From: Dicyema japonicum
Taxonomy: Eukaryota; Animalia; Dicyemida
Direction of reading: 5' to 3'
Length of the DNA: 33,000 nt
Assembly (NCBI GenBank): GCA_011109175.1
Contig: RDEW01000011.1
Span: 103,036-136,035 of the forward strand
Both the position numbers and the translations under genes were made by a program. Under the pieces are notes generated by a model. It saw only the letters and a list, made by a program, of their open reading frames with translations, did no database searches and had not been told where the DNA came from. Shown here one piece after another: positions 1 to 33,000 of the stretch. Position 1 is the first letter of the stretch. The number at the start of each line of letters is the position of its first letter.

Positions 1-87
1 AATTTGTCTTATCAACGCGGACGCTATGACATACGACAATAAATAAATTTTTTTTACATGTTAATTTTTTTAACAATTAAACAAATG

Positions 88-600
88 TCAGTTGAATAAG
101 CCTGCTGCGTGGATTGCGAACGAGTTCCCTCGGAGTATGGCCATTCCAATCTTTTGTCTTAGCCATAACCCTTCTCGTTGATTCCTTTTCTTTCTGGCAA
201 GCAATCCTCCGAGTTCTCGCAAGAACTTAGCCGTAATTGGACCAACGTCTCTCGATGATTCGGTCGCAACAGGAGTAAATCGGTAGCGATCCCCGAGGCA
301 AGAATATTTCTTGATTTTTAGGTTCTCCGCAGTCGAAGCAGCTGCTCCTTGAGAGAGACGATAGATATGCCGGGTGCGCAACCTCCAGCGCCGATCTTAG
401 ACCGACACTCCCAAATCCAGAGAGAAGCTTACATTGCTTCCAACCAAATTCTTCAAAGCGGACGTTAATTAGTGACTCAACAGTTTGCTTGAGAGATTTG
501 TCTATCGAAAGTAGAGTGTCGTATTGTTCGTAGCAGGGTGAACATCGGAGTAGATATAAAAGCTTGGGTTAAAAGACTCCTTGATAGAGAAGAAGTAGGT
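88..600 (-). mobile_element. CRE-clade non-LTR retrotransposon remnant (RT-thumb region joined to C-terminal RLE end, internally deleted)
   Basis: Minus-strand translation PKLLYLLRCSPC...GWKQCKLLSGFGSVGLRSALEVA (about 380-575) jumps to KIKKY...FTPVATES...QKIGMAILRGNS (ORF 88-381). Both segments are typical of CRE ORFs. Confidence 0.8.
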
Positions 601-619
601 GTATGGATATGAGACATTT

Positions 620-1840
620 TATAAATAAATTATTTGTAAACTTGAGTATTGATTGATTTTTAATAAAAATGACAACTTTTGACAGCTGTCAAATCTCGTC
701 TGTGGTTCAATCTTGTTTATGGCCCGCGATATATCTACTATCTGGATGTGTCCAAAACTCGGTTCCTTCACTCATATAACACTTTTTTCTCCAGAAAATT
801 GACTTTTGATGTCTCCTGACTCCAGCAACTCAGCTACGAGATGAAAGCGTTTTTATTCCTCATGAGAAAAACATTTAGTGCAATATTGGTACGTCACCTC
901 CCAACCAAATAACAATTTGCTGTCTGATCTCCCTGTAATAAATATACCTAGAACACTAGTAGTTGAAGTTGGGATAACAAATTACTAGAAACTTTAACTA
1001 TAATGCTCGAGCTATAGTCATGCACCACATAAACGTCATGATTATCTTGACACTTCTCACCTTTTTTTTAATAAGAAGAATATCAAAAATGTAAGTTAAT
1101 TTCTGTTAAAATATATATGAGCATAATTACGGAAACAAATTAATTGGAAATAATGCTCCAGTTGCTAAAGGACAATGGGCATTGCCACGGACGATGGTCA
1201 GTCCCAGGTGCTGCAAAATTTATCTCCCTTTTGAATCCCACCGCTATCGCATTTCTGATTTCGTTGATGACTCTTACGAATTCTTCCAACCGGAAAAAAC
1301 GGAAATGATATTTAAGGGTCGCAATAATTCAATATTTGAGCATAACAAATTCTCTATGCATCGTATTTATTTGTGGTTATAATAATCGATATTCTGTGGA
1401 ATTTAATAGTTTAAATTTTCTTAACTTATGATTGCAATTATCCGCGCGGTTCCATAAGGCTACTTGATTGAAGATTTCTCTTTTTTCCCTCTGATGGAGC
1501 CATTGAAACCACTTTACTCAGGAGATACCCGGCATTCAAAAGGATCCATCTATTCATTCCACCGGGAGATAATTTCGCTCCCGCGATAAGTTCTGGAATC
1601 AACCTCAGCTTCGCGCCCAACGTCGTATAGATCACTGTGTTGGGTGAGGGTTTGCTGGAACGCGTCAGGATCAAGGAATTAGTTTGCTTTATCCTTAGTC
1701 TCCAGAATAATTTAATTAAAATGATATATTCGTTGAGTTTTAGTGTTGACCTTGAATGACCTAATAATGCTTCCGGGATTAGTCGAACGTAGAAAAAAAG
1801 CATTAAAGTACCATTCTGGTGTGGCCACAAGGCAGACAAG
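620..1840 (-). mobile_element. Highly decayed APE-type LINE remnant (endonuclease end plus RT start)
   Basis: Degenerate motifs on the minus strand: an SDH-like 'HSDL' near 1630, 'APGTD' near 1205 and 'LIKKG' near 1065. Many stops and frameshifts. Confidence 0.35.
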
Positions 1841-1863
1841 GAAATCTTTACTTAAACAGAATG

Positions 1864-2171
1864 TGCAGTCATGAGGAAATCTTTACGTAAGCAAATTGTG
1901 TAACTATTGTCCCTGAAAATGATGCGACCTACACATGTCAGAGGTTAACTCTATAATATAAAGATTTCCCTATCGGAAACTTTAGCGGCATTGACTTAAC
2001 TCGAAGACCACAAATTCTGCAGTCATGAGGAAATCTTTACGTAAGCAAATTGTGTAATTATTGTCCCTGAAAATGATGCGACCTACACATGTCAGAGGTT
2101 AACTTTATAATATAAAGATTTCTCTATCGGAAACTTTAGCGGCATTGACTTAACTCGAAGACCACAAATTC
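1864..2171. repeat. Tandem duplication, 2 x 154 bp
   Basis: Units 1864-2017 and 2018-2171 (TGCAGTCATGAGGAAATCTTTACG...GAAGACCACAAATTC) differ by about 3 substitutions. A partial motif AGGAAATCTTTAC also occurs at about 1839. Confidence 0.95.
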
Positions 2172-2257
2172 TAACAGTCACGTAGGCTTTAAAACAGTCA
2201 ATGACTCACGTGAAGCGGGAAGAGTTTAGAGAAGTAAATATATCTAATAGAAAAAAA

Positions 2258-2657
2258 TTATAAAGTAAAATTTGACATATTTTGAGTCAAGTCCCCCAGG
2301 GGATCAGTGAGAAACTGAATACACGCTCTCTCCAAAATTATCAAGTTTTCCTTGTACATCTGAGATTCCTCAAACGCGTATTCATACCGCCAGCCAACCT
2401 TGGTATCACAACCGAAACAGAAAGCCTCCTGAATAAGATGAGGACCAGTCATCATCACTGAATGTATAATCTAAGATGAGATTCGTGCTTACATCTCCAA
2501 ATCGAAGATTAACCGCTCTCTTGAACAAATATGCAGGTCCTGTCGATCCATTAAATCTGTCTGACTGCATGTCTTCCCTGTTTGCAAATGGGACTTGGCA
2601 CTTACTGCATTGATAGTAGGCAGATCCGTTGGGATGAAGAAAATATTTAACACCCAT
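2258..2657 (-). CDS. YPEL5: Yippee-like protein (YPEL5 type), 2 exons
   Basis: MGVKYFLHP...CSKC...FNGSTGPAYLF...FGD | 22-nt GT-AG intron at 2471-2492 | IIHSVMMTGPHLIQEAFCFGCDTKVGWRYEYAFEESQMYKENLIILER. Two CxxC pairs and Yippee motifs. Confidence 0.93.
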
Positions 2658-2853
2658 CAAGAAACAACAAAAAATAACGAAAATTCTTTTAAAAATTACT
2701 AAATGATTCAAATTTATTTAAATGGGACTTGGCACTTACTGCATTGATAGTAGGCAGATCCGTTGGGATGAAGAAAATATTTAACACCCATCAAGAAACA
2801 ACAAAAAATAACGAAAATTCTTTTAAAAATTACTAAATGATTCAAATTTATTT
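2586..2853. repeat. Tandem duplication, 2 x 134 bp, covering the YPEL5 5' flank and first 24 codons
   Basis: 2586-2719 and 2720-2853 appear identical. Confidence 0.95.
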
Positions 2854-3079
2854 TGATTGAAAATTAATATATTTTTAAATAAAAAATTATAATTTAACTC
2901 AAATTTAAATGATTAAATTCAGCTTATAATTAAATCAGCTGGTGGAACGTTTAAGGAGAGTTCAGGAGATATTGGAGGGTGGGATCACCTAATTAGTGGG
3001 TCTAACCTTTCTTTCTTGTTGGCTTTGGGGTTTCCACGAATCCTAAAAGCCTTGCCGCTATGTAGGACACGCTGATGAC

Positions 3080-3340
3080 TTCAAGGCACGCCGTCCGAAT
3101 CCCAACGAAATCACTTCAGAAGTTAAATGTCCCCCAAAGCAACTGCTAGGAAAACTCCATATCTACTAGAAGACTTTATATACAAAATATAGCGACAACC
3201 CATCGTTCGACAAACCAAAAATGTCCTCAATATCAGACTATAGAAAGAATTCATTTATATTTAAGTGTCCTCTTTCCGCTTAATATTACACTGGGAGAAG
3301 TTTCATTAAAAAAGAAAATAATAAAATTTCTTCAACCAGC
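3080..3340 (+). mobile_element. Possible Penelope-like element remnant (linker and GIY-YIG start)
   Basis: Frameshifted 'PPKQLL..(K)LPY' followed by 'FIFKCPLSA*YYTG', resembling the PLE motif YxFxCxCxxxYIG. Confidence 0.4.
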
Positions 3341-3379
3341 GAATAACAAGAAGAATGTTATGGTATATACCCCATCGCA

Positions 3380-3530
3380 GTTCATCGAGTAATCCATGCA
3401 TAAGGTCTCCTGTTTAGTGTTCGAAGCGAGTCCTCACGTTGAGAGATGCAATTATAAACTGAGTAGAATAGACAGACTGGGAGTACGATAAAGACATAGA
3501 CATTATTAGACATCCACCACTCTAATATAT
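3380..3530 (-). mobile_element. 5' end of an APE-type (probably RTE-like) LINE ORF
   Basis: MSLSYSQSVYSTQFIIASLNVR. The nucleotide sequence matches 9958-10035 (TTATCGTACTCCCAGTCT...ATTGCA...CAACGT). Confidence 0.7.
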
Positions 3531-4127
3531 GAGATGACAAACTAAGCTTATTATAAAGGAAGAAATTCAACAGGCACAGTTTAGTACGGAAGAAATTGAA
3601 GTCAGCAGTGATACCATACTTGGAACCAGATTGTACATAGACTCACAAGAAACCAAAAAAATTAAGAACATACCTTCCAATACCCCACTTTCAACGACTG
3701 GTTAGCATAACCATTCTTTACTGTGTCCTGAACGTGTGGGGTCAAGATCCAAATATCCCTAACCCTTTCATTTAGTTATTGGCAATTTTATTTCCTAAAA
3801 AAATTAGATACTTCCTTTCCTGTTTTAGACTTTAAGCTTACAAAAATAATGTTCCTTCCATTGAGCCTGTACACGACAGAGTTTTGAGCTTGTACGTTCC
3901 AAAACAGGACCTAATGATTGAGATGGTCAATAATTGAAAATTGCAAATGTGATTGGTGTATCCTCTGATAATCAGATGATTCTGGACTTGCATCATATAA
4001 CTGAGTTTGTTTTAGTGTTAGCATTGAAGTTCACTGACTAAGTTTATTGTCTTTAGTTTAATTTTGAAAAAAATTCACAGGAAATCAAAAATTGAACAAA
4101 AAATTTTATTTGGAAAAAATGTTAAAA

Positions 4128-4394
4128 TTAATTAATATACTTGTTATAAAAATCCTTAGCTTCATCTTCGGTCATTCCAAGTCGTTTAAGTTGGTAGACA
4201 ACAGGGTCTCGAGATTTTTCAGTTTTCTTTTTGGGGATGCTCTCAGATTCTTCGCGATTCTCTAAAAACTCTTTTTCGATGAATTCTTCGTTAGATTCGA
4301 TATTCTGAATCTCACTTTTATCTACAGCCGAGAAGATTAGATATTTCATTAAAGCGTCGAATAATCCTAAAGCAAAGTTAATAATATTTCCCAT
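4128..4394 (-). CDS. Hypothetical small protein (88 aa)
   Basis: Clean ORF with a hydrophobic N-terminus and Glu/Lys-rich body, followed by an AT-rich 3' region with AATAAA. A TTTTAG acceptor-like site lies just before the ATG. No recognised family. Confidence 0.5.
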   Translation of the reverse strand: MGNIINFALGLFDALMKYLIFSAVDKSEIQNIESNEEFIEKEFLENREESESIPKKKTEKSRDPVVYQLKRLGMTEDEAKDFYNKYIN

Positions 4395-4499
4395 CCTAAA
4401 ATTAAGTAATTCCGCGGAAAACTGTATTTTATATTATATTTTTGCGTACAAATGCTTCCTCGTTTCCTTCCTATATTTTGTCCACAAAATGGAACAAAC

Positions 4500-4700
4500 C
4501 CAAAGTCCCATTTGGCTGTTGAGACGTCAGGAATTCTTGGTCCACAAGCTGTCGATCTATTCCGTCGGATCGGCTCAGTGATTCAAAGAGTCACCAAGGA
4601 TCCAAGTGGGATTGAATGCCTTCAAGAGCGTGTCTCGATAGCTATCGTCAGAAGAAACAACATGACCATTCATCCCCTAACTTTTAATTTATAATTTTTA
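4500..4700 (+). mobile_element. CRE-clade element 3' end (RLE tail)
   Basis: AVETSGILGPQAVDLFRRIG...LQERVSIAIVRRN followed by an A/T-rich tail. Confidence 0.8.
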
Positions 4701-5019
4701 GTAAATAAAAAAATCCAAAATCTATCTCAGAAAGACCTCGTAAATATATTCTTTTTAAAGGCTAAACATCATTCCCTCAGATTTGAATTTAGATGCAGAC
4801 TAGAAGAAAACTATGTTAAGATCCTTGGGGGATCTATTTATCCTTATTTCTGTCACTAACTTTTGATTCTTATCCACAGACGAGAGGCAAACGGAGAGTC
4901 AACTTGGTCACACTGTAAAACCTTTAGTTTTCATGAGATAAAGAGATTACCATGTTTATGAAACCGAATAATCATATTTGAATCTTGTTTAATTTAAAAA
5001 AAAGTTAGTTTTATTCTGT

Positions 5020-5145
5020 AAATAATAAAAAATCCTCACTCTGCTTACAAGACCATATAAACTGAAAGAAAATCTTGAGACCTAAGAAAAGGGGAAGGAA
5101 GGAACGGGTTTTGCTCACCATTTCCAATGTAATTCTATCCTGAAG
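5020..5145 (-). mobile_element. 3' terminus of an I/Jockey-group LINE
   Basis: 'W*AKPVPSFPFLGL' matches the LWxxPxxxxxFLxL C-terminus. It is followed by TTATATGGTCTTGTAAGCAGAGTG and a T/A tail. Confidence 0.45.
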
Positions 5146-5544
5146 GTGTAATTAATTTATTTTAAGTAGAACGAAATGATTGACAGAGATTATTTGTTAA
5201 ATCTATGAATTTTTATTTCTTAAATCCAACTGATAGCAAAAAGCACTAGTGAATCCACAACTGTAAGGAATGGACGTCTTTTACCTTTAATGCTGATTCC
5301 GGATGGACTTGGTACGTTGAAGGACTCTGATTCTGTAACAGTGGAAATTGGATAAACTTAATTAGTTGTCAACTGTTAACTTCTTTCTCGATGTATCCGG
5401 GGTTAATATAGTAAAACCCCAGGTCACAGTGGTAATTTTAATTTAAAAATCAAAAAGTGGGGGAGAAAGGCAAAAAATATGATTAAGAATAGGCACCACA
5501 AAATTGATGATTTACTTGAAGTTTACTGTGACGATAAGTCATAA

Positions 5545-6000
5545 GTCTCACGTGGATCCTTGGTGACCTTTTTGATATTTGAGCCGATCCGACGGACTAG
5601 ATCGTCAGCCTTGTTCCTGACGTATCAACAGCAAATGGGACAAACAAGTGATCCTTCGTAATTTCCTTCTCTTCTAATCCTAGTCTTGTTTAAAAGCATA
5701 ACCTGGGTCTAAGACTGAAGCAGCCTAACTTTTTGGAGAGTACGTATCAACACACGTAGCATCATAAACAAGGTTCCTACCATTAGCAAAAGGGAATGTT
5801 GTCATCACTCCGGGTGAGACCAGTCGGCTCCAAAATGCAGTTGAGCCATCAAAGGAAAGTGCGTTTTTCAACGTCACGTTAAGACAGACATTCTTTGGAG
5901 ACGACCCGCGCTCACCTGCACGACAGTGGATGGTAGTCAAATGGATCGATCAAACGTCTACAACGAAATTTTCGCCCAGCTCACCACATAGCGCCATGCG
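5545..6000 (-). mobile_element. CRE-clade element remnant (zinc-knuckle/RLE region)
   Basis: CILEPTGLTRSD / FPFANGRNLVYDATCVDT / LFVPFAVDTSG, with frameshifts. Confidence 0.8.
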
Positions 6001-6098
6001 GTGAATTAACTTTAATCTCGATATCTCTCAAATTTATTTAAAAATTTTATAAAAATGTTATAGAATTAGTGACAAAATAAAAAATTTAAATATTCAAC

Positions 6099-7079
6099 AT
6101 GTTTCTAGTGGGGTTATCTAACTCTGCAAAAAATATAAAATTTATCTGTTATTCACCAGCAACTAATAATTTCAAAGGTACAGACGAATATTTAAATTCA
6201 GATTTTTTTAATTTCATGCAGATAAAACACTATAGTAAGAAATCCACTCGCTTCAGAGTAAAACCTCCTCCCAAAAAGTACCCCAACTATGACCATTCAG
6301 GCAGAATTCAATTAAATAAATCTAGGGGACACAAAACCGATTGAAACTGTCGACATGTCTTCAAATCTGCCGATCTTTGAAGATTTTGAATTCTTCAAAC
6401 GGTTTAAGGATTCTGAGAAACAACTCCTTAAGGCTGAGTTCCTCGACTCTGTAAGAACCCGATTTAATTTCAGAGACAAATTCAGTCTCAGATTCTGTAC
6501 TCTACGTTGAAGGAATTTGAGGACAACCCAGGAGTCTTCAATCTTCACCTGAAAAGTAATGGAATCTGTCAATTTCAGTTGCCAGAGCAACCCACCACAT
6601 CCGACTGATGGTACCCCACATTAAGGATCACTACAAAGTTGGGTTTACTGATTAAACAGGACTGGCGGGCCCGTGTCAACGTTTTTCAGGCAATTCAGAA
6701 GAGAAAAAGATTTACTGGCTTTACAGAAACTCGATGCCGAAGGAGTGACCCACGTGTGTGAAAAATTGGGAATAAAGTTTGATCCTCCACCAATTTTGAT
6801 GTCCCACCCTTGAAGATGTTACCAGCGAGGATGCAGATTGCCGAGGCTGAGCGAGAAGCACGGAGAATAGAGGAGACAAACTGGTCTAAGTTCAAGGAAA
6901 AGCATGATTTGGACAAAAAACTGTATTTTGAACAGAAGTCGGTCCTTCTGAAAGAATTGGAGAAGAAAATGACTTTGTTAAGGGAAGAGGGTTGTCCCAT
7001 TGTAGATGAGATTGACAAAAAGTTTGTTTTACTTAGAAAATCCGGTTTCGGCCCAACTGTTTTCCTGAGGAAGCTTTGA
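6099..7079 (+). CDS. MRPS15: Mitochondrial ribosomal protein S15 (multi-exon, apparent frameshift errors in the 3' part)
   Basis: Spliced product ...DHSGDTKP...IARATHHIRLMVPHIKDHYK|DWRARVNVFQAIQKRKR...LQKLDAEGVTHVCEKLGIKFDPP matches the uS15m core. Basic N-terminus. Tiny introns at 6178-6201, 6301-6325 (GC-AG) and 6451-6473, plus two more. Confidence 0.8.
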
Positions 7080-7724
7080 TTGAGTGATATATTATTTTAA
7101 ATTTGATTGCTAATGTTACTCTGTGCTTTCAAGTTATTAAATTGATAGAAAGTGACGTTTTTATTGATTCAGGGTCATTCTCCCTGTGGCCTCAACAAGG
7201 ATCTAAAGACGATTGGAAAGAAGCTCGATTATACAGGCGATCTAGAAACTTAAGGTCATGTGCAGTGGACATAGCCCACTGGAGACTTTTGGTTAAGATC
7301 TTAAATCGTGTGTCACAAAAGGTCTATCTTGCGTTCTTTGGTTCTGTGAACGTGAATGATCATACGATTCTCAATTCTGCTGCAGTGCCATCAATGTCTG
7401 ACAAAACGCAGATTGTTCCGAGTTCGATTCTCGCAGCTGTCCACACGTCAACAATTGTTCTTAGTTAGACGAGTGCCTCCGTCATTGGTGAATTCGTTTT
7501 GTATTTTTAGTAAAATAATAGACACAAGGATCCAGTTTTTGAAATTTTGCGAGCTTTTTTCACATGGCTTCTGGTGCTTCTTTTTGGGGATTCGAGTACC
7601 TTTTCGAAAAATTTTTTCTTGCATGCTCCTAGATACGTTCATTAATATTTTCTTAATGAATTTTATACAGACACTAAAATCAGAAGTCATCATTCAAGAT
7701 TTTGTTATGTCCGAGGGATTTCAT

Positions 7725-7970
7725 GGCACGAAGTCATGCTCTTGGACATATATTGAAATTGGATACCCCAGCTAATATAGCGATGATGGAATACTTCGTT
7801 GAGGCTGGATCACACTTTTGTGGACGCCCACGAGTCACAATTTTTGAGATACTTGATGCTGATCAAAAGTACGTCAAAATATAAATGAAATGTGGAGAAC
7901 ATATGGACGACTCGAGAGAGGTTACCCACGACCACGGGAGATGGAACTCTTAGCTAGTTCAAGTTTCTAA
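7725..7970 (+). mobile_element. RTE-like LINE 3' remnant
   Basis: LGHILKLDTPANIAMMEYF...FCGRPRVTI. Same family as 14550-14875. Confidence 0.7.
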
Positions 7971-8999
7971 CTGAAAGGTAAAATTAGGGTGAATTTTAAT
8001 CATTATTGATTTTAATCTTAATTTAATCAATTTTAACTAACAGTTAACCTTTCCCTGACAAATTCTCTTATGAAGATTAAATTATGAAAAAACTATTCCA
8101 CTGAAGAATGAAATGATGTCGCGACGGTAGGACGTGGAAAAAAAATGGAAAGGAGGGTGGACCTACTTTCCCACCTCTCTTTGGAAGCGGAAAGCCTGTA
8201 ATGAAGTATTGGAAGATGGATTTGGTCGGCACAAGCAGATGTTCTCCCTTTGGTTCCTTCCTTGTATTAGTTAGTTATGACTGTGCTGGGCTTACAATGG
8301 TAAGCCTGGGGTTAATAATAATGGTTGGAGACAACTTGAGCCTTCCTTCTATGTGCATGAACTAAATAACTGATTCAGAAGACATTGAATATGGGAGGTT
8401 TCTTAACTACAAAAATGTTCTTGGCTCACCCAAACATTATTTACAAAACTCGTATGTCAGACAAGCATTTTAAGCTTTATCATGGATTATCTCTGATACT
8501 CGCGATCAAATGAGTCAGGTTTTTTTTCGCATCAATCGACATAGACTTTAACTCATTGTCATGTTATTAAGTGCTCTGATCATTTTTACGAATCAGGTAC
8601 GTGATCCCAGTGTATAATCATTCAGGAAAATACTTGGATTAGCGACAAGATCCTTCAAAATATACTCAAAAAATGATAAAAGACATGACACTTTTTGATA
8701 AAGAAACCCCCCGGGGTTTTCAGGTGATGGTCCCTGTCATACACTGTGCCACATGACTCAGTCATTGCTGGTTACCTCTATTCCATACACTATCGAAATA
8801 TCTACAATCATACAGAATTTTTGAGCCGATGCCATGTCCAATGAGAAGAGCTGTTCAGGATTCTCGACCCTGCCGGACTCATCCTCTCCCTTGTCGGTCT
8901 GGGATCACTTAGTTAGTTGAGAACTTTTATTTCTTTCTCTTTGACCCAGTGATCCTGGGGGAATATCCAGCCCGATTGTTGTCCACTGCTGCATAACTG

Positions 9000-9650
9000 T
9001 GTCAAGTTTCGACTATCCTCGCACCAAGGAAGGACTCTGTCGGTTTTAGACAATGGAAAACTCGTCAGGCGGAAAGTTAGCAGTCTTCCTCATATTTACT
9101 TGCAGGACGAGTTCTAACAAAGCAGGAATAGATTGTTCCATAACGTCGTTAATCAAGGAGTCTCCCCAATCGTTCATCAGGGTACCATATATTTAGTGGG
9201 TGTGAAATGGTTCGCATAAGTAGAAGAGTCAACAATGTGATCACGAAGACAAGCGAACTTTTCAATCTGTAGGAAAGATTGAAAAATTTGGAAATTTCAG
9301 GTTTTTTTTCTTCGTGATGGTGTTTAATGTTGAAGCTGAATAGGAGGCAATAGTTTGATTCAACCTCCCTGAAGGCGACACGGATATCACCTTAGATTAT
9401 TTTTCGCTCTATTCTTCTCTAGAGATTGGTGTTTCTGGAGGATTCCAAACTATTCTCTCGGCCTCGTAAGGGAATACTGCGATCTGCAGGGAAGGTGTCC
9501 TGCTCGGAATTCATAACGAATTTGGCTTTACTCATGATCTTGGAACTAACGGAGGAAGGATTAACGTCGATAAAAGAAGGAACGAAAAGGAAGAGTCTAA
9601 TCCAGTCTTCAGGATGGCCAGAAGAAAGTACTGAATCGATAAGGGACGAA
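9000..9650 (-). mobile_element. CRE-clade element remnant (pre-RT region)
   Basis: EDWIRLFLF...RRIERK..GDIRVAFR..TIASYSASTLNTI resembles the CRE segment KxxEGDIxxAxR...LxxKHP. Confidence 0.55.
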
Positions 9651-9782
9651 AATGACGGTGTCACTCGTCAATCCCAGAAGCATTGTAGATTCGTGTAACC
9701 TTTGACTGAAACGGACAGCTGGGAGATTCGAACGCGGAATCACCTGGATTTGGTCTGGCACTTATTACACTGTGCGACTACT
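9650..9782 (-). mobile_element. tRNA-derived SINE, head only
   Basis: Minus strand AGTCGCACAGTG...GTTCGAATCTC...TTGACGAGTGACACCGTCAT matches the other SINE copies. Confidence 0.75.
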
Positions 9783-9919
9783 AAAGCATAACACTATCTC
9801 AAATATCTTGGAACAATTAGGGGGAGGGGATCATTTCACTTACGATTAACCTAAAAAAATAATTAGAAGGCATAAAAAAACCTTTTAATTATCTAACGAA
9901 GAGATAAAGTAGGAATTAG

Positions 9920-10395
9920 TGTATGTCCACGACAGATACCCTGATGGTTGTTACCTATCTAATAATGTTTTTATCGTACTCCCAGTCTATATATTATACC
10001 CCGTTTACAATTGCAACTTTCAACGTCAGAGGACTTTGTGGAGACGTGGGAGGCGGAAAGTTACATGATAAAACTGGTAGAACGGATAGTGAAGAGCACG
10101 ACACAAGCGTAACCCTATGTATTCATATGCTTATGGGTAACACGGGAGTGCATTTATTTAGAACCCCGGAATCACCGAGAAAGAAAGACAGAAAAAACGT
10201 CAGACAGTTAGGTAAACCCAGTTTCCGAAATCAAACGTATGTGGTCTCCCATTGTTCCCACTACTGTGCGAAAGAGCCTTCTCTCATCCCTGCAGAGGAA
10301 TCCGATTGGGGATGGGAACTTCCTGACCAATCGACCATTTTTTTGCCTTGAAAACCATTTGTGGAGTTTTCTCAACGGGAGTGCATTTAACTAAC
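9920..10395 (+). mobile_element. Chimeric or deleted LINE remnant: APE start joined to an I/Jockey-type C-terminus and 3' tail
   Basis: FTIATFNVRGL (APE motif I), then VSHCSHYC...WELPDQSTIFLP*, then the tail TTTTCTCAACGGGAGTGC. Confidence 0.6.
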
Positions 10396-10456
10396 AATAT
10401 GACAGTAAATTATAAGTTTCAAAAAATAAAATTTCCATTAATTATTTTTAAATTAA

Positions 10457-11908
10457 TTAATTATTTCTGGATATTATGAGAATAATCAATATTAATGTGT
10501 TGAGCAGGAAGAAGATGAACAGGAATTGAGATCCTTTAACGACAATTTTAGTTTTTTGTTCTTTGGTCATTGTAGATTTGTTTTTATTTGACAAATTTGT
10601 TGATTTGATTTTTGTAAACTTTATTAAAGAATGAGTTGTCTTAGTGGTGTAATTATTTGTTAGTTTTTGCCAGTTCTAAATTTAAATCAAGTAAACTATA
10701 TTCGGATATATGCCCAACGTCGAATGCAATTCGATAAGAGAGGAAAAACTTTGCAGACATCATGAAAGTCGTTATAATAAAGAGTCCATACGAAAGCCCC
10801 GGCTATATTTACATTTCGAACAAAATTTGCCTATAATTATGTTGTCAATATTAAACTCTGGCGTGAATTGATTCCATGGATTCACAGCCTATCCAATAGG
10901 CCATATAAAACCCATGCTTAGTTTTAGTCATATTTTGCCAGTTTTCACAAATCTAAATATTTTCATTATATGTAACATCTGTCTGTAAAATTGATTTTTC
11001 GTCGGGATTATCGGTTACTGGTGAATTTTTTGATTCTCCTCTGTATGCATTACAATATGTGTGTACTCCCAAAACAATTTTGGGCAGTGGTACCCCATTA
11101 TTGAACCACAGCTTTAATGTGTTCTCCTAAAATGATTCGAATTAAATACAGCACAATCAGCGTTGTAAGAAGGACATGTTTTTCCCTGTGAAAAACTCAC
11201 CATTGATGTCACGATTAAATAATCGCAAAATCTATTTTACATAAATTAATGGTTCTTACGAAGAAATATGTGACATTAAACTGAATTCGTCAACAAATTG
11301 ATAAATCGTCGCAAGAAGCAAATATGTTTTGATAAATTTTTATTAAACTCACGATATAGAACCTAGGTCTTAAATATTAGAACTTTCATCAATAAAAAAT
11401 ATTTTTTGGGATTACGTGTATTTTCTATGTAAATATTGTACCCATCAAAATGGTATTTTTTGAGAAAATTTTGTACGTTTTCGGCAAATAGTAAAGTCGC
11501 ATTTTGATTGTGGGAAAGTATTTCAATTCTGTTATGACCGTAGCGTTCATAAAGTGTTAAAATTATCTTTAAATTGGGATTTATTAACTTCAGTGAATAA
11601 AGATCGTGGTATTTTTTGAATTCGCTCATTCTATTTATTTCATTATCATATTTTAAGGGAGCCGCTGGAATAGGAGATAGACTATCGATATCAACGTAAG
11701 ATTGATAATATATAATGTGGGTGCAGAGATATGGATAAATTTCACTCAATCTAATTTCACTGCTGAAATGATTCGCGGTTGTGCACATTAAAACTTTACC
11801 TAAAATTGCTGAAAATAATAACTATTTGGATCCATGTGCGTTGTAGGTATAGTCTAAATTATAATTTTGTAAAGATACGCTTATTATGTTTAAAATTAAA
11901 ACTAGCAT
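10457..11908 (-). CDS. GH18 chitinase-like protein, probably catalytically impaired, with a hydrophobic C-terminal tail
   Basis: IYPYLCTHIIY, LKLINPNLKIIL, FLKKYHFDGYNIYIE, WFNNGVPLPKIVLGV and AGAFVWTLYYNDF are GH18 motifs. Short hydrophobic N-terminus. About 8 tiny introns. C-terminus FLFIFFLLNTLILIILII. Confidence 0.85.
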
Positions 11909-12249
11909 TTATAATCCCTCAAAATTATAAAATTTTATTTAAAAATGGTTTGCAGGTCGATAAAAATAAAAAAATTTTGTTGTTTAAATTATTTTTTAAT
12001 TTTATGAATATTTATTAGAATTGACTGTATTATTACATCAATGTTACTTTTTATTATTTTTTACAAAAATATTATGTTGATAAGAAATAAGGCTGTTATT
12101 CTCACTATAGATAATCTAATTGCTAAATTATCTATAATTTTCTATGAAATCCGTTTTTTTATTTTGAGTTATTTCTCTTTTGTTTATAATAAATGCATTC
12201 CGATCATTTAATTTACTTAAATAACGGAAGAGGGCTGTGATCAGAAGAC

Positions 12250-12430
12250 CCAATGAGCTTGTATATGATCGAGGGAGAAGCATCGAGCCAAGCTGAGAGT
12301 CTGAATTAAATTTGTCGGAATCACTTTGCTTTTTCGGGTTAAGGTGGTCTTGGAATAAAGATTTGATTCGACAAGTTACTGTTCTCATGTATTTGTCTAC
12401 TATTCTGTATATATAAAATGATAATCAACA
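12250..12430 (-). mobile_element. Possible Penelope-like GIY-YIG remnant
   Basis: 'DKYMRTVTCRIKSLFQDHL' resembles YxGxTxRxLxxRxxEH. Confidence 0.35.
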
Positions 12431-13699
12431 GGATGCTCAATATGTGTGTACTCACAAAATAAAATGTGGCAACCTGCAAAAAAAAAGACCAGCAAAAACT
12501 GAAACAAAATCAACAAAGGAATGGACTTCATGGCTTGCTTTCAAGGATTCCATATTTCATATGTCGGAATGATTAACAGAGTCCTGACTATCATTACCAA
12601 CTGGAAGTGTCAATTATACAATCTACCAAGAAAAACGACATCCTCACTTCCTTTAAGAAAGTTCTGAAACAGAAGAAATCTCTAAAATTAATTTCAAATC
12701 TGAGATCCACTAAAGACTCTTAATTCAGATCCCCAAAATAGCCAGTATTTTTGCCAAAGACTGTTTATACAAAGTAATGAAAAGGGAATCTTCAGATAAC
12801 TGTGAGGATCGGGTCCGATTAGTTTGCTTCCCCATGCACACTATGCATATTTCATAGAAAAAGGAAGAAGTCATTCACACCAATAGTCAAAGAAAATATC
12901 CACATACTTTCCACTGGGAGCTTCATGGTTGACTCCAAAAACAAAAGTCCCTTAAATTGGCCCAAAATTGTTCCTGAATTATTTGTCGCCAATTTGGGAA
13001 TTTAAAACATCAGGGTATTTCAGATTTTGAATTCATAACTGGTTTAAATTTATGGATTCAAGTCATATTTGTACACAACATAATTAAAACCCGATATTTA
13101 AATTTTTATATCCATCAAATCGTGTTTTGCATATCTCTTTGACGGAATCAGTATATAATAAAGTCTCGTCCATTTGTAAATTTCGTTTTCTTGATAATGT
13201 TTGGAAATTTCTTCAAACTTATCTACAAACCCTATTAGGTCAGGTTGTTTGTCAGTCATCATTTCCCCGTGAAATTTATGCATTCGAAAACCAAGCTTAG
13301 TGTCAAGTTCAGGAAATTTTAACGATTTGCATGTCTTTGTAGAAGGAATAATTTTTAGATGTTTTTAATTTGGAATCTAGGGAAGTAAGGAATATTATTC
13401 ACTATTTTTTGATTTGAATATTAAATAAATAGAAAATCTGTGGCGATTGTATGGCACGGTGTAGTATTGTTCTCGTCTAATATCTCAAAACTTCGAGTTT
13501 TTGGAAACAATTAAGCCTTGACGAGAAACTTCCGAACACTTGGTAAAATTTTTAGTTTGAAATTTTTATTTTTAATAAAATAATAAAAAAGATTAGTAAA
13601 AATAAATTTTATGTTTAATAATGTGTGACCAATTAGAGGGACTTCACTGTATATAGATCCAAAAATGTGTTAAGTAAACTGTCTTCGACACACAACAAT

Positions 13700-14060
13700 T
13701 GAGAAGTGTGATATGCCCCAATCTGTCTGAAGGCGGAATAATTGCTGCTATACTGGAGAAGTCCTCCACAACACTATCCTAATTCTCATACAACCAACAG
13801 ACTCCATTGCACCTAAGCTATTTGTTTCTGAAGATGTAAGCTATGGGACTCTTATTTTCGACCCAAGCAGCACTGGAGGACTTTATGGTCTCCGTCCAGA
13901 GCATTTCTCAGAACATATGCAGCTCTGGCGTCCAGCTTGTGTTGACTATCAAAAACTAATCAACAGGATGCTCACTGAAAAACTACCTGAAACAATTAGT
14001 TTCATCATGTTCTTTTGCAATCAGAGAAGTAGCAGAGAAAAGGATGGCAAACCTTCTGAA
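13700..14060 (+). mobile_element. CRE-clade element remnant (RT N-terminal region)
   Basis: NLSEGGIIAAI, FDPSSTGGLYGLRPEHF (compare GSAGGPDGLRPQHL), LINRMLTEKLP and KDG. Confidence 0.7.
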
Positions 14061-14214
14061 AGAGATGAGTTTCTTGACTCTACATTGTAGAACGAAATTA
14101 ATCATAAGAGAAATCAGAGGTCGCAGGAGGAGAGTCCAGGTGTGGTAAGGAAGCCTAAAAATACCCTTTTACTTTCCTTTGGTAATAAAGTTCGCTAATG
14201 GTTAATGTTTTTTT

Positions 14215-14878
14215 GGTTGAGGTGGTGACGACATCTCTATTGCACTATGTCTTATTCGTATTCTTTACCGACTTCTCCGTTCACTCTGGGAACTTTCAAT
14301 TGCAGAGGACTTAAAAACCTCACAAGAAACACCAACTGGTATGCTACCTAGCCACATGAAGAGGATAGAACTAAACACCAGGTTTAGAATATGCAAAGCT
14401 TTTGTAATCCCAGTACTAACCTGCAACTCTGGAATTTGGGGAATCTCTAAACGGGAAATAGACCGTCTTTACTCCTTCACAGAGCTCAGCTCAAATCGGT
14501 AATCAAGATTAACTGGCCTATGAAGATCTCTGATGCAAACCTTTATAATAAATGCAAATATGGCGTGCTGTCAGAGGATATTTTCTATCAAGACGTCTAA
14601 ATGACCAGGTCCCCTCAAATTCCTGCAATGGTCAACTACTTTGCACACACAGGAGCCGGATTTCGCGGAAGACCAAGAACGACAGTTCCGTCTATCTTGA
14701 ACGAAGACCTATCGGCGGATGGTATGAGACTAACTTCGGCAGACGATCTGAACTACCTAAGAGAACTAGCGGGCAACAGAGGATCATGGTCGAGGTTGAC
14801 GAAGAAGATGATTAGGAATACGGGACAAGGGAAACTTAACTAATTTATGTTTTCTCGGGAGTGCTTTTAATAATAATG
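14215..14878 (+). mobile_element. Internally deleted RTE-like LINE (APE start fused to 3' end)
   Basis: FTLGTFNCRGL at about 14280-14312 is followed within about 300 nt by AMVNYF...FRGRPRTT...DL...LRELAGNRGSW. The tail is GGGAGTGC plus a TAA-rich run. Confidence 0.75.
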
Positions 14879-15009
14879 GCTAATGCTGCCAGAGCAGTCT
14901 GCAAAATTCTAATCTCCGAACTGATCTCAGCTCAACTGGAAGTTAAGATAATAGGATAAGAGTAATTGTGTAAATCAAGGGTTCTCCAGAATAAATAAAC
15001 AAAAAAATC

Positions 15010-15205
15010 TTACAGCGACCGCCTTAACCGCGTGGCTATTCTCGCTCAGAATGGCGAGCGAAATTCGCTCAAATAGCCAGCAGCGGGGATCTCCTGCTCA
15101 TGGAGAAATCCGATTCACTAGATGACTCAAAAATTCCAGCGCAAGAGAACCAAAAGTTTTAACTGCGAGTGAAACAAACAAAAAATCCCCGACTAGGACC
15201 ACATG
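15010..15205 (+). repeat. Dispersed GC-rich repeat, copy 1 (probable LINE 5' end / ORF1 start)
   Basis: Aligns with 32095-32260 (GGCGAGCGARATTCGCTCAAATARCCAGCAGCG...AGAAATCCGATTCACTAG). Confidence 0.8.
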
Positions 15206-15259
15206 CTTTGGACGTTTTGACCTTTCGGTCTTGTCAGCGGCAATCTGTCCTATTTCGGT

Positions 15260-15450
15260 GTTTATTTTGTTCATCATTTTAGAGAAAGTAGACTCACATA
15301 ATTTTTGCGATAGTCAAAATAGCACTGGGAAACATTCCCTGGCGAAAATTTGAATCACTTTCTTATACACTTCTCCATCTGTATAAGGGCGCATATTCTC
15401 CGCCAGAAGGTAACAAATTTCATGCTCATCGATGTTGACGAATGTGCATA
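15260..15450 (-). mobile_element. hAT (Buster/Charlie-type) transposase remnant
   Basis: HEICYLLAENMRPYTDGEVYKKVI resembles the SYxIAxxIAKxxKPFTDGExIK motif. Confidence 0.55.
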
Positions 15451-15699
15451 AATAGGGAAGATTGTCGGAAACATAGGGCCTTCAGCTGTAATAATTTTTG
15501 GACCTTCAAGTCCAAACACAGTAAATTAAAAATCGACGCCTTTCAATATTTATTATGCTTTAAAAAATAATGGTAACTCCACAAATGAATGTGCTTTTCT
15601 ATTAACGTTGATAACAAATAATTGAATTTCCTATTGTTTTTGAATTTCTTTATTGATTTTACCATTTGATATGTGAATGAACGGGGGTTCCAGGGTGGC

Positions 15700-16250
15700 T
15701 CCCAAGATAGAGGTCTTCTTAGTAGGGATCGGGGAATCATATATATTGACTGTTGATTTTATCAGTCTCTTATTCGTGACTTGGTGAACATCGTTACATG
15801 TGACCTACATGGTGGGACTTTTAGGCTGTTCTTCAAGAACCCATCGGATTTGATGTCTCTTGCAGGTCTTGGATGTTTCGTTGCTATCACGAAATCATTA
15901 GCGTACGATGAAGGAACGAGTTGTGGGTAACTGGAAAGGAAAGTCACTAAGGAAAACGTTTAATATCGTTGGAGACAACAGAGATCCTTGTGCCACTTCA
16001 TTCGGAACAAATTGTGCTTTTGATTTTTGGTTATTCATCACCAATTGGCCCCTTCTACCATAACTTGAGTTTGGGGTGGATTGACGTTATGAAAATTTTG
16101 CGGTTAGAATCTTCCGGGAGACTGAGTCAAAAGCTTTCTCGACATCTATCAAAACCACGGTTTTCTCGTTTGGGTTGAGAGTATTCATTGAGGATAATAA
16201 AGTCGTCGAAACTGTCTTATAAGAGAGCACCTAGTTGATCCAGTTGTCGT
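15700..16250 (-). mobile_element. Non-LTR reverse transcriptase remnant
   Basis: VVLIDVEKAFDSV and SYANDFVI (degenerate YADD). Confidence 0.75.
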
Positions 16251-16289
16251 TTATTATTTCATGAAGTTTAGATTCTATTAATTTAAATT

Positions 16290-16606
16290 AGCCGGGTGGC
16301 ATAGTGGTTAGGTTTCGGGCAAAAGTGCTTAGGCTACGGGTTGATTCTCGCTGCTGTTCACCTGGTGGAAGGTTCCACGCATCTACGATACAAAAAGGGC
16401 TTGAAAAGTGACGCCATCATCAGTGGATACTCACTGCGGAACTGGATAGTCTAGAAAGATCCCACACACAAGAATAAAAGAAGTGAAGATCATTCCTTGG
16501 TTCTACGATTAGTTAAAAATTAACTGTTCTTAACTTAAATAAAGTATGTGTCCTGCCTACGTGGAGCTATAAATACTATGGCTCTCGTGAAAAGGCTATT
16601 ATTATT
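16290..16606 (+). mobile_element. tRNA-derived SINE, near full length (about 315 bp)
   Basis: A-box TGGCATAGTGG and degenerate B-box GGTTGATTCTC. The body is shared with other copies (GTGACGCCATCATCAGTG, AGAAGTGAAGA, GTGTCCTGCCT, TATGGCTC). Short TTA-repeat tail. Confidence 0.85.
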
Positions 16607-16812
16607 GCGAGATCTGGTGAGGGATTTTCCTCATGTCTCCGCAGGAAACGTGCAAAACATGACACCATCCACGTCTCTATCAAAATCGAAATTCCTTTAA
16701 AAATATATAAATCGATATTTTTTTAAAATAAAAAATGAAAATTATCATAAAAAAGAATAATATTTAAATGTGAAATAACATAAAGAGGTAGACCTCTTGC
16801 TGTATTAAATAA

Positions 16813-16945
16813 GTAGACCGGATCATAGTGGTTAGTATTCCCGTTTTAGTCGCGATTATCTGTAGGCTCAATTTCCACACAGCCACCTAACAGGTCGAGG
16901 AATCTATGCTTTTATAAAATCCTAAGTGGCGTCAGTTGATCCACT
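16813..16945 (+). mobile_element. Degenerate SINE head
   Basis: CATAGTGGTTAG A-box-like motif and weak colinear similarity to the 16290 copy. Confidence 0.4.
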
Positions 16946-16959
16946 TGTCTTAAAAAACG

Positions 16960-17360
16960 AACAATTTTTGGTCGGCATCCAAAATGAATCTATCTTTCCC
17001 CCTTCACTGGAGGGATTTCCATACTGGCCTATATTGATGGACGCGATAATTAGACAGAATGCGTTTCATTCCGACCATGGGAACTGGATATATAACCTGT
17101 TAAGCCTTATTTATGTTTTAGTGGGCCTATCCCAATTTTTCGCCTTCTTGGGGAATTGTTTAACGGCATATTAAACTCTAATGACCCGGTTTTATCCTAA
17201 GTACATCACATCATTAGATTTGACTAGACGACATGTGTCGTAGCTAACGTTTCCGATAAATTTTTAGGAAACGACATTTCTTGTCGCTGACGCTTTACAG
17301 GTTAATAAGACATTGAGTAACTCAACCTCTCTAGTGTATCAGGGGTTATTATATAAAAAG
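16960..17360 (+). mobile_element. Decayed non-LTR RT fragment
   Basis: 'GFPYWPIL' resembles YRPISL and 'QNAFHSDH' resembles QxGFRxxH. Confidence 0.35.
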
Positions 17361-17659
17361 GTAAATTCACCCATCTAGACGTCGACTGTGTTTCCATGTT
17401 CAGTTTAGACTACAAACGATAATTTTTTAGTAGAAAAATAACTGATTTGTTAGTATTAAAATCACAAAATATAAAAACTCATTGTTGAATGAATGACATG
17501 CTGAGTAGAATTTTAACGGGGGTAGGGTGGGAGAGACTAATATCGAAAATCTTCACGAATAGAATTATAGTTTATATGATTCTATGTTGTTGCTTGTAAT
17601 AATGGGGGTAAGGAGCATTTCGGATAAAAGATAATAATTATGTATACATCAAAATTAAA

Positions 17660-17760
17660 AGTAAAAAAGGAATTTTCGGTTTCTGTGGAGACGTCTAAGT
17701 CCTTGGCCCAAAACATTAGTCCTGTGATCATTTGGGGTAACTCTCAATCCGTTCAGAAGG
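17660..17760 (+). mobile_element. Short CRE RLE-tail fragment
   Basis: 'VSVETS..LGP' across a frameshift, similar to 4515-4545. Confidence 0.4.
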
Positions 17761-17997
17761 TTTGAAACATTAATCGCCAAAAAAATTTGTTATCTTCCGG
17801 TGAATTTTTGATTTAAGATATAAAAAGCACATTAGAACAAATCATGTTTCAGCTGCCAAGAGATAGTGGCATTGTCGAGGACGATGACTATTTTCTGTGA
17901 AAACAGTCTTCGTTCGTAGGAGTCTTGAGTTCTGCAATTGAATTTAAGATTTTATTGACGACTCCTTTACCCTCAATCCTAACCGCTCCAAGGGTTC

Positions 17998-18180
17998 CAA
18001 ATGCTCCTCCAGGCAGGACACTCACTTTAATTAAGTAAAGAACTAATCGATGAGGGAGAACCAAGGAATGCTCTTCACTTCTTTTTTACTTCCTGTTGGG
18101 AGCGAGTCCTTTAGTGCACGACCTGGTTCCACAGTGAAATGTTAACTGATTCACTGATGCGTCACTTGTCAAGCCAAGAA
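17998..18180 (-). mobile_element. SINE, 5'-truncated copy
   Basis: CAGGCAGGACAC...GAACCAAGGAATGCTCTTCACTTC...GCGTCACTTGTCAAGCC is the reverse complement of the SINE body. Confidence 0.85.
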
Positions 18181-18399
18181 TATTTTTAATGAAAATATTT
18201 TAATCATTTTTAAAAGCTGAGACAATGTGAATTAATTTCAAAATCCATAACCCATTAAAATTCTACCATTAATAAATTTATGATTACTAAGGATATCTGA
18301 ATTTTTAATACTTTGATTAGACAAAAACAAGATTTGCACAGATAAAACAATCAGCGAAACAATTACTCGCTAATCACGAGATCTACTTGGAAATTTAAT

Positions 18400-18665
18400 T
18401 ATGATTAAAAATTGTAGTGAAACACTTTTTACGGAATCACACTTTTTCTGCTCGGGGACTTTTGGAAGGAAGTCACGAACAACTTTGCCATAATAACATC
18501 AATCTAAAACATGCAAGAATGGCATTAGAAGATGCAGATGATCTAGACAGCCTCCGAAGAATCGCAATTTCTAGAAGAACGTGGAGGAGTCAGAACGGAT
18601 CATCCGGAGGTGGCTCAAGCGACGGAGAGGATATAACTTTCTTATGTGCATTATTATAATAATTG
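18400..18665 (+). mobile_element. RTE-like LINE 3' remnant
   Basis: LEDADDLDSLRRIAISRRTWR matches the LTSADDLNYLRELAGNRGSW segment at about 14730-14790. Ends in GTGC plus an AT-rich tail. Confidence 0.65.
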
Positions 18666-19291
18666 GTTTTTGAACTATCAGAATAGAAACGTGCAAGATT
18701 ATGGCAATTCAAATAATTGATTGTATAAGAATCAGCACGTGGTTAATTGGAAGGATGATAGTCCATTAAATGTCTACTTCGCTTTATGATGGATGAAAAC
18801 CCATGTCCTCGTTTTTTCATAGCCATGGAAAGATGGACTCAGAAGACATTAGAAACCCGATGTTCTGCACAAATGAATTCTTCAGATGCACGGAGGATCC
18901 CGGTTTTAATTCCGACCCGAAATTGAAAGAACTCGGTCATTTCAGAGGCTCCATGTATATTATTAATCAGTCCAGGGGAATTTAGTATCCTACCACACAT
19001 CCTCTCAAAGCTCCCCCAGGCAGTAATTTCCAATTTCTAATGTTCCGGTGTCTGCTATTTTTGCCTCCCGTAGGCAACACATGGATAGCTTGTATCGTCC
19101 AAGCTCTCGTGCGAGCTGAGGGTTTTATACATAGGATTGAGTCTATGTGATGATAGTTAACGTGATTCTTTGTATTTTGTTAATAAAAATGAGAATTTGA
19201 TAATAAACTAATTTTTATTTTTTTGTAGTTTTTAAAATTTTATTCTGACAGTAAATCATAAGAACGACCAATTTATTGATTCAAAAATTAG

Positions 19292-19703
19292 TCATTGGAC
19301 TGTCGTATTTCTGTATGTGATGTACAGAAAACCGTCTTCGCTTTGATACCTTTTGTGGAGTTCAAACATTGTGTAACTAAATATTGTATTAAATTACCCC
19401 AAAGGAAGCCGATAATTTCTGACAAGTAGATATAATTCATCTCTAGGAGAAAGTTTCAATTTCATTCGAATATAACTGCAAATCGTCTTCAAAGTAATTC
19501 CATCGTCAATTAAGTACTGGTCGTTTGGAAGGCACTCAGAAAAATTATCCGATGAAAATGGAAGTATTATGGTCTTAAAATTATGCTAGATCGATCTTTT
19601 GACGGGTTCACGCAAATTAACTCTGAGCACCTTAATCTTCTATCAACTAAAATTGTAGAGTTAAAATACTCAAATCGAGAGATCTGACATGTGTATCTTT
19701 CAT
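19292..19703 (-). CDS. Divergent ATG8/GABARAP-family ubiquitin-like protein lacking the C-terminal Gly (not in the ORF track)
   Basis: MKDTHVRSLDLIDRRLRCSEL...QYLIDDGITLKTICSYIRMKLKLSPRDELYLLVRN...TMFELHKRYQSEDGFLYITYRNTTVQ*, colinear with Atg8. Three tiny introns; the donor of the second is unclear. Confidence 0.82.
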
Positions 19704-20002
19704 TAATTCTAATTATTTTAAATGTTTCCAAAATTTATTTTTTAATAAAAAATCATTTTTAAATTTATTATTTTTATTTTAACTACAATTTTTTTACTAG
19801 ATACTGATTCCAATGGCCGAGGTTTTCTACGTTTGAGTCCAGGAATTACTAGAAGCTGAGATCACTTAGTTGGCTTTGATCTCTTTTTTCGATGATCTTG
19901 GTGACCTAACTAATTTGATCGGATTCATTCGTAATGTTCGGTGTTAGTAATTCTCGTGATTAAATAAGTTTTCCACACTCCTATATATTTTGTTACCCAT
20001 AC

Positions 20003-20298
20003 AAATAATAAAGATAGTGCACTTTAGAGCCATATCACCTATGGCTCCATCCAGGCAGATCACACTTAATTTAAGTAAAGAACAATTATCATAACTAATC
20101 GTAGAAGGAGAACCAATGAATGCCCTTCCCTTCTTTTTGTTGCGTGTGAGTCCTTTGTAGACGATCCTGTTCGCAGTTAAATATTCATTGATGACGGCGT
20201 CTATCGTAAAGACAAAGCATCGTAGATGCATGGAACCTTCAACCGGAATTCGAACTAGGGACCATCAGGCCTTTGTCAGGCACTTGTTACACTGCTAT
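20003..20298 (-). mobile_element. tRNA-derived SINE, near full length
   Basis: B-box GTTCGAAT on the minus strand (about 20248-20255). Body and tail match the 16290 and 23985 copies. Confidence 0.85.
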
Positions 20299-20646
20299 CC
20301 ATAAAGGATTCGAAATAACCAACTGCGTTTGTTTTTAACCAATAAAAACCAAACTTTCGAAATGGGTAACAAAAATTTAAAACAACTTGGACAAGATTAT
20401 CAACCAGAAGGTCGACAAATATAAGATTTTATTTAAAGACTAAGAATCATGATTGTATTGAAAAAGGAAAGTGATCATTAGATAGTCCCTACCTCTTTAA
20501 TATCTAAGATCAGTCAACTTTTGTATACAATGATAGATAGTGTCCAACAGGTCGGCAGTGATCTGGCTTAGTACAAAAGCTCCACGTGCATAATGTCTTT
20601 AAAATGTAAAAAAACTGAAACAGCCAAAAAATTAAAAAACTCAATA

Positions 20647-23439
20647 TTAACTATCATCATCATCATCATTCAAAAGTGATATATTCATAATAGACTCATC
20701 AGACTCAAAATCATCACTCAAGTGAGGATTAAACGGTGAAGGAAACACAGTATTCTCCACATTAAATCTACTTGGGGTTGCCCCTACAATAACACAAATC
20801 ATAACCACTAGGACTGTACACCGATGGATTAACATCCAGAATCATAGCCTCCAATTTACTAAACATTCTCCCAAAATCATCATTAAAGGAATCAATCAGC
20901 TGATTGAACGCAGTAACATAGTCACATCTGTTCTTCTCTAGCTTGGTCCCCTCTTCTCTATACTTATCCATTAATTCAATAGAAGATTTAACAAAAAGGT
21001 CAAAACACTCGCGTTTCGCCTACAATAAAACACGTGGATGTACCCTTAGAGGTATGTTCACATCATTCTCCAACTTTTTCCACACCTTATCGAACTCTCC
21101 CTCATAGTGTCGAAGTAATGATTCTAACGTAGCACAGTGAGCCAGTTTCTCGCTCCCAACCTTCCTCATCGAACCCAAAAAATCGTCCACCACCCCAATA
21201 AAGGCCTTATAATTATTCTACAATAAGCACATGGTAACTTTTGAATCGATGTCTCTAACAACCTCATCAATCTTCCTCACTACACGCCTAAACTCAGACC
21301 AGTATTGAGTCAACGACAAGGAAGCCTCAAATCCCTCCAAATCATATTGATGGTAGACGTGGTCATCGAATGTGTGGTGTCTGTTATATTCACTTGCTAT
21401 ATCCGTGATTATCTACATGCAAATAACCCATACATTTTTGAAGTCCCTAACCGACTTATCCACATCTGCCAGACACTTCTCCCTCTCCAAGTAGTTTGGA
21501 GTCCTCAGCTTCTTCAAAAAATTCTCCCTCAGGGACTTCATAGCCTCGTTATATGCATCTCCATTGAGCTTGATGTCACGGGTTAGCGACGCTATATCGT
21601 TTCGTAGTTCATCTGTATTTGATGATTCATCCACAAACGCGCCAATCTCAGTGATTCGAGCAGAATTAATCACTAATTGACTATTTATGGATCTTCTTTC
21701 CGCGGCCTACTATTATTAACGGCGATAACCAGCAAATCGTCATTTTTTTCACGGAAAGTCCTCACTTTCTCATTTATTCCGTCTTTCGCTAAACAAACAG
21801 AGTGATCCACTTCAGAAATCAACGAAACTGAGACTTTGCTGATTACATTTTCTAACGACATCCTTTCCTCATCGAATACGTTGTTGTACTCGTATAGAGA
21901 ATGTACTCGGTCAGTAAGGTACTCAATTTCCCGAAAAATTCGTCAACGTAGGATATCATATCATTTAGGTGGTGTTCCGCCGCAGAAACAAAATTTCGCT
22001 GTGTTTTTTCATTCCTTAAGTCAATTTCAGAAAATCCCGAACGTACCAAGTCCAGATTATCCCTTATTTCTTTGATATTCGCCAATTCCTCTTTCATGGA
22101 GTCCCCAATATTCCTCAAACGAGTAAATATCTCCAGTCTCTTCTCGTAAATATGTTTCCGCCTTTCATGTTCATTTTGTTTATGTACAATCTGTTCTCTA
22201 AGGTCCAATAAGGATCTCCTCAGCTGATCTACGTCCTCCCACTCCCTGCTAATTTTCTCCTCAGTCTCCTTTATGGTTCGACTCAGCTGACGGGAGACTT
22301 CAACATACTGCGATATTCCTGTACGGAAACCTCAGAGACGATTCTCTCGCGATCCTTGATCTCCATCTTCAGGTCCATGGTCTCCGTAATCCGAAAGTCC
22401 AATTCATTAGTCATTGTTTCATGAACCTGAGAATTCATTACAATCGTTTGATTCTCTGTCAGTTTACCCCATTCTTCCTTTAATCGCCCAATTTCAGCGT
22501 TAAAAAACTACATTCGATATTTACTAATACTTTTTCTGGATCACTGGTCTTGTTTGGTGTAATAACGTGGGTAATACCCCTTATCTTCCTCGCAAAACAC
22601 ATCAGACGAATGGTTCCCTCCAAACATGAGGCGGCTGGGGATATTGAGAAGATGAAACTGTTCATGTTGGTTTCCTACCAGCGATTCTCTCAGGTATTTT
22701 GTCAGCCGTGACTCCTTGTATGGGACATATGTGGCTTTTATGTATAACGAGTTCAGGACATCTTCAAATACGGAGAGATTTGATCCTAGAGCGGTTTTTG
22801 TGTTCAGGTTGTCCGATTCGTTGTATATAAACGCAAGAACGAGTGTTCCAACGTCAGTACTCCCTTCATGAGGAATAATTACAGTGATTGTGAAAATTGA
22901 ATGCCCAGAGACCACTGGGGTGATCTTTGAGTGTCTCAAGTATATGATCCACATCCTTCATATATGTTATAGTAATTTCAGTTGGGGTTCTAGCTAGACT
23001 GTGTTCTTCTAATTCATCCTCCTTTATAAGGTTTAAGTTCCCTGTCACTTAGGTGGATAGCTGATATTCGTACGGCTCTCTGGACAGGGCCATAACTCTG
23101 ATACGATAAAAGAAAGTATCTTAGCTGAGTGATTTTCGGAAGAAATATCTAAAACAGTATGGTTGTAGCCGGCGATGACGTCCTTTATAAATTGAGAAGC
23201 AAGGGACTTCCACGCGTCAAATGGGAACAGTTTTTGCTGAATATTTTGTCGAATCTGAAGGTCCGTCGTAAGGATCTTAGCAGTTTGGGGTCGTCTATAG
23301 ACAATTCCTTGTTTGTCCGCCTGTTTATTACATCTCTGGAGGTTTCTGATTCAACATCAGTGAGATTCCTTATATTAGAGTTAAATTATTACTTTATTTT
23401 GATATAAACAGGACATGTTACAGAAAGTTCAGAAAGCAT
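20647..23439 (-). CDS. KIF11: Kinesin-5 (BimC/Eg5)-like protein with a degenerate motor, coiled-coil stalk and BimC box; several apparent frameshifts
   Basis: RTFRFDKIF, DVIAGYNHTVL, HSIFTITV, YVPYKESRLTKYLRESL and ISPAASCLEGTIRLMCFA are kinesin motor motifs, followed by a long heptad-rich stalk. The spliced tail VYSPSGATPSR (22-nt intron at 20784-20805) is a BimC box. Confidence 0.82.
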
Positions 23440-23984
23440 TGTTCAATATACGCAAGTTTATTTTTATTTAAATTATTTATTTTTAATATTAAGTTTTTAT
23501 TTATTTTTTAAATGAAGATCACGGAGACTTTCAAAATGTCGAGTGACGCGAGGATCTGGACGGGTTTCCATGTGAGTCACCTGTTGATGAAAAAACTGCT
23601 TACATTTTTAGCGAACAGACCCAACTGATTTCCCTTACCAAACAACTATCAAATAGTTTGTTTGGTAGTGGTTACAGGATGAGCCCCGAGCTACGTTTCC
23701 AGATTTCTTTAATCAACAGTGGTGATGTTGAACATTACCCTGAAACCAAGTAATTTCAGCGCAAGTTGAAGATAATCCACATGAAGATCAACGTAGTTTC
23801 CAAAAATGTATTGATTTACATAACTTATTGCACATCATTGTGTGGATATTTCCATTATCAAGAAACTAAGCTTACACCGTAATCCAAGACTCCTTGCTTC
23901 AAGAACATTTTGTATTACGTTCCGACCGCGCCTTCAGTCTGTACACATTTCTATTCCTTTTGCTGATTATTCAACTTTTATTGA

Positions 23985-24295
23985 GGATCCGCAGTGAACG
24001 GTCGCCGGGTAAGAGGCCTGAAGGTCGCTAGTTCGAATCCTGGTACTGTATATATCGGTTGAATTTCCACGCACTCTATGCTTTGGCTTGACGAGTGACG
24101 CCGTCATCAGTGAACATTTCACTGCGGAACCGGATCGTCTATATAGGACAACAAAAAGAAAACAAAAGTGAAGAGCATATTTGATTCTTCCTCATCGAAT
24201 AGTTATGATAACTGTTCTTTGCTTAAAATAAAGTGTGTGTTCTGCCTGAGGGAGCGATAGCTTATATGGCTCCTCGGAAAGTGCTTTGTTTGTTA
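23985..24295 (+). mobile_element. tRNA-derived SINE, near full length
   Basis: Consensus B-box GTTCGAATCC at 24031-24040. Body and tail match the other copies. Confidence 0.85.
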
Positions 24296-24329
24296 TGTCC
24301 TCATATTGAAATTTTTTTTATCCGGGTCA

Positions 24330-24720
24330 ATATATATAAGTCCCGTTTCACTATTGTCAATGTATATATCTCACAGATTTTGTGTGTTCCAAACTTTACC
24401 CTAAACTTACTTCCACTTTTTTCTATTGACGTGGAGTGCAAATTCTGCATGGTATGGAGGATTTAGTTATTCTAAAATGATCCTGTTCTAAGTCTTTGTT
24501 GTTCTACGTTTAATCATTCTAATACTTTTCGGGATATCTCCCTCTGTTCTATCGCTCTCAAAGTCCAATGAGATGTCCTTTTAAGATCTCCCAACTGATC
24601 ACAACCCGATTTTATTTACCTTAAACTATCATCCTATAAAGAGGATGATCACCGAAGACGCTATATTAACTATAAAACGCGGAAAGTAGGATTCTTACAA
24701 AAACGAGACCGAAAGCGTAA
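24330..24720 (+). mobile_element. APE endonuclease remnant of a LINE
   Basis: FTIVNVY and LPTDHNPILF (SDH motif). Confidence 0.5.
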
Positions 24721-25527
24721 CTCAACGACTTTTCTTGTGTTTCTTTCCGCTCTTTGATGCTTTTGTTGAGTTCCTCCACAAATTTCTAATACCTGAGACA
24801 AAAAATGTATTCCCCGTGGTTTCATCGCTAATCATATTTTCCGCTCACACTTAACTGGTATCTCAAGAAAAAATTGTGTGTTATTATTCCGAGACCAGGT
24901 CAACTTATTATCATTATGCGAAAATAGGACTACGATCCTATCCCGAAAGGACTCCGTTGTAAGAATTTTCTTTTTGAAAATTTCGAGAAAGCATAAAATA
25001 TTCAAGGATAATTTTTGCTTTGAGACTAAAATGTATTATCAAAAATGGGTCTCAAATATATAGAGCTTGTTTAAGTAAGAAAAGCATGCATTAAGATGCC
25101 AAGGCCACGATTGACCAGAGTTATCGAAAGTGAATATATTCTGTAGCTCTAAGCATTATATCAGGCGATCTCGTATAATCAAAAAAATGCATAATTCAAA
25201 TGCCAAATTCTTTAAATCGCCAGAAAAAAAGCTAACCAGTGTCGGAAAGTTAATGATCCTTTTTGGTGCATTCTTGGCACTGAAACAGTTGGATCTTGTA
25301 ACACCACTCTAATTTAACAAGAGAAGAGGAGGAACAGATTATAAGGGAAGAAACAAGTCTGTTGGTTTTTTTAATTGTGGTTTTTGAGCAATGATGATAA
25401 ACAAATTAACTTTGAATATTAATTTACTAAAAAACTAAATTTTAATAAAATAATTCCAGTAAAAAATAAAATATTGATTTTAGATTATTATTATTAAATT
25501 TTCTTTGAGCATGAAATTTAATTTGTC

Positions 25528-27772
25528 ATGTTTCTGATTAGTCGTTCGGCTCGAATATTTCGTCTTGATGCTTTGAAATCTTCAACATTCACCAGCAGAC
25601 ATATCGGACCTTTTCCAAAAGATGTGCAGAAAATGCTGGAGATCATCAAAGTCAAGGTTAATCGATTTTATGACATTTAGGATTTGGATCTAGTCAAAAA
25701 TGTCGTACCTGCTGATATTTTACTCAACCGAAAACTAAATATTCCGCCAGAACTTAGTTGAATTATTTTTTAAAGTCAAAGGCGAATCTGAGGCACTAAG
25801 AGGCCGAAAGGATATCAAAAATGAACACTGTGGGAAGGTCCTTTATTGGAATGGGGTACCACAACTGTAATATCCCCACTACAATAATCAGAAACGTGCT
25901 GGAAAACCCTGGATGGTTATATAACCCCTTAAACTCGTTAGGTACACCGCCTACACTCCATACCAGGCTGAGATATCCCAGGGACGTCTGGAGGCTCTCT
26001 TCATATTCCAAACAGTCATCTCGGACCTCACAGGACTACCATTTGCGAATGCTTCACTTCTTGATGAGGGCACAGCGGTTGCCGAGGCAATGGGAATGGT
26101 TTATCGGTTGGATTTATGATCATTTTAGAATTACTAAACGGAAGAAATTCTTTGTTGACCAGTTCATTGACCCTCAGACACTCTCAGTTGTTAACACAAG
26201 GGCCAGGTCTTAAGTTTTTATATTTAGACTTTTTGGCTGGGATGTTCAGATCGGAAATTTGCTTACAGATTCGATCTCTGGTAACACTGCTGCCGTCGTA
26301 TTTCAATATCCAAATACTTTTGGGAACATCATTGACAGATTCGATCTCGTCCCTTATTAAACCGACTGGAGAATTCGGCGTTGATATTGCAGTCGGGTCT
26401 TCTCAAAGACTAGGTCAGCCAGTCGGGTTTGGTGGACCACACGCAGCCTTTATTGCTTGCAAGAAAGAGCACGTGCGTAATATTCCAGGAAGAATAGTCG
26501 GACAGACAGTGTTTGTTTGATTTTTAGCAGTTCAGTACCAACGACGGAGAGAAGAGTTACAGATTGGCTCTGCAAACTCGGGAACAGCATATCAGGAGAC
26601 AAACGGCCACAAGCAATATCTGCACGGCTCAGGCACTTTTGGCTAACTTGTGTTCGTTTTACTGCGTTTACCACGGAAAAGAGGGGTTAGAGTCATTGGC
26701 TAAGAGGGCAAATTCCAATGCCCGATTTTTAGCGAACCGTATACTTTCTGAAAATATTTAGAACTGTCCAAGAATGGATACAAGATAGCGTATGATGACT
26801 ACTTTGACACCATCACAGTAAAAGGAGGTGAAGGAATTCGTCAAAAATACACGGAACAAGGATATGTAAGGTTGATCGATTAAGAAGTAGGTGGTTGTTT
26901 CATTGGATGAGACTGTAACCCATGTGGATATGGCTTCTCTTTGCAAAATATTTGGGGTTGACTTTGAAGTATTGGTTTTGTTTATTTTATGGTTAATGAG
27001 TGGTTGAACACGCCCTTCTCCATAAAACAAAGACGGCACTCACAATTCCTTACTGACCAAATATTTAGAGAGTATTCCCACTATTGACACGTGTAGTTTC
27101 AAGTCGGAGACGGAATTTATGAGGTTTGTGAAAAAATTGTTAAATAAGGACATTTCGTTGGTCCATTCGATGATTAGTCTGGGATCCTGTACGATGAAGC
27201 TCAATTTTCTGGAGGAGATAATATTGTAGAGTTTTGTGCCCACGAGTTTATAATCAATTTAGAGGAGTTCAGCAAGTCCGCAAAGATCGATCCAGTCGAC
27301 GTGGCCAAGAGATTGATGGATTACGGTATTCAGGATTGTTTCAGTTTAGGGTACCATGCCCCACGACGTCTTTTCCACTGAAGAATGTGCTGATGATTGA
27401 GCCCACTGAGTCTGAATCGTTGGGTGAACTCGGCAAATTCTGTAACGCTATGATCTGTATTGGGGATATTTACAGGTAAACCATCCGTGGAGAGATCGCT
27501 GATATTGAAAATGGACGAATGGACCCAAAATTTAATCCACTTAAGGTTGATGTCTTATATCTAGGTTAAGATGTCCCCACATACAGTCCGGGTGGTCTGC
27601 TCCTCTCATTGGGACCGTCCGTACTCCCGAGAGACGGCAGCCTTTCCATCGGTTGCTACTCCTCAGTAATTTTTAGAAACTGATTAGTCCATCTAACAAA
27701 GTCTGGCCTGCTGTTGGACGTGTCAATGAGGTTCATGGAGACCGGAATTTGATTTGCAAAATTACCAATTGA
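25528..27772 (+). CDS. GLDC: Glycine dehydrogenase (glycine cleavage P protein), internally deleted as assembled
   Basis: [103 protein letters not shown] and [13 protein letters not shown]. More than 10 tiny introns. A large central segment is missing. Confidence 0.95.
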
Positions 27773-27804
27773 TACTAATAATTACCTGATCTCGATATTC
27801 TTAT

Positions 27805-28120
27805 AAAATAAATAAAATTGCACTTTTTGTTACAGCCATATTGCCTATAGCGCCGCACAGGCAGGACACACACTTTAAGTAAAGTTATGATAACTAATCG
27901 TAGAAATGGGGACCCGGAAATGCTCTTCACTTCTATTTTTATTTTTGTTGTGTGTGAATCCTTTATAGATAATCAGGTTCGCAGTTAATTATTAACTGAT
28001 GATGGTGTAGCTCGTCAATCCAAACCATCGTATATGCGTGGAACCTTCAGTCGGAATGTACAGGAGCGAGATTCAGACCAGGGACCATCAGGCCTTTTTG
28101 GCCGCCACTTATGACACTGT
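27805..28120 (-). mobile_element. tRNA-derived SINE, near full length
   Basis: Colinear with the 20003-20298 copy (AGGGACCATCAGGCCTTT, TGGAACCTTCA, CAGGCAG). Confidence 0.85.
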
Positions 28121-28631
28121 GAAATATTCTTATAATATATAACATTCGTTAATGTTCGTTTTTAGTAAGATTTTCTCTGTCGTTGTTGATAGTGAAGGAT
28201 TCCAGAAAAAGATGTGGATTTTTCAAGTAAGGGTGATTTTATCTTAGTAAATCGGTATATTGATTATAGATTTAAATAAGTTACCGTTTTCAGTTTTACT
28301 ATTTTCTTTTGTTTAGAACCTAGGGTTTCTAATGTCTTTTGAGTTTATCCCCTCGTATATGGTCACAAGAAGATATAAGACATTGGTTACTATCCTCATG
28401 AAACAAAGTAGACATTTGTTCACCTTTATGAACCGATTATGTGGTTCATTAAGTGGATTAATTTTAATACTATTACAAATGAACTGTAACATTAACTGAA
28501 CTATTTTTAAAGGATAGATTTTTTGGGCAGATATGAGATTGGATTATTGCATCATATTTCAATCCGATCAGGTAGTGGAGTTAGTAGTGCTCTCAATTTA
28601 GCTGTGGGTTCCATTCCTTAGCAGCTACCTT

Positions 28632-28770
28632 AAAATGATCTCTTTCTGCATTAGTCTTCTTCAATTCCTAGGAGGCGTCATGTGATCCACCTATCGATAC
28701 CTGCTTAATCGAAGGATTTCTTTTCTGCTTATTCTCTTCTTCAATTTCTAGAGGCGACATTGGATCCCTT
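28632..28770. repeat. Degenerate tandem repeat (period about 80 bp) with a third copy at about 31647-31715
   Basis: TTTCTGC..TCTTCTTCAATT.CTAG.GGCG.CAT..GATCC occurs twice. Related TTTTCTGCTTTTCCTCTTCTTTAATTTTAAAGATGCGTCATGCGATC occurs at about 31660. Confidence 0.65.
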
Positions 28771-28999
28771 AATTCAGAAGACATCCAACCCCCCTCTGGC
28801 ATTCAAAAAGAATTTTTCTTTCCCCTACACCAGTTAGGGGGTTCTCGTAGTGCAGATATTTGGAAAGGATACATCCCATTCCGACCGGAGGAACTGGATA
28901 CCTATTTCAAGTATATCAGGGTTATTAAAAAATAATCCACCTTCTCCTCGTGTTTAATTACAAAACAATCCAATAGTATTTTTTATATACTCATGGAAT

Positions 29000-29520
29000 T
29001 CTTCGCTGTTTAACCAAGAGTCCTTGATCTCTTACTTCTTATATAAAACGGTCATGGTATCCAATGTTTTCTTGATTACCAGGGATTAAATATATGCATA
29101 TGTTCTTTGGCTAATATTCAATGACTTGACATAATGTTGGAAGGCCATCCAAAGTTAGTACTATCGGAGTGACTTTCCCATGATGTATCATCTTTATCTC
29201 TAGAAATAAGGTCTAATTTCCTTAGTTTTTCACACTCCATTTGCTGAAAAGTTTTCGAAGGTGTTTTTCCCACGTCAATTAAGAAGATTTGATATGCTTA
29301 TCAATGACGGACAGGTTTGGCTTATTATGCTCAATTACCTAAGTAAGAAGTTATTTCAACATGACTTCTATGACTCTACCATGATCTCAAAAGAACAGGT
29401 TTATTCCAAAGCAGAATGATGTTTCTGATTATTCCCTTCTTAAAGGTAACCAATGAGAGGAATGTTGAATACTGATATAATCTTCCGAAATGATTCTCCA
29501 ACTCCAAACAGAATTGTCTG
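29000..29520 (-). mobile_element. R4/NeSL-type (RLE) non-LTR retrotransposon 3' remnant
   Basis: IEHNKPNLSVIDK...LIDVGKT...ECEKLRKLDLI...VTPIVLTLDG...YAYI*SLVIKKTL matches the RLE pattern HNxPD...(D/E)...KxxKY. Confidence 0.7.
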
Positions 29521-29569
29521 AAATACAGATATGGAGCATTTGAAAGGGATGATGCCTGAGTAGAAAGCC

Positions 29570-30135
29570 CGTTACAGGATCATCTGTGAAGATAAATATG
29601 AGAGGCTACTGAAGCAATCAAACCAACACAGACGTGCCTGTCTAGTTACTGAAGATGCGAATGGAGTGGCGCTTGGATCTATGCCCTCTCCGTTTGTAGT
29701 GTCGGGACCCACCTTGACGACGACACTGTCCGCATCGGCAACTCCATCAGACTTGGACTGAAGATTTGCCAGACAAATGCTGGTGTGGCAGCACCGTCGA
29801 TTGTTATGGACATCATGCCCTTTCTTGTCGAAGAAGTGCAGGACGATTCCCAAGACATAACGAAATTTTTAAGCGAGCCCTGGAGTCTGCTGGATACCCC
29901 TCCATTCTTGAACCTGTTAGCTTAGACAGAGGAGACGGAAAACGGTCTGGCGGAATCACAATTTTCTCATTCGAGGAGGGGAAACTTTTGGTCTGGGATG
30001 CTACTTGTGTCGACCCTCTTTGCCCATCCAACATTGTCGGGAACGTGGTAGAGACACTGCATGCCGCGGAAATAGCGATGAGGTGAAGATAAAAAATACG
30101 AAGCTCTACGCGACCAATTTGCGTTCTATCCCACA
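29570..30135 (+). mobile_element. CRE-clade element remnant (CCHC knuckle plus RLE)
   Basis: SGAWIYAL...HLDDDTVRIG..IRLG, CWCGSTVDCYGHHALSC, RFPRHN, ILEPVSLDRGDGKRSGG (RPDG degenerate), LVWDATCVD and KIKKY. Confidence 0.88.
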
Positions 30136-30603
30136 GAGATCAACTGGAAAAACCACTGAGTCTCACGTAAGTCGTAACATTTTAGTGTATGCAGTCGTCC
30201 CAGCTTTTGAGGAATTGAAAGCAACATCATAAAAAGTTAACTCATTTATTCGAAAATCAAATATCTTCAAAATTGAGTTGAATAATAGTGAAAACGTGAG
30301 CTTCCTGGATTAAACAGAAGTATCTATGAACTCAACGACGGTAAGTTGCCCCATATAGAGAAAACGAATGAATGAAAATTCCAAAGGTTAACACCAACTA
30401 ACTACTCACGTGATCCCGACACGCTCCAGTAGAGACCTAGTCTTGTTCCGAAACTCCTCTTTCGAACCCAGGCGTATAACCGGATGCTTGCAGTTGAACG
30501 ACCAAGCCCCACAGATTTTACGATTTTTCATAAAAGATCTTAATAACCATAACCACCAAACATTCAAAAATAAAACCTAAATAGCAAAAAAAAGTTAATA
30601 AAA

Positions 30604-31507
30604 TTATTTAATTCCAGCAGATTTGAGTAATGAAGCGGTCTTAGACACGCAAAACAATGCATTGAGATCCTAAGGAATAAAACAGGAATCAACCATCAAA
30701 GCGTTGTTGAACATATCAGAGGAGCTGGAATCCACCGGGGACGACAGATACTGAACCAAACACTTTAATTGCCTCCCCACATCTTCATTTGGCTTAATTG
30801 AACCATCCTTAACATGTCTAAACAAACTAACCTTCACTCTTCTCACGTATTCGATAATCTTCTTGAGCAACTTCCGAACATCCTCTGTACGGTCCATGGT
30901 CACGGGGGAATTCAGTTTTTCAATGAGCGAAGTAACTAAGATAAATCGGAAGAGTCAAACCAGCAGTGACTTCAGCATTATCACAGTAAGTCATGAGAGC
31001 AATGGGTACAAGCATTCCGCCCAAGAATTTGGCTGAGAGGGAAATTGGGAGACCCACAAACGCCTCAAACATCTGATTAGTCACACATTTGGAAGTGTCC
31101 ATCGACACAAAAATGAGAGATCGTTTTAAATTGTTAGTAAACTGTTTATGGAGAGTCCAAATATATGAGTTGCCCTCACTGGAGGTGCAAAACCATCCAA
31201 CTAATTGATCTTGAGGATAACTCATAGTATGGGCGTTCACGATGTTGTTCTCCATATCTGAGATCTACGGAAATTTATGAATATGGAGACTTTTGAGGTG
31301 TCATTGCAATCATCAGGGAGACCAAAGGCGTCAAATATTTCAACGCAGCCTTTTGTTCTCCTATAACAACCTGAAAATAATAATTACTCGTAAAATACCC
31401 ATTAAAAAACCAATAACTCCCTGAGCATTGGGCGCCCGTCGAATGTGCAACTGGCAGATAGTCATAGAGGCTGTTGGATGTAATTCACATGTTATATCAC
31501 TGAGCAT
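30604..31507 (-). CDS. EIF3F: Eukaryotic translation initiation factor 3 subunit F (MPN domain)
   Basis: CELHPTASMTI...RRAPNAQGVIGFLMG, LVGWFCTS, GGMLVPI...AEVTAG, DGSIKPNEDVGRQL and FNNALM|DLNAL. Tiny introns, for example 30670-30693 (24 nt). Confidence 0.87.
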
Positions 31508-31794
31508 GAGAAAAGTCAATTTGAAAATTAATTTATAATTTATTTAAATAGTTTTTAATAATTACTTTACGTATTTTATTTCAACATAAGTGCTGACACT
31601 CTTGTCGTGTTTACCCATAGGTTCGATTCTCGTACTGCTACCTACTTTGTCAAATGATCCTTTTCTGCTTTTCCTCTTCTTTAATTTTAAAGATGCGTCA
31701 TGCGATCTACCTAACTTACGAGACGTTAATTGCCTGACCAGTATCCAAAAAGGATTCAATTGTCTCAGTAATAAGATCACTATTGATTTCTAAA

Positions 31795-31932
31795 AAACGG
31801 CACTTTTACGCAGATCCATATTAGCTATAACTCCGCTCAGGCAGGACACACTTTAAATAAAGAACGGTAATCGTAGCTAATCGTAGAGGGAGAACCAAGG
31901 AATGCTATTCACTTCTTTTTGTTGCGTGTGGT
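31795..31932 (-). mobile_element. SINE, 5'-truncated copy
   Basis: GCACTTTT..CCATAT..CAGGCAGGACACAC..GAACCAAGGAATGCTATTCACTTC. Confidence 0.85.
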
Positions 31933-32094
31933 CTTATTTATGATCAGTTTTATGGCAAGGGTGGTGCCTGATAATCTTATCCTTAGTAGCGATAACAGTG
32001 TCATCAGCATAGCGGAATGCAGATTTCGTCATTAGTTTGTGGCTTATCATGGATCCGGTTTTAATCATTTATGGAAATTTTTTAGCTTTAATAA

Positions 32095-32390
32095 TCTCAG
32101 GACGGCGAGCGAGATTCGCTCAAATAACCAGCAGCGCTCACGGGGATCTCCTAATCGCAGAAATCCGATTCACTAGTTGATTCAAGAATTCCAGCGTCGC
32201 AGGCGCAAGGGAGCCAGATGTCTGGAATGAACAAAATCCTTGGGTAGGTCCACGTACTCTGCCTATTTCAAATTCTCAACGGCAGAACAGGCTCCGGAGG
32301 CACTTTTGAGTAGGTTACATAGGGCAAACGTGTCCGTGCAGAAGATCCGAGTGAAGATTCCACAGATGGAAATTATATGAGCAATCTAAA
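32095..32390 (+). repeat. Dispersed GC-rich repeat, copy 2 (probable LINE 5' end / ORF1 start)
   Basis: The first about 165 bp align with 15045-15205. Confidence 0.7.
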
Positions 32391-32519
32391 TTAAACAAAG
32401 GAATCACTAAATTTATGTTTTTTATATTCTTAAACTAAAATGACAGAAAAGCTATTAATAATAAAAAATATTTGTCATATATCTGGAGATAGCATTATGA
32501 AACCTTCGGAAGCTCTATG

Positions 32520-33000
32520 ATGCCAAAATCGTCTAAATTGTCTACATGGACGACGCTGACTGTATCAGAAGACAGATCGGCCCTACTTTGACTTTTCGAG
32601 GTGGCACCTGCTGAACAGAAAGTTTCTCAAAGTGAACACCTCAAAAACCGACATTATGGAAATCAGGAGAATGGAAAGCAGATCAAGTGAAACATAGCGA
32701 AAAAGAAACAAACTTGGCTCTTTACTTGGATACAGTCAAGATATTGCCAGAGAAAGGCCCTCGCTCGGGTAACTATGAACAAGTTGAAGAAAGAGTGGAT
32801 TAGCAAACGATGATCTTGCACATCACTTCGTTTGAGACTATATGGAGCCTTTGTCAAGCCGATCCTAATATAAAATTCATCGACCTGGAGGATTTCCAAA
32901 ACCGAACAACTTGGACTAGATTCTTCCATCGAAGACAACTTAGATCCTTACTAGGACTGAACTGGCCAACAAGAATAAACAAGGAATTACTATATAAGAG
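32520..33000 (+). mobile_element. RTE-like LINE RT/thumb remnant (runs off the window)
   Basis: IVYMDDAD, LKVNTSKT, KLGSLLG..QDI, LRLYGAFVKPIL, HRRQLRSLLGLNWP. In-frame stops present. Confidence 0.85.

Follow-up and report, generated by a model that had tools for sequence, protein, structure and literature searches.

Dicyema japonicum is a dicyemid mesozoan that lives as a parasite of octopuses. The window analysed here is a whole stretch of 33,000 nt of its genome (scaffold C13:103036-136035), with a GC content of 29-42% per kb, and carries on the minus strand, at 19703-19292 (C13:122,327-122,738), an ATG8-like gene, hereafter the C13 gene. The gene consists of four exons, its three introns measure 23, 26 (uncertain) and 21 nt, and its coding frame is interrupted in the DNA, where an in-frame TAA at 19396-19394 sits inside the 21-nt third intron. 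Genome searches covered 377 contigs totalling 67,542,437 bases; the published assembly is described as 67.5 Mb in 377 scaffolds, with 36.7% GC and a mean intron length of 38 bp (PMC6736024). The features of the gene are listed below in window coordinates, in the order in which they are read.

19670-19703, minus strand: exon 1, with the ATG at 19703-19701, encoding MKDTHVRSLDL plus 1 nt and preceded, three codons 5' of the ATG, by an in-frame TAA
19647-19669, minus strand: intron 1, 23 nt, GTATTT...TTTTAG, phase 1
19612-19646, minus strand: exon 2, encoding (I)DRRLRCSELIC, which corresponds to the region of helix alpha-2 in the N-terminal extension of ATG8
19586-19611, minus strand: intron 2 according to model A (preferred), 26 nt, GTGAAC...TCTAG, phase 0, product of 113 aa
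19574-19611, minus strand: intron 2 according to model B, 38 nt, GT-AG, in frame, acceptor TTTTAAG, product of 109 aa
19574-19596, minus strand: intron 2 according to model C, 23 nt, GA-AG, at the ancestral position, in frame, product of 114 aa
19398-19585, minus strand: exon 3, 62 codons plus 2 nt, beta1-beta2-alpha3-beta3 of the ubiquitin-like core
19377-19397, minus strand: intron 3, 21 nt, GTAATT...TTTAG, phase 2, with the in-frame TAA inside
19295-19376, minus strand: coding part of exon 4, ending in ..YTMFELHKRYQSEDGFLYITYRNTTVQ
19292-19294, minus strand: TGA stop codon, at the alignment position of the lipidation Gly
19272-19277, minus strand: AATAAA hexamer, 15-20 nt 3' of the stop, a possible poly(A) signal

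Other features of the window are the following.

25338-27077, plus strand: segment of a glycine-cleavage P-protein gene (GLDC, PF02347), 97% identical to C146:159225-160968
20650-23350, minus strand: large coiled-coil gene that includes part of a kinesin motor domain (PF00225, 28.3 bits, 22544-22957), located upstream of the ATG8-like gene on the same strand, ~950 nt away
11363-11788, minus strand: open frame with a match to glycosyl hydrolase family 18 (chitinase-like), 35.1 bits
13700-16200, both strands: fragmentary reverse-transcriptase-like frames, with a weak RVT_1 match (17.2 bits) at 15901-16086
62-619, 8775-8965 and 14738-14875: short sequences with 87-95% identity to regions of scaffold C146 other than the GLDC duplicate, probably dispersed repeats

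The reverse-transcriptase-like fragments fit the description of the genome as LINE-rich and 49% repetitive in the D. japonicum genome paper. Both copies of GLDC contain a frame break near 26340-26370 (window coordinates) for which there is no GT-AG bridge, and ~20 profile positions (220-239) are missing from them; the pair may represent a decaying duplicated gene, a gene with a non-canonical intron, or a haplotig remnant. The use of GLDC as a calibration for non-GT donors was considered and found unsuitable, this being a 97% duplicate with a frame break and perhaps a decaying gene itself.

Introns 1 and 3 of the C13 gene are identical in position and phase to those of three paralogues in the same genome, on scaffolds C224, C323 and C334 (two of the three intron sites are kept), and in the alignment the phase-1 boundary of exon 1 matches the boundary between DF and EKRK of the paralogues. 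Very short introns are typical of D. japonicum (PMC6736024), in which introns of 20-27 nt are abundant and only 'GTa' remains of the 5' splice signal and 'AG' of the 3' one (PMC13644364). A 20-nt version of intron 1 (19688-19669) was dropped in favor of the 23-nt intron at the conserved phase-1 position. A ciliate-type code with a continuous ORF was ruled out, the TAA belonging to a GT..AG intron of 21 nt whose position is conserved. The AATAAA hexamer was treated as weak evidence because it is absent from the 3' flanks of the paralogues.

The second intron is the ambiguous one. In all four paralogues of the genome it lies between ..(K)(I/V)P and V(I/V)(I/V)EP, and a GT donor was found in all 11 paralogue introns inspected. 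At this ancestral site the C13 gene has a good acceptor (TTTTAAG followed by ACC) and GA in the place of the donor. Models A and B share a GTGAAC donor located 15 nt (5 codons) upstream of the ancestral one, and model A was favored over B and C because of its length and canonical ends. The stretch at 19597-19611 (minus strand) reads VNPSK, resembles HPEK of the paralogues, and is intronic under models A and B; the presence of this relic means that either the donor shifted recently or the GA-AG intron is actually used.

Database searches were run exon by exon, and the joined products were used in local paralogue alignments only. The assignment to the ATG8 family made in the original prediction was upheld by a PF02991 match, by PDB matches confined to ATG8 proteins, and by the intron sites shared with the paralogues; judged from its sequence, the C13 gene is an ATG8 homologue. 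A six-frame PF02991 search of the whole genome recovered five ATG8 loci, among which the C13 gene scored 34.2 bits against a cut-off of 27. When the exons were searched singly, PF02991 was the sole family reported for exon 3 (19.2 bits, HMM 32-70) and for exon 4 (15.8 bits, HMM 78-100). All PDB matches were to ATG8-family chains, with 55 out of 55 for exon 3 (LC3, GABARAP, Atg8, and LGG, the best being LGG-2 and LC3A) and 106 out of 106 for exon 4 (Atg8, LC3C, and GABARAP among them).

The canonical paralogues, located at C224:236.7 kb, C323:1599.9 kb, C334:836.8 kb, and C1:627.6 kb, all keep the [FY]-G motif. The C1 paralogue is LC3-like and the remaining three are GABARAP-like, C224 and C323 being recent duplicates (84% identity) with conserved introns. 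The C13 gene is single-copy in the genome and shows ~25% identity to each paralogue. Against the GABARAP-like paralogues, the locally joined model A protein scored 31-41 bits; the values for C1 and for Dicyema ATG12 were 22 and 19. An ATG12 identity was hinted at by the ESM Atlas, where the clusters nearest to exon 3 were mixed ATG12/ATG8 at a borderline 0.90-0.91; it was rejected on the basis of these scores, of the lack of a PF04110 match at the locus or for the exons, and of a separate ATG12 gene in the genome. No ATG8 or autophagy entry was found in the supplementary files of the D. japonicum genome paper. Comparison of exon 3 against 1.84 billion representatives yielded three spurious repeat proteins only (e.g. 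P0002) and no relative, and a word search with exon 3 was blank, as was the control search with a canonical paralogue exon. Since these libraries contain no Dicyema proteins, the blanks are uninformative on expression and orthologues.

In ATG8 proteins, a C-terminal Gly that follows F/Y is exposed by ATG4 and is then linked, via ATG7 and ATG3, to PE. The C13 gene was originally predicted to carry its stop codon exactly at this invariant Gly and to have lost the aromatic residue before it, and the alignments agreed with both statements. On the minus strand, the tail reads GAC GGT TTT CTG TAC ATC ACA TAC AGA AAT ACG ACA GTC CAA TGA, which translates as DGFLYITYRNTTVQ followed by the stop (TGA at 19294-19292), and the TGA fell in the same column in three independent gapless alignments. 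When the locally spliced products were aligned with the four paralogues of the same genome, the stop coincided with the Gly column, gapless from DGFLY on. In the alignment with GABARAP (1gnu_A, 117 aa), residues 2-26 of exon 4 corresponded to 90-114, Q27 to Y115, and the stop to G116. In the Pfam PF02991 alignment, residues 2-24 of exon 4 corresponded to HMM 78-100, and in C224 the Gly codon, GGA, falls at HMM position 104. Both the paralogue and the GABARAP alignments place Q at the position of the aromatic residue.

The paralogue tails read YAKESVFG-SF (C224 and C323), YGKESVYG-GC (C334), and YDNELVYG-F (C1), and their Gly codon is GGA in three and GGG in one. TGA is also the normal stop of the C224, C323, and C1 paralogues and of Dicyema ATG12. 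The C-terminal [FY]-G conjugation motif is missing from the C13 gene, which has TGA at the Gly and Q at the aromatic position, and the conserved E at -4 in the paralogue alignment is replaced by T. Because Q (CAA) is at least two nucleotide changes away from TAT/TTC, the tail differs from the canonical one by more than one event. The replacements by Q and T are in line with the degeneration of the whole tail that had been claimed, but the argument is weaker than stated, since the tail keeps one out of its four conserved columns, a proportion that does not differ statistically from the 12 out of 32 invariant columns kept overall. The Q before the stop and the T at -4 suggest, as a weak argument, that conjugation ceased to constrain the tail some time ago.

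A profile search of the genome identified ATG4 matches at four loci (C334:1216.8 kb, C1:1050 kb, C63:31 kb, and C68:426 kb), as well as ATG7 and ATG3, together with a weak ATG10-like match. Dicyema ATG12 was located at C224:~391.7-392.0 kb (minus strand) and comprises ~101 aa and three introns of 22-25 nt. It terminates in ..KKPVYG followed by TGA, and the covalent ATG12 system appears to be retained. If the C13 gene is a paralogue that became non-conjugatable beside a working system, as had been proposed, other ATG8s and the conjugation enzymes should occur in the genome; four canonical ATG8s and ATG3, ATG4, ATG7, and ATG12 were indeed present. With the machinery and four canonical ATG8s in place, the loss of the Gly is specific to the C13 copy.

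The original claim that the product would be no substrate, as encoded, for ATG4/ATG7/ATG3 chemistry follows from the replacement of the Gly by a stop and is retained here. The predicted protein ends one residue before the Gly and none is within reach, so that ATG7 adenylation, ATG3 transfer, and a link to phosphatidylethanolamine would not take place. The product of ~113 aa would be expected to fold as an ATG8-type ubiquitin-like domain with N-terminal helices, and since no conjugation would be possible, any function would be non-covalent. Such a soluble ATG8-fold protein could bind partners via a modified LIR-docking face and might serve as an adaptor or compete with the four conjugatable paralogues, a putative role of the decoy or scaffold type. 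A soluble ATG8-fold protein with altered LIR specificity, adaptor or competitor, is the most economical reading of what the gene encodes. The LIR-docking face was mapped on LC3A using residues that we take to form the two hydrophobic LIR pockets and the basic rim. In the pockets, L53 and I67 are unchanged, the replacements are conservative (F52>Y, V54>I, L63>I, and I66>Y), and F108 is kept within DGFLY. In the basic rim, the replacements are K49>N, K51>Q, and R70>K, which would weaken it, and P55 is replaced by D. The changes of basic rim residues make partner binding uncertain.

We give an even chance to the proposal that the C13 gene is a maintained non-lipidatable ATG8 paralogue that is single-copy, fast-evolving, open, and spliceable. 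No internal stop or frameshift was present under model A (113 codons) or model B, and introns 1 and 3 have intact GT..AG ends. Neutral drift was simulated with substitutions only, starting from a paralogue CDS and using the base composition of the window and a kappa of 2. At 50% identity the open frame survived in 0.8-1.7% of the runs, at 30% identity in 0.2-0.7%, and the test is conservative because indels were ignored. Columns that are hydrophobic in all four paralogues are still hydrophobic in 29 of 37 cases, versus a background of 43%, and the invariant paralogue columns are kept in 12 of 32 cases, versus an overall identity of ~25%. The open frame in the light of the drift simulation, together with the conservation of the core, indicates that the sequence diverged for the most part while selection was maintaining a folded protein. 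The wider proposition, that a metazoan keeps under purifying selection a lipidation-barred ATG8 beside four conjugatable ATG8s and a full set of ATG3/4/7/12, is put at slightly under even.

Alternatively, the C13 gene may be a recently inactivated, unprocessed pseudogene of a divergent and formerly conjugatable ATG8 paralogue, a reading that we regard as possible although on the whole unlikely. It would have been inactivated by GGA>TGA at the Gly codon and/or by GT>GA at the intron-2 donor, too recently for further lesions to appear. Each lesion falls at a site critical for function: a single transversion separates the stop from the GGA of three paralogues, and the ancestral intron-2 donor is GA, as opposed to GT in 11 of 11 paralogue introns. 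However, the Q in place of F/Y requires at least two further changes at a position kept by conjugatable ATG8s, a canonical in-frame GT-AG intron 2 of typical length (26 nt) exists, the 113 codons contain no other stop or frameshift, introns 1 and 3 are intact, and the drift simulation places most of the divergence before any loss of constraint. The in-frame cryptic donor of models A and B could, for its part, be a lucky rescue of a decaying gene by modelling. Gene decay may also occur nearby, as GLDC in the same window has an unbridgeable frame break, and expression of the C13 gene is presumed only.

An assembly or sequencing error, or the capture of one allele, is considered improbable; the organism, or its other haplotype, would then carry GGA and encode a pro-form ending in ..VQG followed by 11 further residues. 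The question turns on one base, the frame past the stop stays open for 11 codons, and the published assembly, with 1.24% heterozygosity, was collapsed to haploid (PMC6736024). Even with GGA, however, P2 would be Q and not F/Y, and -4 would be T and not E. In addition, an extension of 11 codons is about what is expected by chance for an AT-rich 3' flank, and AATAAA lies closely 3' of the TGA.

A glycine supplied by a downstream exon had been named as an outcome that would overturn the original prediction, and each GT from FLYITY on was combined with all AGs located 15-400 nt 3' of it. None of the short-intron products acquired a Gly, introns of at least 185 nt gave unrelated tails only, and no [FY]-G was found in the other two tail frames or in the 11-codon read-through, so neither a downstream exon nor an alternative frame provides the residue. 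A mis-modelled C-terminus, with the Gly provided by an additional exon, by read-through of the stop, or by recoding, is therefore highly improbable: introns are tiny here and easily missed, and one GT (19300) does lie inside the tail, but in all four paralogues the tail lies uninterrupted within the corresponding last exon, read-through would add no Gly, and recoding is unlikely because TGA is the ordinary stop of C224, C323, C1, and ATG12.

Canonical ATG8/LC3/GABARAP proteins are homologous to the C13 product over its whole length and share with it introns 1 and 3, the hydrophobic core, and DGFLY(I/V)xY; the C13 gene differs from them in lacking the Gly and the aromatic residue, in its ~25% identity, in the changed LIR rim, and in a shifted or damaged intron 2. 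ATG8 mutants of the G-to-A and delta-G types are used as negative controls in autophagy research, and the C13 gene, if maintained as a non-lipidatable paralogue, would be their natural counterpart. Lipidation-independent roles of ATG8 are debated and hard to separate from canonical autophagy, the proteins studied being all lipidatable. A maintained C13 gene would thus offer a clean natural experiment on the ATG8 surfaces and partners that matter without membrane anchoring, and would extend the theme of the ubiquitin-like protein that gave up conjugation from ATG12 to ATG8. If the gene is a pseudogene or the stop an error, the finding would be an ordinary one.

Several known systems are comparable in part. 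In C. elegans LGG-2, Arabidopsis ATG8h/i, and apicomplexan and trypanosomatid ATG8s, the Gly is already exposed (PMC7615515, PMC10104450). As in the C13 gene, the stop ends the ubiquitin-like domain and there is no extension for ATG4 to remove, but it stands after the Gly and these proteins are lipidated, whereas in the C13 gene it stands in place of the Gly. Lipidation-independent activity is described for Drosophila Atg8b in the male germline, for non-lipidated Drosophila Atg8a in midgut elimination, and for yeast Atg8-Hfl1 at the vacuole (PMC7615515). These proteins function without PE conjugation, as proposed for the C13 gene, but they retain the Gly and are lipidatable, whereas non-conjugation of the C13 product would be hard-wired in the gene. 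The closest evolutionary precedent is apicomplexan ATG12, an autophagy ubiquitin-like protein that has lost its conjugation Gly and is still functional, binding ATG5 non-covalently (PMC10104450; see also PMC11764061). It belongs, however, to another family (PF04110), and Dicyema has an ATG12 of its own (..VYG), whereas the C13 gene scores as ATG8. In the literature searched, no natural Gly-less ATG8 was found, the cases being engineered mutants, Gly-exposed ATG8s, and Gly-less ATG12 only. Five ATG8 loci and up to four ATG4-like loci in a genome of 5,012 predicted genes constitute an unexpectedly rich set for a reduced parasite.

Follow-up and report, generated by a model that had tools for sequence, protein, structure and literature searches.

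A kinesin-like gene of Dicyema japonicum that may encode a non-catalytic microtubule binder or be a decaying copy

Comparison with described kinesins

Kinesin-5, the canonical spindle-pushing motor, is also a drug target. The BimC box has the consensus (S/T)GxTPx(K/R) and is a Cdk1 site. Non-catalytic relatives of motor kinesins are known as partners of kinesin-14 and as members of the kinesin-4 and kinesin-11 families; KIF26, a kinesin-11 member, is a non-motile kinesin. Vik1 and Cik1 are non-catalytic partners of the kinesin-14 Kar3 with homology to the motor (PMC4338441, PMC3384419), KIF7 and Costal2 are non-motile kinesins (PMC12919046), and the existence of the BimC box has been described (PMC10523502). 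No non-catalytic kinesin-5 was found in the literature searched.

We analysed a window of 33,000 nucleotides from Dicyema japonicum (contig RDEW01000011.1, positions 103,036 to 136,035), which contains a kinesin-like gene at 20647..23439 of the window. The gene and all of its features given below lie on the minus strand. It starts with ATG at 23439, ends with TAA at 20649-20647, and was modelled as nine exons and eight mini-introns. The predicted product shares its layout with the kinesin-5/BimC proteins (Eg5/KIF11, KLP61F, Cut7, BimC): the motor-type head is N-terminal, a neck-linker-like segment leads into coiled coil, and the long stalk precedes a short tail that carries a (S/T)GxTPx(K/R) Cdk1 site. 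It differs from them in that P-loop, switch I and switch II are missing and L11 is shortened, and in its length of about 871 amino acids, compared with about 1000-1100 in the family. Its stalk has no detectable likeness to the bipolar assembly domain, and the similarity of its head is far below that usual in the family.

The other non-catalytic kinesins resemble the locus in part. As in Vik1 and Cik1, the sequence predicts a kinesin-fold head that lacks a nucleotide site and could bind microtubules, and it could conceivably pair with a catalytic paralog in a hetero-oligomer. However, the heads of Vik1 and Cik1 are C-terminal and have lost recognisable kinesin motifs, whereas the head encoded here is N-terminal and L12/alpha5 is recognisable. 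KIF7/Costal2 and KIF26 are likewise kinesin-derived microtubule binders that serve as scaffolds or regulators rather than transporters, but KIF7 keeps its nucleotide pocket and is a kinesin-4 member, and neither KIF7/Costal2 nor KIF26 is a kinesin-5 or has lost all three motifs to the extent seen here.

The gene may encode a non-catalytic microtubule binder or be a decaying copy. The explanation that we prefer, and to which we give an even chance, is a spliced pseudo-motor gene derived from kinesin-5, whose pocket was lost long ago and whose frame was afterwards held open by selection. The motor domain would have lost P-loop, switch I and switch II early, while selection would have kept the long open frame, the eight phased mini-introns, alpha4-L12-alpha5, the coiled-coil stalk and the BimC-type Cdk1 site. 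The product of about 871 amino acids would bind microtubules without ATP turnover, serving as a rigor-like cross-linker or brake; the stalk would probably mediate its oligomerisation, and the TP site of the tail could serve in targeting or regulation by Cdk1. The loss of the three motifs predicts that ATP-driven plus-end sliding is absent. That the product brakes, or is one partner of a hetero-oligomer, is pure conjecture. If this explanation is correct, a kinesin-5 that cannot bind ATP but retains microtubule face, stalk and Cdk1 site would reveal which functions of the family do not depend on the motor (for example cross-linking, braking and tail-mediated targeting), and would show how division proceeds with a reduced toolkit in an animal of about 30 cells.

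Nucleotide pocket, microtubule-binding face and family membership

The motor motifs were placed by alignments to solved kinesins and to one canonical kinesin. The P-loop equivalent, GYNHTVLDISSENHSAK (23120..23170), contains no GxxxxGK[ST], and DISSENHSAK occupies the P-loop position. VVSGH (22901..22915) replaces SSRSH, to which it aligned at switch I, and LAFIYNES (22814..22837), followed by the shortened L11, replaces DLAGSE at switch II, with FIYN-E aligned to DxxGxE; both switch motifs are absent from the window sequence. The replacement of all three motifs had been proposed in an earlier note on this DNA, and the strings quoted there were all found on the minus strand, those for the motifs aligned to these three positions. 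Its statement that the P-loop coding DNA lacks GG is true after the first GGC, whichever frame is read.

Read contigs of the same organism with at least 95% identity span the P-loop (23120-23170), and none covers the switch I/II stretch 22754-22967. Over the P-loop the reads differed from the window by three substitutions only (K>E, S>F and H>Q), none of them towards Gly or GKT; GxxxxGKT was restored by none of the three variants, and every covering variant lacks a canonical P-loop. The dead P-loop is therefore not an assembly artefact, and destruction of the nucleotide pocket is supported for the window and for all read-derived variants covering the P-loop. It is highly improbable that sequencing errors mask an active motor, the true gene having GxxxxGKT, SSRSH and DLAGSE. 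Window and reads do differ by indels, and the switches lie in the stretch with no covering contig; but neither the reads over the P-loop nor any frame of its DNA offers the required glycines, and intact switches without a P-loop would not rescue the ATPase.

The alpha4-L12-alpha5 microtubule-binding face, LGSNLSVFEDVLNSL...VPYKESRLTKYLRESLVG (22670..22786), is the sole part of the gene that matches Pfam Kinesin. VPYKESRLTKYLRESLVG is identical to IPYRESKLTRLLQESLGG at 11 of 18 positions, and alpha4-alpha5 overall at 16 of 39. The pocket motifs have 3 of 17 identities, significantly fewer than L12/alpha5 (p = 0.015). VPYKESRLT, reported earlier as a retained L12/alpha5 element, was indeed present at 22726-22700. 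Selective retention of L12/alpha5 while the pocket was lost is thus supported at the level of sequence. Beyond alpha5, the beta8/alpha6/neck-linker-like segment ISPAAS...ARKIRGITHVITPNK (22549..22644) joins the alpha5 frame only after a read-supported 1-nt deletion at 22667. The stalk (21044..22507) is rich in charged residues and leucine and is coiled-coil-like.

The kinesin-5 identity proposed in the earlier note was only partly borne out. When exon fragments were scanned, Pfam Kinesin (PF00225) scored 27.5-28.3 bits against a cut-off of 29.3 (E ~1e-6), over profile positions 246-297 only. The language-model neighbours of the Pfam-matching piece were all kinesin clusters, with scores below 0.9. 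In a search of solved structures the best five matches were all kinesin-5, with a lead over kinesin-1 of only about 3 bits. The tail carries the BimC-like motif SG|ATPSR (20764..20809; model residues 826-832 of 871), in which TPSR agrees with the Cdk1 consensus. The distance of SGATPSR from the C-terminus is 45 residues, and its chance occurrence is 5.5e-4 (110 of 200000 shuffles). The structure matches and the tail motif speak for kinesin-5 and the weak margins against it; membership of the dead-motor gene in this family is probable, not proven.

A dead kinesin from another family, or an orphan, would be an improbable source of this sequence; the BimC-like motif and the kinesin-5 matches would then be coincidental. 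Such an origin would fit the narrow lead over kinesin-1 and the stalk and tail exons, which match no Pfam family and no solved kinesin-5 stalk. Against it stand the single family shared by the best five structure matches, the architecture of N-terminal motor, stalk of about 450 amino acids and short tail, the rarity of the tail motif in shuffles, and the neck, which resembles that of kinesin-5 in having EIGRLKEEW after ...HVITPNK.

Searches for relatives returned little. The stalk exons matched no solved structure, including the solved kinesin-5 stalks, and no Pfam family; as coiled coils diverge quickly, this says little about a bipolar assembly domain. The tail and neck pieces gave nothing meaningful against solved structures and Pfam. 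A 137-aa piece of the head gave only five weak matches in a representative protein search, a 130-aa stalk exon gave none in a word-indexed search, and the tail exon gave none in an atlas search. No orthologous or paralogous protein was found among 15 billion proteins and no second copy of the gene in the window, and the supplements to the D. japonicum genome paper say nothing about kinesins.

Mini-introns and the open frame

The eight mini-introns are each 21-24 nt long with GT..AG ends, and six of the eight end in TAG. Intron 1 (23369..23392, 24 nt, GT..AAG) contains two in-frame stops. Intron 2 (22508..22530, 23 nt, GT..TAG) lies directly 3' of the neck-linker-like HVITPNK...PEK and shifts the frame into the EIGRLKEEW coil. 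For intron 3 (22308..22330, 23 nt, GT..CAG) a same-phase 17-nt alternative is possible. Introns 4 (21707..21729, 23 nt), 6 (21218..21238, 21 nt) and 7 (21020..21043, 24 nt) are GT..TAG elements, as is intron 5 (21413..21433, 21 nt), which is in phase and has a stop at its end. Intron 8 (20784..20805, 22 nt, GT..TAG) interrupts the Gly codon of the BimC-like motif, separating YSPS (20818-20807) from ATPSR (20781-20767). The spliced BimC box described earlier is therefore present with its intron, but the gene has eight such introns and not one. In the stalk and tail, all stops and frame changes are removed by the 21-24-nt elements.

Ultra-short introns are also seen in a neighbouring gene for glycine dehydrogenase (GLDC), where a 26-nt GT..TAG element separates one exon piece, matching human GLDC as far as residue 113, from a second piece whose match starts at residue 116. 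The frame shifts across this element as expected for an intron. Because the element is flanked by exon homology, ultra-short introns are real in this genome. Animal introns of less than 30 bp have been reported only in myxobolids and D. japonicum (PMC13644364). The introns of the window (19-26 nt, with a minimal GT(a/t)...AG signal) and its GC content of about 37% resemble those described for D. japonicum and, for the introns, myxobolid myxozoans (PMC13644364; PMC6736024); the published D. japonicum assembly, an Illumina assembly merged with a PacBio Falcon assembly, has a GC content of 36.7% (PMC6736024). In genomes of this kind frame changes are often 21-26-nt introns, a caution for annotation.

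When the eight mini-introns and the read-supported indels were applied, the gene became a single open frame of 871 codons. Shuffled versions of this coding sequence contained 60 stops on average and never fewer than 31, and long neutral decay therefore cannot leave such a frame. A processed pseudogene is ruled out by the eight phased mini-introns, and there is also no A-run 3' of the stop. Reassignment of stop codons, as in ciliates, was rejected as well: GT..AG mini-introns or read-supported indels remove all internal stops, and the neighbouring genes are animal-like. An ab initio minimum-intron path was discarded as evidence, since such a path always exists and GT..AG pairs of 18-45 nt are very common. 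For the kinesin-like gene this path gave an 830-aa frame with five extra introns ending in CAG, AAG or GAG and with conserved segments deleted, and for GLDC it passed through wrong frames.

Frame breaks and divergence of copies

The window copy has six frame breaks beyond the mini-introns, at about 23217, 23075, 23031, 22916-22919, 22667 and 21917. These had gone unmentioned in the earlier note; as assembled in the window, the gene cannot be read in one frame. Read contigs of the same organism contain indels at five of the six sites, and each indel restores the kinesin frame defined by homology. At the first break (23217..23218) RTFRFDKIFSKNCSHL and DAWKSLASQFIKDVIAGYN are joined by one more C that the reads contain behind 23217. 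At the second and third (23031..23076) the reads have an additional CT (or TT, or GA at 23081) behind 23075 and an additional TC behind 23031, placing VRISAIHLSDRELKDLI in frame. The fourth (22916..22919), between LKDH and VVSGH, is a 1-nt excess in or beside a CCCC run, and is covered by no read contig of at least 95% identity. The reads have one T fewer at the fifth (22667..22667) and an extra G behind 21917 at the sixth (21917..21918). Under our preferred explanation the six breaks would be indels peculiar to the assembled copy, which arose as errors in the long-read consensus or as mutations in one haplotype or paralog, and would not belong to the gene as the public reads show it.

Window and read contigs also differ by 28 nonsynonymous and 9 synonymous substitutions. 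The resulting omega is about 0.9-1.2, a value of 0.2 was rejected (p < 1e-6), and the amino-acid replacements were no more conservative than random. The ratio of nonsynonymous to synonymous changes was 22:4 in the 5' part and 6:5 in the 3' 1.2 kb. Real frameshifts and a dN/dS near 1 in an untranscribed locus had been named earlier as findings that would speak against a functional pseudo-motor; in the assembled sequence the breaks are real, and comparison with the read copies gives an omega of about 1, but the reads restore the frame at five of the six sites.

Read depth is 3-4x higher to the right of 21805, and at 21805 the reads branch into a different sequence. Together these results indicate at least two diverged copies, as extra copies or very divergent haplotypes. 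The alternative 3' sequence of the reads was not found in the window. The five resolved indels are confined to the 5' part, which is diverged and of high depth; the 3' part, 99.5% identical, has none. This distribution is equally compatible with assembly error and with a decaying copy that has truly diverged. The read contigs may also represent the majority sequence of several copies, and would then appear intact even with every copy in decay.

Alternatively, a kinesin-5-like gene that had already lost its catalytic activity may have given rise to several copies recently, and the window copy would be a decaying pseudogene among them, no longer translated, its six breaks being real mutations. 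We regard this as somewhat doubtful, but as a serious alternative. It would account for the breaks in the assembled sequence, the neutral omega with non-conservative replacements, the depth and branching at 21805, the position of the indels in the substitution-rich part, and the damage to the neighbouring GLDC gene, which has a 1-nt frameshift and lacks its catalytic core. It is also consistent with a search for RNA runs that found none. However, the window carries the derived state at each of the five resolved indels, for which the probability under symmetric neutral decay is about 1/32. At four indel sites the window allele is missing even from the deepest run, which retains minor variants elsewhere. 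The 3' 1.2 kb has no breaks, five intact in-phase introns and the near-even substitution ratio given above, and four of the six breaks coincide with short runs of a homopolymer or dinucleotide, where long-read assemblies typically have consensus errors.

The presence of at least two copies with identical flanks and patchy, mostly nonsynonymous in-frame divergence also leads to the idea that a dicyemid-type parasite has a small family of kinesin-5 paralogs, catalytically dead and diverging fast, which act as Cdk1-regulated static microtubule cross-linkers and possibly replace an active kinesin-5. We consider such a family unlikely. If it exists, it would be the first pseudo-motor branch of kinesin-5, and spindle assembly would have been rebuilt around a non-motor.

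The frameshift in GLDC lies in a homopolymer inside a conserved part of that gene, and suggests assembly indel errors. Single-base indels also interrupt conserved genes in the D. japonicum assembly, a second point of caution for annotation.

Motifs and family of the kinesin-like gene

Three-frame translation of 23500-20500 gave kinesin-like text with many frame changes on the minus strand, which is the sense strand of the gene. The earlier note had placed the gene between a start at 23439 and a stop at 20647, with all three nucleotide motifs replaced and the L12/alpha5 element and BimC box retained. Our gene ends agree with these, and every quoted string was found on the minus strand: GYNHTVLDISSENHSAK (23170-23120), VVSGH (22915-22901), LAFIYNES (22837-22814), VPYKESRLT (22726-22700), YSPS (20818-20807) and ATPSR (20781-20767). 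As also claimed, the P-loop DNA lacks GG once the initial GGC is passed. In a pairwise alignment with the canonical kinesin matched by search, DISSENHS lay on GQTSSGKT. HMMER aligned GHSIFTI with SHSVFT, at the end of switch I of solved kinesin-5 heads, and LVLAFIYN-E with LNLVDLAGSE of switch II, with a shortened L11. The Pfam Kinesin match was limited to alpha4-L12-alpha5 (profile positions 246-297) and scored 27.5-28.3 bits, slightly below the cut-off of 29.3 bits.

When an 82-residue piece of the head was compared with solved structures, the best five matches were kinesin-5 proteins (Ustilago, Cut7, Plasmodium), with a lead of about 3 bits over kinesin-1; membership of another kinesin family is improbable. 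SGATPSR, a BimC-like motif that fits the Cdk1 consensus, stands 45 residues before the C-terminus, and its frequency in shuffled sequences was 5.5e-4. A BimC box that carries a Cdk1 site is a hallmark of the kinesin-5 tail (PMC10523502). The stalk and tail gave no other match in solved structures, Pfam or the protein atlas. An origin from kinesin-5 is therefore probable, if not proven. Searches of large protein libraries found no protein relatives.

Ultra-short introns and frame breaks

Eight GT..AG elements of 21-24 nt, each at a frame change or in-frame stop, interrupt the gene on the minus strand (23392-23369, 22530-22508, 22330-22308, 21729-21707, 21433-21413, 21238-21218, 21043-21020 and 20805-20784), and six of them end in TAG. 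Four have a length that is a multiple of three, every one with a stop; downstream of the remaining four the open frame resumes in a shifted frame. The neighbouring glycine dehydrogenase gene, GLDC (25528-27772, plus strand, identified by homology to human GLDC), contains many 19-26-nt GT..TAG introns. Two of its exon pieces match the human protein, one as far as residue 113 and the other starting at residue 116; the 32 nt between them consist of a 26-nt GT..TAG element and two codons, with the expected change of frame. Several further GT..TAG elements of 19-26 nt link conserved pieces. Among animals, introns this short have been reported only in myxobolid myxozoans and Dicyema japonicum (PMC13644364). 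The GC content of the window (about 37%) is nearer to that of D. japonicum (36.7%; PMC6736024) than to that of Henneguya (29%). Intron size and GC content together point to a dicyemid.

Six more frame breaks in the window copy of the kinesin gene are not accounted for by introns. Reads covering 20400-23600 came from four runs on two samples of one organism, and the contigs built from them had no splice joints, thus behaving like DNA. Relative to the window, these read contigs carried an additional C behind 23217, CT behind 23075 (also TT, or GA at 23081), TC behind 23031 and G behind 21917, and one T fewer at 22667. All five changes bring back the frame demanded by kinesin homology. They connect RRTFRFDKIF...SHL with DAWKSL...GYN, bring VRISAIHLSDRELKDLI into frame at the position of beta4 (VSxxEIYNExxxDLL), continue RESLVGN to ISPAAS...ARKIRGITHVITPNK (alpha6 and neck linker), and make the stalk read through. 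The spliced coding sequence is then 2617 nt, one nucleotide in excess. This residual break lies in a CCCC run at about 22916-22919, between LKDH and VVSGH, where no contig reached 95% identity; placing an X there yields a single frame of 871 residues. Shuffled versions of the coding sequence contained a mean of 60 stops and a minimum of 31 (2000 trials). The read comparison leaves out a GAT repeat at the gene end (20647-20674), which codes for an Asp run (NDDDDDS). Compared with the window, the read contigs have four small gaps in the A-rich 3′ flank (20419-20771).

Diverged copies and selection

The reads uphold the dead P-loop: contigs cover this stretch, and their variants (K>E, S>F, H>Q) rebuild no P-loop. 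An active motor masked by errors is disfavoured by the reads and is barely credible. No read contig matched the window at 95% identity or more across switch I/II (22754-22967), and beside this uncovered stretch the read copy has YDYNLLKAPTEITIT where the window has EEHSLARTPTEITIT. At 21805 read contigs branch into different in-frame sequence (SEVD|FQYKLYCNEK versus SEVD|HSVCLAKDGINEK in the window), and depth to the right of this point was 3-4 times higher. The gene with the dead P-loop therefore exists in two or more diverged copies or haplotypes. Window and reads agree fully (100% identity) in the flanks and differ by 3-4% or more in the coding part, mostly nonsynonymously. Possible sources of this divergence and of the branch are a paralog family, gene conversion and diversifying selection.

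The frame breaks may be assembly errors. The window allele was missing at four sites even in the deepest run, which retains minor variants elsewhere; four of the six breaks fall within short homopolymer or dinucleotide runs; and the published D. japonicum assembly merged PacBio Falcon and Illumina assemblies (PMC6736024). The same type of defect occurs in a highly conserved part of GLDC, where a C-run (27358-27362) is one base short: the flanking ...DYG[Y]HA and PTTSFPL...EPTESE match human residues 818-847 and 850-883, each in its own frame, and stand too close together to hold an intron. The breaks may equally be real divergence, given that every indel lies within 21805-23304, where contigs are only 96-97% identical, that the 99.5%-identical 3′ part (20955-21820) has no gaps, and given the depth step and branch at 21805 and the YDYNLLKAPTEITIT/EEHSLARTPTEITIT difference. 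Genes in this region may also be decaying: GLDC is well conserved towards both termini, but its sequence passes directly from ...SCTMKLNF (27208) to a ten-residue string (27241), so that about 280 residues, including the PLP-binding catalytic core, are missing. Either the gene died recently or the assembly is defective here.

Among the listed substitutions within model codons, 28 were nonsynonymous and 9 synonymous; these counts combine data from several contigs and samples, and a further 11 differences lie outside the listed set. Omega was about 0.9-1.2, whether or not transition bias was included, and a value of 0.2 was rejected (p < 1e-6). The 5′ part (22 nonsynonymous, 4 synonymous) gave about 1.6-2, not significantly above 1, and the 3′ part (6 and 5) about 0.3-0.4, also not significant. 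Replacements were no more conservative than random (p = 0.27). Between the copies there is therefore no sign of purifying selection. Current decay of the window copy, or of all copies, is the main alternative, to which we assign a lesser though appreciable probability. Similarity of the head to kinesins is now barely detectable, while the frame and all eight pairs of splice sites are intact, and canonical residues are kept at 3 of 17 positions in the pocket motifs versus 11 of 18 in L12/alpha5 (p = 0.015). Because of the intact frame and splice sites and this non-uniform loss, the long-term pattern is one expected from selection for non-catalytic microtubule binding, rather than from neutral decay of a dead gene.

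Candidate function and surrounding sequence

We give an even chance to a pseudo-motor derived from kinesin-5. Its product would bind microtubules independently of nucleotide, form oligomers by way of its stalk and be regulated at the TP site of the tail, and the frame breaks would be private to this assembled copy. KIF26 is a non-catalytic kinesin relative. Others are Vik1/Cik1 (PMC4338441) and KIF7 (PMC12919046). Our literature search found no case of a non-catalytic kinesin-5 and no paper on dicyemid kinesins.

Inverted repeat copies (20066-20272 and 24014-24231; 82-87% complementary) flank the kinesin gene about 350-550 nt outside it on each side; they contain a tRNA-like box (GGTTCGAATCC) and are probably a SINE. 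A rise in read depth of about 17-fold at 23503-23600 points to another repeat. Two plus-strand ORFs (9923-10351 and 29766-30086) may be fragments of non-LTR retrotransposons, judging by an N-terminus like that of endonucleases (TIATFNVRGL) and a tail rich in Cys and His; neither had a Pfam match at E <= 0.01. On the minus strand, an ORF at 11363-11788 matched glycosyl hydrolase family 18 (35 bits). With FDGYNIYIE at the DxDxE catalytic stretch, its product seems to be a chitinase-like protein that lacks the acidic residues for catalysis.
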